Below the pieces are notes generated by a model that made no database searches, had not been told where the DNA came from, and saw only the letters and a list, made by a program, of their open reading frames with translations. DNA of 64,000 nucleotides from the NCBI GenBank assembly GCA_003161635.1, contig PMOA01000148.1, positions 26,144 through 90,143 of the forward strand, written 5' to 3'. This document shows, in pieces, positions 1-64,000 of this stretch. The DNA is from Limisphaerales bacterium. Lineage in GTDB: Bacteria > Verrucomicrobiota > Verrucomicrobiia > Limisphaerales > UBA11358. Positions within the stretch are counted from its first letter, which is position 1. Every line of letters begins with the position of its first letter. Both the position numbers and the translations under genes were made by a program.

Positions 1-654
1 ATGGACGCCGGTGGTGGTTTCCTCGGAAACACCTTTCCAATCCTTCACGACGGTGTGCCAGAAACCGGGGCGGTCCTTCGCAACGCGCTTGAGCAAGGCC
101 TTGATGACGGCGACTTCGTGGTTGTCGCTGGGCGTGTTGACCCAGTTATCGCCGTTTTCGAGTTCGTAGCCCTTGTGGATCAGCAAGGTGGCGTCGCCGC
201 CGTCGTCCACGATGAGTTGCGGACCTTTATTGCCCGGATGCGTAAGCGCGGTGAGCGTAAAGTCCCAATATTCTTCGAGCGTTTCACCCTTGTGCGCGAA
301 GACCGGTGTGCCGGCAACGGCAACGGCGGCGGCGGCGTGGTCCTGGGTGCTGAAGATGTTGCAGCTCGCCCAGCGCACGGACGCGCCGAGTTCGACGAGC
401 GTCTCGATGAGGATGGCTGTCTCGATGGTCATGTGCAGCGAGCCGGTGATGCGCACGCCTTGGAGCGGCTTTTGCGGGCCGTATTTGGCGCGAATGGCCA
501 TCAGGCCGGGCATTTCGTGCTCGGAAACCTGGATGGTCTTGCGTCCCCACTCGGCGAGCGAGAGGTCGCGGACTTTGAAATCCGGTTTGGCGGCGCCGTT
601 GCCATTGGTTTTGACGACTTTGGCGCGGGAAGGTGAAAGTTTGATTGCGGGCAT
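1..654 (-). CDS. ahcY: Adenosylhomocysteinase, first 218 codons (gene runs off the left edge)
   Basis: Absent from the ORF track because it is open to the window edge. My reverse-strand translation from ATG 654-652 reads [14 protein letters not shown]...[66 protein letters not shown]..., a canonical AhcY N-terminus. It lies directly downstream of metK. The + ORF 1..636 is its antisense shadow. Confidence 0.9.
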
Positions 655-688
655 ATTCGGTTGAGAGTTGAAAGTTGAGGGTTGAGAG

Positions 689-1876
<1,188 letters not shown>

Positions 1877-1906
1877 GAATTAATGGGTTAAAATGTCATA
1901 TTGACG

Positions 1907-1946
1907 TATCAAGATAGGATGATATATCTAATTTGAAGCGCGTCAA
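1907..1946 (-). promoter_or_regulatory. Candidate metK promoter (-35 TTGACG, 16 nt spacer, -10 TATCAT on the minus strand) overlapped by the palindrome TATCA-N8-TGATA
   Basis: On the plus strand, cgtcaa at 1941-1946 and atgata at 1919-1924. Inverted repeat TATCA (1907-1911) / TGATA (1920-1924). AT-rich divergent region between metK and the SahR-like gene. Confidence 0.3.
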
Positions 1947-2004
1947 ATGCTTTTTGAGAAAAAGATTGGACGGATGCTTGAAACGCGAAGCCGTGGTTTA
2001 GTCT

Positions 2005-2149
2005 CATTAACACCGGGTTTCAGCCCGGTGTGGGTGGCGACCAAGATATTCGAACCGTTTTAACGGCTTCGCGCGCGGGTGGAAAACCGTTGAAACGGTT
2101 TTTGGGGTTCAGCGTCATGCGTTCACCGGGCTGAAGCCCGGTGTTAATG
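2005..2149. repeat. MITE-like element with 26-bp terminal inverted repeats
   Basis: cattaacaccgggtttcagcccggtg (2005-2030) matches the reverse complement of 2124-2149 at 25/26 positions. Each arm is itself palindromic. Internal hairpins gaaccgttttaacggcttc and aaaaccgttgaaacggtttt. The ORF 2020..2373 (-) is just its translation. Confidence 0.6.
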
Positions 2150-3115
2150 AAAGTGGCAGATGAAGTAAGTAAGACACAAAAAATGTCCGGCACGTTGAAA
2201 TCATTGCGAGCCCTGTCCGATCCGACGCGGCTGCGCATCGTGGCGCTGCTGGAGCGCGACGAACTGTCCGTGAACGAGCTGCAGGAAATCACGCGGCTCG
2301 GCCAGTCGCGCATCTCAACACACCTTGGGCTGCTCTCGGACTGCGCGCTGGTGCAGTCGCGGCGCGAGGGCAAGCGAACGTTCTACAAGCTCAACCCGCA
2401 GACGGATGGCACGGCGGGCGAATTCATCCAGCTCGCAATTCGTGGTGCAAAAGAATTGCACGAACACGGCGGCGACCAGATCAATCTCAAGCGCGTGGTG
2501 AACCGCCGCCGCGAGCAGGCCCAGGTTTATTTCAACCAGATTGCCGGTCGCTTCGACCGCGTTTACGGGCCGGGCCGTTCATGGCAGGCCTTCGGGCATT
2601 TGCTGCTGCGCATTCTGCCGCCGTTGACCGTGGCTGATCTCGGATCGGGCGAGGGTTTGTTGAGCGAACTGCTGGCGCGGCGCTGCAAAAAAGTCATCGC
2701 CGTGGACAATTCGGAGAAGATTGTCGCCTTCGGCGCGGCGAAGGCGAAGAAGAACGGGCTGAAAAACCTGGAATTCCGGCAGGGCGATTTGCAAAAGCCG
2801 CCCATTGAAGCCGGGAGCGTGGACCTGGTGATTTTGAGCCAGGCGCTGCATCACGCCGAAATTCCGGCGGATGCGATTGCTGCCGCCCACAAAATCCTCC
2901 GGCCGCGCGGACAGATTTTGATTCTCGATTTGCTCAAGCACAATTTCGGGAAGGCGCGCGAGCTTTACGGCGACCGCTGGCCCGGCTTTGCCGAGAGCGA
3001 TTTGCATCACTGGCTCGAAGGAGCGGGGTTCAAAAAGATCGAGATCAGCGTGGTCGCCCGCGAAGAACAGCCGCCGCACTTCCAAACCATTCTGGCAGGC
3101 GGGGAAAAGGGTTGA
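2141..3115 (+). CDS. sahR: ArsR-type HTH fused to a SAM-methyltransferase-like domain (SahR-like regulator of the SAM cycle)
   Basis: N-terminus LRALSDPTRLRIVALLERDELSVNELQEITRLGQSRISTHLGLL is an ArsR/SmtB HTH. C-terminus VADLGSGEGLLSELLARRCKKVIAVDNS is a class I MTase fold. Divergent from metK-ahcY. The true start is more likely ATG 2183 (MSGTLKSLRAL...), because 2141-2149 lies in the repeat arm. Confidence 0.65.
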   Translation: MLMKVADEVSKTQKMSGTLKSLRALSDPTRLRIVALLERDELSVNELQEITRLGQSRISTHLGLLSDCALVQSRREGKRTFYKLNPQTDGTAGEFIQLAIRGAKELHEHGGDQINLKRVVNRRREQAQVYFNQIAGRFDRVYGPGRSWQAFGHLLLRILPPLTVADLGSGEGLLSELLARRCKKVIAVDNSEKIVAFGAAKAKKNGLKNLEFRQGDLQKPPIEAGSVDLVILSQALHHAEIPADAIAAAHKILRPRGQILILDLLKHNFGKARELYGDRWPGFAESDLHHWLEGAGFKKIEISVVAREEQPPHFQTILAGGEKG

Positions 3116-3130
3116 TTGGTGTGGCCGTGG

Positions 3131-3208
3131 ACGTCAGTCCGCACCAATTTCATCCACCTGACTACTTCACAATTGAGTTCAGCGCCGACTGACGTCGGCG
3201 GCTACAGA
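3131..3208. repeat. Intergenic REP-like element ('TDVGGY' family)
   Basis: Contains gcgccgactgacgtcggcggctacaga (3182-3208). Its exact 27-nt reverse complement lies inside leuS at 4202-4228. Also shares the cagtccgc and ctgac(t/a)cttc(c)ac blocks with that copy. Confidence 0.7.
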
Positions 3209-3211
3209 GAT

Positions 3212-6523
<3,312 letters not shown>

Positions 6524-6536
6524 GCCATTTTGAGCT

Positions 6537-6565
6537 TTGACATGGGTTAAAAGTAAGCGTAATAA
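6537..6565 (+). promoter_or_regulatory. Sigma-70-type promoter candidate for the pseudopilin gene
   Basis: TTGACA (6537-6542), 17 nt spacer, TAATAA (6560-6565), about 40 nt upstream of ATG 6608. Confidence 0.35.
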
Positions 6566-6607
6566 TTTAAATCTGACATTCAGGGGATGGTTTCCTGAAT
6601 TCGTGCC

Positions 6608-7462
6608 ATGATCATTTTGCCCGTTTCCCGGACTTCAGTGCTTGCCAGCGAAGCAAGAGGGAAGGGGTTTACCCTGATAGAACTGCTGGTGGTGATTGCC
6701 ATCATCGCCATCCTGTCGGCGATTTTGTTGCCGGCATTGTCCCAGGCAAAAGGGCGGGCGCAGGCCATCCTGTGCCTGAACAACACCAAGCAGCTCACCC
6801 TGGGGTGGCAACTCTACGCGGACGATTTCGAACGCCGGCTGCCCTACAACCTCGGCATGGTCGGGTCGTCGTTTCGCACCCCGCTCAACTGGGTCAACAA
6901 TGTCATGACCTGGGGGCTTGACCCGGATAATACCAACACCGCCACCCTCACCGAGGCGAGTCTCGGCCCTTTTGTCAGTCAGGCGACGGCCATTTACCGT
7001 TGTCCCTCCGACCACGTCGTCAGCGCGGCCCAAAGCGCCGCCGGCTGGGACAGGCGCATCCGCAGTTATTCAATGAACGCGATGGTTGGCGACGCGGGCG
7101 ACTTTTCCACCAACGGCTTCAACATCAACAACCCTGAATACACGCAGTTCTTTAAAATCACCCAGATTCCGCAGCCGGTGGAAATTTTTGTGTTTCTCGA
7201 CGAGCACCCGGACAGCATCAACGACGGCTATTTTCTGGAACGCGACTATTATCCGGAGTGGCACGACCTGCCCGCTTCCTATCACAACGGCAGCGCCGCG
7301 TTTTCGTTTGCCGATGGACACAGCTCGCTGCATCGCTGGACGCAACCCGACACCTACCGTCCGCCGATTCCGGATGGCGCGAACCTCCCCATTTCTGTTT
7401 CCTCCAGCGGGAACCAGGACCTCGAGTGGGTGCTCGGTCACATGAGCGTGGATCACCACTGA
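6608..7462 (+). CDS. Type II secretion pseudopilin-like protein (prepilin N-terminal methylation motif + DUF1559 / H-X9-DG)
   Basis: [26 protein letters not shown]-terminal [11 protein letters not shown]. Confidence 0.85.
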
Positions 7463-7475
7463 CGACCGGCCGTGC

Positions 7476-8231
7476 TCACAAATACTGTTGCAGTGTTTGT
7501 TCGTCTCCTTCCATCCCCAACACGTACAACGTGTCTCCTTGCGTCCAGGTCACAGTCATGAGTTTGTTGACCTGGACAAACTGGCGCGAACCCATCGGCG
7601 GCGCATTCTTCACCGTGGAACGGTCAATGACGAACAGCCAAAGGTCGCTTTGCTGTCCCGGCGGCAGCGGCTTGCCGGTGTGAAAACAAATCATCGAAAC
7701 TTTTGCGCCCTGCCAGCCTTCAATCGCACAACCGGTCACGGCGGTTTTTTCCAAAGGCGCGGGCAAAACGTAATCCGACGGCGCGTGATTTTGCGCGAGG
7801 TAGGCGCGGACCTGCGCCGGATTATTCGTCGCCAGATCCATGGTGTAGCCGCGCAGCGCGACGCCCGCCATCCGGCTTCGGTAAATGGCGAATGTCTCTT
7901 CATTTCCGCGGTGCTGGAACCAGAGGGGTGCCAGGACAACCAGCGCCGCAACGACCGCCGCCGCCGCCAGAACCGCTCGCTGCCGCCAGAAAATAACTTT
8001 CTCCTGTGCCGCCTGTTCGGAAATGATTTGCTCCTTCAATCCGGCGGGCGCGGTGATTTGCCGGAATCCGGCGCGCAACGTCTCCTGCCGCGCGCAATGC
8101 TCCACCAGCCAGCGCGTCAGTTCCGGATCCTGCCTGGCCAGCTCGAGCGCCCTGGCAATTTGTGGATCATCGGCGTCCGCCGTGCCGGGCCGGTAGAGCA
8201 GTAAAATGGTTTTGGCTTCGTCGCGATTCAC
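7476..8231 (-). CDS. Putative membrane anti-sigma factor
   Basis: GTG start overlaps the sigma stop (GTGA at 8231-8228), suggesting translational coupling. One TM segment (VLAAAAVVAALVVLAPLW) follows an N-terminal cytoplasmic helix region. The upstream part of the track ORF (to 8369) overlaps the sigma gene and is unlikely to be real. Confidence 0.6.
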   Translation of the reverse strand: MNRDEAKTILLLYRPGTADADDPQIARALELARQDPELTRWLVEHCARQETLRAGFRQITAPAGLKEQIISEQAAQEKVIFWRQRAVLAAAAVVAALVVLAPLWFQHRGNEETFAIYRSRMAGVALRGYTMDLATNNPAQVRAYLAQNHAPSDYVLPAPLEKTAVTGCAIEGWQGAKVSMICFHTGKPLPPGQQSDLWLFVIDRSTVKNAPPMGSRQFVQVNKLMTVTWTQGDTLYVLGMEGDEQTLQQYL

Positions 8232-8752
8232 AAGTTTGGTGGTTGGGGTTGCGCGTTGGTGGTGGTGTCCGTCAGCAGTTGGTGCAGCCGTCCGAGGCCG
8301 CGGGTGAGGCGCGATTTGACTGTGCCGAGCGGCACGTCGAGAATTTCGGCAATCTCGTTGTAGGAACAATCCTGCAAGTAAAACAACGCGACGGGCGCCT
8401 GATAAATTTCATCCAGGCGCGCCAGGGCATCGAGCGCCTGTCCGGCGTCGAGGCGGTTGGCGGTGGGCGGCGGCACGACGGGAAGTTCCGCCGCCGCGAA
8501 TTCCAGTTCGATGTGCGGAAAGCGGGTTTGCCTTCGTCGCGCGCCGAGAAACTCGCGGTGCAGGGTGGTGAAGAGCCAGGTTTTCACTTTGGAGGCATCG
8601 CGCAACTGGTGGCCCTTGGCCGCCCAAATGCAAAAAGTTTGTTGTGTAAGGTCACAGGCGTCCGGCTCGTCACGCGCGAGGCTGAGGGCAAATTGATACA
8701 GCGGCTCGTAATAACGAGCCACCAGGCTTTCAAATTCCACGTTGTCAGCCAT
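8228..8752 (-). CDS. ECF-family RNA polymerase sigma factor
   Basis: Region 2 YYEPLYQFALSLARDEPDACDLTQQTF. Region 4 CSYNEIAEILDVPLGTVKSRLTRG. Confidence 0.9.
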   Translation of the reverse strand: MADNVEFESLVARYYEPLYQFALSLARDEPDACDLTQQTFCIWAAKGHQLRDASKVKTWLFTTLHREFLGARRRQTRFPHIELEFAAAELPVVPPPTANRLDAGQALDALARLDEIYQAPVALFYLQDCSYNEIAEILDVPLGTVKSRLTRGLGRLHQLLTDTTTNAQPQPPNL

Positions 8753-8768
8753 GTCAAGTCATCGATAG

Positions 8769-8850
8769 TAAGAGGCTTTAGTGCAACATTTGTTCCCGTG
8801 AAATGCGAACTTAAAATTGCCGGGAACAATATTCGTCTTCATCGCTCTCA
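8769..8850. promoter_or_regulatory. Back-to-back ECF-type promoter pair, GGAAC-N17-CTCT(T/C)A
   Basis: + strand: GGAAC 8823-8827, 17 nt, CTCTCA 8845-8850 (towards 8948). - strand: GGAAC = complement of 8792-8796, 17 nt, CTCTTA = complement of 8769-8774 (towards the sigma ATG at 8752). The same architecture is repeated at 13777-13847. Confidence 0.45.
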
Positions 8851-8947
8851 CTAAACGAAGCGAGCATTGCCGGGTGTTTATGGCAGATAAAACGCAATGG
8901 CATAAACTGTTATCCGTCCGAACCTAGCTGTTAACATATACGAACCT

Positions 8948-11581
8948 ATGAAATTAGAAATCTTCACGTATCAAAAATCATTCATAACCGTCCGGTCACT
9001 TCAAGCAACCAGCCTCGTGAGCGCCGCAGGATGGCTCACACTCCTTTTGTTCGCCGGTCTGGCTGCGCCAGTGGCGACGAAAGCCGCCACGATTTGGAAT
9101 GGCCCGCCCGTCAGCGAGAGCAATGCCACCGAACCGGACAAAATCACGGCCAACGTGTGGCTGACGCGCGGGGGTAGTCAAGGACTCTACAACGCCAAAA
9201 CGGAAGCCGGCTTCACCCATTTTTTCAGCCCGGCGGACACCGAGTGGGCCGACGGGACGACCGCCAACTACGCTTCGCTTTCCTATACGGATTGGAACAC
9301 TTGGTCCAAAAATATTCATGGCGGCCCGCCGAACACGGTCGGCGTGAACGCCGTCGTCCATCTCAAAACGGATGACATTTACATAGACATCACCTTCACT
9401 TCCTGGAGCATTGGCAGCGCGTATTCTTATCAGCGTGCCACTCCACCGGCTGACAACAATCCTCCCACCGTCACCATCACTTCCCCCACTAACGGCGCCT
9501 CCTTCACCTCGCCAGCCAATGTCCCCATCACCGCCAACGCGAACGACTCCGACGGCAGCGTCACGAATGTGGCATTCTTCGACGGGGGCACGTTCCTTGG
9601 CGGGACCAACAACACACCCTACACCGTTACGGCCAGCCTCGCCACCGGCGCCCACGCGCTCACCGCGGTGGCCACGGACAACCTCGGTCTCTCCACCACG
9701 TCCACCGTCGTGAACGTGACGGTCAATATTGGGAACAGGCCACCCAGCGTGACCATCACCAACCCGGCTAATAACGCCACCTTCGGCAACACCGACACTG
9801 TGACCGTCCAGAACTCCGCCAGTGATTCGGATGGCAGCGTGACGAACGTCCAGCTTTTCAACGGGGCCGTGTTGCTGCGCAGTTTTTCCACCGGACCCTA
9901 CAACTTCTCCGGCACCTCAATCTCGGGCAACTTCGCGCTTGGCACAAATACCTTGACCGCGGTAGCCACGGACAACCTCGGCGCCACGACGACCTCGGCG
10001 CCAGTTCATGTGATCATAGCCAGATACCTGCCCCCGATTACGAACGGCAGCATTAACATCCTCCTGCAACCCGTCGCCACCAACCTGGCCGCGCCCGACT
10101 ACGCCATCAGTCCGCCCGGCGACACCAACCGACTATTCGTCGTGGAGCAGAACGGGTTGCTGCGGATCATCCAGAACGGGACCCTGTTGCCCGGGTCGGC
10201 CCTCGACATCCAGAGCCGCGTGGCACCGCCGCTGGTTCCGTCCAACGCCAACGACGAACGCGGCTTCCTCGGACTGGCTTTTCATCCAGGTTTCAACAAC
10301 CCGGCCAGCCCCGGTTATCAAACGCTCTACACCTATAACAGCGAACTGATACCGGCAGGGACGAACCCCACTTACGTGGTGCCAAACGGGGTCACGAACA
10401 ACTACAGGAACGTCGTCAACGAGTGGAAAATCTCGTCCACGAACGCCAATGTCGTTGATCCCGCCTCGCGCCGGGAGGTCATCTCGTTCGGCAAGAATGC
10501 AGCCAATCATAACGGCGGCACATGCACCTTTGGACCGGACGGCTACATGTATCTCGCGTTGGGTGATGGTGGCAACGCCAACGATGTCGGACCGAGCCAC
10601 ATCGTGCCGGGCGGCAACGCCCAGAACTTGAGCACCCCGCTCGGCAAAATGTTGCGCTTTGACCCGCTCAATCCCGCCCTGACGCCGGGCAGCTCCGACC
10701 CGATCAGCACCAACGGACTATATCGCATCCCGACGAGCAACCCGTTCCAGGGGCCGGGCCAGGTGCCGGAGATCTACGCCTACGGTCTGCGCAATCCGTA
10801 TCGGTTTGCCTTCGACCGCGTCACTGGCGACCTGATTGAGGGCGATGTCGGCCAGAACAACGTTGAGGAGATCAATCGCATTGTCCTCGGCGGCAACTTC
10901 GGCTGGGCGGTCAAGGAAGGCGACTTCCTTTTCAACCAAACGAACGGTCCGGCCGGGCCTGCCGGCACCATCGGCACGCCGCCGGGAAATCGCAGCCCGG
11001 GACTTCCGGCGGGCCTGATTGACCCGATTTCCGGCACGTTGGGAACACTGGAATACGACCACAACGAAGGCATCTCCATCACCGGCGGCTTCGTCTATCG
11101 CGGCACCGCGATCCCGGAGCTATACGGCAAGTATATCTTCGGCGACTTGGCCCTGATAACGACGCCGGTGCGGGTGAACGGTCGTCTCTTCTACGCCGAT
11201 CTTCAGACCGGTCAGATCAAGGCGTTTCCATTGTCCCAGTTTGGCGGCTCGGCAATTCTGCCGAATGGCCTTACTGTGCATGGCTTCGGCCAGGACGCCG
11301 ATGGCGAGATTTACGCCTTGGTGACCAACACGTCGGCGAATGGGACCGGCGGAATCGTTTACAAGCTCGTCGCTCTGCGCCTGGCGTTCCAGAGGAACGG
11401 CAATCAGTTGGACATATCCTGGCCCCCCACCGGTGGGCACTTGGAAGCGCAGACCAACAGCCTGAGCGTTGGACTGGGCACGAACTGGGGCACCGTGCCA
11501 GGATCGGCGGCAACCAATCACGTCGTCGTTCCTCTTGACCAGTCCAACGGCAGCGTGTTCTACCGGCTGGCCGTACCGTGA
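8948..11581 (+). CDS. Secreted multidomain protein: N-terminal domain + 2 Ig-like repeats + soluble PQQ-type glucose/sorbosone dehydrogenase (GSDH) beta-propeller + FYRL C-terminal module
   Basis: Signal peptide. Repeats PPTVTITSPTNGASF...DSDGSVTNV and PPSVTITNPANNATF...DSDGSVTNV. GSDH motifs DERGFLGLAFHPGF, HNGGTCTFGPDGYMYLALGDGG, YAYGLRNPYRFAFD and GGFVYRGTAIPELYGKYIFGD. Confidence 0.85.
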   Translation: MKLEIFTYQKSFITVRSLQATSLVSAAGWLTLLLFAGLAAPVATKAATIWNGPPVSESNATEPDKITANVWLTRGGSQGLYNAKTEAGFTHFFSPADTEWADGTTANYASLSYTDWNTWSKNIHGGPPNTVGVNAVVHLKTDDIYIDITFTSWSIGSAYSYQRATPPADNNPPTVTITSPTNGASFTSPANVPITANANDSDGSVTNVAFFDGGTFLGGTNNTPYTVTASLATGAHALTAVATDNLGLSTTSTVVNVTVNIGNRPPSVTITNPANNATFGNTDTVTVQNSASDSDGSVTNVQLFNGAVLLRSFSTGPYNFSGTSISGNFALGTNTLTAVATDNLGATTTSAPVHVIIARYLPPITNGSINILLQPVATNLAAPDYAISPPGDTNRLFVVEQNGLLRIIQNGTLLPGSALDIQSRVAPPLVPSNANDERGFLGLAFHPGFNNPASPGYQTLYTYNSELIPAGTNPTYVVPNGVTNNYRNVVNEWKISSTNANVVDPASRREVISFGKNAANHNGGTCTFGPDGYMYLALGDGGNANDVGPSHIVPGGNAQNLSTPLGKMLRFDPLNPALTPGSSDPISTNGLYRIPTSNPFQGPGQVPEIYAYGLRNPYRFAFDRVTGDLIEGDVGQNNVEEINRIVLGGNFGWAVKEGDFLFNQTNGPAGPAGTIGTPPGNRSPGLPAGLIDPISGTLGTLEYDHNEGISITGGFVYRGTAIPELYGKYIFGDLALITTPVRVNGRLFYADLQTGQIKAFPLSQFGGSAILPNGLTVHGFGQDADGEIYALVTNTSANGTGGIVYKLVALRLAFQRNGNQLDISWPPTGGHLEAQTNSLSVGLGTNWGTVPGSAATNHVVVPLDQSNGSVFYRLAVP

Positions 11582-11595
11582 TTGATGACCATTCG

Positions 11596-11976
11596 CCACG
11601 GCCGCCGCGCTCAACGTCAACGTCACCACGCTCGATTATCCGATTTACGAATATGGCCACGGTTCCGCCGGCATCGCCATCATCGGCGGCTGCGTTTATC
11701 GTGGCACGAACTACACCGAACCTGGCCGGGCAGTATGTCTTCGGCGACTTCAACACCAGCTTCGGCGTGCCTGACGGGCAGATTTATTACCTGGCATAAA
11801 TGCGCCCCGGGATTTGGGAGCGTTTTTCGTTCCAGCTCTGGCCAACTGGCGGCCGCTTGGTGCGCTTCATCAAGGGATTCGGCGAGGACGAAGCAGGGGA
11901 AATCTATCTATTAAGCTCAACCATACTTGGTCCCACAGGACGGACAGGTGACGTCCGCCGGCTCACGCCGCCGTGA
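11596..11976 (+). pseudogene. C-terminal fragment of a second GSDH paralogue (frameshift near 11726, in-frame TAA 11797-11799)
   Basis: YEYGHGSAGIAIIGGCVYRGTNYTE / LAGQYVFGDFNTSFGVPDGQIYYLA* / MRPGIWERF...GFGEDEAGEIYLLS parallels the end of the 8948 gene (ISITGGFVYRGTAIPELYGKYIFGD...GFGQDADGEIYALV). Confidence 0.55.
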
Positions 11977-12023
11977 TGCTTACGGAAACCCGCAAACAGA
12001 AAAAAAAACAGAAAAACAAAACT

Positions 12024-13267
12024 ATGAAAAATAATTTAATAGCACCGCTCGAAACCAAAACAACTGCCGCGATCCAGATTGAAATCCGCCGCCGCAAATG
12101 CGCGCGGCTGCTGATTCCACTTCTGGCGTGTGTCATTCTCGGAACGCCGGCCAAAACGGCAGCGCAAACATTCGCCACGTATCCCGCAGGCGACGATGTC
12201 ACTCCTTCACTCGGCCAATTTCAAATTGTGCTCGATCAGGCATGGGTCAAGATTTTTGACGTCATCATACCCAACAGCCCGCTGGGAAGCGTATTGTCAA
12301 CCAAGCACATAAAGCTCTACCACAACGGGGTCATCACCAGTCCCACACTTTACGATCCGAATACCTTGATTGGCCGGTGGATTACGCCGGAACGCTAACA
12401 GGTCAAGCGCCAGGCCGCACCTATGTCAACGAAAGCCAGTTGGTCGTTCATCCCACCTGGCCAGGCCCGACCGGCGGAGCGCGTGAAATTCACACTTTTC
12501 TCAAATCCATTCACATGGTTGATTCATTAACCACGCGCGTGGGATTTTCGGTCAAGGCCGGGATGCAGGCCCCGACCCGGCCCGTGAGCGCCGGCCAGGT
12601 CGAAGGCGGCAGCGTGCAGGACGACTTTCCCGCCAATAGTTTCTTCAACGTTTAGGTAGTGGTGGATCTCCCGGCCGGCGGTTCCCTGCCGGCCATTCAA
12701 CTGGTTAACGTGGATCCGCTCCTCGTCCAGCAGACCAACATTTCTTTGTTCCCGCCGCATGTTGTCTATCAGCACGAAAATTCCACCGCCGTGTCGGTGT
12801 ATTTCAACAACGACTGCATCATCCACGACCCGACGACCGGCGCGGACATTCCGGTTGTGCGGGGAACGCTTTTCGGCCAGTTAACCCTGGCCGGCCACGG
12901 GATCAGCTTCAGTTCCGTCGAAGTGGAGTCGTTCCAGGCGGAGTTCGAAAATGAAAGCGCCACGAACACGATGCCGCTCAACACCGCGCCGATCACCAAC
13001 AGCACCATTGTGGACTTTTCGCCGGATTACAACGCGGCCCCATGCTCGCTGTCCGGCGGTCATTTCGTCTCCAATGGATCGTTTATTTTCACGATCAATT
13101 ACCTGACTCCCAACACCACCAACTACCTGCAAGTAAGCACCGACCTTGGTTCCGGGAGTTGGCAAACCATCGCGACGATCATTCCCACGACGAACAGTTT
13201 CACCTTCGTGGACCCCGACGCCATGAACAACCCGCAAAGGTTTTACCGCCTCTCGTTGGCACCGTGA
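12024..13267 (+). pseudogene. Disrupted secreted protein with FYRL C-terminal module (frameshift 12377-12398, in-frame TAG 12653-12655)
   Basis: Three consecutive track ORFs (11973.., 12377.., 12659..) read through as one protein. Signal peptide MKNNLIAPLE...LLIPLLACVILGTPAKTAAQ. Ends NPQRFYRLSLAP. Confidence 0.55.
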
Positions 13268-13377
13268 AGCTCAATACTGATTTCAAAAACCAGAAAAACA
13301 ATCAAACAACATGTATTAGACCTGAAGTGTTGGGAACAAATGTCGTCCCCGCGCCTTTAAACACGAGGCAAACATCT

Positions 13378-13584
13378 ATGGCCTTTTTCATGAAAAATAT
13401 TTTATCGGTCATCGCCATGGCAGTTGTGCTGTGCCTTGGCTCTGTGCCTTCCAGCCTTGGTACCACGGCCAACTGGGTTACGCTTGTCACCAACACGGCG
13501 GCGAGCAATCCGGTCGTCTTCGTGGACAATCACGCGACGAACGGCTCTGGCTTTTACCGTGTCGGGCGGCTGCCCAATCCATGA
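13378..13584 (+). pseudogene. Remnant ORF: a signal peptide joined to the last ~38 aa of the FYRV module
   Basis: MAFFMKNILSVIAMAVVLCLG...NWVTLVTNTAASNPVVFVDNHATNGSGFYRVGRLPNP is near-identical to the C-terminus of the 13969 gene. Confidence 0.4.
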
Positions 13585-13616
13585 CGGGTTGCAGAGGAAA
13601 CTTTGAATATGCGGTC

Positions 13617-13760
13617 GTGGCCCTTGGCCGCCCAAATGCAAAAAGTTTCTTGTGTAAGGTCACAGGCGTCTGCTTCGTCCCGCGCGAGACTGTAGGCAAA
13701 TTGGAACAGCGGCTCGTAATAACAAGGCACCAACTGCTCAAAATCCGGGCCTTCAGCCAT
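13617..13760 (-). pseudogene. 5' fragment (about 48 codons) of a duplicated ECF sigma gene
   Basis: MAEGPDFEQLVPCYYEPLFQFAYSLARDEADACDLTQETFCIWAAKGH aligns with the first 48 aa of 8228..8752. DNA 13617-13847 parallels 8609-8850. Homology stops abruptly at 13617. Confidence 0.7.
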
Positions 13761-13776
13761 ATCGCAACATTGAAGT

Positions 13777-13847
13777 TAAGAGCCCGCAGAACGTCAATTG
13801 TTCCCGCAAAAAATCACCGGGAACAATTGTTCTCCCGGTTCATCTTA
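13777..13847. promoter_or_regulatory. Second back-to-back ECF-type promoter pair
   Basis: + strand: GGAAC 13820-13824, 17 nt, ATCTTA 13842-13847 (towards the 13969 operon). - strand: GGAAC = complement of 13800-13804, 17 nt, CTCTTA = complement of 13777-13782. Confidence 0.45.
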
Positions 13848-13968
13848 CCTGCAAGTGGGAGTGGCATTTTCACTCAAAACGTTTTCGGCGGTCACAGTTG
13901 GCGCCCTGCCATTAGGTTTCGCCAATTTTTCCGGCCAGAAACAGACGGAACAAACTTGATGAACCATT

Positions 13969-14838
13969 ATGAATGTGATGCGTAATTTATTCAAAGTAAT
14001 GCTCTTGAGCGCGGCCCTGGCGGTTTTCGGCTGCTCCCTCACCGGGTTGGCGCGGACCGTCTCCGTCGGTGTTGCGAACGGCAATGTGCTGTCGTTTTTT
14101 CCGGCCACCACCAACATTGCCACCGGCGATTCGGTGCTTTGGACCTGGAATTCCACCGGGATCACCCCGCATTCAACAACGAGTGATACCAATGGACTGT
14201 GGGATTCGACGTCTGTTCCGGCACCACACACTTTCACCCAGACGTTCACTTCCGCAGGCACTTTTCCCTATCATTGCACCATCCATGTCAGCTTGGGCAT
14301 GAAAGGCACCATCATTGTGGCCGCCGCAAATCTGCCGCCGGCCGTCACCATCACCAATCCCGTGTCCGGCAATGTCTTCACCGCGCCGGCCAACGTGACC
14401 ATCCAAGCCTCGGCCTCGGACACGGACGGCACGGTCACCAACGTGCAATTTCGCGTGGGCACAAACGTGGTGGCCAACAAGGCCACCGCCCCCTTCTTCG
14501 GCGTCACCAACAATCTGGCCGCGGGCGGCTATACTCTTTTTGCCATCGCCTCGGATAACAGCGGCGCCACCGCCACCAACCAGGTCGCGATCAGCGTCGT
14601 CACTCCGGTGTCGGTGCTGCTCAGTGCGCCGCAGCCGGTGCCGCCCACGAAGTTCAGGTTCAGTTACACGGCGAATGCCGGGCTGAGTTACATCGTCCAA
14701 CGTTCCACCAATCTGCTTTCGCCCAATTGGACCACCCTCGTCACCAATACGGCAGGAAGCAGCCCGGTGACTTTCACGGACATAAACGCGACGGTCAATC
14801 CGGGATTCTATCGTGTTGGACGCCTGCCGAATCCGTGA
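13969..14838 (+). CDS. Type-1 (blue) copper cupredoxin domain + Ig-like repeat + FYRV C-terminal module
   Basis: Cu ligand pattern TPHS...FPYHCTIHVSLGMKG (H...C-x2-H-x4-M). Ig-like LPPAVTITNPVSGNVF...DTDGTVTNV. Signal with possible lipobox AVFGC. Confidence 0.85.
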   Translation: MNVMRNLFKVMLLSAALAVFGCSLTGLARTVSVGVANGNVLSFFPATTNIATGDSVLWTWNSTGITPHSTTSDTNGLWDSTSVPAPHTFTQTFTSAGTFPYHCTIHVSLGMKGTIIVAAANLPPAVTITNPVSGNVFTAPANVTIQASASDTDGTVTNVQFRVGTNVVANKATAPFFGVTNNLAAGGYTLFAIASDNSGATATNQVAISVVTPVSVLLSAPQPVPPTKFRFSYTANAGLSYIVQRSTNLLSPNWTTLVTNTAGSSPVTFTDINATVNPGFYRVGRLPNP

Positions 14839-14906
14839 TTCGTTGCTTTGTCACAAGCGGACGTTGGGGGTGACTGGTCGGAAACGGGCAATCATGGCTA
14901 AAAAAT

Positions 14907-15827
14907 ATGAGGCTGCGGGGATTATTCGTCAGCGCATTGTCGTTCGGTTTGTTGACGCTGATTTTGTCCGGTGCAAAATCCGCCGGATCTTTTCCACCAT
15001 CCGGCGGAGGGGCAACGAACGTGCGGATGTTCCCGGCCAAGGGAGTGGTAAAGGAACTCAACCCGGACAACAAAACGGTTGTTATCAGCCACGAAGCCAT
15101 TTCCAATTACATGGCGGCCATGACCATGCCGTTCAAGGTGAAAGACCCAAAAGAACTGGCCGGCCTGCACCGCGGCGATGAAATTTCATTCCGACTCCAG
15201 GTCACTGAAACGGAGAGTTGGGTGGAGCACATCGCCAAAATCGGGACCGTATCCCTGCCCCCAATTCAAACCCCGACCAATCCACCGGTCGTCCGACCGA
15301 ATCATCCGCTCCTGGATTACAAGTTCACCAATGAACTGGACCAGGCGGTGAGCTTGAACGATTTTCGCGGTCAGGCGCTGGCCATCACATTTTTTTACAC
15401 CCGCTGCCCGCTGCCCGATTATTGCCCGCGGCTGTCGAAAAATTTTCAGGCGGCATCGCAGAAACTCGGTTCCCTGCCCGGCGCTCCCGCCAACTGGCAT
15501 TTCCTTTCAATTTCCTTCGACACGGAATTTGACACGCCGAACATGCTCAAAGCCTACGGCAATAGTTATCAATACGATCCGAAACATTGGAGTTTTCTGA
15601 CCGGGCCACCGGACAAAATCGGCGAACTCGCCCGGCAATCAGGCGCCAGCTATGAACTCGACGCCGGCACTTTCAACCACAATTTTCGCACGCTCATCGT
15701 TGACGCCAGTGGTCATCTGCAGATGGTTTTTCCAACTGGCGGGGATCTTTCAGACGAAATTGTTGCCGAAATCATCAAGGCCGCCGCCGTAACGAATCAA
15801 CCGGATGCACAAAGTCAAAACCATTGA
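14907..15827 (+). CDS. CusF-like copper-binding domain fused to an SCO1/SenC thioredoxin-fold copper chaperone
   Basis: GVVKELNPDNKTVVISHEAISNYMAAMTMPFKV (CusF-type M-x-M). FFYTRCPLPDYCP...WHFLSISFD...NHNFRTLIVD (SCO family). Confidence 0.85.
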   Translation: MRLRGLFVSALSFGLLTLILSGAKSAGSFPPSGGGATNVRMFPAKGVVKELNPDNKTVVISHEAISNYMAAMTMPFKVKDPKELAGLHRGDEISFRLQVTETESWVEHIAKIGTVSLPPIQTPTNPPVVRPNHPLLDYKFTNELDQAVSLNDFRGQALAITFFYTRCPLPDYCPRLSKNFQAASQKLGSLPGAPANWHFLSISFDTEFDTPNMLKAYGNSYQYDPKHWSFLTGPPDKIGELARQSGASYELDAGTFNHNFRTLIVDASGHLQMVFPTGGDLSDEIVAEIIKAAAVTNQPDAQSQNH

Positions 15828-16615
15828 AACTAAAGCGAATATTGGCCGTAACGATGGCGCTTGGCGCCGCCGGCGGCGCGGCGGTCTGTTTGATTTCGTG
15901 TTCCACCACACCGGACGCCGTGGTCGTGCCGCTGGAAATTCCCGGCGCACATTTCGTCGGCAACAAGGCCTGCCTGGATTGTCACGCCGACATCGTCCGC
16001 AAATTTCCCGCCAGCCCGCATGCGCGGGTCCATTTTGAAAATGCGGCCAGGGTCGGCGAAACCGGCTGCGAATCCTGCCACGGTCCCGGCAGCAAGCACA
16101 TCGAAGCCGGCGGCGCAAAATTATTCATCATCAATCCCGGCCCGGACCCGTCATCCTGTTTTCAATGTCATCTCGACGTTCACGCTGAATTTAGCCTGCC
16201 GCAGCATCATCAGGTCATCGAAGGCCACCTGAGTTGCGTGCAATGTCACGATCCCCACGGCGGCGACATCTTCAAGCCAAAAGGCGGGCTGGCCATGGCC
16301 CGACAGGACGAAAGCTGCGCGCAATGTCATCGCGACCAGACACGGCCCTTTGTTTTCGAGCACGCGGCGTTGCGCGAAGGTTGCACGACCTGCCATAACC
16401 CGCACGGTTCGATCAACCAGAAAATGCTCGTGGCGAGCGACCCCAATCTTTGCCTGCGTTGCCACGCCCAGGTCCAGGGCCCGAGCGTCCCCAATGGAAG
16501 CATTTACATCGGGAATACGGACCATACCCGGCTTTTGCGAATCGGCACGTGCTGGACGGCTGGATGCCACACGGCCATTCACGGTTCCAACGTGGATCCC
16601 CGGCTCAGGTATTGA
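15824..16615 (+). CDS. Multihaem c-type cytochrome lipoprotein (7 CxxCH + 1 Cx4CH)
   Basis: CLDCH, CESCH, CFQCH, CVQCH, CAQCH, CTTCH, CLRCH and CWTAGCH. Lipobox LISCS. CTTCHNPHGS...LCLRCH resembles the paired-CXXCH motif. 4-nt overlap with the upstream gene. Confidence 0.9.
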   Translation: MKLKRILAVTMALGAAGGAAVCLISCSTTPDAVVVPLEIPGAHFVGNKACLDCHADIVRKFPASPHARVHFENAARVGETGCESCHGPGSKHIEAGGAKLFIINPGPDPSSCFQCHLDVHAEFSLPQHHQVIEGHLSCVQCHDPHGGDIFKPKGGLAMARQDESCAQCHRDQTRPFVFEHAALREGCTTCHNPHGSINQKMLVASDPNLCLRCHAQVQGPSVPNGSIYIGNTDHTRLLRIGTCWTAGCHTAIHGSNVDPRLRY

Positions 16616-16635
16616 ACGCGCGGTCAAAGCATGGC

Positions 16636-18999
16636 ATGAAAGTCTCCCCGCCAAACGAATTCAAGCCGCGCATCCTGGCTTTTCTTCTGTGTTTGACCGG
16701 TTGCCTGTCATCCTCCGCCGACGAGCCCCAACCCGAACCGCTACCGCCACTTCCGCCACCCGCCAGCGGGCAGATTGATTTCGACCGCGACATCAAACCC
16801 ATTCTGGATGCGTCCTGCCTGCGTTGTCACGGGCCGGAAAAGCCGAAGAGCCATTTCCGCCTCGACAACCGCGAGTCGGCGCTCAAGGGCGGTAACAACA
16901 ACACCAATGACATCATTCCCGGCGAGAGCAACCGGAGCAAATTGATCGCCTATGTAGCCGGGTTGGACAAGGACATCCAAATGCCGCCGCCCGACCATGG
17001 ACCATCGCTCACGCCCCAACAAATCGGCCTCCTGTGGGCGTGGATTGATCAAGGCGCAAATTGGAACACCACCAATCAAGCTTCACCTCTCCGGCTCAAT
17101 TTTGAACCGACCTTTCGCTGGATTGGGGTTCAGGGCGACAAATCCAAATTCCGGGAACTCGAGGGCATGAAAGAGGGTTTTGCGGGCGGAGTCACGGACG
17201 CTTTGTTCAGCCAGCAAACCGGTCCCAACGAAAAATTTTTACTGGAGGGACATTTTATTGTTCCCGACCAGGATTTCCGGTTGAAACTGGCGCTGGATGA
17301 AACGGACCGGGGTTTTGTCCATGCCGGTTTCGAGGAATGGCGCAAGTATTACACTGATACCGGCGGATACGATCCCGCCGTGGCCCCGCCGGAGTTCAAT
17401 TTCAACCGCGATTTGTACGTGGACAACGGGCGGATCTGGGTGGATCTGGGCCTCACCCTGCCGCGCTGGCCGCAAATCGTGCTGGGTTACGAATATCAAT
17501 TCAAACAAGGCAACAAGTCCATGCTGGATTGGGGCCAGGCGAACAGGGAGAATGTCAATATTGTCCCGTCCATCAAGGCGATTGATGAACACACGCATAT
17601 CATCAAACTCGACGTGACGCACGATTTCGACGGCTGGCACCTGGAGGACAATGCCCGCGTCGAGTTTTACTACGAAAAAAACCGCAGTGATGAAACCAAC
17701 GCCTTCCAGGCCGCGGGCACCACCGAGACGCGGGACAAGTATAATCACGTGCAGGGCATGAACACGTTGACGCTGGAAAAACAAATCCGCGATTGGTGGT
17801 ATTTGTCCGGCGGCGGTTACTATTCCAAACTCGAAGGCACCGACTTTTTCAATCAAACCAACGGCGCATTCGGCCTTTCCTGGAACAGCCAGGAAATCAC
17901 GCTCCGGCGCGAATCGGAAATTTTCAGCCTGACCAGCCTCTTCACGCCGCTGGCCGGTCTCAGCTTTTCGGTGGGCACCCAAAACGAATGGACGCACGAG
18001 GAGGGCTTCGGCAACGCGCCCAATCTCGAATTTCTCATTACCAATGCATTCGAAAATGCCAACCTGGACACATTCAAGTCCATGCAAAAAGCGAACCTTC
18101 GTTTTACGAAAATTCCCTTCACGGTCCTTTTTGCCGACACCCGGTTCGAACAGGAAAGCATCGAAGAATCTCAATCGCAGGCCCCGGCCGGCGCCCTGAC
18201 CCGCCAGACCGACGCCACGAATTACCGCTACAATCTTCGCGGCGGTTTCAACACCTCGCCCTGGCGCTGGTCGTCCTTGAACGCGGAATACCGGTGGAAA
18301 TCCAGCGACACCGACTACAACCATTCCCGGGACGTATGGGGCAGCGGTCTCGGCACTCCGACCAACGGATACCCGGCCTTCATTCTCGGGCGCACCATTC
18401 ATGGCGGCGAGTTTGAAACGAAACTCGCCCTGCGGCCCGCAAACTGGCTCAAAACCACGTTGACCTACCAGATTGCCAGCACGGATTATTCAACGCGGAC
18501 CGACCCGGCCGTGGACGCGGCCACGCTTGCTCCGGTTTCTCCCGGGGGAACGATTCTGGCTGGAAAATATGACGCCCAGACTTTCGGGTTCAGCGCCACG
18601 CTCACGCCCGTCCGGCGATTTTATTTTTACAGCGCCTTCACTTACAGCCTGTCCCGTCTGACGACGGCCAGCCACGGCGATCCGTCCGTTGTCCCTTACA
18701 GCGGCAACGTCTATACCATCATCACCATCGCCAGTTACGCTTTGAACCCGAAAACCGGCCTGCAGGCCACCTACAACTTCTCGCGTGGTGATTACGGGCA
18801 GCATAACACCGCCGGCGTGCCCCTCGGAATTGATTTTACCCACCAGCAACTGCTGGTCGGCCTGACCCGGCGGTTCAGCGACCGGGTATCCGCTTCCCTG
18901 CGCTACGGATTTTCCCAATACTCGGAACCAAGCAGCAACAACCTGAACAATTTCACCTCGCACGGGATTTTCGCCACCCTCAGTTACAAATGGCCGTGA
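16636..18999 (+). CDS. Lipoprotein: PSCyt1-type monohaem cytochrome c domain fused to a ~650-aa probable outer-membrane beta-barrel
   Basis: Start MKVSPPNEFKPRILAFLLCLTGC (lipobox). The track ORF from 16450 overlaps the upstream gene. DIKPILDASCLRCHGPEKPKSHFRLDNRESALKGG...LLWAWIDQGANW is PSCyt1-like. The remainder is rich in alternating aromatic/polar strands with Y/G/N/T turns, and ends in the OMP-like terminus GIFATLSYKWP. Confidence 0.7.
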   Translation: MKVSPPNEFKPRILAFLLCLTGCLSSSADEPQPEPLPPLPPPASGQIDFDRDIKPILDASCLRCHGPEKPKSHFRLDNRESALKGGNNNTNDIIPGESNRSKLIAYVAGLDKDIQMPPPDHGPSLTPQQIGLLWAWIDQGANWNTTNQASPLRLNFEPTFRWIGVQGDKSKFRELEGMKEGFAGGVTDALFSQQTGPNEKFLLEGHFIVPDQDFRLKLALDETDRGFVHAGFEEWRKYYTDTGGYDPAVAPPEFNFNRDLYVDNGRIWVDLGLTLPRWPQIVLGYEYQFKQGNKSMLDWGQANRENVNIVPSIKAIDEHTHIIKLDVTHDFDGWHLEDNARVEFYYEKNRSDETNAFQAAGTTETRDKYNHVQGMNTLTLEKQIRDWWYLSGGGYYSKLEGTDFFNQTNGAFGLSWNSQEITLRRESEIFSLTSLFTPLAGLSFSVGTQNEWTHEEGFGNAPNLEFLITNAFENANLDTFKSMQKANLRFTKIPFTVLFADTRFEQESIEESQSQAPAGALTRQTDATNYRYNLRGGFNTSPWRWSSLNAEYRWKSSDTDYNHSRDVWGSGLGTPTNGYPAFILGRTIHGGEFETKLALRPANWLKTTLTYQIASTDYSTRTDPAVDAATLAPVSPGGTILAGKYDAQTFGFSATLTPVRRFYFYSAFTYSLSRLTTASHGDPSVVPYSGNVYTIITIASYALNPKTGLQATYNFSRGDYGQHNTAGVPLGIDFTHQQLLVGLTRRFSDRVSASLRYGFSQYSEPSSNNLNNFTSHGIFATLSYKWP

Positions 19000-19805
19000 C
19001 TGCGTGTCGCTTCCCACGTCAATCGCAAACCTTCCAACGTCAGATTCGGTTCAACGGCTGAAATCTCCGGCAGTTTGGACCCAATCAGCTTCGCGTAACC
19101 GCCTGTGGCGACAACCGGCAGATGTTTTGTTTTCAACTCGCGCTTCAGCTCGCCAATCAATTCACGAACCAGCCCACGATAGCCATGCACCGCGCCGACC
19201 AGCATCGCTTCCTCGGTGCTTTTGCCGATGCTCGTCTTGATTTCGTGGATTTTGATGCGCGGCAGCAATGCCGTTTTCTCGTGCAAATAATCCGTCATCG
19301 CCGCCAGCCCCGGCGCGATGATGCCGCCGACATAGTTGCCGGCGCGATTGATCACATCGAACGTGACGGCGGTGCCGAAATCCAGCACTACCACCGGCGC
19401 GCCAAAGTGATGTCGCGCGGCAACCGCATTGGCCAGGCGATCCGGACCGATGGTGTCCGGCTTCGGATAATCAATCCCCACGCCGCATACAGTTTTCGGC
19501 GTCAATTCAAGCATCGGAACGCCGGGCACCGTCCCGGCATGTTGCTGAATTTGCTTTCGAGCCGAGCCGGTGCTCGGCGCTCCAAGTTGGGCGATGAATT
19601 CCCGGACAAACGGCGTCGCACGCGGGACGACGCTGCAAAGCGCCACACCGTCAAGCCGGGCGCGGCCAACGAATTTTCGCACCAGCTTCGCCGCCGCACC
19701 GTTGAACCAGTTCGCCGTGGGAATGTCGGTCTGCTTCACGACCCGCCGGTTGTTCGCCAGACCGGCGTGCGTGTTCGTGTTGCCGATGTCAAAAAGCAAA
19801 AGCAT
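18984..19805 (-). CDS. coaX: Type III pantothenate kinase
   Basis: MLLLFDIGNTNTH, IGPDRLANAVAA, VLDFGTAVTFD, GGYAKLI. The upstream ORF extension (to 19871) is translation of a hairpin repeat. Confidence 0.85.
   Translation of the reverse strand: MLLLFDIGNTNTHAGLANNRRVVKQTDIPTANWFNGAAAKLVRKFVGRARLDGVALCSVVPRATPFVREFIAQLGAPSTGSARKQIQQHAGTVPGVPMLELTPKTVCGVGIDYPKPDTIGPDRLANAVAARHHFGAPVVVLDFGTAVTFDVINRAGNYVGGIIAPGLAAMTDYLHEKTALLPRIKIHEIKTSIGKSTEEAMLVGAVHGYRGLVRELIGELKRELKTKHLPVVATGGYAKLIGSKLPEISAVEPNLTLEGLRLTWEATRSHGHL
19527..19583. repeat. Probable in-frame palindromic insertion in coaX
   Basis: Hairpins gccgggcaccgtcccggc and gagccgagccggtgctcggcgctc encode GAPSTGSARKQIQQHAGTVPG. The segment is about 19 aa longer than in T. 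maritima CoaX as I recall it. Confidence 0.4.
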
Positions 19806-19883
19806 GGGGTAATGGAGTAATGGAGTAATGGAGTGTTGGAAATCTTTTTCAGCGCCGCACCACTCCATCACTCCATCACTCCG
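19806..19883. repeat. Intergenic hairpin of tandem octamers (taatggag x3 / ctccatca x3)
   Basis: ggggtaatggagtaatggagtaatggagtg...caccactccatcactccatcactccg, between birA and coaX. Confidence 0.7.
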
Positions 19884-19884
19884 T

Positions 19885-20862
19885 TCACTTTTCCAAGGTC
19901 ACATCGCCGCCGATGACGCGCTCCAGATGCCCGTGCTCGGTGCGCAGCAGCAAGGCGCCGGCGTCATCCAACGACTCGGCGCGGCCGCGAATCTTGCGCT
20001 CGCCAGTTTGAATCGTCACGTTGCGGCCAATCGTCTGGCAATGCGCTTCCCATTCGTCCGCCACCTCCGCGAAGCAGCCGCCGCAAATCCGTGTGTAATC
20101 GCCATCGAGTTCGCGCAAAATCGCCGTCGCCAGTTCTGAGCGCGAAATCGTTTTGCCCGATTCAATTTTGAGCGAAGTCGCCAGCTTGCGCAATTCCGGT
20201 GGAAACTCGCTCGTGCTCAGATTTACGTCCACGCCGATGCCCAGGATGACGTGACGAACCCGGTCCAATTCCGCGCTCAACTCGGTCAAAATGCCCGCGA
20301 CTTTTTTCCCGCCAATTAAAATGTCGTTCGGCCATTTGATTTCGGGATGCAAACCGGTTTCGGATTGAATCGCGCGTCGAAGCGCCGTTGCGGAAGCGAC
20401 CGTCAATTGCGTCGCTTCCTGCGGGCGCAAATCCGGCCGCAGCAAAACGGAAAACCAAAGTCCTTTCCGTCCGGGCGAAATCCATTTGCGGCCGAGCCGC
20501 CCCCGGCCCTTCGTCTGCGACTCGGCAAAAACGACAGCGCCCTCCTTGACGCCGTCGCGGGCGAGTTTTTCGATCACGTCGTTCGTCGAGGTCGTTTGCT
20601 CGAACACGCGGATGTCGCGGCCGATGACCTTCGTTTTGCCGAGGCGGGCGAGCAAATCGTCGGCGTGCAACACATCCGGCGCGCTGACGAGCCGGTAGCC
20701 AAAATGCGGACCGGCCTCGATTTCGTAGCCGAGCTGGCGCAACTGCTCGATGCGTCCCCAAATCGCCGCGCGCGTGACCCCCAATTGCCCGGCAAGGTCT
20801 GCGCCCGAAACGCCGTCGGGATTTTCGCGCAACGCGGAAAGAATTTTTGCGTCCGTGGTCAT
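19885..20862 (-). CDS. birA: Bifunctional biotin-[acetyl-CoA-carboxylase] ligase / biotin operon repressor
   Basis: N-terminal wHTH ILSALRENPDGVSGADLAGQLGVTRAAIWGRIEQLRQLGYEIE. GRGRLGRKW motif. Confidence 0.9.
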   Translation of the reverse strand: MTTDAKILSALRENPDGVSGADLAGQLGVTRAAIWGRIEQLRQLGYEIEAGPHFGYRLVSAPDVLHADDLLARLGKTKVIGRDIRVFEQTTSTNDVIEKLARDGVKEGAVVFAESQTKGRGRLGRKWISPGRKGLWFSVLLRPDLRPQEATQLTVASATALRRAIQSETGLHPEIKWPNDILIGGKKVAGILTELSAELDRVRHVILGIGVDVNLSTSEFPPELRKLATSLKIESGKTISRSELATAILRELDGDYTRICGGCFAEVADEWEAHCQTIGRNVTIQTGERKIRGRAESLDDAGALLLRTEHGHLERVIGGDVTLEK

Positions 20863-20871
20863 CAAAAAATA

Positions 20872-21113
20872 AACGCAAAGGCGCAAAGACCCGAAGACGC
20901 AAGCTTTTCAAATCTCTTTGCACTGCAATCCCCCGGAATCATCATGCGCCGCGAGGATTTTGGACTGCGGTGGCAAAGCGCAGCGGCGACACCGCTTTTG
21001 GAACGCCGACCAACGTTGTAAAAGCGGCGTGGCGCTTCGCTTCCCGCCGCACTCCAAAAAGTTTGGTTGCAGCTTTGCCGCGCTGTGGCTTTGCGCCTTT
21101 GCGTCTTTGCGTT
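20872..21113. repeat. Intergenic inverted-repeat element (acgcaaaggcgcaaag arms)
   Basis: aacgcaaaggcgcaaagac (20872-20890) versus ggctttgcgcctttgcgtctttgcgtt (21087-21113). Several track ORFs here are translations of it. Confidence 0.55.
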
Positions 21114-21118
21114 AAATT

Positions 21119-21970
21119 TCATTCAACAAAATCCAATCCCATGTCCACCGCGCGCGCCGAATGCGTCAGCGCACCGATGGAAATGAAATCCACACCGGTT
21201 TTCGCAATCGTCTGAACGCCGGCCAGATTCACGCCGCCGCTGGCTTCGGTTTTCGCGCGGCCTTTGACTTTTTGCACCGCGAGCCGCAATTGCACGGGAT
21301 TCATGTTGTCGAGCAGAATGATGTCCGCGCCCGCGACGGCGGCCTGCTCAGCCTGCTCCAGCGTGTCGGCCTCGACTTCGATTTTCAGTTGCGGAAATTT
21401 TTCGCGCGCGCGCTGGACGGCGGCGATGATGGCGTTCGGCTGTGCATCACGCAGCGCGGCGAGGTGGTTGTCCTTGATGAGCACCATATCGAACATGCCC
21501 ATGCGATGGTTGCGTCCGCCACCGCAGGTGACGGCGTATTTCTCGAACCGCCGCCAGCCGGGCGTCGTCTTGCGCGTGTCGAGAATTTGCGCCGGCGTGT
21601 CTTTGATGGCATCAACGAATTGCGCGGTCAACGTCGCCACGCCGGAAAGCCGCTGGACAAAATTCAAGGCCACGCGCTCGGCGCTCAAAATCGCACGCGC
21701 CAAACCGGAAATTTTCAGCAAAATTTCGCCGCCGTTGACGCGCCGGCCGTCTTTGGCCAATCGTTCAATTTTGACTGCGGCAGAAAGTTCGCGGAAAGCG
21801 GCTTCGGCGAAATCGAGCCCGGCGACGACGAGCGGTTCACGCGCGCGCATGACGGCCCTGGCCGTCGCGGTTTCGGGCACGGTGGCGAGTGTCGTCGCGT
21901 CGCCGCTGCCGATGTCCTCGGCCAGCGCGGCTTGCACGGCGCGTCGGATTTCTGCAGCGGACAATTCCAT
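21119..21970 (-). CDS. nadC: Nicotinate-nucleotide pyrophosphorylase (quinolinate phosphoribosyltransferase)
   Basis: MELSAAEIRRAVQAALAEDIGSGDATT..., RKTTPGWR, VLIKDNH, LLDNM, ASGGV. Confidence 0.9.
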   Translation of the reverse strand: MELSAAEIRRAVQAALAEDIGSGDATTLATVPETATARAVMRAREPLVVAGLDFAEAAFRELSAAVKIERLAKDGRRVNGGEILLKISGLARAILSAERVALNFVQRLSGVATLTAQFVDAIKDTPAQILDTRKTTPGWRRFEKYAVTCGGGRNHRMGMFDMVLIKDNHLAALRDAQPNAIIAAVQRAREKFPQLKIEVEADTLEQAEQAAVAGADIILLDNMNPVQLRLAVQKVKGRAKTEASGGVNLAGVQTIAKTGVDFISIGALTHSARAVDMGLDFVE

Positions 21971-22247
21971 GCCGTCAAGATGAAGGCGAATGGAAAATGG
22001 GAAAAGGAAAAACAGCACACCTGAAATTCAATTGTTTGTAGCAACCGAGGTAACGAGGCTCTGATTGAATTTACGATATGCGATTTGCGATTTATAAAAA
22101 CTCCCACGACCCGCCACAGCTCGTAAATTGAAAATAATGATCCTCCTCACGTCGGCTGCTACGATTCATTATTAATTGCAGGGCGCATTAGTTATGCGGA
22201 CGGTTTAATCTCTCGACTCGGGTGCCGTTATTTGCCAGATTAATGTC

Positions 22248-22574
22248 ATGGATGGAGACGAGCGTGACATTTTTCAATTCCTCAAAACCCGGGGAACCGA
22301 GTTTGTCGGCGCAATGGAGATTGCCCGGCGTGCCGGCAACAAAAAGAAATTTTACGAAGACCCCGACTGGGCCAAAACCGTCCTGATGCAGATGCAGGAA
22401 CGCGGGATTCTTGAACACGACGCCGCGGGGCGCTACCGCATCAAACCGGTTTCCAGAAAGGATAAAAACAAGCACTGGGTTGCGCCGGACATCGCCAAAA
22501 TCCTCCACGAAAGCGGCGTGGAAGTTGAAGCCGGCGGTGACATTGCCCCGGACGAGTATTACGAGGAACTCTGA
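22248..22574 (+). CDS. Hypothetical small acidic protein (possible winged-helix)
   Basis: 108 aa, normal composition. The overlapping 367-aa minus ORF is Arg/Ala-rich antisense noise. Confidence 0.5.
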   Translation: MDGDERDIFQFLKTRGTEFVGAMEIARRAGNKKKFYEDPDWAKTVLMQMQERGILEHDAAGRYRIKPVSRKDKNKHWVAPDIAKILHESGVEVEAGGDIAPDEYYEEL

Positions 22575-22643
22575 CCGCTCATCCGCCCGGCGCAATCGGC
22601 AAACCGAATTTGCCACGCCAAAAATTTTCCGTTCGCACCCGAC

Positions 22644-23561
22644 ATGTTCGCCGCGCTGCTCACCACCCTGTTGTTTTCCATCTCCGCCATTTGCGGCCAT
22701 CGCACCTCGACGCGGCTGGGCGGCGTGGAGGCGAATTTCTGGCGCATCTGCGGCGCGACGTTTTTTCTGGCGATTTGGGCGAATACGCTGGGCACGGGCA
22801 CGAGCGGCGCGGCGTTCCACATTTTTGTCCTGAGCGGACTGGCCGGCATCGGCCTCGGCGACACCGCGTATTTTCAAGCGTTGCCGCGGCTTGGCAGCCG
22901 CCGGACCGTCCTGCTTACGCAATGCCTCATCGCGCCGTTCGCCGCCCTGACCGAATGGCTCTGGCTCGGCACCCGGCTGAACCTCGCGGAAATTTTTTGC
23001 GTGGTCGTGATTCTCAGCGGGGTGGTTGTCGCGCTCGCGCCGGGCGATCATTTGAAAATCGCCCCGCGCCGGTTGTGGATTGGCATTCTGGCCAGCACCA
23101 TTGCCGCGCTCGGCGGCGCGTTCGGCGCGGTGTTGAGCCGCAAAGCCTACTTCGTCGCGCACGCGGCCGGCGAACATCCCGACCCCGGCACGACCGGCTA
23201 CCAGCGCGTCATCGGCGGCGCCGTCGCGCTCGGTTTGATTTTTTTGATTGTAAAATGGCGGCACACCCGACGGCGCGGCGACGATGCGCAAATGAAAGAT
23301 TCATTTTCTCCGCGCGAAAAATTACGGCTCTGGCCGTGGGTTCTGGTCAACAGCGTGGCCGGGCAGACGGTCGGCGTGAGTTGCATGCAATGGGCGCTCG
23401 AAAACACGCCCACCGGCATCGTCACAGCCATCATCGCCATGACCCCCATCGTCATGCTGCCGCTGGCGCGCATTTTTGAGGATGAAAAAATCACCGCGCG
23501 GTCGCTCACCGGCGGCCTCATCGCCGTCGCGGGCGTGTTGGGCCTGACATTTTGGCGGTGA
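22644..23561 (+). CDS. DMT/EamA-family transporter
   Basis: About ten hydrophobic segments with a two-fold EamA-like layout. Confidence 0.8.
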
Positions 23562-23583
23562 GCCATTATCTTCCTTTTTGTTG

Positions 23584-23639
23584 TCGTCCTCGTCCTCGAA
23601 AAATAACCGATCGGGGACGAAGAACGAGGACGAGGACGA
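23584..23639. repeat. Hairpin repeat (tcgtcctcgtcctcg / cgaggacgaggacga), possible terminator of the EamA gene
   Basis: 15-bp perfect arms with a 26-nt loop, between 23561 and ATG 23645. Confidence 0.55.
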
Positions 23640-23644
23640 ATTTT

Positions 23645-24007
23645 ATGAAAACAGAGTTGCAGACCGCCGTTGAAACGCTCGGCATCGAAAAATTCCGGCG
23701 CCACATTTTTCTTTGTGCCGACCAGGCCAAGCCTAAATGTTGCACGAAGGAGCACGGACTGGCCGCCTGGGAATTTTTGAAACGGCGGCTCAAGGAACTG
23801 AATCTCGCCGGCCCGGAGCCGCTGGTTTATCGCACCAAGGCCAACTGCCTGCGCGTCTGCGTGCGCGGGCCAATCGCAGTCGTTTATCCCGAAGGCGTCT
23901 GGTATCACTCCTGCGCGCCAGAAGTGCTGGAACGCATCATCCAGGAGCACCTGATCGGCGGGAAAATTGTCGGGGAGTTTGCCTTTGCGCATAATCCGCT
24001 GCCGTGA
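23645..24007 (+). CDS. Thioredoxin-like [2Fe-2S] ferredoxin family protein
   Basis: [15 protein letters not shown]...[22 protein letters not shown]. Confidence 0.7.
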
Positions 24008-24133
24008 ATCCAACGGGTCCGGTTAACATAAATTCCCAATCTTTATTGCCATAATTCAGGCTGCACCACCCCCCATTTTCCGCTCGACTTTCGTTTATTT
24101 AACGCGCAGAATTACCTTGGTTTCGGAGGAAAC

Positions 24134-24748
24134 ATGGCCAGATTGCTCATCAAGACCGGGGGTTTGGAAAACCAGATGTTAGAACTGCGTTTCGGCATCA
24201 ATCGCGTCGGGCGCGACCCTGACTGTGATTTCCCCATTGATCATCCCACCGTGTCCTCAAACCACTGCGAACTGGTGTTGTCGAGCGAAGGTGTGATGCT
24301 CCGCGATTGCGACTCGACCAACGGCACGTTCGTCAACGGCGATCCGGTCAAGGAAGCGTGGCTGCTTCCCGGCCAGACGGTGAGTTTGGGCGACGTGGAA
24401 TTATTCGTCGAATCCACCGAGGTCAACGTTGCGATCCCCAAGTATGAGCACGAGCGTCCCAAACCGCCGGTGGTGCTTGAAGGTGGCGTGTTGCTCTGCC
24501 CGCGTCATCCGCAGGTGCCGGTCACCTACAAATGCACCCACTGCAACGAGGTGATGTGCAACGGTTGCGTGCATGTGATACAACGCAAAGGCGGCCTGGC
24601 GCTGTTCCTCTGCACGCTTTGCAGCCACAAGTGCGAACCCGTTGAAGTCGTGAAACCGGTGAAGAAAAAAACGTTGATTGGCTTTTTGCGGGACACCGTC
24701 AAACTCCGGTTCCGGAACCCGGCCGGGCGCGAAAAATCGGGAAGATAA
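24134..24748 (+). CDS. FHA-domain protein with a C-terminal Cys/His zinc-ribbon region
   Basis: FGINRVGRDPDCDFPIDHPTVSSNHCELV...STNGTFVNG, then CPRHP...CTHCNEVMCNGCVH...CTLCSHKC. Confidence 0.8.
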   Translation: MARLLIKTGGLENQMLELRFGINRVGRDPDCDFPIDHPTVSSNHCELVLSSEGVMLRDCDSTNGTFVNGDPVKEAWLLPGQTVSLGDVELFVESTEVNVAIPKYEHERPKPPVVLEGGVLLCPRHPQVPVTYKCTHCNEVMCNGCVHVIQRKGGLALFLCTLCSHKCEPVEVVKPVKKKTLIGFLRDTVKLRFRNPAGREKSGR

Positions 24749-24758
24749 ATGTACGGCT

Positions 24759-25784
24759 TTAGGACGGCGGTTGGTTTTTCAAAAAACGCCGGACCATTTT
24801 CTCCAGCGCCGCAATCCAGAGCGGATGTTCGTTGAGACACGGAATTTGCGCGCACTCCTTTCCGCCTGCCTCTAAAAATATTCTCCGCCCCCGAATGCCG
24901 ATTTCTTCCAGCGTCTCCAGACAATCCGAGACAAACGCCGGGCAGATGACCAGAAGCTTTTTGACTCCGCGCCTTGGCAACTCCACCAGTTCAAAATCCG
25001 TGTAAGGCTTCAGCCACGGGTCGCGGCCGAGCCGGGATTGGAACGAAATTGAATACCGGTTCACGGGGACGCCCGCTTTCGCAACAAATGCCGCCACCGT
25101 TTTAAAACATTGCGCGCGATAACACGTCGCGTGCGCCAGGCTGCCGGTTTCGCAACAATTCGACACGGTCAAACAATGGCCTCCGGTCGGGTCGGATTTG
25201 CGCAGATGCCGTTCCGGAATGCCGTGAAAACTGAACAGCAAATGGTCGTAGCCCGCCTCCAGATGATTTGCCGCGCTCGCCGCCAGGGCCGCGATGTAAT
25301 CCGGCGCGCCGCCGTAGGGCGGTTGGACTTCGACCCGCATTTGCGGCGCGAGTTTTGCCACGACTTCCTTCACCCGCTCCACCGCCGTTTCGTAGCTCGA
25401 CATCGCGTAGTGCGGGAACAGTGGAATGAGAAATAATTCGTCCACGCCGCGGTCGCGCAATTTCCGAATCGCATCTGGAATGGACGGATTTTGATAACGC
25501 ATCGCCAGTTCAACCGGCGCGGTGACACACTTTTGCAGTTCGGTCTGCACCCGTTTGCTCGTGACGATGAGTGGCGAACCTTCCGGCAGCCAGATTTTTT
25601 TGTAAGCCTCGGCGGCTTGTTTCGGACGGTTGATGAGAATCATCCCCACGATGAACCGGCGCAGCAGCCAGGGCGTGTCAATCACCCGCCCGTCCATCAG
25701 AAATTCATTCAAATAACGCCGCACGTCGCCGACGGAGGTCGAGTCCGGCGAACCCAGATTGACCAGCAAAACGCCTTTGTTCAT
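24759..25784 (-). CDS. hemH: Ferrochelatase
   Basis: GVLLVNLGSPDSTSVGDVRRYLNEFLMD, FSFHGIPERH, FQSRLG. Confidence 0.93.
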   Translation of the reverse strand: MNKGVLLVNLGSPDSTSVGDVRRYLNEFLMDGRVIDTPWLLRRFIVGMILINRPKQAAEAYKKIWLPEGSPLIVTSKRVQTELQKCVTAPVELAMRYQNPSIPDAIRKLRDRGVDELFLIPLFPHYAMSSYETAVERVKEVVAKLAPQMRVEVQPPYGGAPDYIAALAASAANHLEAGYDHLLFSFHGIPERHLRKSDPTGGHCLTVSNCCETGSLAHATCYRAQCFKTVAAFVAKAGVPVNRYSISFQSRLGRDPWLKPYTDFELVELPRRGVKKLLVICPAFVSDCLETLEEIGIRGRRIFLEAGGKECAQIPCLNEHPLWIAALEKMVRRFLKNQPPS

Positions 25785-27289
25785 TTGGCAGTCAGGGATT
25801 TTTCCACGCGTTCCACGATATTCACGCCCGACACAATCGTGTCGCCCAGCGAAACGCCGTCGCGATAGTGGCCGGCAAAGAAAAGGCCCGCGACCTTGTT
25901 TTCGATTTTGTTCATCAATTCGCGGTAACGACCGTAGCCGACGTTGTATTGCGGAATCGCCTTAGGATAAAGCACGCAGTGCTCGAAGGTCGTTTTGCCG
26001 GTCACGCCCAGCAGCACACGCAGGTCTTCACACACCAGCGCGACAAGTTTCTCCGCCGGCAGCAAGGCAAGTTCCGGATAACGCTCGCCGCCGATGTAAC
26101 TTGTCAGCGTCAAATGACCTGTCGGCGCGCGATTGGGGAACAGCGACGACGAGAAAATCGTGCCGAGAATTTTAAAGCCTTCGATTTTGGGAATCAACAT
26201 GCCGAAGCCTTCGCACGGATGCGCCACATCCTCGCGGCGAAATCCCAGCACCACGCTCGCCACCGGCGGATGACGGATTTCGGAAAATGGCGAGAGGTCG
26301 AGCGGCTCAAGTTCTTTATCCTCGGTAGGGCGGTGCTGCTGCGCCGCCCCCATTTCAAGGCTGCGCGGCAGCGCAGCCCTACCACACATCACTTTCAACT
26401 CCGCCAGCCTGAACGCCGTGCCGCAATAAATCACCGCGCTGTGTTCTACTCGCGTTTCCCGGAGGGACGATCTCTGCGAGTCCCCAACTTCACCCGCCGT
26501 GAGTGGGGCTCGTGGAACTCGCCCCTCCGAAAGCGTGAGAGTCCAACCGGCAGCGGTCTGCGTCAGCTTTGTAACTGGGGTGTTTAGCCTCACCGCGTCG
26601 CCAAGTCGCGCCGCCAGCGTATCCGGCAGAACTTGCAAACCTTCATCAAACGAAAATTTTGGCGCATGATCCTTGGCCACTTCACCGCTCCGCTTCCGCG
26701 CACCCGCACCGAAAATCTGGCCTTTGATCAGTGAGCCGTAATTGTCCTCCAGCGCCTTGAGCTTGGGAAAAGCGTGCGTCAAGGAAAGCCGGTGCGGATC
26801 GCCCGCGTAAATTCCGGCCACAAGCGCGTCAATGGCTTGATCGAGAAATTCCTGGTTCAGCCGGCGCACAACGAATTGCGCGATACTTTCCTCGACGCCA
26901 TCGCGGCGGCGCGGCACAAACGGTTCGCGCAACACGGCCAGCTTGGCTTTGGCGGTGAAAAGTTTCGTCGTGAAAAAACCGAGTGGCGAACCCGGCATCG
27001 CCATGGGGCGTTTGTAGCGGACAACATACCGCGCCTCCGCTTTCGGATCGGGATTGAGCCGACGCGTTTCCAGGCCTGCGTCGCGGACGAGTTGGGCGAT
27101 TTTCGGCGATGTTTCGAGAATCGTGTTCGGCCCGAACTCGGCGAGATAACCGTCCTGGCGCAGCGACTGAATCACGCCACCCACGCGCCCGCCCGCTTCA
27201 TAAACCGTGACCGGGATGCCTTTGCGTTTCAGATAAAACGCGGCGGTCAACCCCGTGATGCCGGCCCCGATGATGGCGACGGGTTTCAT
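25781..27289 (-). CDS. hemY: FAD-dependent protoporphyrinogen/coproporphyrinogen III oxidase (HemY/CgoX type) with in-frame repeat insertions
   Basis: MKPVAIIGAGITGLTAAFYLKRKG (dinucleotide fold). C-terminal LFFAGHYRDGVSLGD. 4-nt overlap with hemH. Confidence 0.85.
   Translation of the reverse strand: MKPVAIIGAGITGLTAAFYLKRKGIPVTVYEAGGRVGGVIQSLRQDGYLAEFGPNTILETSPKIAQLVRDAGLETRRLNPDPKAEARYVVRYKRPMAMPGSPLGFFTTKLFTAKAKLAVLREPFVPRRRDGVEESIAQFVVRRLNQEFLDQAIDALVAGIYAGDPHRLSLTHAFPKLKALEDNYGSLIKGQIFGAGARKRSGEVAKDHAPKFSFDEGLQVLPDTLAARLGDAVRLNTPVTKLTQTAAGWTLTLSEGRVPRAPLTAGEVGDSQRSSLRETRVEHSAVIYCGTAFRLAELKVMCGRAALPRSLEMGAAQQHRPTEDKELEPLDLSPFSEIRHPPVASVVLGFRREDVAHPCEGFGMLIPKIEGFKILGTIFSSSLFPNRAPTGHLTLTSYIGGERYPELALLPAEKLVALVCEDLRVLLGVTGKTTFEHCVLYPKAIPQYNVGYGRYRELMNKIENKVAGLFFAGHYRDGVSLGDTIVSGVNIVERVEKSLTAK
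26324..26383. repeat. 60-nt REPIN-like doublet in frame in hemY
   Basis: ggtagggcggtgctgctgcgccgcc (26324-26348) / ggctgcgcggcagcgcagccctacc (26359-26383). Encodes CGRAALPRSLEMGAAQQHRPT. Confidence 0.65.
26461..26533. repeat. REPIN doublet of the 'GGGGCTCGTGGAACTCGCCCCTCC' family in frame in hemY
   Basis: 26505-26533 is an exact 29-mer, also present at 28499-28527 and as the reverse complement at 27867-27895. The degenerate partner arm is at 26461-26485. Encodes SEGRVPRAPLTAGEVGDSQRSSLRE. Confidence 0.8.
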
Positions 27290-27313
27290 TTAAAACCGGA
27301 AATAATGCCTCGT

Positions 27314-27862
27314 TTATTTGCCACTTAACCCTCGTTTCAAGAATCTCCCGTATGCAAAAAGTGCTTTGTCTAAATCTCGATGAGATACATTTTGAAATGT
27401 TTTTGTGAACGGAATATAGTGGTCAAAGTAGATTTGGATTTTCTGTGGGCGAGAGTCGGGTAACTCTGAAAGAGTAAAATTACAGATTTTTGCCATCGCG
27501 CGATAGGTATGCTGATCAAAAATGGGAAAAAGCCTGTGATTGATGCAATGAAGCCAAAAAATGTCCCAGATCGCACCTCCCTGCAAAGATGCTAAATATT
27601 TCTTGCCAGCTTCATGTGACGACAAGCTAGGTAGTTTTTTTAATTGCGAAAGATAGACCGTCCGGATCGATTGCTGCTTTTTCTTGGCGATTTCTTCCGT
27701 GCTGTTTTTCCATTTATATAATGCCCACACACGGTTTTTGTCCAACGACTTTCCTATGTTTTTATCGTAGAGATGTTCCAAATCATAAGAATACTCCTTA
27801 CTCCAGAAAGCAACGAAATCTGCTTTATTGGCCGAGACAAATTGGACGATTTCAAGTTTCAT
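27314..27862 (-). CDS. Hypothetical protein, strongly AT-rich orphan inside the haem operon
   Basis: 182 aa, about 38-40% GC by eye against about 60% in the flanks. No family recognised. Confidence 0.6.
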   Translation of the reverse strand: MKLEIVQFVSANKADFVAFWSKEYSYDLEHLYDKNIGKSLDKNRVWALYKWKNSTEEIAKKKQQSIRTVYLSQLKKLPSLSSHEAGKKYLASLQGGAIWDIFWLHCINHRLFPIFDQHTYRAMAKICNFTLSELPDSRPQKIQIYFDHYIPFTKTFQNVSHRDLDKALFAYGRFLKRGLSGK

Positions 27863-27866
27863 ATTC

Positions 27867-28527
27867 CTTTCGGAGGGGCGAGTTCCACGAGCCCCTGACT
27901 AAAAACAACATTTGGGACTCGTAAAGCTCGCCCCTCCGATTTTTCATTAAGTTGCATCATGCCACGGCAATATATTGAGTTCACCTTGATACGGCCAGTC
28001 TTCCGGCCGTTTCACCAGACCATCCTTGATTGGATTTTCCCAGAGATAAAGCCACTTTTAATGATAGCTTTCGCCGTGGCGTAACTGCCGGTCGAAAAAA
28101 TCGCGTTGCCAAACCGGCTTTTCCGCTGGATACGGCCAGCGGCGGGTTGCCTCGGCACGCCAAAAACGAACCCATTGTTTCAGCGGCGTGACCGGCAATT
28201 TCGCGGGCGCACAGAAAAGATGCAAATGGTCGGGCATGATAACGTAGCGTCCCACCAACCAATGGTCGGCCTTGCGCCAACAATCGAGCAATAGTGCGAC
28301 AATATCAGGCTTGGCCAGCAAAGGGCGGCGTTTGTCTGCACAAACGGTGACATATTGGAGAACGGTCTGATCCGGAAATTCCAACGGAACCAGATGCGGG
28401 AGCGCAAGGCGACCTGGTTCCCGGATTGGTTCTTGCATGAAACCAAATTGAGCCGCATCTGGATTGTCCGGCAAGTTGAAAATGGGGGCTTGAAAATGGG
28501 GGCTCGTGGAACTCGCCCCTCCGAAAG
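27867..28527 (-). mobile_element. REP-flanked RAYT locus: REPIN - Y1 transposase pseudogene - REP
   Basis: REPIN 27867-27938 (cggaggggcgagttccacgagcccc ... gggactcgtaaagctcgcccctccg). RAYT gene 27947-28474. Single REP 28499-28527. Confidence 0.7.
27947..28474 (-). pseudogene. REP-associated tyrosine transposase (IS200/Y1 HUH family) with an in-frame TAA
   Basis: HUH motif YVIMPDHLHLF. After ...RQLRHGESYH the frame hits TAA (28058-28060), then continues in the same frame as KWLYLWENPIKDGLVKRPEDWPYQGELNILPWHDAT* (stop 27947-27949). Confidence 0.75.
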
Positions 28528-28528
28528 G

Positions 28529-29908
28529 TCAAATCGTTCGCGAATGTTTCCGTTCGCCCATCGGCGCGAGGGTGTTGTCGAAACACATCGCGATGTTGCG
28601 GATGAACAGGCGGCCGGTGTCGGTGACTTCCAGCCCGGTCGGGGAACGGCGCACCAGGCCGTCGGCTTCAAACGGCGCGAGCGACGCGAGTTCCGGCGCA
28701 AAGTGTTCCGCGAAGTTGATGCCGAGCTTGGCGCTCATGGCGGCGTAATCAAGCGACAGATCGCACATCACGCGCATGATGGTCTCCCGCCGGATTTTGT
28801 CCTCGTCGGTCAGGAAATACGCGCGCTGTAGCGGCACTTTGCCCGCATCCACGGCTTCCTGGTATTTCGGGAGTTCCTTCTCGTTCTGCCAGTAGGCTTC
28901 GGGAATCTGCGAGATGCTGGACATGCCGAACGCGTAGATGTCCGAACCGGCGCGCGTGCTGTAGCCCTGGAAATTGCGCTGGAGCTGCTTGTTGCGCTGC
29001 GCCACGGCCAGTTCGTCGTTGGGCCGCGCGAAATGATCCATGCCGATATAGACGTATTGGTTGTTGGCGGTGAGTTTCTCAATGACCAGCTTGAGCACCT
29101 GCAACTTGGTCCCGGCGGCGGGGAGATGCTGTTGCTGCTCCAGGATTTTTTGGGCGGGCTTGACCCACGGCACGTGCGCGTAACTGAAAACCGCCAGCCG
29201 GTCCGGCTTCATTTCCAGCACGATATCGAGCGTCTCGTTGAACGACTCCGGCGTCTGGTGCGGCAGGCCGTAGATGAGGTCGAGGTTGATCGAGCCGTAA
29301 CCCAACTCGCGCATCCAATCCATCGCCTGTTGCGTCATCGCGCGCGGCTGGATGCGGTGGACCGCTTCCTGCACCCTGGGGTTGAAATCCTGCACGCCCA
29401 TCGATGCGCGGTTGAAACCGATCTCGCGCAGCGCAACCATGTGATCGCGCGTGAGCCGGCGCGGGTCCACTTCCACGCTGGCTTCGATGTCCGGCGAAAA
29501 CGTGAAGTGTTGGTGGATGATTTCGCCAAGGCGGCGGATTTCATCGGGCTGTAAAAAAGTCGGCGAACCGCCGCCAAAGTGGAGTTGCCCGGCTTTGCGC
29601 TGCGGATTCAACCGCGGCGCCATCTCCGCCACCTCGCGGCCAAGGTAATCCACATAGTCCCTGCCCTTGTCGTGATTGAGCGTGATGACGGTGGTGCAGC
29701 CGCAAAACCAGCAGAGCGTCTCGCAGAATGGAATGTGAAAATAGAGCGAAAGGCCGCGCCCGGTCCGGTTGTTTTCCGAAATTTTTTCGGCCAACTGCGG
29801 CCACGTTATCGCGTCGGTGAATTTCGTGGCGGGCGGGTAGGAGGTGTAACGCGGCCCGGCCACGTTGTATTTTTCCACCAAAGCCAAATCCACTTTGAGC
29901 GTCTTCAT
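28529..29908 (-). CDS. hemN: Oxygen-independent coproporphyrinogen III oxidase (radical SAM)
   Basis: Start MKTLKVDLALVEKYNVAGPRYTSYPPA. LYFHIPFCETLCWFCGC (CxxxCxxC). The track ORF extension to 30112 overlaps hemE. Confidence 0.93.
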   Translation of the reverse strand: MKTLKVDLALVEKYNVAGPRYTSYPPATKFTDAITWPQLAEKISENNRTGRGLSLYFHIPFCETLCWFCGCTTVITLNHDKGRDYVDYLGREVAEMAPRLNPQRKAGQLHFGGGSPTFLQPDEIRRLGEIIHQHFTFSPDIEASVEVDPRRLTRDHMVALREIGFNRASMGVQDFNPRVQEAVHRIQPRAMTQQAMDWMRELGYGSINLDLIYGLPHQTPESFNETLDIVLEMKPDRLAVFSYAHVPWVKPAQKILEQQQHLPAAGTKLQVLKLVIEKLTANNQYVYIGMDHFARPNDELAVAQRNKQLQRNFQGYSTRAGSDIYAFGMSSISQIPEAYWQNEKELPKYQEAVDAGKVPLQRAYFLTDEDKIRRETIMRVMCDLSLDYAAMSAKLGINFAEHFAPELASLAPFEADGLVRRSPTGLEVTDTGRLFIRNIAMCFDNTLAPMGERKHSRTI

Positions 29909-29933
29909 CACGATAAAAATGTAGCCGTCCCGT

Positions 29934-31076
29934 TCATTTGAACTTTTGCACCGTCTCGACCAAGGCGGCGATGTTTTCCAATTTTGCATTGGGCGGCACG
30001 CCGTGACCAAGGTTGAAAATATGACCTTTGCGACCGCGCATGGCCTCGAGAACGGCCCGCGTTTCCTGTGCGACAACTTCCGGCGTGGCGTCGCTGAGCA
30101 GCGCGGGCGCAAGGTTGCCTTGAAGAGCGATGTCAGCGTGCAAAAGCCGGCGCGCGTGAGCCAGCGGAAATTGCCAGTCTATGCCCAGCACGCTTGCCCC
30201 GGTCGTCAGGAGATCATCCCAATTCCCGTGCGTGCCGAGGGAAAAAACAATGACGGGCGGAGCGCCGATCTCTGAATCGGCGCACTTCGCGTTTGTCCGT
30301 GTTCGCGCCGAATCGGAGTTCGGCGCTCCGAGACTGCCAATGATGTCCCGCATCCAACGCCCGGAAGCCTCCTGAAATTCCGTCGGCGCGAGCTGGCCGC
30401 CGTGACTGTCGAAAATCTGGAGCGCGTCCACGCCGGCGTTGATTTGCATTTGCAGATAAGCGGTGATGGCGGCGGTGAGTTTCCCGGCGAGCGCATAAAA
30501 AGTTTTCCGGTCTTCCCGAAAGAGGCTCAAGGCGCGGATGTATTTCCCGGCGCTGCCGCCTTCCATCATAAACGTGGCCAGCGTCCACGGCGAACCCGAG
30601 AAGCCGATGAGCGCGGTCTGGTCGCCGAGTTCCTTCCGAAGCAGGCGCAACGCCTTGTCCACGTAGCTGAGGCGTTCGGTCACGCGCTCGACGGAAAGGC
30701 GCTCGATATCGGCCCGTGTGCGCACGGCAAAGTCCATGACCACGCCGCCGGTTTCGCGGAAACGGTAAGGCTGACCCATCGCCTCGGGAATGACGAGGAT
30801 GTCGCTGAACAGGATCGCCGCATCGAATCCGAATCGCCGAACCGGCTGGAGCGTGACTTCGGCGGCAAGCCCGGGCGTTTGAATCAATTCCAAAAAAGAA
30901 TGCTTCTCCTTCAGTTCGCGATACTCCGGCAAGGCGCGCCCGGCCTGCCGCATCAGCCAGACGGGCGGGCGATCCGTTGCGCGGCAGTGGCAGGCATCGA
31001 GAAACCGCCGGCGATTCGTCGGGTTGCCCGAGACGGCGGGCGCGTTGGCGTTGGCGTTGGTTGCAATGGCGGCCAT
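29934..31076 (-). CDS. hemE: Uroporphyrinogen decarboxylase
   Basis: PPVWLMRQAGRALPEYRE, FDAAILFSDILV, NLGHGV. Confidence 0.93.
   Translation of the reverse strand: MAAIATNANANAPAVSGNPTNRRRFLDACHCRATDRPPVWLMRQAGRALPEYRELKEKHSFLELIQTPGLAAEVTLQPVRRFGFDAAILFSDILVIPEAMGQPYRFRETGGVVMDFAVRTRADIERLSVERVTERLSYVDKALRLLRKELGDQTALIGFSGSPWTLATFMMEGGSAGKYIRALSLFREDRKTFYALAGKLTAAITAYLQMQINAGVDALQIFDSHGGQLAPTEFQEASGRWMRDIIGSLGAPNSDSARTRTNAKCADSEIGAPPVIVFSLGTHGNWDDLLTTGASVLGIDWQFPLAHARRLLHADIALQGNLAPALLSDATPEVVAQETRAVLEAMRGRKGHIFNLGHGVPPNAKLENIAALVETVQKFK
30259..30329. repeat. Palindromic element in frame in hemE
   Basis: ggagcgccgatctctgaatcggcgc (30259-30283) / gcgccgaatcggagttcggcgctcc (30305-30329). 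Encodes GAPNSDSARTRTNAKCADSEIGAP. Confidence 0.7.
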
Positions 31077-31201
31077 GTGTTTTGAGCAGTATTACGGCTG
31101 CATTGCTATTAGCATACCCAGTCGGTTTTGAACAGCGAGTTGCGCTTTCAATTTTTTGAGCAACTTTGTCCGGACACCGGTTTTTAATCAAAAGCGAGAC
31201 C

Positions 31202-31693
31202 ATGAAAGCCAACGAACTCCATTCCAAACTCCGCGAATCCAGCTGGCGGCGGAAGCTCACTGAAACCGAACAAGCCGAATTGCGCGCTTATCTCGCCGCA
31301 AATTCCGACGCACGCGCCGATTGGGAAATGGAATCAGCCTTAAACGCCGCGCTCACCCGGTTGCCGGACGCACCCGTGCCGTCGAATTTCACCGCGCGCG
31401 TGCTTCAGGCGGTCGAACTCGAAGAGGCCCGACCGCACGGCTGGAGCTGGCGTTGGAACTGGCATACGCTTGTGCCGCGCGTCGCATTCGCGGCGGTGGT
31501 GATTACCTTCACCGGTTTGGCCCTCCATCACCATGAAATTTACAGCCAGCGCGCCGCGCTGGCCAGGAGCGTTGCGTTCGTGACCAGGGGACAACCGGTG
31601 CCCAGCCCGGAAGCGCTGGAAAATTTTGACGCCATCCGCCGCATGAGCCAGCCACAGCACGCGGACGACGAATTGCTGGCATTAATGCAATGA
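31202..31693 (+). CDS. Hypothetical single-pass membrane protein (anti-sigma-like layout)
   Basis: MKANELHSKLRESSWRRKLTETEQAELRAYL..., with one TM segment (VAFAAVVITFTGLALH). Confidence 0.5.
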   Translation: MKANELHSKLRESSWRRKLTETEQAELRAYLAANSDARADWEMESALNAALTRLPDAPVPSNFTARVLQAVELEEARPHGWSWRWNWHTLVPRVAFAAVVITFTGLALHHHEIYSQRAALARSVAFVTRGQPVPSPEALENFDAIRRMSQPQHADDELLALMQ

Positions 31694-32694
31694 TTCGTTC
31701 GTGGCAGGTGCGTTGCTGGCTCGCCGCCGTTTTCGCAGTCGGCCTGTTTGCCGCTTTCCAGCTCATCGCCGAAACGGCCACGAATGTTCGGGCTCCGCAA
31801 AAATTATTTTCCGCGCCGACGAATCCTTCGCTGCCTCCGATCCCGCACTTAAAGTCACCCGTGGATTTATTCCGTGAACTCCTGGCGATGACGCCCGCCG
31901 GACGGGAAAATTATCTGACGAATCGGCCGCTGGGAATCCGCGCCCGCATTCTCGCCAAGGTGCGCGAATACGAAGCGCTGGACCCGAACGATCGCGAATT
32001 ATGCCTGCGCGCCACCGAACTCCGCTGGTATTTGCTCCCCCTCATGCGCGAATCCCCGACGAACCGTGCCGCGCGGCTGGCAGCCATTCCGGATGATCTG
32101 CGGGCCCTGGTTAAAACGCGCCTCACGCTATGGGATATTTTGCCGCCGCCATTCCAGAAGGAATTTTTTGAGAACGAGCGCGCCCTGCGCTATTTCATGC
32201 AGGTGGATTCATCAAACAGCCCGCCGATGCCGCCCCTGCCGCCGGACCACGGATGGCATCACGGCCCGCCGGACCACGATTTGGCGCACTGGAACACGCT
32301 TTCGGAGGACCAGCGTCAAAAAATCACCGCACAATGCAACCAGTTTTTTGAACTGACGCCGATGGAAAAAAAGAAAACGCTCAACACCCTGTCGAACGCC
32401 GAGCAGCAGCAAATGGAAAAAACGCTGGAGACGTTTGGGAAATTGCCCCCGGTGCAACGCTTTAAGTGCATCCGCGCGTTTACGGAATTTGGCGGCATGA
32501 GCGCGCAGGAAAAACAGGATTTTTTGAAAAACGCCCAGCGCTGGTCGCAAATGTCGCCCAAGGAACGCCAGACCTGGCGCGATCTCGTCACCCACGTCCC
32601 CGAATGGCCGCCGTTGCCACCCGCATTGATGCCGCCGATGCCGCCACAGTTGACGCAGCGTCTGCATCCGGTGGCCGCCACCAATCCCAACTGA
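31690..32694 (+). CDS. DUF3106-like repeat protein, secreted
   Basis: ATGA overlap with the upstream gene. Repeated W-x-x-L/M-S/T-P-x-E/Q-R/K helices (RWSQMSPKERQTWRDL, FFELTPMEKKKTL). Pro-rich tail. Confidence 0.6.
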   Translation: MIRSWQVRCWLAAVFAVGLFAAFQLIAETATNVRAPQKLFSAPTNPSLPPIPHLKSPVDLFRELLAMTPAGRENYLTNRPLGIRARILAKVREYEALDPNDRELCLRATELRWYLLPLMRESPTNRAARLAAIPDDLRALVKTRLTLWDILPPPFQKEFFENERALRYFMQVDSSNSPPMPPLPPDHGWHHGPPDHDLAHWNTLSEDQRQKITAQCNQFFELTPMEKKKTLNTLSNAEQQQMEKTLETFGKLPPVQRFKCIRAFTEFGGMSAQEKQDFLKNAQRWSQMSPKERQTWRDLVTHVPEWPPLPPALMPPMPPQLTQRLHPVAATNPN

Positions 32695-32746
32695 CCTCCG
32701 GCAAATTTAAATTCCCATTTCCACCGCCACACCTTAATTTCCCGCC

Positions 32747-33520
32747 GTGTATCCGATTGCGTTTCGACTCGGCTCCTTCACGATTCATTGGTATGGCGTG
32801 ATGATCGCGCTGGCATTCCTGGCGGGGCTTTGGACGGCCACCCGCCGCGCCCGGCACGAAAACATCTCCGGCGAAAAAATCGCCGACATCGTGTTCTGGC
32901 TGATGTTCGGCGCGATTCTCGGCGCGCGCGCCGTTTACGTGACTACTTATTGGAAGGACGAATTCGCCCACCAGCCGCTCCGGGAAATTTTCATGATTCA
33001 ACACGGCGGACTGGTGTATTACGGCGGCCTCATCGGCGCGACGATTGCAGGCATGATTTACATTCGTTGGAAAAAACTTCCGCTGTGGAAAACCGTCGAC
33101 GTGCTTGCGCCAAGCATTGCGCTCGGAAATGTTTTTGGCCGCATCGGCTGCCTGCTGAATGGCTGTTGCTACGGTCGCGCGTGCAGTCTGCCGTGGGCCA
33201 TCCGGTTTCCATCCGATCATCCCACCGGCGGCACGCCCGTGCATCCGACGGAAATTTACGATGCCTTGTTGAATTTCGCCCTTTACCTCGGCCTCGCGTG
33301 GCTGTTCCGGCACAAAAAATTTAACGGCCAGGTGTTCGCAACCTATCTCATTTGCTACGCCGTGTTTCGTTCCGTCGTGGAATACTTTCGGGGCGATTAT
33401 CCGGCGGACCACATCCACAACGGCCTCACGTCGGGACAATTGGCAAGCATCCCCATTTTCATCGCCGGTCTCTTGCTCGCGGCAGTTCTTTCCAGCCGCG
33501 CTCAAACAAAACGAGGATAG
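32747..33520 (+). CDS. lgt: Prolipoprotein diacylglyceryl transferase
   Basis: FTIHWYGVMIALAFLAG, GRIGCLLNGCCYG, HPTEIYDALLNF. Confidence 0.92.
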   Translation: MYPIAFRLGSFTIHWYGVMIALAFLAGLWTATRRARHENISGEKIADIVFWLMFGAILGARAVYVTTYWKDEFAHQPLREIFMIQHGGLVYYGGLIGATIAGMIYIRWKKLPLWKTVDVLAPSIALGNVFGRIGCLLNGCCYGRACSLPWAIRFPSDHPTGGTPVHPTEIYDALLNFALYLGLAWLFRHKKFNGQVFATYLICYAVFRSVVEYFRGDYPADHIHNGLTSGQLASIPIFIAGLLLAAVLSSRAQTKRG

Positions 33521-33537
33521 AAAATGGAGGATTGAAG

Positions 33538-34647
33538 ATGACCACAAAAATCCATCCTCCATCCTTGCCGCGCCGTAGCGAAGCAAAGGCGGGTCCCATC
33601 CTCATCGCCGGCCTGACCGCCGTCGGCAAATCCGAAATCGCCCTGCGGCTTGCCGGACAACTCGGCGGTGAAATCATTTCCGCCGATTCGATGCAGGTTT
33701 ATCGCGGACTCGACATCGGCACGGCCAAGCCATCGCCCGCCGACCGCGCCTGCGTGCCGCATCACCTCATTGACATCTGCGATTTGACCGAATCGTTCGA
33801 CGCCGCGCAATTCGCCCGGCTCGCGCATTGCGCCGTCGCGGAAATCCAGGCGCGCGGCCACGTGCCGATTCTTTGCGGCGGCACCGGACTTTACTTCAAA
33901 GCCTTTCTCGAAGGACTTGGCGAAGCCCCACCCGCCAATCCCAAACTGCGCGCCGAACTCGAAGCCGCGCCGCTGGAAAAATTGCTGGACGAATTGCGCG
34001 AACGCGACCCGGCCACGTTTGAAAAAATTGATAAAAAAAATCCGCGCCGTGTCATCCGCGCCGTGGAAGTGATCCGCTTGACGGGCAAGCCGTTTTCGGA
34101 ACAACAATCGCGGTGGGGCCAGACTTTCCCCGGATCTCGTAGCGCGGACATTCCTGTCCGCGGGTTCACGGGACATTCTTGTCCCGTGTCCGCGAAAGCG
34201 GATGCTGTTTCACCCCCGCACGGACTGGCGACTGGAAAGTCGCCAGAACCGGCAGACAAGAATGTCTACCCTACATTCATCATTGTTTTCACCCGTTCGA
34301 CGGACGATTTGCGCCGGCGGATTGACGCCCGCGTGGACGCGATGTTCAAGCGCGGTCTGGTGGATGAAACGCACGAATTGCTCAAGCGCGGCCTTGCCGA
34401 AAACAAAACGGCCATGCAGGCCATCGGCTACCGGCAGGTGGTGGAACATCTGCGCGGCGAACGGTCATTGAAGGAAACCATCGAGCTGGTGAAAATCCGC
34501 ACGCGGCAGTTCGCCAAGCGGCAACTGACCTGGTTCCGCGCCCAAAAAAATCTGGAGTGGATTGAATTAAAGCCGGATGAGTCGCTGGAAAAATGCGCGC
34601 AGAAAATTTGCGAGCCATTTTTGAAGTCGCAGAGCGACGGACGATAA
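33538..34647 (+). CDS. miaA: tRNA dimethylallyltransferase with an in-frame repeat insertion
   Basis: Start MTTKIHPP.... P-loop IAGLTAVGKSEIAL. SADSMQVYRGLDIGTAKP, VPHHLID, GGTGLYF. Confidence 0.9.
   Translation: MTTKIHPPSLPRRSEAKAGPILIAGLTAVGKSEIALRLAGQLGGEIISADSMQVYRGLDIGTAKPSPADRACVPHHLIDICDLTESFDAAQFARLAHCAVAEIQARGHVPILCGGTGLYFKAFLEGLGEAPPANPKLRAELEAAPLEKLLDELRERDPATFEKIDKKNPRRVIRAVEVIRLTGKPFSEQQSRWGQTFPGSRSADIPVRGFTGHSCPVSAKADAVSPPHGLATGKSPEPADKNVYPTFIIVFTRSTDDLRRRIDARVDAMFKRGLVDETHELLKRGLAENKTAMQAIGYRQVVEHLRGERSLKETIELVKIRTRQFAKRQLTWFRAQKNLEWIELKPDESLEKCAQKICEPFLKSQSDGR
34135..34275. repeat. Four-hairpin element in frame in miaA
   Basis: 7-bp stems with 4-nt loops: gcggacattcctgtccgc, cgggacattcttgtcccg, ggcgactggaaagtcgcc, gcagacaagaatgtctac. 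Encodes SRSADIPVRGFTGHSCPVSAKADAVSPPHGLATGKSPEPADKNVYPT. Confidence 0.75.
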
Positions 34648-34649
34648 TA

Positions 34650-34975
34650 GCCCACGGTGAAACCGTGGGTTCAGCGAACAAAATGAAACAAGTCCCGACA
34701 GGGGCGGCAGAAATATGGCCGGAAAATTATCCCAACGGGATAAAATCATCCAGCCCAGCGTTGACGGATGAAATCCGGCTACGCTGGGTGAACCGTGAAA
34801 ATGAAATTCTACTCCGAAGGAGTTGAATCAATGCGCGGTGAACGGTGATGCAACTCCGTTGGAGTTGATGTTGATTTGGGGCGATGACCCAGCGTAGGCG
34901 CTGCGCGCCAACGCTGGGCTGAAAGATCGAATCCCGTTGGGATTCGGAGCGCGCATTAAACCATGCCGTTAGAGA
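34650..34975. repeat. Non-coding cluster of at least 7 short palindromes
   Basis: ccacggtgaaaccgtgg, tatcccaacgggata, cccagcgttgacgg...ctacgctggg, caactccgttggagttg, cccagcgtaggcgctgcgcgccaacgctggg, gaatcccgttgggattc. Confidence 0.55.
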
Positions 34976-35181
34976 TTCAAATCTTTGAGATGCTACCACC
35001 TTCGACTACAACCTTCGGAATATTCAGGAAACATAACACCGCGGAATAAGATTGGATCCGTAATTTGCAAGGTCTTGAAGAAAATCAACCCAAGTAGAAA
35101 GGTTTTCTTTTACAAAAGCTTGTGCTTCGTCCAATCCATAAATTTTTTGGTGCGGATTATCAGGCATGGCGCAAATGTAAT

Positions 35182-35868
35182 TTAATTTTCCCTTGGCCGT
35201 TTGACAGCAACATCAATTCCCGCCTTGTTCTTGGCGATCATGTTGGCGGGCAGGATGCCGCGCCAGAAAACGTTCGGGTAAATCACCGCGCCGCGCCCAA
35301 CGATGCTGCCGGGGTTCAGCACAGCGTTGCAGCCGGCTTCCGCGCCGTCGCCCATCAGCGCGCCGAACTTGCGCAGGCCGGTGTCGAACGGCACGCCGTC
35401 CATCTCCACCTCGATGTTGCCGGGGAACAGTTTGTAGTTGGATATTTTAACGCCCGCGCCGAGGTGCGCCCGGTGGCCGAGGATCGAGTCGCCGATGTAA
35501 TTGAAGTGTGCCGCGTTGGCGCCATTGAACAGCAGCGAGTTTTTCAGTTCGGACGAATTGCCGACGACGCAGCCGTTGCCGATGATGACGTTTTCGCGGA
35601 TGTAGGCGTTGTGGCGGATCTGGCAACCCTGGCCGATGATGGCCGGGCCTTTGATCATGGCGCCGTCCTCGACGACGGTGCCTTCGCCAATGAAAACTTT
35701 TTCACCGATGAATGCCCTGCCCTCGCCGGGGTTGTGCCGGGCCGGTTTCAAATTGGCGGCGATGTAGCCCTCAATTTTTTTGAGCGCGTCCCAGGTAAAT
35801 TTGCAGCCGTCGAAAATGGCGGCGTGTTCGGTCTGGCTGAGGTCAAACAAGTCGGCTGGCTTGAACAT
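35182..35868 (-). CDS. Left-handed beta-helix (hexapeptide-repeat) transferase, GlmU C-terminal-like
   Basis: Repeating [LIV]-G-x4 hexapeptides: IGEGTVVEDGAMIKGPAIIGQGCQIRHNAYIRENVIIGNGCVVGN. Confidence 0.75.
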   Translation of the reverse strand: MFKPADLFDLSQTEHAAIFDGCKFTWDALKKIEGYIAANLKPARHNPGEGRAFIGEKVFIGEGTVVEDGAMIKGPAIIGQGCQIRHNAYIRENVIIGNGCVVGNSSELKNSLLFNGANAAHFNYIGDSILGHRAHLGAGVKISNYKLFPGNIEVEMDGVPFDTGLRKFGALMGDGAEAGCNAVLNPGSIVGRGAVIYPNVFWRGILPANMIAKNKAGIDVAVKRPREN

Positions 35869-35959
35869 GACGGCAGGTTAGGCGAAACGGGGGCGGCAGA
35901 AAAGCGAAATGGCGCGGGCTTGCCATTCGCGGCGGCGGGCGTATTTTTGCGGTCGGCTC

Positions 35960-36035
35960 GCCCCCATAGCTCAAATGGATAGAGCAGCGGTTTCCTAAAC
36001 CGTTGATTCAGGTTCAATTCCTGATGGGGGTACCA
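35960..36035 (+). tRNA. tRNA-Arg (anticodon CCT), CCA encoded
   Basis: Manual fold: acceptor GCCCCCA/TGGGGGT (G1-U72), D arm GCTC-AAATGGATA-GAGC, anticodon arm GCGGT-TTCCTAA-ACCGT, T arm TCAGG-TTCAATT-CCTGA, then A-CCA. Confidence 0.88.
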
Positions 36036-36145
36036 TTTTATAAACAACGCATTTACAAGCGTTTATGGGTTGTTTTTTGTTTTCGGAGACGCTTTTCTTG
36101 CGATTTTTGTTGAAAAATTGCAACGTGTTTGCAACACTATCGTGC

Positions 36146-37453
36146 ATGAAAACAACACGTTCACGCAAAGAGGGCTGGCCGCGAAGAATCACCCTTGGCC
36201 GCACCAGCGTCACCATCTACAAACGCGCCATGCCGAACGGCTCGGCAGGCTTCATGGTTGCAAATTACTCAGGCGAGAAACGCCGATTCGACTCCTACGC
36301 AACGGAAGCCGACGCGCTGGACGCGGCGAACAAGCTGGCGCGGCAGTTGAGCCAGCGCAACGTGCTCGGCGCGAGCATGACCAAAGAGCAGTCCATCGAA
36401 TACGCCAGCGCCGTCCAAACGTTGCAGCCGCTGGGCGTCTCGCTCACTTCCGCCGTCTCGACGCTCGCGGAAGCCGTCAAGCTCGTTGGCGACTTGTCCG
36501 GCGTGACGGCAGCGGCGAAATTCTACAAGGCGAGGAACAAGACCGTCGCGCCCAAGCGCGTGGCCGACGTGGTGGCAGAGCTGATTAAGGTGAAGGCGTC
36601 GCGCAACGCATCGGAGCGGTATCTGTCAGACCTGCGCGGGCGTTTGAACAAGTTCGCGGAGGCGTTTCAGAAAGACACTTGCAACGTCACGACGGAGGAC
36701 ATTCAGGCATGGCTGGACAATTTGAAATCATTGGAGGGCGTGAAGCTGTCGAATGCAACCTACGGGCACAGCCGTCAAGTGCTGCATCTGTTCTTCAATT
36801 TCGCCGTCGCTCGCGGCTACGCGCACGACAACCCGGTCGTGGGCGTGGAGCGGGTGAAAGTCAAACACGGCGCGACGCTGATTTTCAAGCCGGAAGAAAT
36901 CGCAAAGCTGCTTGCGGCGGCGACGGCGGAGTTCCTTCCTGCTCTGGCCATCTCAGCTTTCGCGGGGCTGCGCTCGGCTGAAGTCGAGCGGCTGGAATGG
37001 GGCGACATTGACCTGACGCAGCGGCACATTGTCCTCAGCGCGGAGAAGGCCAAGACCGCCAGCCGTCGCATTATTCCGATTCACGATAACTTGGCCGCGT
37101 GGCTCGCGCCGTATGCGGGACGCAAAGGCAAGGTATGGACGGGCGGCTGGCTCTACAAAGCGCAGGGAGATTGTGCTGCCGCAACCGAAGTAAAAGCCGA
37201 CGAGGAGAATGGCGTCAAAGCTCAAGCGGCGGTGAAGTGGAAGCAGAACGCCTTGCGCCATTCTTACGCGAGCTACCGCCTTGCGCAGACGCAGAACGCC
37301 GCGCAAGTCGCTCTCGAATGCGGCAACAGCCCGCAGATGATTTTCGCGCACTACCGCGAGATCGTGCGGCCTGTGGACGCGCAACGCTGGTTCAACGTGA
37401 AGCCAGAACGCCCGACCAATGTCGTGATGTTGAACGCGGCGACTGCGACGTGA
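36146..37453 (+). CDS. Tyrosine recombinase/integrase (copy 1)
   Basis: AFAGLRSAEVERLEW (Arg I), NALRHSYASYRL (H-x-x-R), IFAHYRE (catalytic Tyr). Immediately 3' of the tRNA. Confidence 0.9.
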   Translation: MKTTRSRKEGWPRRITLGRTSVTIYKRAMPNGSAGFMVANYSGEKRRFDSYATEADALDAANKLARQLSQRNVLGASMTKEQSIEYASAVQTLQPLGVSLTSAVSTLAEAVKLVGDLSGVTAAAKFYKARNKTVAPKRVADVVAELIKVKASRNASERYLSDLRGRLNKFAEAFQKDTCNVTTEDIQAWLDNLKSLEGVKLSNATYGHSRQVLHLFFNFAVARGYAHDNPVVGVERVKVKHGATLIFKPEEIAKLLAAATAEFLPALAISAFAGLRSAEVERLEWGDIDLTQRHIVLSAEKAKTASRRIIPIHDNLAAWLAPYAGRKGKVWTGGWLYKAQGDCAAATEVKADEENGVKAQAAVKWKQNALRHSYASYRLAQTQNAAQVALECGNSPQMIFAHYREIVRPVDAQRWFNVKPERPTNVVMLNAATAT

Positions 37454-37597
37454 TTTTTGTGACGTTTATTGTTGACGAGCGCACGTTGTCGCGCGTATAT
37501 TGCGTCTAGTTGATTTTCGTGCCGGGGTAAAGCCGACAAGCTTAACACAGTTTGTGCGGAGGCACGGAAGAGGTTTGTACGGTCATCTGTCCGAGTA

Positions 37598-37650
37598 AAG
37601 CAGAAGGATGAGTGTTCCACTGAACAACGTTCCTTCTGCTTTTTGTTTTT
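37598..37650 (+). promoter_or_regulatory. Long hairpin + T-run containing TGTTC-N4-GAACA (Verrucomicrobial LexA-box-like); alternatively an intrinsic terminator
   Basis: aagcagaagga...tccttctgctt stem, then ttttgttttt. Inner TGTTC (37613-37617) cact GAACA (37622-37626). 44 nt upstream of ATG 37670. Confidence 0.35.
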
Positions 37651-37669
37651 GCGGAGGGACAAACTAAGG

Positions 37670-37914
37670 ATGACCGTGAAGAAAGAAAAAATAGTAGAGA
37701 TGCCCGAAGCCGCTGCGACGAATCCAGCGGGAAACACTTTGACCCCACCCCGATTCGGAACGAAGCGCGACGTTGTCGCTCTGCTTCAGTTGTCTCCTAC
37801 CTTGCGATGGGGATGCCTCACCTCAAGCTCGGCGCGCGTCGCTGCCGTTTTGACCTTGGGGAAGTGAGCACCTGGCTCAAGGAAAACTTCCGAGTCCAAC
37901 GCCGGGCAGCATGA
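37670..37914 (+). pseudogene. Frameshifted excisionase/AlpA-type HTH gene
   Basis: MTVKKEKIVEMPEAAATN...KRDVVALLQLS, then the reading frame shifts near 37795 to ...SYLAMGMPHLKLGARRCRFDLGEVSTWLKENFRVQRRAA*. Confidence 0.6.
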
Positions 37915-37926
37915 ACCATTTTCAAT

Positions 37927-39240
37927 TTGCCGGGGCGGTTACCCGCGTTCAGACGCCCTACGACGCCGACCGCATCTTCACCGACACACGGCGGCGTATT
38001 TTGGTTTGATACAGCGGTATCAGAAGCGGGCTTGACGCAAATGCTCAAAGCGGGTGTTATTCAGCCTATGCCAATCAGCTTCGACTCATATCCCACTTTA
38101 GATGAAGCCCTATTTGCCGCCAATCGGGTTGCGAGGCAATTGAGCGAACGGGATACTGTTGCCGCTTCGATGACCAGCGGCCAAGCCAGCGAATACGCAG
38201 TTGCCGCACAAACACTAAATCCACTGGGGGTTTCCTTGAACGCGGCTGTTTCCACGATGGCCGAAGCGGTGAAGATTGCAGGCGATCTGCCGAGCGTGTT
38301 GACTGCATGCAAGTTTTACATCGCGCGTCACAAAAAGACTGTTCAAAAACCTGTGGCTGAAGTTGTGGAGGAACTCTTAACTGTTAAGAAAACCCAAGGC
38401 GCATCTGATCGATACCTCCAAGACCTGCATCTTCGTTTGAACCGCTTCGCAACAGCATTTCCCAAAAGCACGTGCAATGTCACTACAGCAGATGTGCAGA
38501 CATGGATGGATGGAATGAAAATTTTGACACAAAATTACATGAATTTCCGAACCGTCGTGCACACATTTTTTAAATTTGCTGTCGCTAGAGGCTACGCGGT
38601 GGACAATCCCGTGGCCAAGGTGGAAAAGGTTAAAGTTCGACATGGCGATACTGAGATTTTTACTCCGATGGAAATCGCCCGTTTGATTGCAGCGGCACCT
38701 GTCGATTTTATTCCCTGCCTGACAGTTGGCGCATTTGCGGGATTGCGCTCGGCAGAAATCGAAAGAATCGAATGGAGTGATATCGATTTGAAAGGAAGGC
38801 ACATCACCATTGGTGCAAACAAGGCAAAAACAGCCAGTCGCCGTGTCGTTCCCATCGCCGATAATCTGGTCGCTTGGTTAAGTCCCTATGCAAAAAGGAA
38901 CGGTAAAATATGGCCAAGCACGCATGACGAATTTTATAAACTTCAGCAGGCGACAGCTGCCGCCACCGAAGTAAAGGCTGATCCCAAGAAAGGCACCCCC
39001 GCCCTGCCGGCGGTGCGGTGGAAAGCTAATGGCCTCCGTCACAGCTACGCCTCATATCGCTTCGCCTTAACAAATGATGCCGGACGCGTAGCTGGCGAGT
39101 TGGGCAACACTGCCTCGGTTGTCCACCGACATTATCGGGAACTTGTGAAACCATATGAAGCACGAAGCTGGTTCAACGTAAAACCTCAAACCTCTGACAA
39201 CATCGTAATGCTACCTGTCGGAAAATCGCTGCACTCATGA
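37927..39240 (+). CDS. Tyrosine recombinase/integrase (copy 2, paralogue of copy 1)
   Basis: About half of the residues are identical to copy 1 by eye. AFAGLRSAEIERIEW, NGLRHSYASYRF, VVHRHYRE. Start uncertain (TTG 37927 or ATG 38041). Confidence 0.9.
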   Translation: MPGRLPAFRRPTTPTASSPTHGGVFWFDTAVSEAGLTQMLKAGVIQPMPISFDSYPTLDEALFAANRVARQLSERDTVAASMTSGQASEYAVAAQTLNPLGVSLNAAVSTMAEAVKIAGDLPSVLTACKFYIARHKKTVQKPVAEVVEELLTVKKTQGASDRYLQDLHLRLNRFATAFPKSTCNVTTADVQTWMDGMKILTQNYMNFRTVVHTFFKFAVARGYAVDNPVAKVEKVKVRHGDTEIFTPMEIARLIAAAPVDFIPCLTVGAFAGLRSAEIERIEWSDIDLKGRHITIGANKAKTASRRVVPIADNLVAWLSPYAKRNGKIWPSTHDEFYKLQQATAAATEVKADPKKGTPALPAVRWKANGLRHSYASYRFALTNDAGRVAGELGNTASVVHRHYRELVKPYEARSWFNVKPQTSDNIVMLPVGKSLHS

Positions 39241-39785
39241 AAACGCAAATGTCCAAAGAAACGAAAGATGCTGAATTTCGGTCCAACAACCGAAAGCTGT
39301 TCAACGCCGGATTGAAAAGTGTTTTGAAAGCGCATAATTGCGGTCTTCCTTTAGACAAACAAGATGACGTGCTTTACGCGGAACTTTTTTTGGCTACACG
39401 TAAATTTTCACGCAAAGTAAATAAGGTTGATATACGAACTCTAACAACTGCCGTTGAAAAAAGTGACTGGTTGTTTTTTGACCGCCTTAGCAAAGCTCTT
39501 AAAAAATCCGTAGAACCGAGAACAAGAAAGCCATCAGATGCTGAACGCTTTTTCTTAGAAAATTGGGACCGGCTTCGCGATCTTTCAGATAGTGAACTAC
39601 TTGAAAAGGCCTCTGCTTGGCTCAAGAAACAAGGCAAAAGTTCCGATGCAATTAACTATGATTCAATAAAAAAAACCCGCCAAAGACTGGGGCTCCTTAA
39701 AAAGCCAAGTTCTTCCGAAAGCAAAATTCCTTGGGCGGCGATCAAAAAGGAAGCAAAAAAACAAATGAAGATTTTTCGCTTATAA
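39237..39785 (+). CDS. Hypothetical Lys-rich protein, AT-rich
   Basis: 182 aa. ATGA overlap with integrase 2. No family recognised. Confidence 0.55.
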   Translation: MKTQMSKETKDAEFRSNNRKLFNAGLKSVLKAHNCGLPLDKQDDVLYAELFLATRKFSRKVNKVDIRTLTTAVEKSDWLFFDRLSKALKKSVEPRTRKPSDAERFFLENWDRLRDLSDSELLEKASAWLKKQGKSSDAINYDSIKKTRQRLGLLKKPSSSESKIPWAAIKKEAKKQMKIFRL

Positions 39786-39859
39786 ATTTATGGGGACATG
39801 ACTTCCCCCTATTCCTGGTCCCCGACAGAAAGTGCGCGTTCAGGTAGATTCGCGCACTA

Positions 39860-40114
39860 TTGAAAACTTTAACGAATACAATTCCCGATCCCGCACCGGG
39901 ACAATTGAAAATAGCGGACGAAATAACCGACAAACGTGGTTTTGCCGAGCGCTGGAAATTTTCCGTGCGGCACATCGATAATCTTTTGTCGCAAGGGATG
40001 CCCCATTGCCGAATAGGGAAACGCCGCGTGAGGATTGTTGTCGCTGAAGCTGATCGTTGGATGCTGGAGCGGTTTGGTGTTCGCCGCCTTGGGAAGGAGA
40101 ACGTGGCACAATGA
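39860..40114 (+). CDS. Excisionase/AlpA-type HTH DNA-binding protein
   Basis: FSVRHIDNLLSQGMPHCRIGKRRVRIVVAEADRWMLERF. Confidence 0.75.
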   Translation: MKTLTNTIPDPAPGQLKIADEITDKRGFAERWKFSVRHIDNLLSQGMPHCRIGKRRVRIVVAEADRWMLERFGVRRLGKENVAQ

Positions 40115-41477
40115 ACACAGCACCGTCACGCTTGCCCCACGCCGTTGGACGCCGCGCGTTCCCAACCAAGCCGCTAGACCGACATCGGGAAACCAAACAC
40201 AAGGCGGCGCGACGCTCCGGGGTGTCGAACCGTGGGACAAGCCTGTATCGGGCAGCGACCTGTTGAAAAAAATCGTGTTGTTCTTTGAAAACTACGTTTT
40301 TCTTCCACCCAGTGCCGCTGTCGTACTTGCCGTGTGGTGCCTTCAAAGTTGGTGTTACGAACTGTTCGACTTTGCTGCTATCATTGCCGTATGGTCTCCT
40401 GAACACGAGTGCGGCAAAGGCCGGGTGCTTGACGTGGCGGAAAAAATCGTGCGCCGTCCCTTCCGCACCAGCAACACGTCTGCCGCTGTTTTGTATCACG
40501 TCATCAGCAAAGGAAATCTTACGGTGCTTGTGGACGAACTCGACAGTATCAGCGACGAACAGCGCGCCGCCATTTGCAACATCTTAAAGGGTGGCTATCA
40601 GTCCAACGGCACCGCCCACCGGATGGCCATGCGGAACGGCGGACAGGGCGAAATCGAATTTAGCACTTTCTGCCCGAAAATGATTGCGACGATTACCCTC
40701 GACAAGCTGGACAAGGCGACCCGCTCCCGAACCATCGGGATTCGGATGCAGCGCAAGCCGCGTTCCCAGAAGGTCGCCAAGTTCCGTCGCGTGGACGCGA
40801 CTATCCTTCAGCGGAAATGTATGCGCTGGGCGCAGGACAACGTGGAGGCAATCAAGGCCGTGCCACCGATGGACGTTGACGAGTGCGCCACCGACCGGCA
40901 GGAAGATGTTTGGGAGCCTCTTGTTGCCATCGCGCGGGTTGCCGGTGGCGATTGGGAGAAGCGCATCCGGTTTGCGGCGCAACAACTGGCCACCGGCGGA
41001 TCGGATGGGGCGTCCGAGATCGTGGCACACCAACTTCTATCCGCGCTTCAATCGTTTTTTTCCGAGCACGGCGACCGGGCCGATACCAAAACGATCATCG
41101 CCGCGTTGAACGAATCGGGAGACTTCGCCGACGTGAACCGTGGTCGGGGATTGAACCCGCAATACGTCGCAAAGCTCCTTAAACCCTACGGCATTGAGCC
41201 GCGCGTCCATAAAACGACCGAGGGAACGACAGCGCGAGGATATTCCCGTGACGACTGCGAACCGGCTTTCGCTGCCTATTTATCCGACGCACCGCCAAAA
41301 AACATGCCCGGAAAGTGTAACTCCGTAACCACCGTTGAAAACATTGATCATAATGCGGTTTTTGGAAACGTAACCGAAGGGAACGGTTACACTTCGGAAA
41401 ATGCGGTTCCGGCCAATAAAAACGCGGGTGGTTACGGAGTTACGGTTCAAAACCCACTCATCGAGGAGTTCGCATGA
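40035..41477 (+). CDS. DUF3631-family protein (mobile-element replication/primase-associated)
   Basis: EPWDKPVSGSDLLKKIVLFFENYVFLP..., VLVDELDS, DRQEDVWEPLVAIARVAGGDWEKR. Start uncertain, as the ORF overlaps the xis-like gene by 80 nt. Confidence 0.75.
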   Translation: MLSLKLIVGCWSGLVFAALGRRTWHNEHSTVTLAPRRWTPRVPNQAARPTSGNQTQGGATLRGVEPWDKPVSGSDLLKKIVLFFENYVFLPPSAAVVLAVWCLQSWCYELFDFAAIIAVWSPEHECGKGRVLDVAEKIVRRPFRTSNTSAAVLYHVISKGNLTVLVDELDSISDEQRAAICNILKGGYQSNGTAHRMAMRNGGQGEIEFSTFCPKMIATITLDKLDKATRSRTIGIRMQRKPRSQKVAKFRRVDATILQRKCMRWAQDNVEAIKAVPPMDVDECATDRQEDVWEPLVAIARVAGGDWEKRIRFAAQQLATGGSDGASEIVAHQLLSALQSFFSEHGDRADTKTIIAALNESGDFADVNRGRGLNPQYVAKLLKPYGIEPRVHKTTEGTTARGYSRDDCEPAFAAYLSDAPPKNMPGKCNSVTTVENIDHNAVFGNVTEGNGYTSENAVPANKNAGGYGVTVQNPLIEEFA

Positions 41478-41854
41478 AGACGCCCGTTGAAGTTCTGCTG
41501 GCGGTCGCTGGCTTTGGCGGGAAACTCGGCATCAAGAGTGACAGGCTGCAGATGCTTTTACCCGCCGACTGTCCACCGGAACTGAAAGCCGCTATCCGGC
41601 AGCACAAGGCCGCCCTGCTTGAATTGCTCCGGCTGAACTTTCTGGTTGTCCGTTCCGATACACTAAACGGCATCATCTTTTGGACGCCCGATAAAGCGAC
41701 AAAAGAATGTCTCGTCACCAACGGTGCTGATAGGGGTTGTATTTACACAGCATCCGAGCTTGAGCAATTGGTCTATCGCCGTGTCACCGTTGGCGAACTA
41801 CCACTGCTTCACGCCGCCAAGCGGCGTTTCGGTGGTAAGTTGATAGAACCATGA
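41474..41854 (+). CDS. Hypothetical small protein (docking-helix-like N-terminus)
   Basis: ATGA overlap with the DUF3631 gene. LLPADCPPELKAAIRQHKAALLELL. Confidence 0.55.
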   Translation: MKTPVEVLLAVAGFGGKLGIKSDRLQMLLPADCPPELKAAIRQHKAALLELLRLNFLVVRSDTLNGIIFWTPDKATKECLVTNGADRGCIYTASELEQLVYRRVTVGELPLLHAAKRRFGGKLIEP

Positions 41855-42824
41855 ATCCGCCCCCCTTGGTCGGGCGAACACAAAGTGAGACTTCAACCCG
41901 CCGTGTAAACTGGCAGTTGCTGAATGAAAAAACGGAGCGACTGTCGTCCTGTTCGACATCGGTGTGACCACCGAAGTGGGGATTTAGAGAATGTGCATTT
42001 TGCCCGTTCAGGCCGAGAAAACCTCGGAGCCTCAATCTTCACGAGGTTTGTCACCCTGAGCGGGCTTTCTTTTGTGATTCGGCCAAGAGCCGAGCATCAG
42101 GTTGCCCCAGTCAAACGCAGTTCTTTGAGATGGCGGTGAAAATTGAATCGTGATAACGGTCGAAGGCGGCCGTTGACGCACCAAGCCCGTAGCAAGCGCA
42201 TGTTCAACGGATTAATCATCCTCATTCCTTCGGGAGCACGAGATGTAGTCGAAAGACTGAAGAACATTGTAAAAAAGCCGGAAACCGGAATACACACCGA
42301 GCCGACAGCGAAAAACCACTCCGCCGAAACCTCAAGGTCTGACATAGCAGCGCGACTCTGACGAGCCTGCCGGAACGTAAGAACCTCCGGCGACAAGTGG
42401 AAAGCGGGTTTGCGCCAAGCGAAAGATCCAGACAGCGGGCTGGCAGGTGCGGTTTGTCCGTTTTCCATTTCCAGCCCGTCCGACAGCGGTTCCTCGATCC
42501 TTCAGATGCTGGTTGGTTCCAGACCGTCTGGTCAGGTCAATACTACCGCACTTTCAGGATGTTCGTCCGCAGGATCAGGCTGGTGCGTTTACCGCCAAAG
42601 AACTGACATGCTCCGTGTCGGCATTTATTGGATCGAGAGTGGTCGCATCATTGCCACCGGCCACCGCACGGCGGAATCGGTGGAACTTGGAACCCCAGAT
42701 CATTTCTTATGCGCTGGGGCTTCAAACTGGCAGTCAGGGGCGGTCTCGGCAGAAAAACGCAGGATCGTGGCAACAGCGGCGCAGCGTCGGCCAACGTCGG
42801 GGCGATGTCGATGCCCAACGGCGG

Positions 42825-44147
42825 TCATTGAGCCGGGTAACCCACCGGAGCCGGAGGGTTTCGCCGCACGGCCAACCACGTTACCAGACCAGCTGCGGCA
42901 CAAATTAATGCCCCCACTGCGATTGTCCACGGCACACCCACGGCATGCGACAGGAAGCCCGATTCGAGGCCACCCACGGGCATCATACCACCGAACACCA
43001 GCGCCCAAATGCCCATGACTCGCCCGCGCATCGCATCCGAAACGCTGGTCTGAATGAGCGTATTTATCGTGGAGAAATTGAGCAGCATCCCCCAACCACT
43101 CAACACAAAACATGCCAGCACGAGAGGATACCAGCGCACAACGGCCAGAAGCACCAGCATGGCCGAGAACAACCACAGCCCGCCGAAAATCATAAGTCGT
43201 GGCCGCACCCGGCTGCCGAAGGTGGCCACTGTAAGTGCGCCCAAAAGCGCGCCCAAGCCATTGGCGCTTAACATTACACCGTAACCACTCTCGCCGACAT
43301 GAAGGATGTCTGTCGCATAAGCGGGCAGCAGCACCGAATATGACCAGCCAAAAATACCCACCACGCCAAAGAGCATCAGAAGAATGCGCACACGGCGTTG
43401 ACCGGCCACATAGGCGAATCCGTCAAGGATGTGCCGTCCGGTAGAGTGCGGTTCTGCTGGTGGCACAAATTTGGGCAGGCGCATCATCAATAGTCCGATT
43501 ATGACCGCGATGAAACTGAGGCCATTCAGGAGGAAACACCATGTCATCCCCACGGACGCCATGAGGAAACCGGCCACGGCGGGGCCGACGACCCGTGCGC
43601 CGTTGACGATGGCACTATTCAGCGACACCGCATTCATCAGGTGTTCGCGGCTGGTCATCTCTACCATGAACGCCTGACGGGCGGGCATGTCGAACGCCAT
43701 CGCCACCCCACCCAAAGCCGCCAGCACGAGGATGTGCCAAGTCTGAATGTGGCCGCTCCCCACCAACGCCGCAAACGCGAAGGCCAGCAGCATCATTCCG
43801 GTCTGGGTGAAAAAAACAATGGTGCGTTTGGGATGCCGGTCGGCCACGGAACCGCCCCAGAGTGAGAACAACAGCATGGGCAGCGACCCTACGGCGACGA
43901 CGGTTCCCAACAAAACCTTGGAACCGGTCAACTGATAGACCAGCCATCCTTGGGCGGTGCCCTGCATCCACGTTCCAGTGAGTGACACGAGTTGCCCGAC
44001 GAAAAACAACCGGAAATTCCGATGCTTTAGTGCGGCGAAGGTGTCGCGCCACGATACGCGGCCCACTACAGCGCGCCGAAGCTGCCCAGTGACCTCTTGC
44101 GGAACATTGGCGATTTGTGCGGTTGATTTAGTCTGTTCAGAAGGCAT
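42825..44147 (-). CDS. MFS transporter (EntS/MFS_3-like exporter)
   Basis: [34 protein letters not shown]. 12 hydrophobic segments. Confidence 0.85.
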
Positions 44148-44190
44148 CGCAGTCAGGGGCGGAATACTACAGGGTCAGCCACCACCGCAA

Positions 44191-44985
44191 ATGCTCGCCT
44201 ACGTCGAAGAAGCACACAACATCTTGCCTTCATCGAAAGAGGATGACTTAAAAGATGTTTGGGTGAAGACGGCGAAAGAGGGCGCGAAGTATAATATCGG
44301 TCTTGTATATGCGACGCAGGAAGTATCCTCGATTCAGAAAAATATTTTGCGCAATACGGCGAATTGGTTTATCGGCCACCTGAACAACACGGATGAAACG
44401 CGCGAGCTGCGGAAATTTTACGACTTTGCCGATTTTGAAAATAGCATCTTGCGTGCGCAAGACCGTGGATTCATTCGGATGAAGACGCTATGGCGGTATG
44501 CAAAAGGTCGTCTCACTGTCAGCAAGAGCCACATTTACCTGGGCGACAGTCGCGAACAACTAAACACTCTAGCGAGGAAGGCAAGCGGCGATGGTGCGAA
44601 GCTGTTGTTCACTTCGCCGCCATACCGTGGAGTCACAAACTATTACTATGATCAGTGGCTCAGGTTTTGGTTGCTCGGTGGCCCGAGCCAGCCGCAAAGT
44701 CCAAGGGAACAGTGCAAAGGTAAGTTTGAAAACCAGCAAGAATATGTGGACATGTTGCAAACTGTATTTCTACGCTCCAGACCTCTTCTCTCTCGCCGTG
44801 CGGTTGTCTATGTGCGCACTGACGCGCGGACATTTACACTTGAGGCAACTATCAAGGCTCTGGAGAGTGCATTTCCCCGGAAAAAGCTCCGAAGTGAAAC
44901 GTATTCGCAACCTGAGTTTACACAGACGACGCTTTTTGATTCTAACGCCGAGTCTGAAGGTGAAGTTGATTTGGTGATGTGGTAG
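44191..44985 (+). pseudogene. Chimeric remnant: C-terminus of a DUF87/HerA-like ATPase fused to a truncated SPPY DNA methyltransferase
   Basis: [13 protein letters not shown]...[39 protein letters not shown]...GFIRMKTL, then ...[10 protein letters not shown]...[16 protein letters not shown]... with no FxGxG SAM-binding motif. The first 65 aa of the track ORF 43957.. are antisense to the MFS gene. Confidence 0.55.
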
Positions 44986-45164
44986 AGATGGGTCTCGGGT
45001 TTGGAATCCTGCGCCGGGAGGATGAAAAACTGGAAGCGGCCCAAGTGCGGCGAATCATCGCCGCCTTGGACGAAAAGTGCCGGGACGTGGAATTCTGAAT
45101 TCACCGCGCAAAAATAACGTGAAGCCGAAAGCGGACTTGTCGCGCTGTAGCTCCACTTTCACTA

Positions 45165-46910
45165 TCAAATGGAGTGTGTCGATACGTTAGAAAGGCCCTC
45201 TAATTCTTGTTTGAGAAATGTGATTATAGAATGTTTGCGTTCGGATTCTGGTAATCTTAATGCCGCTTCTATTGCGGACAAGCAACGTTCGCGGACTCGA
45301 TTATGCCTGAGCTGGGGGTTGGGATTATTCAGCTTCGTATAGAAATATCCGTGCATTAGGTAGGGAGTATATCCGAATTGATTCGTGAAATCCTTCTGTG
45401 AGCGGAATAGCGCAAGGCCTACACACTTGCCGGATGTTACAGCTTTCGCAAATGCTGATGCAACGGTAGTCGCAACGAGATTAAACACGTCGGTCGCTGT
45501 TCCGATGTAAACGGCGGCCCCGGAACAGCCGAAGTTTTTGGCCAACGTCCGCCAAGAGCAACAGGCGTTGTTAAAAACCACCGGATAGTGACACGCGCCG
45601 ATGTCCTCATGTACCGGCAAATAGTGCCCATCGGCCATCTGAAGGCCTTCAAAACCTTTAACATTCCTTGATTCCACGTTGGCCAGAACTTCACGAGCTT
45701 CAGATCCTTCTTTATGTGTCCTTGCATGCAGTAAAAAATCTTCCATCAATTCGCCTGCCTTGACCTTTTCCTTGCCGGGCCGGTCGCCCCAACTGATGCC
45801 ATCTATCGAAATCGGCACATAAAGAAACATCACTTCAATCAGCCCGTCCGGGGAAGGATTTGCAGCAAACTCGGGCGTGGGAGAAATACTCAAGATTCGA
45901 TCATAACAAATCTCATGATACACTCCCCTTCTGTCGGGAAATCGCTCGGTCATTCGCCGTCCGTCAACCTCTCCGCAATGTGTAGAGAAGAAAATGAAAT
46001 CTGAAGGAAGGCACTGGGCGAGATATCTAGCCTGCGTTACCGTGGCCAAGTCACCATAAGCCAGCCGGAGGTAGTATCCTGCAGCCCCAAATGTCTTTCG
46101 CAGGACTTCAAATTCACTTTGCCCAACTTTGTTTGGGTCAATCAATATTACGACCGGACAGCGAGCACGACTAAGAGATTTCAACATCCCTGAACACACA
46201 TTTATACCTAGAGACGAGAAAGGAAAGTAGTGAGTGGTTGGGCGATCAAACGGTAATAGACCATAAGGAACCCCGCGGGTAATGAACGAAATGGGCTTAT
46301 CGCTTTTTATTTCGAACAGCGCCTTAGGCAAGCGCGCCTCAACGAACGCTAGAGAAGCGTCCTTTGCGGCCCTTTTCTCTTCCGCTGTCCCATTTGACCA
46401 AATCCAAAGTTCTTCCTTCAGCATATCCAACTCCGATTCCGAAACCTCGGAGAGTTGGAGAATCCCGCCGCCGTGTGCGATCGCTAGGTTCGCAGCAATG
46501 ACGTGAGATATATTGAAGCTCCCTTCCACAGCAAAAATCTCTGCCTCACATCCGGTGCCGGATACCAGCAGCGCTTCAAACCCTAACGCTTGGTCATTCA
46601 GTCGGGCGTGTACTGATAAGGCTTGGGCATCAAAGTGCTCGAACGCTATGCATTCGATCTCAGTAAAAAATGTTCGGAGTTTATTCGCAACCTCCGGCGG
46701 CACCTTTAGAAACAGCACCTTTTGGACTTCCAACGCTCTCACCGCATTACTCACCCGAATGCAGGCATTTTCAAAGAAACCGTATTCAACCTTCCACATC
46801 GCCGGAGCTTCGATGACCGAAAGATAAACCCCAGGCTTGCGAAGTCGCGAACACACATGCTCCGCGAGCTCTGCGTCTCCGGCAATAATGGCGAGGTTTG
46901 AAAACGTCAT
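45165..46910 (-). CDS. Orphan CHAT-like (caspase-fold) protease with an unknown ~300-aa N-terminal region
   Basis: Putative dyad: DFIFFSTHCGEVDG (His311, nt 45978-45980) and HYPVVFNNACCSWRT...GCSGAAVYIGTATDV (Cys450/451, nt 45558-45563). CHAT-like tail TPYLMHGYFY. Lower GC than the core genome. Confidence 0.5.
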   Translation of the reverse strand: MTFSNLAIIAGDAELAEHVCSRLRKPGVYLSVIEAPAMWKVEYGFFENACIRVSNAVRALEVQKVLFLKVPPEVANKLRTFFTEIECIAFEHFDAQALSVHARLNDQALGFEALLVSGTGCEAEIFAVEGSFNISHVIAANLAIAHGGGILQLSEVSESELDMLKEELWIWSNGTAEEKRAAKDASLAFVEARLPKALFEIKSDKPISFITRGVPYGLLPFDRPTTHYFPFSSLGINVCSGMLKSLSRARCPVVILIDPNKVGQSEFEVLRKTFGAAGYYLRLAYGDLATVTQARYLAQCLPSDFIFFSTHCGEVDGRRMTERFPDRRGVYHEICYDRILSISPTPEFAANPSPDGLIEVMFLYVPISIDGISWGDRPGKEKVKAGELMEDFLLHARTHKEGSEAREVLANVESRNVKGFEGLQMADGHYLPVHEDIGACHYPVVFNNACCSWRTLAKNFGCSGAAVYIGTATDVFNLVATTVASAFAKAVTSGKCVGLALFRSQKDFTNQFGYTPYLMHGYFYTKLNNPNPQLRHNRVRERCLSAIEAALRLPESERKHSIITFLKQELEGLSNVSTHSI

Positions 46911-47173
46911 TCGATCACCAACCCATCTTATCAGAATGTGCCCCGCCTGAAAACCGGAGAATCCACGTTATGACACATATACGGTATTTTTTACCATTTT
47001 TTAACAGAACTTTGATTGGCAGCGTTTGCATTCAACCGTTTTATGTCATCCCGGTCTCTGTCGCGGTTTGAAGCCTCCTTGCTGCGAATGAGACCGCCCC
47101 GGTCAACGAAGGGGATTCGTGAAAGGGTCGGGTCTAGAATTGTGACATTTTACGCTTTCACAATTTCAGTATT

Positions 47174-47938
47174 TCAGCTTTTACCTTCGTCACCCCACCA
47201 TTGCCGCTCAAAAAAGTCCCGGCCAATCCGCACCGGCTCGATGCAGCGCGGGTCATCCGATTTGGGGCTGTTCACCAGATTGCTGACCGGATAAATCTTC
47301 AACGGCTCATCTAGTGGATGATTCAGCGCCAGCTTGTAGGCATCACTGTGCGGGTCGTCGTCCTTCAGCCACCAATCAAAATGATTCGACGCCACGATTA
47401 CCGGCATCCGGTCGTGCAGCGGCGCAATGGCCGCGTTCGCCGCCTGCGTGATGATGGTGAACGATTCAATCGTCTCGCTTGGTGGTGCTTCGTCCAGGTC
47501 GGTGTCATACTTGCCGGCGACCGGCGGCTTGACCCACCGGTCCCACAAACCGGCAAAGCAAAACGGCTCGCCGCTTTTCAGCATCACCCGGAACGGTTGC
47601 CGCTCTCCGTGCATTTCCTTCCACTCAAAAAAACTGTCCGCCGGAATCAGGCACCGCCGATGCTTGAATGCCTCGCGAAAAGCCGTCCGGTTTTCAATCG
47701 TTTCCGACCGCGCATTGATGAGCGCATTGCCCGTGCTTTCGTCCTTCGCCCAAGAGGGAATTAAACCCCAGCGCATCAGTTTCATCGCCGGCTGGTTGTG
47801 CTCATTGAAGATCACCGGCGCAAGTTGCGTCGGTGCGATGTTGTAGCGCGGCGCAAAAAACGGCACCCGCGCCATGACGATGCCCATCAGTTTGATCAGC
47901 TCGCCAAAATCCTTCGCCGCCGTATATCGCCCGCACAT
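47174..47938 (-). CDS. SOS-response-associated peptidase (SRAP/YedK/HMCES family, abasic-site DNA-protein crosslinking)
   Basis: MCGRY (N-terminal catalytic Cys2), YNIAPTQ, RWGLIPSW, INARSETI, RCLIPADSFFEW, HDRMPVI. Confidence 0.92.
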   Translation of the reverse strand: MCGRYTAAKDFGELIKLMGIVMARVPFFAPRYNIAPTQLAPVIFNEHNQPAMKLMRWGLIPSWAKDESTGNALINARSETIENRTAFREAFKHRRCLIPADSFFEWKEMHGERQPFRVMLKSGEPFCFAGLWDRWVKPPVAGKYDTDLDEAPPSETIESFTIITQAANAAIAPLHDRMPVIVASNHFDWWLKDDDPHSDAYKLALNHPLDEPLKIYPVSNLVNSPKSDDPRCIEPVRIGRDFFERQWWGDEGKS

Positions 47939-47994
47939 GCCACCATATTATCACACCACTTGGACACTGGCAGTCCAACCGCAAATTTCCGCTT

Positions 47995-48720
47995 TCACCG
48001 CCGAAACCGCGACCGGCCTTGTCCCTGTCCAGTCATGGCCTGTTGAACGCCCTTCACTTTCAGCATCGCCAGTGCCAACGCGCGCATCGCTTCGTCCGGA
48101 ACCTTGGTGGGCAGCAGTTGCGAAAACCGGCCTTGGATGTTTTTCAGTTCCGAACCGGTAGATTCGCCAAAGCCGAAGAACTTATGATTGTCGCTGCGGA
48201 TGATGGGCAGCAGTTTCTGTTTCTGGCCTGCAGCGATTGACTCGCCCATGAGAACCACGACCTCGCGCCGGTCGAACGCCTCGGACGGCGCTTCGGTCAT
48301 GTCGAACTTCTCGCCGGGCTTGGCCGTTTTCACCCACGCTTCCAGCGCCATGACCGCGACGGTCGCTCCACAGGCAACGGCCATCAATTTCGATTGGGTG
48401 GCAAAATCGTCCTTGGCCTTCTCATCAGCCAGGTTTTGGGGCATGAGCATGACCTGCTTGCCGTCGCTGCCAATCAGGAACAGAGTGGGCGGCAGACTTC
48501 CGGTGCCCCGCATGCAATATTCGGCGTAGTGCCGGGCATTGGCCAGCAGGTCGTCCAGCGTCTTCGGATTCAGGTTCGGCGACATCCGGCCTGACATTAA
48601 ACAAACCGCCGGAACGTCCAAGTCGAATTGCGGGAAATACGCAGCTTTCATCGATCCGCTAATCAGGCCATTTTGGGGCCGAACTGCCCGATGTGGCCAA
48701 ATTTGCCTGATAATCGCCAA
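47995..48720 (-). CDS. Hypothetical protein (start uncertain: M24 MKAAYFP or M43 MSGRMSPN)
   Basis: Normal composition. 56 nt upstream of the SRAP gene on the same strand. No family recognised. Confidence 0.55.
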   Translation of the reverse strand: MAIIRQIWPHRAVRPQNGLISGSMKAAYFPQFDLDVPAVCLMSGRMSPNLNPKTLDDLLANARHYAEYCMRGTGSLPPTLFLIGSDGKQVMLMPQNLADEKAKDDFATQSKLMAVACGATVAVMALEAWVKTAKPGEKFDMTEAPSEAFDRREVVVLMGESIAAGQKQKLLPIIRSDNHKFFGFGESTGSELKNIQGRFSQLLPTKVPDEAMRALALAMLKVKGVQQAMTGQGQGRSRFRR

Positions 48721-48956
48721 ATTCGCAGATTTAAACGCCCCACCACGATGCCGCAGGATTGCGCGTCGTCGCGTTCAGCGGCGTCTTTAGGCTTAACAGG
48801 CCTGATTGTGCGATCTGGCATCTTTAATTCGAAGATTGCCGACGTCGCCCGAAAACAGCGAGCGTGGGCGGCTGATTCAACGTAGCACCAGTTGTTGTTC
48901 ATTCGGCTCGCGCATCCTTCTCGCTTCATCACGACAAGCCGAAGGCGTCGAAATAA

Positions 48957-49243
48957 GTGTGGCCGCTATTCCGCCATTGCCACCTTGTCCGAACTGGCAA
49001 AGGTGTGTTGTTTCCGTACCTGTCCCGCGTGCGCGCCGGTGATCGCGCCACGGAATTCAAGCAACGCTGTCGACAACTCGGCATCAAAGGCGTCACGCTC
49101 CACAGCTACCGCTACGCCTGGGCGGAAAGGGCCAAAACAGCAACGCGGTGCATCGCGCCTACGCCAAACGTGCCCTGATGAAAATCCCGTCGCTGGAAGA
49201 TTACGAACAGCGGGCCGTGGCTAAGACCAAACTGGCGGCGTGA
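48957..49243 (+). pseudogene. C-terminal fragment of a third, unrelated tyrosine integrase
   Basis: LFPYLSRVRAGDRATEFKQRCRQLGIKGVTLHSYRYAWAERAK, then a frame change to ...NSNAVHRAYAKRALMKIPSLEDYEQRAVAKTKLAA*. Confidence 0.6.
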
Positions 49244-49421
49244 ACAAACCGCCAACTCCACCGTCAACCGTCCGTGCCGTGCGTGGCCATCCTGGCGCGG
49301 AGTCTTACAAACGACTGGTGTTATTATTGCCAAATCCACTCGGAAAATGGAGTGAAACTCGCATAAAGTGCGGCGAGAATAACACCAGCCAATCAACAGA
49401 CACCACACTATCGCCCGCAGC

Positions 49422-50894
49422 TTATGCCTCGCGGTCTTTGTTTTCCAGCTTCTGCCAGACCGCGCCGTAGATGGTGATGAACACAAAGCACACGAGCGGC
49501 ACCACGAAGCCGACGCGCATCGAATGAGTGTCCGCGATGTGGCCCATAAACGGCGCCGCAATTGCCCCGCCCACGATGGACATGACGATGAGCGACGAGC
49601 CGAGCTTGGTGTAGTCGCCCAGCCCGCGGATGCCCAGCGCAAAAATCGTCGGGAACATGACCGACATGAAGAAGAACGTGCCGAACAGGGCATACAAGCC
49701 CAGTTTGCCGCCGCCCATGCACACCGCCGTCAGCACCACGTTGATGACCGCGTAGACCGCGAGCACGCGGTGCGGTTTGAACTGGCTGATCACGGCGCTG
49801 CCGCACAGACGACCGAACATGAACAGCCCAAAACCGATGGCGCCCAGCCAGGTGGAGGCTTGCATTTTCGTCACGCCCGGATCGTTCTCAATGACATAAT
49901 TGACGAAGAAGCTGAAAATGCCCGTCTGCGCCGCGACGTAAAGAAATTGCGTGCCAATTCCTAGCGTAAAATGTTTGCGCCGGAACATGTCCCAGTTTTT
50001 TGAAACCAGAATGAAGGCAGCAATGTAGGCCACCACCAGCAATCCGTATTTGGTCGGCTGGAATAATGCCGGGTTCAAATTCAGCAACACCCAGATCAAT
50101 CCCAAAATCGGTGCGATAAAGAAATACAGCAGTCCACAAACAATCGCCAAAGTAACGCCGATGGTCACCAGCTGTCCGCTGGATGGCTTGAGGCGGACTT
50201 TTTGCTCGGCGGATTTCTGGCTTTCATCCTCGACGTGCAAATCCGGCACCTTGGAAACGACGAAGATGACGAGCAGCAAAGCCACAAAAATGCCGATGCC
50301 CATGTAGGGAGTGGAAAGACCGGCGTTGGCGTTCGCGCCTTCGCCGCCGGAGAAAATGAAATGTCCGCCGACAATCGGGCCGAGAATCCAGCCGCCACCG
50401 TTGATCGTTTGGGCGATATTGATGCGCGTCGCACCGCTTTCCGGCGCACCGAGAACCGTGGTGTAGGGATTGGCAATGGTTTCCAGGCAGGTCATGCCCG
50501 CAGCGATGATGAACAAGCCGAGCAGAAACGCCCAGTAGGCGCCGATGCTGGTGGCTGGAATAAACCAGAATGCACCGGCCGCAATCAACGACAGGCCGAC
50601 GAGGATGCCGCCCTTATAGCCGAATTTTCTCGCAATCAAACCGGCGGGAATCGCCATCAGGAAGTAAGCCAGATAATTGGCCGACTGCACGAGGCCGGAT
50701 TGTTCTTTATTGATGTGCAGCGAGTCCTGGAAATGCTTGTTGAGGATGTCAATCATCCCGTTGCAGAAGCCCCACAGCAGGAACAGTGAGGTGACCAGCG
50801 CAAAGGTGATGAAAAGGTTTTTGCCGTCCGCCGTGCGAAACAGGCTCCCGCCTTTGGGACCTGATGAATTAGAGGACTGGACTGGTGTAATCAT
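49422..50894 (-). CDS. fucP: MFS sugar:H+ symporter of the FucP/GluP family
   Basis: FALVTSLFLLWGFCNGMIDILNKHFQ...SANYLAYFLMAIPAGLIARKFGYKGGI. Confidence 0.8.
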   Translation of the reverse strand: MITPVQSSNSSGPKGGSLFRTADGKNLFITFALVTSLFLLWGFCNGMIDILNKHFQDSLHINKEQSGLVQSANYLAYFLMAIPAGLIARKFGYKGGILVGLSLIAAGAFWFIPATSIGAYWAFLLGLFIIAAGMTCLETIANPYTTVLGAPESGATRINIAQTINGGGWILGPIVGGHFIFSGGEGANANAGLSTPYMGIGIFVALLLVIFVVSKVPDLHVEDESQKSAEQKVRLKPSSGQLVTIGVTLAIVCGLLYFFIAPILGLIWVLLNLNPALFQPTKYGLLVVAYIAAFILVSKNWDMFRRKHFTLGIGTQFLYVAAQTGIFSFFVNYVIENDPGVTKMQASTWLGAIGFGLFMFGRLCGSAVISQFKPHRVLAVYAVINVVLTAVCMGGGKLGLYALFGTFFFMSVMFPTIFALGIRGLGDYTKLGSSLIVMSIVGGAIAAPFMGHIADTHSMRVGFVVPLVCFVFITIYGAVWQKLENKDREA

Positions 50895-50927
50895 ATTTTA
50901 TTTTTTAGTTGCTGGCTGAATCGACCG

Positions 50928-52019
50928 TCACAAAAGTTCTTTGCCAAATTTTTCGCCCACCAACCGGTGGACCTCCTTGATGTTCTCCGCCTGATCGGCG
51001 CGGCAAACTAGCGTCGCGTCCGGCGTGTGAATGATGATGAGGTCTTCGCAGCCAAGCGTGGCGATCAGATGCTGCGGATCACTGGAAGCGACCGGCGTGC
51101 GCGAAGTGCGGTGGAGCAAGTGCCGGGCAGCGCCCAAAGCATTTGCGTTTCCATCTTGCAGGCACGTTTCGGCAAAAGCGTTCCACGAGCCGACGTCCAC
51201 CCATTTCAACGGCATCGGCACGGCCAGAACCTTGACCTCCGGATCGCGAGCAGCGCGTTCCATCACCGCGAAGTCCACGCTGATTTTTTTTTGGCCGGGA
51301 TAAACTTCCGCGAGCACCCGCTGTTGTTTCGGCCCGCCCCACGCTTCGGCAATGCGCATCAAGCCCGCATGGATTTCCGGTTCGTAGCGACGGATGCAGT
51401 CAAGCAACGTCGCCGCGCGCCAGACAAACATCCCGCTGTTCCAGAGATATTTTTCGGCACCGGCAGCGAAAAATTGTTCGGCCGTGGGCGCGTCCGGCTT
51501 CTCGCGAAAACGCTCCACGGTGCGCGCCGTGCTACTGACACTCTCATCAAGCTGAAGATAGCCGTAGGCGGTAGACGCGGTGGTCGGCGTAATGCCGAAG
51601 GTGACCAGCGCTTCCGGGTGTTGCTCCACCAAGTCAAAACCCTGGGCAAACAGTTTCCGGAACTGCTCCACCGTTTCGATGATGTGATCGGCGGTGCAGA
51701 TGCCCATGATCGCCTCCGGAGCGCTCTGGTGCAGAACCGCTGCGCAGAAGCCGAGCGCGTTGACCGTATCACGGCCCATCAGTTCGCCGAGATATTGCCG
51801 GCCTGACAATTGTAAGCTGCGGGAAATGATGCCACGATGAACTTCACCCGCGCACACATAACGGTAATCGTCAGGCACGACGTTCTTGAGCCGGTCGTAG
51901 GCGATATGCAACAACGTCTGGCCGCCTTCCAGTGTCAGCAATTGCTTGGGCAACGCCGCCCGGCTCCATGGCCAGAGCTGCGTGCCCGATCCCCCGGCAA
52001 GAATGATGGCGTGAAGCAT
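50928..52019 (-). CDS. Mannose-1-phosphate guanylyltransferase-type NDP-sugar pyrophosphorylase
   Basis: AIILAGGSGTQLWPWSR, CTADHII, VTFGITPTTASTAYGYL. Confidence 0.85.
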   Translation of the reverse strand: MLHAIILAGGSGTQLWPWSRAALPKQLLTLEGGQTLLHIAYDRLKNVVPDDYRYVCAGEVHRGIISRSLQLSGRQYLGELMGRDTVNALGFCAAVLHQSAPEAIMGICTADHIIETVEQFRKLFAQGFDLVEQHPEALVTFGITPTTASTAYGYLQLDESVSSTARTVERFREKPDAPTAEQFFAAGAEKYLWNSGMFVWRAATLLDCIRRYEPEIHAGLMRIAEAWGGPKQQRVLAEVYPGQKKISVDFAVMERAARDPEVKVLAVPMPLKWVDVGSWNAFAETCLQDGNANALGAARHLLHRTSRTPVASSDPQHLIATLGCEDLIIIHTPDATLVCRADQAENIKEVHRLVGEKFGKELL

Positions 52020-52025
52020 GGATTT

Positions 52026-52415
52026 CTAGGCGCTTTCCAAAATGATATTGGCGTATTGCGTTGTGTCGCCGGTGCGAATCAAGCCGATGGCGTGCGGCAG
52101 GCGCTTTTTGAATTCCACGTGCGGTTCATGGTTCAACTCAATTCCCTGCAACATTGAGGCAAAAGCGGCGCGGGTCTTGGCGCTGTTCTGTTTCAGGAAC
52201 TCCTGCGCCATCCAGGCCTTGCCAATTTGGAAGTTGGGCCGGATGGCTGCCAATACCTGTAGCACCGTAGGCAAGTCGTCCATTACTGAAATGTCCACCG
52301 TCTCGATCATCGGCCAGAAAGGAAAGCCACGATCGGCGATGACGAGCGTGTTGGTATGGCGCACGTGGCTTAACAGCGAGTTGATTTGCGGATTGAGAAT
52401 GCCGGTTTTGAGCAT
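52026..52415 (-). CDS. fucU: RbsD/FucU-family mutarotase (L-fucose mutarotase-like)
   Basis: MLKTGILNPQINSLLSHVRHTNTLVIADRGFP. Confidence 0.8.
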   Translation of the reverse strand: MLKTGILNPQINSLLSHVRHTNTLVIADRGFPFWPMIETVDISVMDDLPTVLQVLAAIRPNFQIGKAWMAQEFLKQNSAKTRAAFASMLQGIELNHEPHVEFKKRLPHAIGLIRTGDTTQYANIILESA

Positions 52416-52428
52416 GGTTCAGATGAGG

Positions 52429-53253
52429 TTAGAAGCCGCGCAAATCGGTGCTGCTGCGTTTCGCCAAGCCAGGTGCTGACGTGCGCTTGAGCACGAGGTA
52501 TTCAATGCCGAGCTTTTCGCAATAATCGCGCTTGCCGCCCTTGTCGCCGTCTTCGTTGACGACATAGATGTCCGGTTGCAGCCGGCGGATTTCCGGGTCG
52601 GCATCTAACCAGCCGGAGCCGGTGGTGATGAGTGCCTGCTTCACATACTTGATTGAGCCGACGACGTACCGGCGTTCTTCCTGTGTCAACAGCGGATGCC
52701 CCTCGCCTTTCAGCAACTGCACGTTGGCGTCGCTGCCAAGACAAACATAAAGGTCACCATATGCGGAAGCCTCTTCGGTGAAGCGAACATGGCCGGAGTG
52801 AAACCAGTCGTAGCAACCGGTAGCGACAACCTTCTTCCGTCCGGGCGCGAACGGCATCGGGGCGGGTTCGGGGAAACCTTTCAACTCGTTCGCCGTGAAC
52901 ACGCGGTAGGTGATTTTATTGTGACGGCAAAATTGTTCGCGCGCCGAATTTCGAGCAGTTTCAATGTCGGCCCAGATATCGGGACACAGACCGAGGATTT
53001 CCGGCAGCGAATCGGGCGCAGCCTGCCCACCCAACTGGATGACACGACTGACGTAACGAACCGCATTCAAGAAATAGAATCGTTCGGCCAGTGGTAATTT
53101 GGGGGCCTTGCCGGTAAGTTGCTGGATTGCGCGGTCCATCCATAGTAGAACAGTAAGGTCGCCGAGCTTGGCGGTTTCTTCGAGAAAACGCAGGTCGCGC
53201 GCCTTAATGTCGTCGAACGCGCCGGAAACGATGACTTGCTTTGGAGAACTCAT
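52429..53253 (-). CDS. Tandem cytidylyltransferase-like (HxGH nucleotidyltransferase) protein; first domain degenerate
   Basis: Start MSSPKQVIVSG. Domain 2 has GCYDWFHSGHVRF (intact HxGH). Domain 1 has GAFDDIKARDLRF (HxGH lost). Confidence 0.7.
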   Translation of the reverse strand: MSSPKQVIVSGAFDDIKARDLRFLEETAKLGDLTVLLWMDRAIQQLTGKAPKLPLAERFYFLNAVRYVSRVIQLGGQAAPDSLPEILGLCPDIWADIETARNSAREQFCRHNKITYRVFTANELKGFPEPAPMPFAPGRKKVVATGCYDWFHSGHVRFTEEASAYGDLYVCLGSDANVQLLKGEGHPLLTQEERRYVVGSIKYVKQALITTGSGWLDADPEIRRLQPDIYVVNEDGDKGGKRDYCEKLGIEYLVLKRTSAPGLAKRSSTDLRGF

Positions 53254-54044
53254 TTTGGGGCAACCCGGACGTTGACCTTGAACCCGCCGGGGACAGGTTC
53301 GTTGGAAACCACAATCAGATAGCCGCCGCCGCAGCCGGAATACATCGCGCCCAGGTATTGCAGCTGATACGCCTTCAACAGCGCCATCAAGTCGAGGCGA
53401 ATGAGTGGATGCCGGACGACGTGCGGCAGCAGTGTCTCCCAGCATTTCATATTCAGATTGAGCGACGCGCCGAGCGCCCTCGCATCCATTTTCATAATGG
53501 CCTCATAGCAGTCCTGCCCCGACTTGCCCAGCTTGGCCACCCATTTCGGATCAAGATTCTTTTCGCCCAGCGGATTGTAGCCGTCGGGACGCGGTTCGAC
53601 GGGAATCAAATGCAAAACCCGGCTCAGCCAGCGTGCAACTTTCGCACTGTTGCACGATTCGATGTGCGACGGGAAAACGCCGCCGTGAACTTTGAAGTTG
53701 TAGTCCAGCCGGTTCACGCCGGGGTAAACCAAACCGATCATGTCCTGCGAACCGCTCGGCTCGGCTTTCCCCTTGTTTTCCACCTCGTAAAGCTCGCGCG
53801 CCATATCCTCCGGAGGGCGATTCGGGAGCTTGCCTTTCCACAGCTTCATTGCGATGGCACGCGTGCCGCTGGCGATGCCCGAGCGGTCCATCGGGCGAAA
53901 GTTCGGTTCGATTTGCACCACCACCATTGAACCGAACGTCTTGGGGTTGTGCTGCGAAACAAACGGCTGATCAATCCAACCCCCTGCAAGTTGCAGGCGA
54001 TTGGGAATGGCACCAAGATGTTTCCCGACAGGCCAGATTTTCAT
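53250..54044 (-). CDS. GHMP-kinase-like sugar kinase (fucokinase C-terminal-domain-like)
   Basis: Start MKIWPVG (TAATG overlap with the upstream gene). RSGIASGTRA (degenerate GHMP motif II) and SGCGGGYLIVV (motif III-like). Confidence 0.6.
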   Translation of the reverse strand: MKIWPVGKHLGAIPNRLQLAGGWIDQPFVSQHNPKTFGSMVVVQIEPNFRPMDRSGIASGTRAIAMKLWKGKLPNRPPEDMARELYEVENKGKAEPSGSQDMIGLVYPGVNRLDYNFKVHGGVFPSHIESCNSAKVARWLSRVLHLIPVEPRPDGYNPLGEKNLDPKWVAKLGKSGQDCYEAIMKMDARALGASLNLNMKCWETLLPHVVRHPLIRLDLMALLKAYQLQYLGAMYSGCGGGYLIVVSNEPVPGGFKVNVRVAPK

Positions 54045-55093
54045 TAGCCGATGCCCACGCGTTTGCCGGCTTTGCGGGCGTGATATTGTTCCGTGATCCA
54101 TTCGTAGGTTTCCGCCAAGCCCTTGTTCAAGGTCGTTTTCGGCTCCCACTTGAGGACCTGCTTGATGAACGTGTTGTCGGAATTGCGCCCCGCCACGCCC
54201 TGCGGCGCGTTCAGGTCGTATTTGCGGTTCATCTTCACGCCAGCAATTTTTTCGATCTTAGAAAGCAGTTCGTTGATGGAAACCAGCTCGCTGGAACCAA
54301 GATTGATCGGCGTCGCAATCAACTCGTCGCAGTGCATGATTTTGTCAATGCCCTGCACACAGTCGTCAATATACATAAAGCTGCGGGTCCGCTCGCCGGT
54401 GCCCCAGATCGTGATTTCCTTCTTGCCGGTGTCAATCGCCTCGATGACCTTGCGGCACAGCGCGGCGGGCGCTTTTTCGCGACCGCCGTCCCACGTGCCG
54501 TGCGGGCCATAGACATTATGGAAACGGGCAATCGCCGTCTTCATGCCGCGTTCGTGCCAGTATTCCTCGCAGAACATTTCAGAAATCAATTTCTCCCAGC
54601 CGTAGCCGCGTTCGGCCATCGCGGGATACGCGTCGGATTCCTTCAACGCGCGGACGTTCGGGTCCTTTTGCAGCAGCGTGTTGTAGGCGCAGGCCGAGCT
54701 GGAGAAAAAGTAGCGGCGCGCGCCGGCCTTGTAAGCGGCCTCAACCATGTTCGTGTTGATGAGAATCGAGCGCAAACATTCGACGCGGAATCGCTCGATG
54801 AAACCCATGCCACCCATGTCGGCGGCGAGGTTATAGACTTCCACCGCCCCTTCGCAAACGCGATGGCAGTTGGCCTCATTGCTGACGTCCAGGCAGAGGC
54901 TCTCGGCGCCGGGCATATGGAGATACCACTCATAGAGCGGCTTTTTGTCCACGGCACGGATGTTGGTGAAGCCCTTCTTCTTAAAATAGAGGGCGACGTT
55001 GCCGGCAATGAAACCGCCCGCGCCGGTGATGACGATCAAGTCATCCTTCTTTAGCGGGGCGTCCTTTTCCACAACTCGTTTCTTTTCTTGCAT
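54044..55093 (-). CDS. GDP-mannose 3,5-epimerase-like SDR
   Basis: ITGAGGFIAGN, NLAADMGGMGFI, FFSSSACAY, LKESDAYPA and ARFHNVYGPHGTWDGGREKAPAALCRK closely follow plant GME as I recall it. Confidence 0.8.
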   Translation of the reverse strand: MQEKKRVVEKDAPLKKDDLIVITGAGGFIAGNVALYFKKKGFTNIRAVDKKPLYEWYLHMPGAESLCLDVSNEANCHRVCEGAVEVYNLAADMGGMGFIERFRVECLRSILINTNMVEAAYKAGARRYFFSSSACAYNTLLQKDPNVRALKESDAYPAMAERGYGWEKLISEMFCEEYWHERGMKTAIARFHNVYGPHGTWDGGREKAPAALCRKVIEAIDTGKKEITIWGTGERTRSFMYIDDCVQGIDKIMHCDELIATPINLGSSELVSINELLSKIEKIAGVKMNRKYDLNAPQGVAGRNSDNTFIKQVLKWEPKTTLNKGLAETYEWITEQYHARKAGKRVGIG

Positions 55094-55232
55094 AAATTTG
55101 TTTCCGGTTTGCGTTGGTTTTGAGCGCGACGATTATCGGCATCTCAATCTCAACGCGGACAAAATACCTTCGACAGAGCAGTTCTTGAATGGCTATAGTT
55201 GGTCAGTGCATGGATATTATTGACTTACTCCA

Positions 55233-56120
55233 GTGAAATCACGGCTTGCATCAAATAAGGCAAAACAAACCACCCCGGAGTTCTTCTCCGACGACGTGGC
55301 GGAGGCGCGACGCTTTTATCTCGACCTCAATCCACCGAAGAACCAGCCGTTGGTGGTGGTCTGCGGCGGACTGGAACACTGCACACCGGACTACGCCATC
55401 CACCGCGACACATTTCCGTTTTACTCTATTGAGTATGTGGCGCGCGGAAGCGGCGAGGTAAAGCTCAAGGGTCGCGCTTATTCGCTGCAACCCGGATGCT
55501 TATTCTCCTACGGGCCAGGCACCCCGCATCACATCATAGGGAACTCGGCTGATCCGCTGGTGAAATACTTTGTGGATTTCGCCGGAACGCAAGCAACGAA
55601 TCTGCTGCGTCCCTGCGGCCTGTCGCCCGGCCGCGCTTCTGAAGTTTTTCCCGCGAACGCGTTGCAACCGCTCTTTGACGAACTCATTCAAGCCGGATTG
55701 CAGGTGCGCCGCGAGAGCGCGGTGTTGTGCGCCAAATTGCTGGAGTGCCTGGCGCTGCGGATTGCAGGGGCGAGGGAGCCGCTCGAAGGCGCGGAAACAC
55801 ACGCCTTCGCAACCTATCAGCAATGCCGCCGCCACATTGAACAGCATAGCCTGCGGTTGCGGACGTTGGAGCAGATTGCGGGCGAGTGCCATGTGAACAA
55901 CGCTTACCTCTGCCGCCTATTCCGGCGCTACGACAACCAAAGCCCCTATCAATATCTGCTCCGGCTCAAAATGAACTATTCCGCCGAACGCCTGCAACAA
56001 CCCGGCGCGCTGGTGAAACAGGTGGCGGAGGAGTCGGGTTTCGCCGACCCGTTTCACTTCTCCCGCGTATTCACTTCCGTTTTCGGGCTCTCGCCAACCG
56101 CCTTTCGCGGGCTGCGTTAG
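55233..56120 (+). CDS. AraC-family transcriptional regulator (cupin sensor + HTH)
   Basis: C-terminal LEQIAGECHVNNAYLCRLFRR...QYLLRLKMNYSAERL...VKQVAEESGFADPFHFSRVF. Confidence 0.88.
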   Translation: MKSRLASNKAKQTTPEFFSDDVAEARRFYLDLNPPKNQPLVVVCGGLEHCTPDYAIHRDTFPFYSIEYVARGSGEVKLKGRAYSLQPGCLFSYGPGTPHHIIGNSADPLVKYFVDFAGTQATNLLRPCGLSPGRASEVFPANALQPLFDELIQAGLQVRRESAVLCAKLLECLALRIAGAREPLEGAETHAFATYQQCRRHIEQHSLRLRTLEQIAGECHVNNAYLCRLFRRYDNQSPYQYLLRLKMNYSAERLQQPGALVKQVAEESGFADPFHFSRVFTSVFGLSPTAFRGLR

Positions 56121-56293
56121 GGCAGGCCCTGATGGTTGTTGGCTGCCCGTTGGTGACGCTAATGACCGTGATGGGGTTACCTCCCACGTTCAAATAGAGT
56201 TCACGGTTATGGATGACGCAAGCGGTAGAAGACCGTAAGCGTCACGCCAAGCACCACTGGTGAAGCAGATCATAAAGGTCGTAGCATTATGCT

Positions 56294-57250
56294 ATGACGA
56301 ATACGACGAAGAACGTTGAAACGGTGATCAAGACAGACGATTGGGGGCGGATGCAGACGCCGGCGAAACGGCGCGAGCGCTTGCTGGACGAGTTTGAACG
56401 CAGTAGTTTAAGCGGAGCAAAGTTCGCGGCTGCCTTGCCCGGATTTTTTCCATGTGCGCCTCGGATTTCGCCGGCATTTCCGAGTTGCTCGGGGAACTGC
56501 ATTCAAGACCGTTTCCGCTACCGCGACGCCCTCAGCCTGGGGAATTATAGTTGTCGCTGACGGGGGCGGTGAAAGCCGATGACCTCGAAGCCCAAGTGCG
56601 TGCCATAACACGTGTGAAAAACATGTCGGCTTCAGCGCGGCTCCTGGAGATCAGCCACCAGGGCCAGCGCTATGTGATCACCAGTGGCCCGTGACGGCAA
56701 CAATGGGATCAGGATCGTCGGCCAAAGCCGGATCGCCAAGGCCGCAGCGGAGTTGCAGCGCCTGGCGGCGGTCAAGCGCAAGCAAGTCGACCCGCAAAAG
56801 CTCGCCAGCCAAGTGGGTCGCAGTCTGCAACGGCTCAAGGCCCACAAGTATTTACTGCACACCAATGAACCAGTTGAACGCTGCACGGGAGAGCAGGTCT
56901 TGGCGCACTACAAAGGGTTGCTGGACGTAGAGGAAGCGTTCTGCGAACTCAAGAGCTATCTGGAAGTCCGCCCCGTGCATCACCGCCGGCCCGATCGGGT
57001 CGTCAACCACGTGCGCCTGTGTTTTTTGGCTTTTTGGTTGAGCGCACGTTTGGGCGAGGAATGGCGTGCCAAGGGCGAGACCGAAGAAGTGCCGCGCATC
57101 TTGCGCCACCTCCAAACCATCCGGCTGGGCTCGTTGCGGCTGGGCCAGTGTGCTCAGCGCACGTTGATGACCCAAATCCCCAAGCCGCTGAACGAACAAT
57201 TACAGAAATTGGGCCTGACTTCCTTCTTCGCCACACCGCCAAAAGCTTAG
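56294..57250 (+). mobile_element. Insertion-sequence debris: truncated orfA-like HTH fragment + frameshifted IS1634/IS4-family transposase C-terminus
   Basis: RRERLLDEFERSSLSGAKFAA (56294-56440). ...LLEISHQGQRYVITSGP / ...YKGLLDVEEAFCELKSYLEVRPVHHRRPDRVVNHVRLCFLAFWL (56590-57250). Confidence 0.6.
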
Positions 57251-57257
57251 GCCTGTA

Positions 57258-57302
57258 GCCCGAAGAAACCGAGATTACCTCGGTTTCTTCGGGCTTTTCG
57301 TT
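57258..57302 (+). terminator. Rho-independent terminator
   Basis: 16-bp perfect stem gcccgaagaaaccgag / ctcggtttcttcgggc, 5-nt loop, then ttttcgtt. Confidence 0.65.
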
Positions 57303-57568
57303 CCATCTGATCGGAAGTTAGCACCAGAAGACTCCCTCCCTTTCGAAGCCTCGTTCCATCGGTCGATCCCTCGCGAGTGACACGGCACCTCCTATGACAT
57401 CCTTATTCCCTTGGAACAATTTACATCGATGCGCCCGATCATCACGAGCCCTCTGAGAAACCTGGCGTCCACTTGTTCTCGGTCTTTTTGGGTTGCGGCA
57501 CATTGGAAAACCAAGCACAGCGAGGATGGTGAAAAGCACACGGAAGAGCGAACGATCTCGACACGCCT

Positions 57569-58828
57569 TTAGCGTGCTTGCCACACCGCCACCGGCCATG
57601 TGTAGCTCCCGGGTTTGATCGTCAAGGTCACTTTCCTGTCACCTCCAGCCCCCATCGTTACGACTCCAGGTGCCAGTTCGCGCATGATCTTAAGGCGGCT
57701 CCAGCCCATCAAATGAACCAGCGCAGCAGCTGTCGCCCCGCCTTCGACATAGATTGTGTTTAACTTCTCTCGTTCCATTACCCTCATGACCATGTCGATC
57801 AGGTGCTTCCCTAGTCGCTGGCTCGCATCTACCTCCTGAACCCACGGCTTATCGATGGCCACGACCACCTGCGAATGCCGCTTCAACGCATTGATGACGT
57901 CCTCTGCCCAACCGCGCACTTGCCTTTCGGCGGTGCCGGCACCTCGCATCAGGTCCGGAGGCAGACCCAGAACGGGTAGGCCGCGCTTTCGGCATTCGCT
58001 GAGAAACCCCATTGCTGAACTCGCAGCGCTGCCGCACACGAATATCGACCTGCTCGGAGAGTCCATCCCCGGTTGAATGGCCACTGACAATTCAGAGCTT
58101 CGCGATGCTTTCATTCGGATTGGATTCGGATCTAGAGCGTCGAAGGCCGGAGCGTCTCCTTCATCCACCTCGTCCGATCGCACCGTCTTGGAGCGCAGCT
58201 TGTGCCCGTTTGTTTCAAGAATGGCTGAAAAGAATTCCGCGCCTCCTACGGGCAAAATCGTCTCATCCAGCTTTGCGGCCCAGGATACTAAATCTGCCCT
58301 GCTGCCAACCTCGCCAACAACGATTCCGCGCGGCGGCAAGGCCTGATCCGGCCGGCAAACAAACACCGGCTCGGATCCTCTCGGCCCCAACATTTCGAGG
58401 ACGTGCGATGAAACGCGTGGATGGTGGGGATCATTCCTGAAATCCGTCTCGTTGATTGGCTTCCCGGCGACGAAGTAATGCCCGTCCCGGATCACCCGCC
58501 CCAACCCGGGGTTCGCCGGTACCACCAAGGCTCGGTTTAGCCGTAGCGCCGCCAGCACCGCTTCCAATTCCGCCAGCACCGGCCCACGCAGCACGGAATC
58601 AACCTTTTTGTAGATCCACCCTTGCTTTCGGAGCGGCGTAGCCACCCATTTGACCCGCCGCGCCGCCTCGTCACCGGAACACCCGCGGGTATCGGTATCG
58701 ATCGCGACCACTTCGGCGTTGAAGACCTGAGTGGGGGCGGTGTGGACCTCGCTGCTAAGTCCGTAACGCCAAGCCACTCCGCCCACTTCAGCGGCGCCAG
58801 TCAAGTCATCGGCCATCACTCCAATCAT
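57569..58828 (-). CDS. Four-carbon acid-sugar kinase (DUF1537 family; OtnK/DtnK-like)
   Basis: MIGVMADDLTGAAEVGG N-terminus. About 420 aa. Confidence 0.82.
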   Translation of the reverse strand: MIGVMADDLTGAAEVGGVAWRYGLSSEVHTAPTQVFNAEVVAIDTDTRGCSGDEAARRVKWVATPLRKQGWIYKKVDSVLRGPVLAELEAVLAALRLNRALVVPANPGLGRVIRDGHYFVAGKPINETDFRNDPHHPRVSSHVLEMLGPRGSEPVFVCRPDQALPPRGIVVGEVGSRADLVSWAAKLDETILPVGGAEFFSAILETNGHKLRSKTVRSDEVDEGDAPAFDALDPNPIRMKASRSSELSVAIQPGMDSPSRSIFVCGSAASSAMGFLSECRKRGLPVLGLPPDLMRGAGTAERQVRGWAEDVINALKRHSQVVVAIDKPWVQEVDASQRLGKHLIDMVMRVMEREKLNTIYVEGGATAAALVHLMGWSRLKIMRELAPGVVTMGAGGDRKVTLTIKPGSYTWPVAVWQAR

Positions 58829-58832
58829 AATC

Positions 58833-59906
58833 TTAGCGAGACATCCATGGCTCTGCTGCCCGAATGGAATTCCGGCTCTGATTTACCAAACATTGAGGGC
58901 CTCCGCCTTTCCCTTTTGCCAGCCGCACCGCCAAGTCTATGGCCTTGAACAGGCTCTGCGGATCAGCGTTGCCTTTCCAGGCTATATCGAAAGCCGTGCC
59001 ATGATCCACCGAGGTCCGAATGATCGGCAGGCCAATCGTGATGTTCACACCCGTGTCGAACGCGAGCATCTTGAATGGAATATGTCCCTGGTCATGATAC
59101 AGGCAGACGATGGCGTCAAACTTCTCCCGCTGATGCGGAACGAACGCGGCGTCTGGCGGCAGCGGCCCTTCGATTTGAATCCCTTCCGCACGCGCTCGTT
59201 CAATGGCCGGCGTGATGAGGTTTTCCTCCTCCCGCTCGCCAAATAAGCCATGTTCGCCAGCGTGCGGGTTCAGCCCGCAAATCCCGAGCCTCGGCGTGCG
59301 GCTCTTGAGCCACTTCATCGCCTCATCCGTAAGCTCAATCACATCCTGAACTCGCTGAGGCGAAATCTTCTTTGGCACAGAGGCATAACCAATGTGCGTC
59401 GTCACCATGCTCACCGTGAGGGCTTCGGAGGTCAGCATCATGCACACGCGGTCGGCCCCTGTGAGTGCTGCAAAAATCTCAGTGTGGCCGGGGTAGGGCA
59501 CGTCGGCCAACCGCAACGCCTCTTTATGCACCGGAGCCGTCACCACGCCGGAAATCCGATTTGCTACCGCCGCTCCGATGGACGCCTTGATGTAATTGAA
59601 CGAGGCGCCTCCGCACTCAGCGGAAATCATTCCCGGAAGAACGGATCCGGACTCGATCGCTCCACAATCCACGACTATCGGCTCCTCCGCTGGGGGGTTC
59701 TTTTCCCAGTCCGCCAGCTTTACCACACTCGCGGAAAAAGAAAGTTTGGCAGCTTCGGCCACCCGCCGCAGAACGCCGGCATCGCCAAACACTATTGGCG
59801 TACATTGCTTCAACACCACTGGCTCTTGCAGCGCTCGCAAGCAGAGCTCGGGCCCAATGCCCGCAGGGTCTCCCATCGTGATACCAATCCCGAGTCGCTC
59901 TTTCAT
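58833..59906 (-). CDS. PdxA-family 4-hydroxythreonine-4-phosphate / 4-phospho-threonate dehydrogenase
   Basis: Start MKERLGIGITMGDPAGIGPEL. APVHKEAL, GHTE, RTSVDHGTAFDIA. Confidence 0.85.
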   Translation of the reverse strand: MKERLGIGITMGDPAGIGPELCLRALQEPVVLKQCTPIVFGDAGVLRRVAEAAKLSFSASVVKLADWEKNPPAEEPIVVDCGAIESGSVLPGMISAECGGASFNYIKASIGAAVANRISGVVTAPVHKEALRLADVPYPGHTEIFAALTGADRVCMMLTSEALTVSMVTTHIGYASVPKKISPQRVQDVIELTDEAMKWLKSRTPRLGICGLNPHAGEHGLFGEREEENLITPAIERARAEGIQIEGPLPPDAAFVPHQREKFDAIVCLYHDQGHIPFKMLAFDTGVNITIGLPIIRTSVDHGTAFDIAWKGNADPQSLFKAIDLAVRLAKGKGGGPQCLVNQSRNSIRAAEPWMSR

Positions 59907-59913
59907 TGAGATT

Positions 59914-60828
59914 TTACTCCAATATTCCCAGCCGGACCATCTCCTGTCGGATGCTTTCCCGCTCGTTCTCATTCAAAGTGAGCAGCGGCGGCAGGACTGT
60001 AGGCTCGCAAAGTCTGCGAAAGTTCATCGCTGCCTTGAGCGCACCGAGCGATTGACCCAAGGTGCGGCCGTGCTGGTAGAGCATGGCTGTCTCTATCAGC
60101 TTCTTTTCCATGTCTGCAACCCTGGCCCGGTCACCCGCGCGTGCGCTTTCATAAAGCTGATGGCATAGATCGGGAACCAGGTTGCCAACGCTCGGCACAA
60201 TTCCATCCGCCCCCAACAATAGCATCTTTGCCATCAGCGCTCCAACGCCAATAAAGATGGAGAAATTATCTCTGTCGCGTAGCTTGTTAACGAGTTCCTC
60301 CAGCCGCGCTGCATTGTTCTCCGAGTCCTTCACCCCCGCCAAGCGTGGATGTCCCGCCAGTTTCTCCAATACATCGATGGGAATCGATACGTGCGTCGTA
60401 GAAGGGATATTGTAGAGGATTACCGGACCTTGCATCTGGTCGAGCAGTTTCTCGAAATAACCGAACATTTCCTTCGGCTGAATGGGGAAATACGACGGAG
60501 GCAGCGTCACCACAGCATCAATGCCGGCGCGCAAATATTGGTTGCCCGCCTCGACCGCATCCGCCAGGCAGTTGTCGTTAACCCCTGCGTACACCAATGC
60601 TCGGCCATTGACCTGTTTCAAGGTGAGATCCACCACCCGCAGCCGGTCTGCTCGCGGGACTGAAGCCGCCTCTCCCGTCGTGCCCAACACGAACACTCCC
60701 TCCACGCCCCCCTGCAAAAGAAATTCAATCACGCGGCAAGCGGCACTTTCATCCAAGCAACCTCTTGCCGTGACCGGAGTCACCATTGGCACCACAACAC
60801 CACGATATTGCCTATTGCTTGTATTCAT
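59914..60828 (-). CDS. DapA/dihydrodipicolinate-synthase-family class I aldolase
   Basis: GVVVPMVTP, VLGTTGEA, GVKDSE. Confidence 0.82.
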   Translation of the reverse strand: MNTSNRQYRGVVVPMVTPVTARGCLDESAACRVIEFLLQGGVEGVFVLGTTGEAASVPRADRLRVVDLTLKQVNGRALVYAGVNDNCLADAVEAGNQYLRAGIDAVVTLPPSYFPIQPKEMFGYFEKLLDQMQGPVILYNIPSTTHVSIPIDVLEKLAGHPRLAGVKDSENNAARLEELVNKLRDRDNFSIFIGVGALMAKMLLLGADGIVPSVGNLVPDLCHQLYESARAGDRARVADMEKKLIETAMLYQHGRTLGQSLGALKAAMNFRRLCEPTVLPPLLTLNENERESIRQEMVRLGILE

Positions 60829-60831
60829 AGA

Positions 60832-61977
60832 TCAATAGGTCGTCCGGTAAATGTCAACCGCATCTCCTTCGGTCACCTCGCGAGGATTATTCCTCAGCAA
60901 TCGTGTCACCGTCATCGCCCCTTTGGCCAACCTGGGAATCGCGTCCCTCGGAATCCCTAATTCAGACAAACTCTGTGGCACTCCGCACTGACGAGATAGT
61001 CCCACAAGCCGCTCCACTCCCTTCAGAGCCGTTTCCATCGGCGGCGTCCCCTGCTCGATCCCCAAGGCCACTGCGATCGTAGCATAACGCTCCACAGCCG
61101 CAGACAAGCTAAAGCGTATCACGTGCGGTAGCAGCACCGCAGTGGACACACCATGAGCTACATGGAATTCTCCGCCCAAAGGATAGGCCAGGGCATGCAC
61201 CGCCGCGGTGTTGACCGGCCCCAGGCAAAGCCCACCGAAAAGACTCCCCAACGCCATGTTCGCACGGGCTTCAACATCCTTCCCGTCTCTGACTGCGCGT
61301 TCAAGGTTCGCCCCGATCAGTCGAATGCCCTTCAACGCGTACAGATCTACCACCGGATGCGCGAACTTGTTCGCATAAGCCTCAATGCAATGTACCAGAG
61401 CATCCAGTCCCGTCGCCGCCGTCACCGCCGGCGGCACCGATAGCGTTAGCAATGGATCCACGCAGGCCGCATCTGGCACCAAGTGCGGGCTAACCACGCC
61501 TTTTTTGAGCTGATCTTGTTCATCCAGCAAAATCGCGTTCGGGGACACCTCACTGCCCGTCCCTGAGGTCGTCGGCAAGCAGGCGAGAAATGTTTTCCGC
61601 GCGGCTAGCAGGTTGATCCCGAATACGTCCTGAACTCGTTGCTCGTTCCGCACCAAGGCTGCTACCAGCTTGGCGACATCCATCGCACTGCCGCCACCGA
61701 AACCGATGACGGCGTCTGGCTCCATAGATTTAGCCACAGTCAACACCTCTTGAAACATCCTGATCGTGGGCTCCGTGTTTATGTCGCTGTAGATAGTCAC
61801 CGCCGCACCTCCAGCTTCTAAGCTCCGCCTGAAAGGCCTGATGCTGCCTAGCACGAATGAACTGGTCACAACCAAGATGCGCCGCAACCCTTCTTTGACG
61901 AGATAATCAGCGAACTCTAGCGCGCATCCGTTCCCAAAAACGATCCGCTTGGGCTGCAACAGGTTAATGATGTTCAT
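60832..61977 (-). CDS. Iron-containing (group III) alcohol dehydrogenase
   Basis: GFGGGSAMDVAK, PTTSGTGSEV, GLDALVHCIEAY, HGVSTAVLLPHV. Confidence 0.88.
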   Translation of the reverse strand: MNIINLLQPKRIVFGNGCALEFADYLVKEGLRRILVVTSSFVLGSIRPFRRSLEAGGAAVTIYSDINTEPTIRMFQEVLTVAKSMEPDAVIGFGGGSAMDVAKLVAALVRNEQRVQDVFGINLLAARKTFLACLPTTSGTGSEVSPNAILLDEQDQLKKGVVSPHLVPDAACVDPLLTLSVPPAVTAATGLDALVHCIEAYANKFAHPVVDLYALKGIRLIGANLERAVRDGKDVEARANMALGSLFGGLCLGPVNTAAVHALAYPLGGEFHVAHGVSTAVLLPHVIRFSLSAAVERYATIAVALGIEQGTPPMETALKGVERLVGLSRQCGVPQSLSELGIPRDAIPRLAKGAMTVTRLLRNNPREVTEGDAVDIYRTTY

Positions 61978-62082
61978 AATTCGATTTGGAAGTTACTCTT
62001 TGTTCAGCCACGCCTCGGAAACCGGTGGCAGGCCCTCGCACAATGCTTTTTTAACTTTTTCTATTGTTCCCTCATGCAGGCC

Positions 62083-63585
62083 TCAGTTGAAACCAGTTTG
62101 AACCTTGTTTGTAACCGGCGAAAGAGTCAGCCTCAGAGCGCTGGTCGCTTCGGCTCTGATCCACACAATCAAATCCCGGCCTTCCAGACTGTCGCGGTAG
62201 CCGAACCGGAAATCTTTTCCTCGCGGCAAACTCTGGCCATTGAGCTTGAGTTTGGCGGCGGCTGGTCCCCAGTTACGGATGACCAGGCAGAGGTTAACGA
62301 CCGGTTGTTCCGGGCTGGCAGTCAGTTCAATTTCTAAGGTGGAGGGTTGGCCGGGTTGTTCGTTCTGCAGGAGGTAGGCGCGTTGCGTGGGGTCGTAGCC
62401 CTGGCTGCTGAACCCGCCTCGGCTGACCTTCAGGTCGGGCGGGAAGAGCCAAGATTTGCCCAGCATGCCTAGCTTGGCAGCGGGTTGGTCCGTCATCCCG
62501 TGCAGATGAATCCAGGTCTGCGATTTCTCGTCTTGCGCGTAGGGTTTCCATTTCAGATGCGACAGGGAGGTGTGCGAAGGCCGGTCGGCGGACTTCGCCA
62601 CACTGGTATCCGACTTCTCCTGCGCCACGGGCCAATGATTCCAAAAGTTGAAGTGCGAACCGGGGGCATGGCCTCCGTAGGAGCTGACCGTCGCCCCCTC
62701 AGGGTTAAAGATGGTAAACGGCTTGAATTTGGATTTCAGATTCACGAGCTGGATACACGTGTCCTCAGGCGGCTTGGACAAGTCGGGGCTGTCCCTCTCG
62801 GTCCAGGTATAATCTTTGCTCTCGCCCTTGAGATTGGCCAAAGTCAGTGCAGTGAGGTTCAGACTGTCCTCAGGCCCCGCGCCCGGCTGGTTAACCACGA
62901 TGCTCTCCTGATACTCGATCCATTCATTGAGCGCGGAGGTATAAAGTGTTGCCTTGCGCACCCCAACCGAATCCGGATAAATGGTGTAGAACTCGTCTGC
63001 CCAGTCTCCCCAACCTGTCTGCTCGTCCACAAAGGCCAAGGTGTACTCCAGGTCGGTGGGGGCATAACGCCACTGTATGACCACACGCGCCTCGGTGTTC
63101 TCGATGACGCGCACATGAGAATAACGGGTCTTTTTGTCCGACATGGGCTCGACCATGCTGGTGGTGCGACTAACTTTCCCGCCCGGTCGCTCGAAATACT
63201 CGTTGCTGAACCAGGGGCCTTCAGGAGTTGCCCAACAGGGAACGTAACTGGTGCCACGCCAGAACACGAAGCGGTGCTCGAACTGATCGAAGCGAATGAC
63301 GACGTCGGCATAGTCGCCAATGCGCCACGGCTTATCCCAGCTCGGCTCATAACTCAGCTTGGTCCAATAGGCGCCGAATCGGCCTGGGCCTGGCGGGCCA
63401 CAAGGTAGGCGCAGCTGGCTGGAAGCCGCCGGCTTGACTGCACTCGTGGATTCAGCCCCCCGAACAGTCGGCTCTATCAAGATCAGTGCAGTCAGAAGAA
63501 GGTCCAGGAACAATGCGAGACTCCAGAGGACTCCTGGAGGAGTGCTCACGTTCGAGGTTCTAGTTATTTCCGAATTCATGGGCAT
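62083..63585 (-). CDS. Hypothetical secreted protein (unknown family), copy 1 of a tandem pair
   Basis: Start MPMNSEI with a TM/signal segment (VLWSLALFLDLLLTALILI). Conserved-looking blocks WRGTSYVPCW, GWGDWADEFYTIYPD, HFNFWNHWPVAQ. Confidence 0.6.
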   Translation of the reverse strand: MPMNSEITRTSNVSTPPGVLWSLALFLDLLLTALILIEPTVRGAESTSAVKPAASSQLRLPCGPPGPGRFGAYWTKLSYEPSWDKPWRIGDYADVVIRFDQFEHRFVFWRGTSYVPCWATPEGPWFSNEYFERPGGKVSRTTSMVEPMSDKKTRYSHVRVIENTEARVVIQWRYAPTDLEYTLAFVDEQTGWGDWADEFYTIYPDSVGVRKATLYTSALNEWIEYQESIVVNQPGAGPEDSLNLTALTLANLKGESKDYTWTERDSPDLSKPPEDTCIQLVNLKSKFKPFTIFNPEGATVSSYGGHAPGSHFNFWNHWPVAQEKSDTSVAKSADRPSHTSLSHLKWKPYAQDEKSQTWIHLHGMTDQPAAKLGMLGKSWLFPPDLKVSRGGFSSQGYDPTQRAYLLQNEQPGQPSTLEIELTASPEQPVVNLCLVIRNWGPAAAKLKLNGQSLPRGKDFRFGYRDSLEGRDLIVWIRAEATSALRLTLSPVTNKVQTGFN

Positions 63586-63587
63586 TT

Positions 63588-64000
63588 CTACTCTGTAGCC
63601 GGCTTCATGGTTATGGTTAAAGGCTTGGTTGCCTGAAGTTTGATCCAAACAATCAAATCGCTGCCCTCCAGCCTGTGCTCGTGGCCAAGGCGAAGGTCCT
63701 TTCCAAGCACTTTTAATTGGCCATCGAGTTGCACCTCCGCGTCGGACTCGCCCCAATTTCGGACCACAAAGGCTGGATTACACGCTGGAGATGCTTCGCT
63801 GGCTTGCAGGGTAAATTGCACGGTGCCGGGTTTCCCGGCGTCTTTGGCTTCCAGGACGAAAGCCCGCTGGTACTTGTCATATTCGCCGCCGGTCCAGCCT
63901 TCGCCAAGAAGAGTGAGCTTCGGCGGGTTGTTCCAGGAGCGGGCTAGCGTCGTCAGGCTGGCAACGGGTTGTTCCGTCATCCCGATTAGCGTCACGACTT
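63588..64000 (-). CDS. C-terminal part of a paralogue of 62083..63585 (gene continues off the right edge)
   Basis: ...GMTEQPVASLTTLARSW..PPKL....GGEYDKYQRAFVLE...VVRNWGESDAEVQLDGQ...GSDLIVWIKLQATKPLTITM parallels the last ~135 aa of the neighbouring gene. Confidence 0.6.
   Translation of the reverse strand, partial: VVTLIGMTEQPVASLTTLARSWNNPPKLTLLGEGWTGGEYDKYQRAFVLEAKDAGKPGTVQFTLQASEASPACNPAFVVRNWGESDAEVQLDGQLKVLGKDLRLGHEHRLEGSDLIVWIKLQATKPLTITMKPATE

Follow-up and report, generated by a model that had tools for sequence, protein, structure and literature searches.

A predicted MtrAB-type outer-membrane electron conduit with copper partners and ECF control in a Verrucomicrobium

The four-gene operon described here (g1–g4) probably encodes an outer-membrane electron conduit of the MtrAB type, which would be controlled by an ECF sigma/anti-sigma pair, equipped with copper partners and run preferably inward. 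That g3 and g4 make up a porin–cytochrome conduit is the part in which we have high confidence; the inward direction taken by itself is a view that we hold with middling confidence.

In the scheme that we propose, the dedicated ECF sigma/anti-sigma pair would switch the operon on, and g3 would thread through the 26-strand barrel of g4, giving a haem wire across the outer membrane. The His/Met PSCyt1 domain of g4 would most likely sit at the periplasmic mouth of the barrel and relay electrons between this wire and a soluble partner, a role that we liken to the one proposed for the separate monohaem cytochrome MtoD with MtoAB. The cupredoxin g1, presumably periplasmic, would be the copper redox partner, while in g2 the CusF domain would capture Cu(I) and the Sco domain would load the copper site of g1. 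With inward flow, extracellular Fe(II), Fe(II) minerals or reduced humic substances would be oxidised and the electrons passed on towards a terminal oxidase.

Operon layout and ECF-type promoters

The window, that is, the whole stretch of DNA analysed, is 64 kb long and comes from a soil Verrucomicrobium. All four open reading frames are present, co-directional and tightly packed as first annotated (Table 1): read from the sequence, g1 and g2 are separated by 68 nt, g2 and g3 overlap by 4 nt (ATTGA), and g3, which has a TTG start, is followed by g4 after 20 nt.

Table 1. Features of the operon and of its sigma/anti-sigma genes (positions in the window)
Feature	Position	Strand	Basis
Anti-sigma-like protein, single-pass, 251 aa	7476..8231	-	follows the sigma gene in ~34 loci
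Intact ECF sigma factor, 174 aa	8228..8752	-	Sigma70_r2 + r4_2; TIGR02937
Bidirectional ECF promoter pair, copy A	8769..8850	both	motif + repeat
Sigma remnant, 68 aa, 5' end of ECF sigma gene, duplicated copy	13554..13760	-	direct repeat
Mirror ECF-type promoter, GGAAC-N17-CTCTTA	13777..13804	-	motif match
ECF-type operon promoter, GGAAC-N17-ATCTTA	13820..13847	+	exact motif match
g1, 289 aa: secreted type-1 cupredoxin, then Big_7 Ig domain, then ~75-aa C-terminal domain	13969..14838	+	domain search
g2, 306 aa: CusF-like Cu(I) domain fused to SCO1/SenC thioredoxin-fold domain	14907..15827	+	domain search
g3, 263 aa: octahaem MtrA/DmsE-family cytochrome, lipoprotein (LISC/STT)	15824..16615	+	family + PDB matches, motif count
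g4, 787 aa: signal peptide, Pro-rich linker, PSCyt1 monohaem domain, MtrB-like barrel	16636..18999	+	domain search, model, alignment

The case for an ECF promoter was strengthened by comparison with related loci: in the region between sigma gene and operon, GGAAC-N17-xTCTxA is kept at the equivalent position on the operon side in 30 of 41 loci and on the sigma side in 32. In the whole window the motif occurs five times against 0.34 expected, and four of these occurrences fall in two copies of the operon promoter region. The mirror motif is, in relatives, the autoregulatory promoter of the sigma gene itself; here it faces the sigma remnant only.

The neighbouring open reading frame that had been taken for an adjacent ECF sigma gene turned out to be this duplicated remnant, probably a pseudogene, and the intact gene is located about 5 kb upstream of the operon. 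The duplication appears as a 195-nt direct repeat (8609-8803 and 13617-13811, 78% identical). In copy A, the motif on the minus strand (8769-8796) belongs to the sigma gene, and the one on the plus strand (8823-8850) now faces an inserted 877-aa gene. The intact sigma factor scores 63 bits against TIGR02937 (cut-off 42.9), and its stop codon is overlapped by the GTG start of the anti-sigma-like gene (GTGA), whose product gave a weak DUF3379 match and no stronger domain match. In most relatives the sigma gene is divergent from the operon, the sigma/anti-sigma pair being kept in this divergent arrangement in most of the related genomes.

The four products

The identities first assigned to the four products (cupredoxin, CusF-SCO1, multihaem, PSCyt1) were borne out by domain searches. 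The first, g1, matches Copper-bind (PF00127, 2.9e-9) as well as Big_7, and its copper ligands H, C, H and M, located in ...PHS... and HCTIHVSLGM, are conserved in homologues; the lipobox attributed to it is not. A single Big_7 spacer is present in g1, with more in some relatives, and the C-terminal domain that follows ends in GFYRVGRLPNP and is found lineage-wide, also on unrelated large secreted proteins. In g2, matches to CusF_Ec (1.2e-17) and SCO1-SenC (1.7e-14) are accompanied by the CusF motif H..M.AMTMPF and, in the Sco part, by the variant CPLPDYCP plus the HNFRT histidine, with ligand residues at least 95% conserved among 36 homologues.

The description of g3 as a lipoprotein with seven CxxCH motifs and one Cx4CH (CWTAGCH) was exact in its count, and every one of the 38 homologues examined keeps the lipobox cysteine. 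The protein matches Paired_CXXCH_1 at 8.4e-22 and the decahaem families DmsE and GSU2203 at 3e-45 and 2e-48, both below their cut-offs; it also matches MtrA in the structure of the Mtr complex (6r2q_A, E 5.3e-25). At the level of sequence, then, g3 is a homologue of MtrA.

In g4, the PSCyt1 match (1.8e-13) covers residues 61-120 of a domain spanning about residues 49-140, in which C61, C64, H65 and M116-P-P are invariant (28 homologues). A linker of ~12 residues joins this domain to the first strand of the barrel, which occupies about residues 153-786; a Pfam search of the remaining ~650 aa gave no domain match. The barrel suggested by the initial annotation could have been a soluble or otherwise non-barrel fold, but the AlphaFold2 model of the C-terminal ~635 aa, built on a 102-sequence alignment, shows 26 long antiparallel strands (pLDDT 86.8, pTM 0.79). 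Its best match in the PDB is MtrB (6r2q_B; E 1.8e-14, TM 0.70, rmsd 6.9), followed by 22-strand TonB-dependent transporters with TM of at most 0.47. The likeness of this predicted fold to MtrB and PioB has no counterpart at the sequence level: no similarity is detectable, g4 having no match to PF11854 at E <=0.1 and its family profile none to MtrB in the PDB. It also differs from both in the barrel-fused monohaem domain of the PSCyt1 family. Domain searches found no DUF1549, DUF1553 or PSD1 on g4, which keeps it distinct from ordinary DUF1549/DUF1553-type PSCyt proteins, as had been supposed. One claim has to be withdrawn: the lipobox of g4 (LTGC) is not conserved, most homologues have a signal-peptidase-I type site (...SAA/E), and g4 is probably not a lipoprotein.

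Conservation and known systems

In each of the 52 related species-level genomes g3 and g4 lie next to each other; 35 of these genomes have a cupredoxin domain, 37 have CusF-SCO1 and most have the sigma/anti-sigma genes. The cupredoxin accompanies the pair even in rearranged gene orders, for example 3' of the barrel in L042 and L044. Several loci (L035, L044, L048 and L049) lack g1 and/or g2, yet keep the sigma gene, promoter, multihaem cytochrome (MHC) and barrel. To a large extent the conserved gene order belongs to a neighbourhood passed on vertically (LeuRS ... CoaX-BirA-NadC), and part of the conservation therefore reflects relatedness rather than functional coupling. With a barrel predicted for g4, synteny in related genomes and none of the usual PSCyt partner domains, the three checks named in the initial annotation came out in support of its reading, an outer-membrane electron conduit.

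Relatives of the barrel without PSCyt1 (28-35% identity to g4) are found beside an octahaem MHC and an MtrC/F-like MHC of 841-887 aa; in the sampled clusters a histidine kinase and a sigma-54 regulator adjoin these genes and would control them. Among 51 fused-type loci, where PSCyt1 is joined to the barrel, no other protein with at least three CxxCH was found within about 10 kb. Such a distribution suggests that, since barrel-only clusters carry a large MHC and fused-type ones do not, it was swapped for the cupredoxin and CusF-Sco.

With MtrAB, MtoAB and PioAB (Shewanella, Sideroxydans, Rhodopseudomonas; 6R2Q) the operon shares an MtrA-family multihaem gene directly 5' of a 26-strand barrel; MtoAB and PioAB also resemble the fused type in having no extracellular MtrC, and the Mto cluster in the monohaem class-I cytochrome MtoD, a proposed periplasmic relay. 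Where these systems have a cytochrome with ten haems, g3 has eight and is a lipoprotein, and the operon adds a cupredoxin, a CusF-Sco fusion and ECF sigma control. The comparison originally drawn with Cyc2 and rusticyanin of the Acidithiobacillus rus operon holds for an N-terminal single-CxxCH domain fused to a barrel and for a cupredoxin in the operon. Cyc2, however, has about 400-550 aa and a barrel of some 16 strands; this barrel surrounds the protein's own haem, and no multihaem partner is needed. By this general description g4 stands apart, with its 26 strands, 787 aa and constant MtrA-type partner; what remains of the earlier idea is the logic of MtrAB, to which a haem domain has been added.

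A precedent for such a grouping of gene types is Slit_1812-1818 of Sideroxydans lithotrophicus ES-1, where cupredoxin-domain proteins, SCO1/SenC and a cytochrome are encoded together and, like MtoA, are induced on solid magnetite, an Fe(II) mineral (PMC12016527). These genes stand apart from mtoAB, and two of the cupredoxin proteins there are multicopper oxidases (PMC12016527); a CusF fusion is absent, and ECF control is not known.

The octahaem-plus-porin core has already been noted in Verrucomicrobia by He 2017 (PMC5615132) and Fiorito 2026 (bioRxiv 10.64898/2026.05.27.727921); the porin–MHC type published there corresponds to the barrel-only form. As far as their cluster accounts go, the He 2017 clusters and EET3/EET4 of Fiorito 2026 share with the operon the phylum and an octahaem DmsE-family MHC with 7 CxxCH + 1 Cx4CH; the published porin gave a nearly identical Foldseek result against 6r2q_B (TM 0.68-0.70, rmsd 6.9), and the barrel-only relatives of g4 show weak NF041027 and TIGR03016 matches, as reported for the preprint's porins. 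The clusters in these accounts differ in that they carry an extracellular MHC, nonahaem or large, and neither a cupredoxin or Sco gene nor a porin-fused haem domain is mentioned there; PSCyt domains appear in the part of He 2017 concerned as a separate topic only, and the corresponding part of the preprint does not mention ECF-sigma regulation of such clusters. The combination had been presented as apparently undescribed; because its core was already noted, this applies only to the fused-haem, copper-linked, ECF-controlled form, which appears undescribed in the parts of the literature covered.

Direction of flow and alternative functions

We favour inward flow because a gene for an extracellular multihaem cytochrome is lacking and the two accessory carriers, the His/Met haem and type-1 copper, are of high-potential types; the direction is thus argued from carrier type and the absent MtrC-like protein only. 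Electrons could also leave the cell, entering from the periplasm via PSCyt1 and ending in copper, if a surface-displayed g1 replaced the MtrC-type decahaem as terminal reductase of high-potential Mn(III/IV), Fe(III) chelates or oxidised humic/phenolic radicals. We regard this as unlikely, but not negligible. Barrel-only clusters hold the large MtrC/F-like MHC where fused-type ones hold g1, whose Big_7 spacer(s) and sorting-like C-terminal domain (FYRVGRLPNP), common to unrelated large secreted proteins, would suit a surface protein, and for the Sideroxydans cupredoxins an extracellular location is predicted (PMC12016527). Moreover, as the accounts of He 2017 and Fiorito 2026 have it, outward extracellular electron transfer is proposed, without experiments, for barrel-only relatives in the phylum, with humics or peat organic matter being reduced, which counts against inward flow. 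However, the C-terminal domain of g1 has no Pfam or NCBIfam match and no known secretion route or function, and the copper chaperone g2, periplasmic or membrane-anchored, suits the loading of a periplasmic protein at least equally. A type-1 copper centre is also a poor donor for low-potential acceptors (humics, Fe(III) oxides), and the step from a periplasmic His/Met haem to low-potential bis-His haems would be uphill. If the C-terminal domain does send g1 to the cell surface, as it may, the proposed picture would alter.

ECF control is unusual for respiratory conduits and counts against a conduit. The dedicated sigma/anti-sigma pair with its conserved promoter, together with copper handling in two of the four products, might instead point to envelope defence against copper or redox stress rather than energy metabolism. 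CusF-Sco and the cupredoxin would then either deal with periplasmic Cu(I), by buffering or oxidising it, or repair envelope proteins that have become oxidised (Sco proteins have a thioredoxin fold and belong to the thiol-disulfide proteins, and g2 has a weak AhpC/TSA match, E 0.002), while the conduit would dispose of or supply electrons. We consider this improbable: the invariant core is the MHC–barrel pair, not the copper genes, one or both of which the loci named above do without; the unit holds no efflux pump, multicopper oxidase or CopA-type gene, and we know of no copper defence system with an MtrAB-type conduit. It is more doubtful still, and in our view very unlikely, that g4 serves as a channel for solutes and g3 as an assimilatory metal reductase, acting for instance on Fe(III) or Cu(II) for uptake, with no wire across the membrane. 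One barrel-only relative (L053) does adjoin FeoAB and a TonB-dependent receptor, and TonB-dependent transporters, including the copper transporter OprC, are among the lower structural matches of g4; but MtrB is clearly the top match, the strands number 26 and not 22, neither a plug domain nor a TonB box came to light in g4, g3 is an MtrA homologue, and the 51 fused-type loci are without uptake genes.

Overall, we might conclude that an MtrAB-type conduit with inward flow remains the preferred reading, in which a haem domain is part of the barrel protein itself, and a blue-copper protein, together with its copper chaperone, would stand in for the usual outer multihaem cytochrome.

The four genes and their products

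The operon is supported as a candidate outer-membrane electron conduit, as the initial annotation had proposed, by the MtrA homology of its cytochrome, the predicted MtrB-like fold of its barrel and the conservation of the operon and its promoters. The four co-directional ORFs are tightly packed: 68 nt separate the cupredoxin gene (g1) from the CusF-SCO1 fusion gene (g2), the stop codon of g2 overlaps, within ATTGA, the TTG start of the multihaem cytochrome (MHC) gene g3, and 20 nt lie between g3 and the gene for the haem-fused barrel protein (g4). These junctions, read from the sequence, agree with those first described, and profile searches bore out every domain originally assigned to the four products. 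The position of the g3 start is matched by homologues having the same first residue, encoded by ATG or GTG. An Rfam search across 7000-19500, including the 122-nt leader, found no riboswitch or other RNA element, and scans for sigma-70 promoters and terminators inside the operon gave only weak consensus matches, about as many as expected by chance.

Features of the operon and its upstream region (positions within the window)
Feature	Position	Strand	Description
DUF1559/prepilin-type N-terminal-methylation protein	6608-7462	+	284 aa; just beyond the anti-sigma gene
Anti-sigma-like protein	7476-8231	-	251 aa, single-pass; overlaps sigma stop at GTGA
Intact ECF sigma	8228-8752	-	TIGR02937, 63 bits vs 42.9; Sigma70_r2 and r4_2
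195-nt direct repeat, first copy	8609-8803
ECF promoter copy	8823-8850		Faces new gene
877-aa secreted protein	8948-11581	+	In inserted segment, behind ECF promoter copy
C-terminal domain of ~75 aa, copy	11380-11581
C-terminal domain of ~75 aa, copy	13060-13267
C-terminal domain of ~75 aa, copy	13379-13584
Mini-ORF	13379-13584	+	68 codons
Sigma remnant ORF	13554-13760		68 aa
195-nt direct repeat, second copy	13617-13811
Mirror promoter	13777-13804	-	GGAAC-N17-CTCTTA, on the other strand
Operon promoter	13820-13847	+	GGAAC-N17-ATCTTA, exact motif
g1	13969-14838	+	Cupredoxin PF00127 (2.9e-9), then Big_7 Ig domain
C-terminal domain of ~75 aa, copy	14590-14838
g2	14907-15827	+	CusF_Ec (1.2e-17) joined to SCO1/SenC (1.7e-14)
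g3	15824-16615	+	Paired-CXXCH multihaem protein, TTG start
g4	16636-18999	+	PSCyt1 at residues 61-120 (1.8e-13)

The haem motifs of g3 amount to seven CxxCH and one Cx4CH (CWTAGCH), as originally counted, that is, eight and not ten as in the decahaem families. The protein matches the DmsE (TIGR03508; 3e-45, 154.7 bits, cut-off 192.2) and GSU2203 (NF041028; 2e-48, 165.3 bits, cut-off 325) decahaem families below their cut-offs, and its residues 47-256 align with residues 133-324 of MtrA from the solved Shewanella Mtr complex (6r2q_A; E 5.3e-25). Judging from its sequence, g3 is a true but shortened MtrA homologue, differing from MtrA, DmsE, MtoA and PioA in haem number and in its score below the curated cut-off. 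Since a Cys directly follows the hydrophobic core of the signal peptide (L-[INVL]-S-C-S-T) in all 38 homologues inspected, g3 is very probably a lipoprotein.

A first model of g4, built from 28 close homologues, was unusable (pLDDT 53.9, Foldseek TM about 0.2). The alignment was then enlarged to 102 sequences with 54 distant relatives, found with the homologue from locus L051 as the query, and the resulting AF2 model reached pLDDT 86.8 and pTM 0.79. It comprises a helical N-terminal domain (49-139), a linker of ~12 residues and 26 long antiparallel strands (153-786), in line with the C-terminal barrel originally suspected. Its top Foldseek match in the PDB was the MtrB chain 6r2q_B (E 1.8e-14, TM 0.70 normalised to MtrB, rmsd 6.9 Å), followed by 22-strand TonB-dependent transporters with TM 0.47 or less. 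A transporter of this kind was rejected on the predicted strand number (26, not 22), the lack of a plug and the much lower TM. No Pfam match of g4 to PF11854 (MtrB/PioB) was found at E 0.1 or below, PDB profile searches with the 28 and the 102 homologues returned no MtrB chain at E 10 or below, and Pfam assigned no family beyond PSCyt1 to the remaining ~650 residues. Because similarity was not found at the sequence level, the relation of the g4 barrel to MtrB/PioB would be a structural one only, seen in the predicted fold.

In the haem domain of g4, residues C61, C64, H65 and M116-P-P are invariant among homologues, which points to a His/Met-ligated haem. The DUF1549 and DUF1553 domains are both missing from g4, so that its classification with ordinary PSCyt proteins, an outcome the initial annotation had allowed for, was rejected. 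The lipobox initially read in g4 (LTGC) fared less well: neither it nor the FGC of g1 is conserved, and most members of the g4 family have a cleavage site of the ...SAA/E type. A possible known haem-porin counterpart, GSU2204 of NCBIfam ('CXXCH-containing (seleno)protein'), was also considered and rejected: g4 does not match this family, some relatives lacking the haem domain match it weakly (E 2e-6, 27 bits, cut-off 350), and the GSU2203/2204 literature was uninformative.

The cupredoxin of g1 is of the plastocyanin/azurin family (PF00127, 37.7 bits, cut-off 21.2) and has the ligands H...C-x2-H-x4-M. This H, C, H, M set is kept in 29 of 35 relatives; the other 6 have C-x2-H without the Met. 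Among the cupredoxin genes of L020 and L015, and also of L010, L021, L024, L032, L033 and L041, some encode two tandem cupredoxin domains, and in a subset the loop is shortened to C-x2-H-G-F and lacks the axial Met; such a change would be expected to shift the potential of the copper site. In g2, the His and Met-x-Met ligands (H..M.AMTMPF) of the CusF part (PF11604, 63.9 bits, cut-off 27) and the distal His (HNFRT) of the SCO1/SenC part (PF02630, 54.3 bits, cut-off 22.8) are conserved. The Sco cysteine motif is not CxxxC but a conserved C-x5-C variant (CPLPDYCP); the CusF H/M-x-M, the Sco C-x5-C and the Sco His are each at least 95% conserved among g2 homologues.

The g1 product terminates in a domain of ~75 aa with the ending GFYRVGRLPNP (in general [FY][FY]R[VLI]x(2-8)-COOH). 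It is also the C-terminus of two proteins, of 877 and 202 aa, encoded in an inserted segment upstream. Outside the window it occurs in L008, L029, L035, L041 and L044, and unrelated secreted proteins of 1070 and 2389 aa in related Verrucomicrobiota end in it as well. Pfam and NCBIfam searches returned no family for it. It could serve this lineage as a tag for sorting or anchoring.

Conservation of the operon and its barrel-only relatives

One scan of species-representative genomes yielded 52 loci, all in MAGs from soil, peat and lakes. The g3 and g4 genes are adjacent in all of them, g3 being immediately upstream, while CusF-Sco is present in 37 and a genuine cupredoxin domain in 35; the 17 loci without cupredoxin mostly have a truncated upstream contig, apparent frameshifts or a partial g1 copy. 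A sigma factor was called in about 35 loci and an anti-sigma in about 34. The usual order is anti-sigma and sigma leftward, then cupredoxin, CusF-Sco, MHC and barrel rightward. Much of this synteny is held by a vertically inherited neighbourhood (LeuRS ... CoaX-BirA-NadC) and is therefore inflated. Still, the operon persists as a unit even in rearranged genomes: L045 has its MHC, barrel, sigma and anti-sigma genes all in one direction, and the cupredoxin of L042 and L044 is encoded downstream of the barrel. The synteny in relatives on which the initial proposal depended was thus found. A DUF1559/prepilin-type protein is kept at the equivalent position in about 32 loci.

The barrel family comprises 761 clusters (50% identity) at E 0.001 or lower and 209 at 1e-30 or lower; a separate search with full-length g4 gave >2,000 matches. 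Nearly all 52 loci are labelled Verrucomicrobiota. Odd labels (L004, L014, L017, L019, L023, L024, L030, L033 and L037), including Bifidobacteriaceae, Methylomirabilota, Limnocylindrales, Acidiferrales, Sulfopaludibacter and Methylacidimicrobium, are probably errors of binning or labelling rather than horizontal transfer, since most such loci share the same flanking genes.

The homologue of L051, from a lake MAG, is distant and has no cytochrome domain; used as a query, it recovers a subfamily of barrel-only proteins of 640-730 aa. Their clusters encode a histidine kinase, a sigma-54 response regulator, a large MHC of 841-887 aa with faint matches to MtrC/MtrF domains, an 8-haem MHC and the barrel; in L051 there are additional MHCs and, besides these, an NrfD-like membrane protein. 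The large MHC is presumably extracellular. In the 51 fused-type loci, where the barrel carries its own PSCyt1 domain, no other protein with 3 or more CxxCH was found within about 10 kb, nor does the 64-kb window hold any multihaem ORF besides g3. Given this composition, three features change together: the PSCyt1 fusion, the replacement of the large MHC by cupredoxin and CusF-Sco, and the passage from two-component/sigma-54 to ECF control. Downstream of the MHC/MHC/barrel genes, two barrel-only loci (L053, 10174-16536, and L054) have a set of three radical-SAM/SPASM genes as well as FeoAB and a TonB-dependent receptor, which might point to a connection with iron acquisition or with peptide/cofactor maturation.

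Among known systems, Cyc2 has a small barrel, of about 16 strands, and works by itself with no multihaem protein as partner; to our knowledge, its structure has not been solved. Both Cyc2 and g4 fuse a monohaem CxxCH domain at the N-terminus to a barrel of the outer membrane, whereas g4 has 26 strands and 787 aa and is always encoded next to an MHC. With the MtrB/PioB porins, g4 shares the predicted MtrB-like fold of ~26 strands and an adjacent MtrA-type cytochrome, but not a sequence match to PF11854 or MtrB. Like MtoAB and PioAB, the operon has no MtrC-like protein.

The porin-MHC clusters of Verrucomicrobia likewise set an octahaem MtrA-like MHC beside an MtrB-like porin, but have an extracellular nonahaem or large MHC that the fused-type clusters lack. 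In six Verrucomicrobia MAGs from Trout Bog, He et al. 2017 (PMC5615132) describe a 'novel porin' encoded beside an eight-haem cytochrome of the periplasm; an extracellular MHC was also present in some of these clusters. According to the preprint by Fiorito et al. 2026 (bioRxiv 10.64898/2026.05.27.727921), the EET3/EET4 systems consist of an extracellular nonahaem MHC, an octahaem MHC (MtrA-like, 7 CxxCH and 1 Cx4CH, DmsE family) and an MtrB-like porin (6r2q_B, TM 0.68, rmsd 6.9 Å). These clusters almost certainly correspond to the barrel-only branch; our barrel-only relatives show the weak NF041027 and TIGR03016 matches that the preprint also reports. The searched text of both sources does not mention a cupredoxin or Sco gene or a porin-fused haem domain in such clusters, and that of the preprint does not mention a sigma factor. 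A full-text literature search for PSCyt1 with porin returned only He et al. 2017, where PSCyt domains are a separate topic. Some homologues in that study, e.g. in Ca. Udaeobacter, may be of the fused type and have gone unnoticed. Overall, MtrAB-like porin-cytochrome systems are already known, also in Verrucomicrobia, while the present variant (a haem-fused porin, a copper partner with its chaperone, no extracellular MHC, ECF control) appears to be undescribed and widespread.

ECF control and a local rearrangement

The ECF promoter initially read in front of the operon is present and conserved. In the 64-kb window, GGAAC-N17-xTCTxA occurs 5 times against 0.34 expected, and 4 of these 5 matches fall in two copies of the bidirectional promoter region. 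Of the 41 loci with a locatable divergent sigma, 30 have the motif on the side facing the operon and 32 on that facing sigma, the chance expectation being ~0.005 matches per intergenic region. Such two-sided conservation is characteristic of an ECF sigma that regulates itself and a single target operon. The anti-sigma-like gene is translationally coupled to sigma and conserved in about 34 loci; the sole family match of its product is a sub-threshold DUF3379.

As for the ECF sigma thought to adjoin the operon, a bona fide one exists, but the adjoining ORF is a 68-aa remnant. Two direct repeats of 195 nt, 78% identical and spaced by 5008 nt, both cover the 5' end of the ECF sigma gene and the bidirectional promoter pair. 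The ~4.8 kb between them (about 8775-13616) are absent from the closest relative, L003, and the intact sigma and anti-sigma genes sit upstream of the first copy. A duplication/insertion has therefore parted the intact sigma from its target operon and left one promoter facing a new gene. The product of this gene is a secreted protein whose N-terminal domain is of the 'WNGP...VWLTR' type; it also has two Big_7 domains, a beta-propeller resembling glucose/sorbosone (PQQ-type) dehydrogenases (PF07995, 4.2e-27) and, at the C-terminus, the FYRL domain. Proteins with the 'WNGP...VWLTR' domain fill the cupredoxin slot in L017, L045 and L047. In the mini-ORF a signal peptide is directly joined to the FYRVGRLPNP domain. 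Its DNA shares 70% identity with the 3' end of the cupredoxin gene of L003, and the rearrangement probably left it behind as a decayed copy of g1.

Electron flow and possible roles

We suppose that an envelope signal would release the ECF sigma, and that the four genes would then be transcribed as one unit. The g4 barrel would assemble in the outer membrane, its lumen filled by the haem chain of g3, as MtrB is by MtrA. The N-terminus of an even-stranded barrel is periplasmic, so the tethered PSCyt1 haem would lie at the periplasmic rim as a built-in relay, resembling the separate monohaem MtoD of the Mto pathway. The g2 protein would capture Cu(I) and metallate g1, which would serve as a mobile or terminal redox partner. 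Arguing by analogy, we see about an even chance that electrons pass inward to an oxidase, the donor being Fe(II), a mineral containing Fe(II) or reduced humics. Inward flow is favoured by the lack of an MtrC-like protein, as in MtoAB/PioAB, by both accessory carriers being of high-potential types, and by the example of Sideroxydans, in which cupredoxins, SCO1/SenC and a cytochrome are induced alongside MtoA on magnetite (PMC12016527).

Electrons might instead flow outward and end in a surface-displayed cupredoxin. We consider this rather unlikely: g1 holds the genomic slot of the MtrC-like protein and its C-terminal domain could be a sorting tag, but that domain has no family assignment in Pfam or NCBIfam. 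Along similar lines, it is tempting, if doubtful, to imagine a wire running from haem to copper, in which the lineage-specific domain would export g1 to the cell surface and g1 would dock there on g3/g4 in place of an MtrC-type decahaem protein. Electrons would cross via the eight haems, the type-1 copper site would be where they pass to or from the surroundings, the PSCyt1 haem would be the periplasmic port of entry and exit, and an envelope signal acting via the ECF sigma would deploy the whole. An ECF-controlled device against copper or redox stress is improbable: what never varies between the loci is the pairing of MHC and barrel, and in some of them g1, g2 or both are missing while sigma, promoter, MHC and barrel are retained. 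Least of all would we expect g4 to be a channel serving g3 as an assimilatory reductase, a very improbable reading with weak support.

Verrucomicrobiota are among the most abundant bacteria of soil and peat, and their respiratory options are poorly known. The operon type appears to be common in soil and peat Verrucomicrobiota, the single scan having found its fused form in 51 species-level genomes, all of them uncultured. If the wire from haem to copper is real, a copper protein would for the first time be the extracellular end point of an Mtr-type conduit. The operon type would also broaden the range of designs in Mtr-type systems, with a haem relay built into the porin, a multihaem terminus replaced by copper, and regulation by ECF rather than respiratory control, and the contrast with the barrel-only, MtrC-like and sigma-54-controlled relatives offers a natural comparison for conduit direction and partner choice. 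Finally, if the conduit oxidises Fe(II) or reduced humics, or reduces high-potential acceptors via the copper protein, it would represent an unrecognised player in iron, humic and carbon redox cycling at oxic-anoxic interfaces.

What the first reader, a model, noticed from the sequence alone, without database searches (positions are those of the whole stretch)
26324..26533. Two REPIN-like doublets in frame in hemY, one sharing an exact 29-mer with the RAYT flanks
hemY carries a 60-nt doublet (26324-26383, exactly 20 codons, CGRAALPRSLEMGAAQQHRPT). It also carries a second doublet (26461-26533, SEGRVPRAPLTAGEVGDSQRSS). The right arm of the second doublet, ggggctcgtggaactcgcccctccgaaag, is identical to 28499-28527 and to the reverse complement of 27867-27895, which are the sequences flanking the RAYT gene 1.4 kb away. 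This links a putative mobilising enzyme to copies sitting inside an essential gene.
Basis: seen in the sequence. Interest (0 to 1): 0.6.

Follow-up and report, generated by a model that had tools for sequence, protein, structure and literature searches.

The report
Hairpin repeats translated inside haem gene
Two small mobile hairpin repeats (REPINs) sit in frame in surface loops of an apparently working haem-synthesis enzyme of a soil Verrucomicrobium; this is a known kind of event that is unusually common in this genome, and the repeat arms stay almost unchanged between species while the surrounding gene drifts.

Summary
hemY (window 25781-27289, minus strand, 502 aa) carries two inverted-repeat doublets in frame. 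The 29-mer is exact at all three stated sites.

- Family A has a GTAG head and a covarying 8-bp stem, at about 150 loci.
- Family B is GGGnC-TCGTGGAACTC-GnCCC-TCCG, with 117 units at 74 loci.
- Family B flanks the neighbouring RAYT and an intact paralogue. The neighbouring RAYT is broken by one nonsense codon.

Most orthologues lack the inserts. The AlphaFold model is confident everywhere except the two inserts, which lie in loops. The rest of the gene has dN/dS 0.13-0.17, and I found no other protoporphyrinogen oxidase. The best reading is translated, tolerated insertions.

This is not special to hemY. All 18 other carrier genes tested are real housekeeping genes. Intragenic REPs are already published (Rickettsia RPEs; Opitutus terrae, PMC3733652), so this is a new member of a known kind.

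Two points go beyond the finding:
- The same two hemY loops hold at least seven different repeat types across species.
- The REP arms are 92-96% identical between species whose four-fold sites are about 50% identical.

The scan had noted a similar in-frame REP in LeuRS of this window. It was not followed up.

The parts
25781..27289 (-). hemY (protoporphyrinogen oxidase, 502 aa), intact ORF carrying both inserts
   Evidence: TIGR00562 285.6 bits, E 5.9e-85. Pfam Amino_oxidase in two stretches. AF2 model pLDDT 89.9, pTM 0.88. Foldseek top hit 2ivd_B, target-normalised TM 0.94. dN/dS 0.13-0.17 outside the inserts.
26324..26383 (.). Family-A REPIN (insert 1), 60 nt = codons 303-322: unit 26324-26348 (+), spacer 26349-26358, unit 26359-26383 (-). 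Each unit is GGTAG + GG(N6)-CTGC-(N6')CC.
   Evidence: RNA hairpin -44.7 kcal/mol, z -4.2. Absent from most orthologues. pLDDT below 50 at residues 307-317.
26460..26533 (.). Family-B REPIN (insert 2): diverged arm 26460-26485, spacer 26486-26504, master-type arm 26505-26530 plus AAG tail (the 29-mer is 26505-26533). Encodes about residues 253-276.
   Evidence: RNA hairpin -47.2 kcal/mol, z -5.2. Lies in the turn between strands 249-255 and 277-283; pLDDT below 50 at 266-269.
27867..27938 (.). Family-B REPIN downstream of the RAYT gene (units 27871-27895 (-) and 27914-27938 (+)); contains the reverse-complement copy of the 29-mer
   Evidence: Hairpin -48.8 kcal/mol, z -8.3.
27947..28474 (-). 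RAYT (REP-associated tyrosine transposase) gene with an in-frame TAA at 28058-28060. The HUH motif (HLH) lies before the stop. The conserved C-terminal block, where I expect the catalytic Tyr, lies after it.
   Evidence: Translation. NF047646 scores 42.9 bits for the truncated ORF and 80.1 bits read through the stop, against a cut-off of 80. The paralogue C27:15185-15658 has Gln at the stop position. Orthologues in G064/G067/G105 have open frames of 188-190 aa against 156 here.
28499..28527 (+). Family-B REP unit upstream of the RAYT gene (third exact copy of the 29-mer)
   Evidence: 30-nt inverted match between the two RAYT flanks.

Best explanation
Two REPINs (inverted pairs of REP hairpin units, the non-autonomous partners of RAYT tyrosine transposases) were inserted into hemY in ancestors of this lineage. 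They are now transcribed and translated as part of a functional protoporphyrinogen oxidase. One lies in a beta-hairpin turn and the other in a loop after a helix, both outside the confidently predicted core. They survive because their length keeps the frame, the frame in use has no stop codon, and the loops tolerate extra residues. Insert 2 belongs to family B, the REP family of the RAYT that sits 1.4 kb upstream and of its intact paralogue. Insert 1 belongs to family A, a separate GTAG-headed family whose transposase was not identified. This is a genome-wide habit of this Limisphaerales lineage, in which roughly a fifth to a third of the loci of both families lie in frame in housekeeping genes. 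The peptide itself appears to evolve neutrally. The REP arms are kept at the nucleotide level, either by selection on the hairpin or by homogenisation against the genome's REPIN population. Shown here: the anatomy, family membership, insertion relative to orthologues, an intact and constrained host gene, and slow evolution of the arms. Inferred: mobilisation by RAYT, translation of the inserts, and the cause of arm conservation.
For: - **Exact repeats and hairpins:**
- **Dispersed families with compensated stems:** family B has 117 units at 74 loci, 41 of them doublets. Its stems are GGGAC/GTCCC (19), GGGCG/CGCCC (15) and GGGGC/GCCCC (15). Family A has about 217 units at 151 loci.
- **RAYT association of family B:** it flanks both the window RAYT and C27:15185-15658.
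- **Insertion relative to orthologues:** most of about 110 orthologues lack each insert.
- **Functional host gene:** intact ORF; pLDDT 89.9 with low confidence only at 266-269 and 307-317; TM 0.94 to M. xanthus PPO; dN/dS 0.13-0.17. No HemJ (PF03653) or Flavodoxin_5 (PF12724, the family I took to cover HemG) in a 94.6%-complete genome.
- **Genome-wide pattern:** 30 doublets sit in long ORFs. All 18 tested have NCBIfam or Pfam matches spanning or flanking the insert, except the IspG fragment, which matched only upstream of it: CinA, ProRS, PurL, IleRS (two inserts), ArgRS, LpxB, XseA, BioF, MiaB-like, a CofH/MqnC-like radical SAM protein, a Ser/Thr kinase, HypF, a U32 peptidase, IspG, PheT, XDH, MetH and a pyridine-nucleotide oxidoreductase.
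- **Codon-usage test:** at least 35 of 151 family-A loci and 25 of 74 family-B loci pass. About 29 and 17 remain after chance single-unit matches are removed by eye.
- **Arm conservation:** 92-96% identity against 48-57% at four-fold sites of the same gene (P from 1e-8 to 1e-14). The spacer is 42-89% identical, and dN is about equal to dS inside the insert.
Against:
- The neighbouring RAYT is a pseudogene in this genome.
- The family-B insert persists in genomes with no such RAYT in the 3 kb upstream of hemY; in two of them hemN abuts hemY directly.
- RAYT-adjacent genomes exist with an empty site (G118, G091, G109, L079).
- No cognate RAYT was found for family A.
- Family B has a GGAG head, not GTAG.
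- The distribution of insert types does not follow the hemY tree, so a single insertion followed by vertical descent is too simple.
Confidence: 0.8

Rival explanations
1. The hemY copy of family B is kept identical to the RAYT-flanking copies by ongoing local exchange (gene conversion or repeated RAYT-mediated replacement). On this view it is not a passive old insertion.
For: Three of the four exact 29-mers in the genome lie within 2.1 kb. In G010 the hemY arm and the RAYT-flank units have both switched to the compensated stem GGGAC/GTCCC, whereas G000 and G035 have GGGGC/GCCCC in both places. The arms evolve far more slowly than four-fold sites.
Against: The arm is equally conserved in L069 and L081, where hemN abuts hemY and no RAYT or REP lies between them. 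The G067 and G105 arms each differ from their own RAYT flanks by one base. The concerted switch rests on one genome.
Confidence: 0.25
2. The arms are conserved because the hairpins work at the nucleic-acid level inside the haem operon. They could act as mRNA stabilisers or decay barriers, as translation-pausing elements, or as DNA structures. They would then be maintained by selection on structure, not on the peptide.
For: dN is about equal to dS inside the insert, while all codon positions of the arms are conserved. The family-A stem shows a compensatory path: U-A in G000, U.G in L079, C-G in L085. Pair 15/70 of the family-B hairpin occurs as GC, GU and AU. Predicted stabilities are -45 to -47 kcal/mol. 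From my own knowledge, extragenic REPs are known to affect mRNA stability and translation in E. coli.
Against: Many close relatives do without either element or carry an unrelated repeat at the same spot, which argues against a needed function. In the nine-sequence alignment, fold_alignment counted no pair as changed on both sides relative to its commonest pair. Conservation could equally reflect homogenisation.
Confidence: 0.3
3. The same loop was hit independently and recently in different species by near-identical master copies (target-site preference). This would explain both the patchy distribution and the low divergence.
For: Element type at site 1 is no more clustered on the hemY tree than shuffled labels: 9 changes, shuffled mean 9.4. 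At least five palindromic families (A1, A2, E, F, G) start at the same codon boundary. An ArgRS loop shows the same variety.
Against: All nine full-length family-B copies share the same 12-nt offset from the Trp codon and the same 71-nt length. Within the G000 group the spacers are visibly related. No common target motif was seen in the flanks.
Confidence: 0.2
4. The inserts are artefacts of metagenome assembly, or hemY is a decaying pseudogene.
For: The genome is a 159-contig MAG, and repeats are a common cause of misassembly.
Against: The same inserts occur at the same position in independent MAGs from different studies (SPRUCE, Microflora Danica and others), some on contigs of 260-270 kb. 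The elements (60-71 nt) are, from my own knowledge, shorter than typical short reads. The ORF is intact and under purifying selection, and the fold is predicted with confidence.
Confidence: 0.02

Closest known systems
Intragenic GTAG/CGTC REPs described by Di Nocera, De Gregorio and Rocco 2013 (BMC Genomics 14:522, PMC3733652), most numerous in the verrucomicrobium Opitutus terrae
   Same: Short GTAG-headed hairpin units with covarying stems, often as dimers encoding 20-30 residues, lie inside genes for known proteins. Some ORFs carry two inserts, and tRNA synthetases are among the hosts. Several REP families coexist in one genome.
   Different: This is a different order (Limisphaerales) with different families, and hemY is not in their list. 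Family B has a GGAG head yet flanks RAYT genes. The fraction of loci inside genes was estimated here. That paper is not seen to report recurrent use of the same loop by many families or the rate contrast with four-fold sites, but only text searches of it were read.
Rickettsia palindromic elements (RPE; Ogata et al. 2000, cited in PMC3733652 as refs 13-14)
   Same: Palindromic repeats inserted in frame in conserved protein-coding genes, retained in apparently functional proteins and presumed to lie in surface-exposed segments.
   Different: From my own knowledge, RPE-1 elements are longer (about 100-150 bp), occur in obligate intracellular Alphaproteobacteria, and have no associated RAYT. Sequence relatedness was not tested here.
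REPIN-RAYT systems of Pseudomonas and E. coli (Bertels and Rainey 2011, PMC3116915; bioRxiv 10.1101/2021.07.10.451892)
   Same: Inverted REP doublets with a less conserved spacer form a dispersed population with a master sequence. The RAYT gene is flanked by its own REPs and sits in a fixed position between the same genes in related species.
   Different: [quoted passage not shown] Here about 20-35% of loci are in frame in genes. This genome has 12 RAYT-like loci, and two of them share family B.

Membership tests
REP/REPIN (RAYT-associated repetitive palindromes) | Short unit forming a stem-loop, with compensated stem variants across copies | tested here: met
   Family B has a 5-bp stem in four compensated variants. 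Family A has an 8-bp stem with many compensated variants. Hairpin energies have z-scores of -4 to -8.
REP/REPIN (RAYT-associated repetitive palindromes) | Many dispersed copies in one genome, frequently as inverted doublets | tested here: met
   Family B has 117 units at 74 loci, with 41 doublets of 61-80 nt. Family A has about 217 units at 151 loci. The reversed-genome controls gave 12 (B) and 29 (against 134 with the same strict family-A scan).
REP/REPIN (RAYT-associated repetitive palindromes) | Units flank a RAYT gene in inverted orientation | tested here: met
   Met for family B at two RAYT genes. Not met for family A: none of the 12 RAYT-like loci is flanked by it.
REP/REPIN (RAYT-associated repetitive palindromes) | Conserved GTAG tetranucleotide at the head of the unit | tested here: inconclusive
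   Family A has GGTAG. Family B has CGGAG at the equivalent place, one base away from GTAG. Degenerate heads are reported in PMC3733652.
REP/REPIN (RAYT-associated repetitive palindromes) | Extragenic location (the E in REP) | tested here: not met
   Both hemY copies, and at least 35 of 151 family-A loci and 25 of 74 family-B loci, lie in frame in coding sequence. Intragenic members are already accepted in the literature.
RAYT (NCBIfam NF047646 REP_Tyr_transpos) | Profile score at or above the curated cut-off (80 bits) | tested here: met
   80.1 bits when read through the TAA. Only 42.9 bits for the 138-aa truncated ORF. No Pfam hit.
RAYT (NCBIfam NF047646 REP_Tyr_transpos) | Intact HUH motif and catalytic tyrosine in one reading frame | tested here: not met
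   The HLH motif (..MPDHLHLF..) is present. A TAA at 28058-28060 cuts off the conserved C-terminal block KWLYLWENPIKDGLV. The paralogue has Gln at that position, and the closest orthologues have open frames of 188-190 aa against 156 here.
HemY / protoporphyrinogen oxidase (TIGR00562) | Profile score above cut-off and PPO fold | tested here: met
   285.6 bits against a cut-off of 97.85. Best solved relatives are 1sez and 2ivd. Foldseek to 2ivd_B gives target-normalised TM 0.94.
Rickettsia palindromic elements | Sequence homology to RPE families | not tested
   Only the mode of occurrence (in-frame palindromic inserts) was compared.

The most novel reading that the evidence does not exclude
In this lineage REPINs are not merely tolerated in genes. 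Certain surface loops, such as hemY residues about 253 and 303 and ArgRS about 384, act as landing pads where one repeat family replaces another in frame. While an element is resident, its REP arms are actively held to the family's master sequence, by RAYT-dependent homogenisation or by selection on the hairpin, even though the encoded peptide is neutral. The four-fold sites of the host gene then give a built-in neutral clock against which REPIN maintenance can be measured.
Probability: 0.35. Interest if true: 0.65.

Novelty: new member of a known kind. Interest (0 to 1): 0.45.

Why it matters
REPINs are usually described as almost exclusively extragenic. Whether they persist because hosts use them or because RAYTs maintain them is an open debate. 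A lineage with dozens of in-frame copies in essential genes offers a natural experiment. The host gene supplies a neutral rate (four-fold sites) and a protein-level constraint side by side with the repeat, so constraint on the repeat at the nucleotide level can be measured directly. Here the arms are about 94% identical where neutral sites are about 50% identical. These inserts also inflate and diversify housekeeping proteins in Verrucomicrobia MAGs, and annotators should recognise them. The individual hemY case is ordinary for this genome.

Tried and rejected
- **'The insert occurs only where a RAYT is adjacent.'** This held for the first 30 loci (3 of 3) but failed on wider sampling. Four insert-bearing genomes have no adjacent RAYT, and four RAYT-adjacent genomes have an empty site.
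- **A single clade of insert carriers.** The hemY tree rejects it, with at least 3 changes forced by well-supported branches.
- **A common target motif at the insertion points.** None was seen in the flanks. The boundaries of insert 2 cannot be fixed to the base, because the flanking codons also differ between filled and empty alleles.
- **The cognate RAYT of family A.** Not found among 12 Y1-transposase-like loci.
- **Strict regular-expression counts of family A.** They under-count doublets and give 29 hits in a reversed-genome control. Several single-unit 'genic' hits were chance matches, judged from their peptides, so the genic fractions are given as ranges.
- **Codon-usage test.** It wrongly rejects some true cases, including hemY insert 1 and the MiaB-like gene, so it is conservative.
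- **ArgRS arm-rate comparison.** Not completed, because my pattern missed the G000 copy.

Full report
**1. What is at the coordinates**

- The ORF at window 25781-27289 (minus strand, 502 aa) is a protoporphyrinogen oxidase. It scores 285.6 bits against TIGR00562 (cut-off 97.85) and matches Pfam Amino_oxidase in two stretches.
- It lies in a haem cluster: hemH 24759-25784, hemY, a 182-aa AT-rich ORF, a RAYT-like gene, hemN 28529-30112 and hemE.
- The 29-mer is exact at 26505-26533 (+), 27867-27895 (-) and 28499-28527 (+), with none expected by chance.
- Insert 1 (26324-26383) is 60 nt and starts on a codon boundary, covering residues 303-322. It is two 25-nt units of the form GGTAG-GG(N6)-CTGC-(N6')CC in inverted orientation.
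- Insert 2 has a 71-nt palindromic core at 26460-26530, with two 26-nt arms and a 19-nt spacer.
- On the mRNA strand the two elements fold at -44.7 kcal/mol (z -4.2) and -47.2 kcal/mol (z -5.2).

**2. Both elements belong to dispersed REP families**

The window lies in a 4.31-Mb, 159-contig genome that is 94.6% complete.

- *The 29-mer genome-wide.* It is exact at 4 places and matches at 20 places with up to 3 mismatches. The fourth exact copy lies in frame in a MetH-like gene.
- *Family B.* The unit is GGGnC-TCGTGGAACTC-GnCCC-TCCGAAA. Its 5-bp stem occurs as GGGAC/GTCCC (19 copies), GGGCG/CGCCC (15), GGGGC/GCCCC (15) and GGGTC/GACCC (3), which is compensated variation. There are 117 units at 74 loci, 41 of them doublets of 61-80 nt.
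- *Family A.* It has a GTAG head and an 8-bp stem in many compensated versions, with about 217 units at 151 loci.

**3. The transposase**

- The neighbouring gene (27947-28474, minus strand) reads ...RHGESYH*KWLYLWENPIKDGLV....
- It scores 80.1 bits against NF047646 REP_Tyr_transpos (cut-off 80) when read through the stop, and 42.9 bits as the truncated ORF.
- An intact paralogue at C27:15185-15658 is 64.6% identical, has Gln at the stop position, and is flanked on both sides by family-B units.
- The closest orthologues (G064, G067, G105; 88-92% identity) have open frames of 188-190 aa, against 156 here. The nonsense change is therefore recent. This agrees with the earlier follow-up e1-2818997.
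- The genome has 12 RAYT-like loci. Only these two are flanked by family B, and none is flanked by family A.

**4. The inserts are insertions, and hemY still looks functional**

- In 30 orthologues from relatives, most lack both segments.
- The same holds in 74 usable loci from public genome contigs. Most are labelled Verrucomicrobiota or Limisphaerales (a few MAG records carry other names), and the sources named in the record titles include SPRUCE, bog and palsa sites and Microflora Danica.
- An AlphaFold2 model built on a 54-sequence alignment has mean pLDDT 89.9 and pTM 0.88. The only segments below 50 are residues 266-269 and 307-317.
- Insert 2 lies in the turn between strands 249-255 and 277-283. 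Insert 1 lies in the loop after strand 299-302.
- The model matches the M. xanthus enzyme 2ivd_B with target-normalised TM 0.94.
- Outside the inserts dN/dS is 0.13-0.17 in six comparisons.
- No PF03653 (HemJ) or PF12724 (Flavodoxin_5, the family I took to cover HemG) match was found. hemY is therefore the only protoporphyrinogen oxidase detected.

**5. This is a habit of the genome and is already known in kind**

- Thirty high-confidence doublets lie inside ORFs that are open for at least 140 codons on both sides.
- All 18 carrier genes tested are real proteins. Their profile matches span or flank the insert, except for the IspG fragment, whose match ends just before it. They are CinA, ProRS, PurL, IleRS (two inserts), ArgRS, LpxB, XseA, BioF, a MiaB-like and a CofH/MqnC-like radical SAM enzyme, a Ser/Thr kinase, HypF, a U32 peptidase, IspG, PheT, xanthine dehydrogenase, MetH and a pyridine-nucleotide oxidoreductase.
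- A conservative test combining ORF span and codon usage passes 35 of 151 family-A loci and 25 of 74 family-B loci. About 29 and 17 remain after chance single-unit matches are removed by eye.
- The 16 family-B doublets use two of the three possible frames: SEGRVPR-type in 11 cases and RRDELRE-type in 5.
- Di Nocera et al. 2013 (PMC3733652) already describe intragenic GTAG and CGTC REPs. The highest number is in the verrucomicrobium Opitutus terrae, with dimers encoding 20-30 residues and double inserts in single ORFs. They relate these to Rickettsia RPEs.

**6. History at the two hemY sites**

- *Family B at site 2.* It occurs in 10 genomes: G000, G067, G105, G064, L069, L070, L072 (shortened), L081, G035 and G010. 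In the nine full-length copies it starts 12 nt after the Trp codon and is 71 nt long.
- *RAYT adjacency.* The RAYT is adjacent in six of these genomes. In L069 and L081 hemN abuts hemY directly. Four other genomes have the RAYT but an empty site. The association with the RAYT is therefore only partial.
- *Phylogeny.* The carriers are not one clade on the hemY tree.
- *Site 1.* Different species carry family A1, a second GTAG family A2, and at least three other palindromic repeats (E, F and G). All start at the same codon boundary. Their distribution on the tree is no better than shuffled labels.
- *Site 2 in other species.* Some carry an unrelated AACATCCAACATCGAAC-type repeat.
- *ArgRS.* A loop in ArgRS shows the same variety, and even the closest relative, G067, carries a different repeat there.

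**7. Rate contrast**

- Between G000 and the more distant carriers, four-fold degenerate sites of hemY are 48-57% identical. The family-B arms are 92-96% identical (P from 1e-8 to 1e-11) and the family-A1 element is 92-93% identical (P from 1e-9 to 1e-14).
- The family-B spacer is 42-89% identical.
- Inside insert 2 dN is about equal to dS, and both are well below the dS of the gene.
- The A1 stem shows U-A in G000, U.G in L079 and C-G in L085.
- In G010 the hemY arm and the RAYT-flank units have both moved to GGGAC/GTCCC.
- The peptide therefore looks neutral while the REP arms are maintained at the nucleotide level. I cannot tell whether this reflects structural selection, homogenisation or repeated re-insertion. 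These are listed as rival explanations.

**8. Verdict**

The element type and its intragenic occurrence are known, so this is a new member of a known kind. What may be new is the frequency of in-frame copies in this lineage, the reuse of the same loops, and the slow evolution of the arms inside a coding sequence.

Noticed in passing
window 27314-27862 (-): The 182-aa AT-rich ORF between hemY and the RAYT has no Pfam family. Its only NCBIfam hit is far below cut-off (E 0.0098, 14.6 bits). Among the 30 RAYT loci fetched from relatives it was found only in G000 itself. It looks like a recent insertion next to the REPIN.
   Followed up: partly
L033, L034, L035, L036, L037, L038 (RAYT loci of G067, G111, G105, G118, G091, G109): A second copy of the last 33 or so codons of hemN (residues 495-527, about 82-88% identity; residues 483-527 at 58% in L035) lies on the hemY side of the RAYT. 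This suggests the RAYT cassette arrived with, or created, a duplication of the hemN 3' end. No such copy was detected in G000.
   Followed up: no
G000:C143:19114-20997 (ArgRS), residues about 384-410; loci L146-L175: The ArgRS loop carrying a family-B REPIN in G000 and G064 holds other repeat-derived segments in relatives: SGILPEE..TAGGTPAAR-type, IRNPQSAIP-type and NSELRTSNPEL-type. A second variable region lies at residues about 112-140.
   Followed up: partly
G000 contigs C33, C41, C47, C99, C125, C145, C148, C149, C155 and C83:18656-18991: There are ten further RAYT-like (Y1 transposase) loci. Several are flanked by their own distinct repeats, for example GTAGCCGCCGACGTCAGTCGGCG at C125 and CACGCGCCCTCGCGTG at C33. 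The one at C83:18656-18991 has an in-frame TAG.
   Followed up: partly
window 4196-4287: An earlier first-reader note (e1-2818991) reports another REP element in frame in LeuRS in this same window. That fits the genome-wide pattern found here. I did not examine it.
   Followed up: no
G000:C50:19980-20490 (IleRS): IleRS carries two family-A doublets 450 nt apart, in the opposite reading of the palindrome (VVGTSCRSSQTSEAAQQRGPT). The TIGR00392 match covers both sides.
   Followed up: partly
L002, L074, L075, L076 (hemY site 2): Some species have, in place of the REPIN, a tandem AACATCCAACATCGAAC-type repeat that translates as NIEHPTSNIQHPSF.
   Followed up: no

Follow-up and report, generated by a model that had tools for sequence, protein, structure and literature searches.

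A REP-bracketed RAYT gene with an in-frame stop codon in the haem biosynthesis operon of an uncultured Limisphaerales-like bacterium

To our knowledge, REP-associated tyrosine transposases (RAYTs) and REPINs have been studied almost entirely in Gammaproteobacteria. Like the protein described here, the E. coli enzyme TnpA-REP (a RAYT, YafM; structure 4ER8) is small, at about 160 aa, and consists of a single Y1 HUH domain with HUH and Y---NP motifs. In both cases inverted REPs bracket the gene, and a REP consists of a conserved 5' tag and an imperfect hairpin. The single gene of E. coli is accompanied by many REPs, as the gene described here would be. The REPIN/RAYT system of Pseudomonas fluorescens SBW25 (Bertels and Rainey 2011, PMC3116915) is similar in that most REPs are inverted doublets folding into a single hairpin, and in that the RAYT has its own REPIN beside it and is passed on vertically at one fixed locus, as also appears to hold here. 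Signatures around the catalytic tyrosine separate class 1 (IS200; Y---Q) from class 2 (TnpA-REP; Y---NP) (Quentin et al. 2018, PMC6006769). The class 1 TnpA of IS200/IS605 elements (e.g., IS608) is alike in its HUH/Y1 fold and would be alike in its chemistry on single-stranded hairpin DNA. REPs within genes, and REPs of the PVC superphylum, have already been reported, among them abundant GTAG repeats in Opitutus terrae (Di Nocera et al. 2013, PMC3733652). Like some of the repeats described below, intragenic REPs and the palindromic elements of Rickettsia (PMC3733652) are palindromes that lie in frame in housekeeping genes and are translated as short extra peptides.

The locus described here is encoded on a 64-kb window (the whole stretch of DNA analysed) from an uncultured Verrucomicrobiota (Limisphaerales-like) bacterium. 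The genes are co-oriented on the minus strand in the order hemE-hemN-[REP-RAYT-REPIN]-ORF182-hemY-hemH. The haem gene hemE (31076-29934) is next to hemN (28529..29908), which encodes an oxygen-independent coproporphyrinogen oxidase-like radical SAM enzyme (Pfam Radical_SAM and HemN_C; 459 aa as called in identical assemblies) and is the upstream neighbour of the RAYT locus, its stop codon directly adjoining the 5' REP. The downstream neighbour is hemY (25781..27289; protoporphyrinogen oxidase, Pfam Amino_oxidase and NAD_binding_8), which is followed by hemH (25784-24759). A first-pass annotation of this DNA had the RAYT locus separating hemN from hemY. The minus-strand gene order bears this out, with the addition that the gap also contains ORF182 (27314..27862, minus strand), a conserved hypothetical protein of 182 aa, which lies between the REPIN and hemY and was absent from that annotation. 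A scan for promoters and terminators gave counts not above those of shuffled sequences and nothing informative between hemN and hemY. The sole Rfam match within 24000-32000 was a chance match of a miRNA-precursor model to the REPIN hairpin (E 0.39).

The RAYT (TnpA-REP) pseudogene comprises 163 codons and a natural stop (27947..28438, minus strand), and was identified by an NCBIfam model, a profile search of solved structures, and motifs. It is present in one copy within the window. Its minus-strand translation includes GRYVIMPDHLHLF and, further on, QLRHGESYH, which is followed by a stop codon and then by KWLYLWENPIKDGLV. The segment YVIMPDHLHLF, which precedes RHGESYH, carries the HUH motif (H71-L-H73, encoded at 28220-28228). 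The codon for the catalytic Tyr131 is at 28046-28048 and is followed by N135-P136; the codons after the stop read Y-L-W-E-N-P, the class 2 context. The window protein matches NCBIfam NF047646 (REP_Tyr_transpos, REP-associated tyrosine transposase, equivalog) with E 1.4e-22 over model positions 13-145 of 146, at a score that is borderline relative to the cut-off (80.1 vs 80 bits); the same model is matched by 20 of the 20 aligned family members (best E 2.2e-27). A search of Pfam, including Y1_Tnp, gave no match to the window RAYT protein even at E up to 10. We do not count this against a RAYT, given that NCBIfam, the PDB profile search and the motifs all point the same way. The top match of the family profile among solved structures is E. 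coli TnpA-REP 4ER8 (3.5e-11, vs 0.0024 for an IS200-type transposase), and the alignment places Tyr131 on Tyr115 and Asn135 on Asn119. H71, H73, Y131, N135 and P136 are invariant across 20 sequences. The original assignment to the Y1/HUH transposases of the REP-associated type is thus upheld by NF047646, by 4ER8 as the best structure and by the Y---NP signature, which together group the protein with RAYT/TnpA-REP and not with ordinary IS200 TnpA. It is a member of the RAYT class by descent and a pseudogene by state.

Four related lineages have an intact counterpart of the gene at this site, with 78-94% amino acid identity. Two of these loci are orthologous to the window at the DNA level: L054 (DAIRTX010000004; 93% nucleotide identity), from DAIRTX01, the closest relative, and L026 (CAWDPX010000021; 84-90% identical). 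Both have the order hemN, REP, intact RAYT, REP or REPIN, hemY. The other two, L135 (P0004, 86% aa) and L137 (P0010, 78% aa), also encode an intact RAYT between hemN and hemY, with the same REP arrangement. Counting the window, the RAYT is syntenic at hemN/hemY in five lineages. Since the site is the same in lineages down to 78% amino acid identity, the gene did not arrive by a recent jump, and it is a long-standing, vertically inherited resident of the haem operon in one clade, not a fresh insertion. Homologues with 77%, 71% and 65% identity (L127-L129) occur in unrelated housekeeping neighbourhoods (ychF/suf; an aminotransferase with a nucleoside transporter; aroC/trpA). Each of these RAYTs is bracketed by its own inverted cognate REPs, in variants that co-vary with the gene, and inverted cognate REPs also surround the RAYT in L026, L054, L135 and L137.

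In the window, a single REP (28499..28528, minus strand; minus-strand sequence CCTTTCGGAGGGGCGAGTTCCACGAGCCCC) lies 5' of the RAYT gene and is kept at the same position in all four related lineages. A REPIN doublet (27866..27939), present also in L026 and L137, lies 3' of the gene. Its arms (27870-27895 on the plus strand and 27914-27939 on the minus strand) are 26 nt each, are 85% complementary and are separated by an 18-nt spacer. Positions 27866-27895 and 28499-28528 form a 30-nt inverted repeat, 100% complementary, that brackets the RAYT gene. The 24-mer GGAGGGGCGAGTTCCACGAGCCCC has three exact copies in the 64-kb window (26505, 27872 and 28499), where none are expected from 100 shuffles. 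The inverted-repeat arms and the 24-mer copies confirm the arrangement first reported, in which the RAYT lies between a REPIN doublet and a single REP. Computed for single-stranded DNA, the fold of the doublet is a single long hairpin (-23 to -24 kcal/mol, z about -7), and that of the single REP is a short GC stem built around an internal loop (-6 kcal/mol). We also identified a 14-nt tandem duplication (TTGAAAATGGGGGC twice; 28476..28503) that shares sequence with the inner end of the 5' REP and falls within the RAYT leader. Its unit is present in single copy in L026 and L054. The 64-kb window contains five REP units, all of them at most 2 kb from the RAYT, and a generic scan of the window for CGGA-tagged hairpins found no enrichment (12, vs a shuffle mean of 6.3 and maximum of 12).

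A scan for the REP pattern, using one genome per species, identified at least 120 stretches, nearly all of them from Verrucomicrobiota MAGs from peat, bog and soil. Among the stretches listed there are 88 convergent doublets, 59 singlets and one divergent pair. Only two of the 120 listed stretches contain a RAYT, and both are the orthologous haem locus; the other 118 are without the gene. The sister genomes encode at least 42 REP units in at least 20 blocks (CAWDPX01) and at least 12 in at least 6 blocks (DAIRTX01). The point, raised in the first-pass annotation, of whether the flanking repeats are enriched elsewhere is addressed in the sister genomes, where the REPs occur far from any RAYT. 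With inverted REPs, a short spacer, a single hairpin and a preferred orientation, the doublets are REPINs.

For a test of the stem, sites were selected on the core GAG[CT]TNN[AG]CGA alone, in the fetched loci and the window (n=304). A fully paired 5-bp stem is present at 217 of the 304 core sites, vs a mean of 136 and a maximum of 148 with shuffled partners. The stem types are GGGGC/GCCCC (107), GGGAC/GTCCC (27), GGGCG/CGCCC (15) and GGGTC/GACCC (3), along with a G-T intermediate, GGGGC/GTCCC, at 54 sites; the REP stem of L137 has co-varied to GGGAC/GTCCC. The stem variants are compensatory changes. The sequence TCGGA, directly 5' of the stem, is invariant at the core-selected sites. The family is thus made up of a TCGGA tag, a co-varying 5-bp stem and a GAGTTNNACGA core. 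As for the GTAG/CGTC tag, the only place where GTGG or GTAG appears is within the loop region, read on the complementary strand.

The remaining occupant of the hemN-hemY gap, ORF182, has about 40% GC vs 57-60% in its surroundings. Its family includes 95 homologues, all of them hypothetical and devoid of domain annotation. Searches of Pfam, NCBIfam, PADLOC and PHROG assigned it to no family, and its sequence profile has no match in the PDB. A structural model (pLDDT 95) has weak fold matches to HhH-GPD DNA glycosylases (E 0.1-1, TM 0.41-0.45), and this predicted resemblance serves as a lead only. ORF182 has exact copies in 43 blocks of the assembly collection. Lacking ORF182 are L026 and L054, the latter encoding a 114-aa membrane-type ORF in its place. 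In L131, which shares the wider synteny, the gap is without a RAYT and contains a 67%-identical ORF182 homologue. A role for ORF182 as cargo or partner of the RAYT was considered and rejected, as L131 has a homologue but no RAYT, and the homologue in L134 lies in an unrelated context; judging from these occurrences, ORF182 is not part of the REP/RAYT system. In L054, about 90 bp of the hemN 3' end is duplicated downstream of the RAYT, and in L131 about 57 bp of the hemY 5' end is duplicated downstream of the ORF182 homologue. These short duplicates of neighbouring genes mark old rearrangements. Given the changing gap occupants and the duplicated gene ends, we conclude that the hemN-hemY spacer is a variable spot in the clade, and that the RAYT is one occupant of it.

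The RAYT gene is interrupted by a premature TAA at codon 127 (28058..28060, minus strand), which replaces a CAA (Gln) of the homologues. The homologue search returned 1391 relatives, mostly of 163 aa. Gln occupies the stop position in 19 of 19 aligned homologues, and the nearest protein cluster at 90% identity has it in every member that is correctly aligned. Orthologous DNA in L026 and L054 reads CAT CAA AAG, vs CAT TAA AAG in the window, so that the change from CAA to TAA is a single C-to-T transition. The stop falls four codons before the catalytic Tyr131, which agrees with its earlier placement just upstream of the C-terminal Tyr-containing helix, and it is also upstream of the class 2 motif. 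The predicted product is therefore 126 residues long and without the nucleophile. A 1261-bp stretch that includes the TAA is 100% identical to the window in six contigs from six samples (ENA, JGI), and two of the six assemblies diverge from it by about 0.8% in adjoining genes. An exact look-up of the truncated protein did not find it, probably because its TTG start is stored as M. A selective sweep or recent transfer at the 1261-bp RAYT/ORF182 stretch was considered and rejected, because the difference-free tract between strains extends over about 4.2 kb (24505-28760), spanning hemH and hemY, and the differences elsewhere are clustered.

Taking L026 and L054 for reference, parsimony places 13 synonymous, 3 missense and 1 nonsense codon changes on the window lineage, an assignment to branches that recombination may blur, since RAYT distances are star-like among the window, L054 and L026 (about 90% each), unlike those of the flanking genes (93% and 84%). 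There are no indels on this lineage, and zero changes in the 36 codons 3' of the stop. As the changes are mostly synonymous and indels are absent, the inactivation is probably recent. The pattern is that expected of a RAYT under purifying selection until shortly before sampling. The unchanged sequence 3' of the stop would fit a recent mutation, and would also fit selection acting via low-level read-through.

The reading we consider very probable is that this locus is a REPtron, consisting of a class 2 Y1 HUH RAYT with its own REPs, that is old in the haem operon and was recently inactivated by a nonsense mutation at Q127. By analogy, the intact enzyme of the related species presumably acts in the manner of E. 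coli TnpA-REP. Single-stranded REP DNA would be recognised by its conserved 5' TCGGA tag and imperfect hairpin, and would be cut and rejoined through Tyr131 with an HUH-bound metal. This activity may maintain the dispersed population of REP doublets. The C-to-T change at Gln127 would leave a 126-residue product in which the HUH motif is kept and both the tyrosine nucleophile and the metal-binding Asn are lost. The gene would thus be a recent pseudogene that is population-wide, and the flanking REPs and the REPIN in hemY would be relics without a local enzyme.

The hemY REPIN is a 72-nt element of the same family (26459..26530, minus strand) that lies in frame and encodes SEGRVPRAPLTAGEVGDSQRSSLRE; the segment contributed by the REPIN is 24 residues long. 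It is a doublet composed of the 24-mer at 26505 and a more diverged partner (26459-26484), and the earlier statement that the REP family of the locus is also found in frame in hemY is therefore correct. REP units occur inside hemY in L054 and L026, where the encoded segment is at the same position, and in L135 too. The insert sits in a loop that is also variable in L131, a relative without this REPIN. Related palindromes lie in frame in both hemY and hemE, and strains differ in which palindrome occupies one of these sites. Translation of the repeats accounts for the odd peptide inserts in HemY and HemE. An unlikely but conceivable extension is that the RAYT and the TCGGA REPINs have been co-opted for expression or mRNA processing of the haem operon, or for diversifying surface loops of its enzymes. 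This idea builds on the RAYT being intact, co-oriented and syntenic across the clade, and on the in-frame palindromes in hemY and hemE. If it were true, the nonsense allele would be a natural knock-out and would allow a direct test of REPIN decay after RAYT loss.

It is quite improbable that the truncated 126-aa HUH product has been kept as a non-cleaving REP-binding protein, a regulator or a dominant-negative factor. In its favour, the 126 N-terminal codons are open, the substitutions on the lineage are mostly synonymous and the allele is fixed. However, a recent mutation explains the synonymous bias equally well, the part beyond the tyrosine helix belongs to the aligned conserved core in 4ER8, and no comparable truncation occurs in other lineages among the homologues examined.

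Besides recent inactivation, the first-pass annotation offered dependence on read-through as an option for the interrupted frame. The gene would then still be functional, with the TAA bypassed by read-through, a suppressor tRNA or recoding, perhaps keeping the transposase very low. We regard this as highly unlikely, despite the intact and unchanged 36 codons 3' of the stop and the fixation of the allele in six assemblies with no further decay. Every homologue examined has Gln at this position, which rules out a conserved recoding site. In this DNA TAA serves as an ordinary terminator: it ends 10 of the 41 long ORFs of the window (hemH included), and in three of these it likewise stands in a TAA-A context. 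The window has a single tRNA, tRNA-Arg(CCT), so that no suppressor tRNA is encoded within these 64 kb, and neither an Rfam element nor an obvious stimulatory structure for read-through was found. UAA is moreover the least leaky bacterial stop codon. Thus, of the two options, the substitution pattern favours inactivation, and the Gln of the homologues and the ordinary use of TAA speak against read-through.

An ordinary insertion sequence of the IS200/IS605 type, recently jumped into the haem operon and with the repeats as its ends, would account for the membership in the Y1 HUH superfamily, for the weak Pfam Y1_Tnp matches to 15 of the 20 homologues (best E 0.0056) and for the perfect 30-nt inverted repeat at the boundaries. 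This explanation is extremely unlikely, as the protein has Y---NP instead of the Y---Q of class 1 (PMC6006769) and TnpA-REP as its best structure, and a tnpB gene is absent. In addition, the flanking repeats are present in at least 118 stretches that lack the gene, and the element is at the same site in lineages with a RAYT only 78% identical to that of the window, where there is a single copy. Finally, the probability that the stop is a sequencing or assembly artefact in a gene that is really intact is close to nil: the difference from the orthologues is a single base, but six assemblies from different samples and pipelines (ENA and JGI) agree on it, two of them from the strains that differ nearby, and two gene callers independently give a truncated 138-aa ORF.

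Inactivation of an old resident RAYT therefore remains our preferred interpretation, and it has consequences for annotation, as the 138-aa 'hypothetical protein' is better labelled a RAYT pseudogene. The locus documents a verrucomicrobial RAYT subfamily with a TCGGA tag, stem co-variation linked to the enzyme lineage, and long residence in an essential operon. The co-variation of tag and stem is a clear example from outside the Proteobacteria. The nonsense allele, fixed in one species and opposed to intact sisters at the same site, provides a natural paired comparison for the prediction of REPIN decay.

Compared with E. coli TnpA-REP, the verrucomicrobial protein is distant in sequence (profile E 3.5e-11). 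The tag is TCGGA here and GTAG there, the REPs have a 5-bp co-varying stem around GAGTTNNACGA, the host belongs to the Verrucomicrobiota, and the gene carries a nonsense codon. TCGGA, directly 5' of the stem, also distinguishes these repeats from the GTAG/CGTC superfamilies (Di Nocera et al. 2013, PMC3733652). Relative to the REPIN/RAYT system of SBW25, the phylum and the RAYT subfamily are different, the locus lies within a co-oriented biosynthetic operon, and REPINs also occur in frame in coding genes. Unlike IS200/IS605 TnpA, for which Y---Q, distinct left and right ends, often a tnpB, and multi-copy movement of the whole element are characteristic, the locus has none of these features. The current understanding of the REP/RAYT system is unchanged, and the locus is an ordinary example of a known system.

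The intergenic space between hemN and hemY differs among the related loci. In L054 (DAIRTX010000004), a related locus with an intact REP-associated tyrosine transposase (RAYT) at this site, the region downstream of the RAYT's 3' REP (4641-5083) contains a second, diverged copy of roughly 90 bp from the 3' end of hemN, with the stop codon included, followed by an AT-rich 114-aa ORF with a hydrophobic helix at its N-terminus. The duplicate is closer to hemN of L026 (CAWDPX010000021), another locus with an intact RAYT, than to L054's own hemN. The arrangement suggests that cassettes are exchanged by recombination via the flanking hemN and hemY homology.

In the window, the RAYT leader includes a 14-nt tandem duplication (TTGAAAATGGGGGC x2, 28476-28503) that extends into the 5' REP at its inner end. 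A single copy of this unit is present in L026 and L054, and the duplication is therefore specific to the window's lineage. L131 is a relative that lacks the RAYT. Its ORF182 homologue is separated from hemY by a gap (5613-6100) in which roughly 57 bp from the 5' end of hemY are duplicated, and which also contains an array of about 400 bp with about a dozen repeats containing AAAATGGGGGC. This motif is the one duplicated beside the window's REP, where its orientation is opposite.

ORF182 (27314-27862, minus strand), between the REPIN and hemY, is an AT-rich conserved hypothetical gene with 95 homologues and no known domain. Its AlphaFold model is confident (pLDDT 95) and all-alpha, and its sole fold matches are HhH-GPD DNA glycosylases (Ogg, MutY, EndoIII); these are consistent but weak (E 0.1-1, TM 0.41-0.45). 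The model hints at a possible likeness to this superfamily at the level of fold, not backed at the level of sequence. Compared by eye, without a tool alignment, an invariant stretch of ORF182 (GGAIWxIFWLHC...FPIFDQHTYR) resembles the HhH...FPVDTHVxR region of the superfamily.

Palindromes also occur in frame within the haem genes. Inside hemY (26459-26530, minus strand) we identified a 72-nt REPIN that belongs to the same family as the RAYT's REPs and encodes about 24 extra residues (SEGRVPRAPLTAGEVGDSQRSSLRE) within a variable HemY loop. REP units are also present in hemY of L054, L026 and L135 (a third locus with an intact RAYT); in the hemY alignment, the insert falls at an identical position in L054 and L026. 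At this position L131 has unrelated sequence of comparable length. A second in-frame palindrome is found at 26324-26383, in a second variable region of hemY, and consists of 25-nt arms (84% complementary) on either side of a 10-nt spacer. It is unrelated to the hemY REPIN and occurs once within the window; the corresponding region of L131 (6996-7066) contains a different palindrome with 28-nt arms.

Two more palindromic elements (19811-19885 and 3120-3206) occur at gene boundaries in the window, one with 28-nt arms made of AATGGAGT repeats and the other with 23-nt arms, between convergent ORFs. Both are unrelated to the TCGGA family.

An in-frame palindromic element (30258-30330; TCGGAG-CGCCGA...TCGGCG-C; 26-nt arms, 88% complementary) was also identified inside hemE. 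Strains L122 and L124 (99.2% identical overall) have a different TCGGA-tagged palindrome at this site, 3 nt shorter and with the frame kept, and this swap explains why strain differences cluster at 30206-30345. The hemE palindrome belongs to another family than the RAYT's REPs, yet has the 5' tag in common with them.
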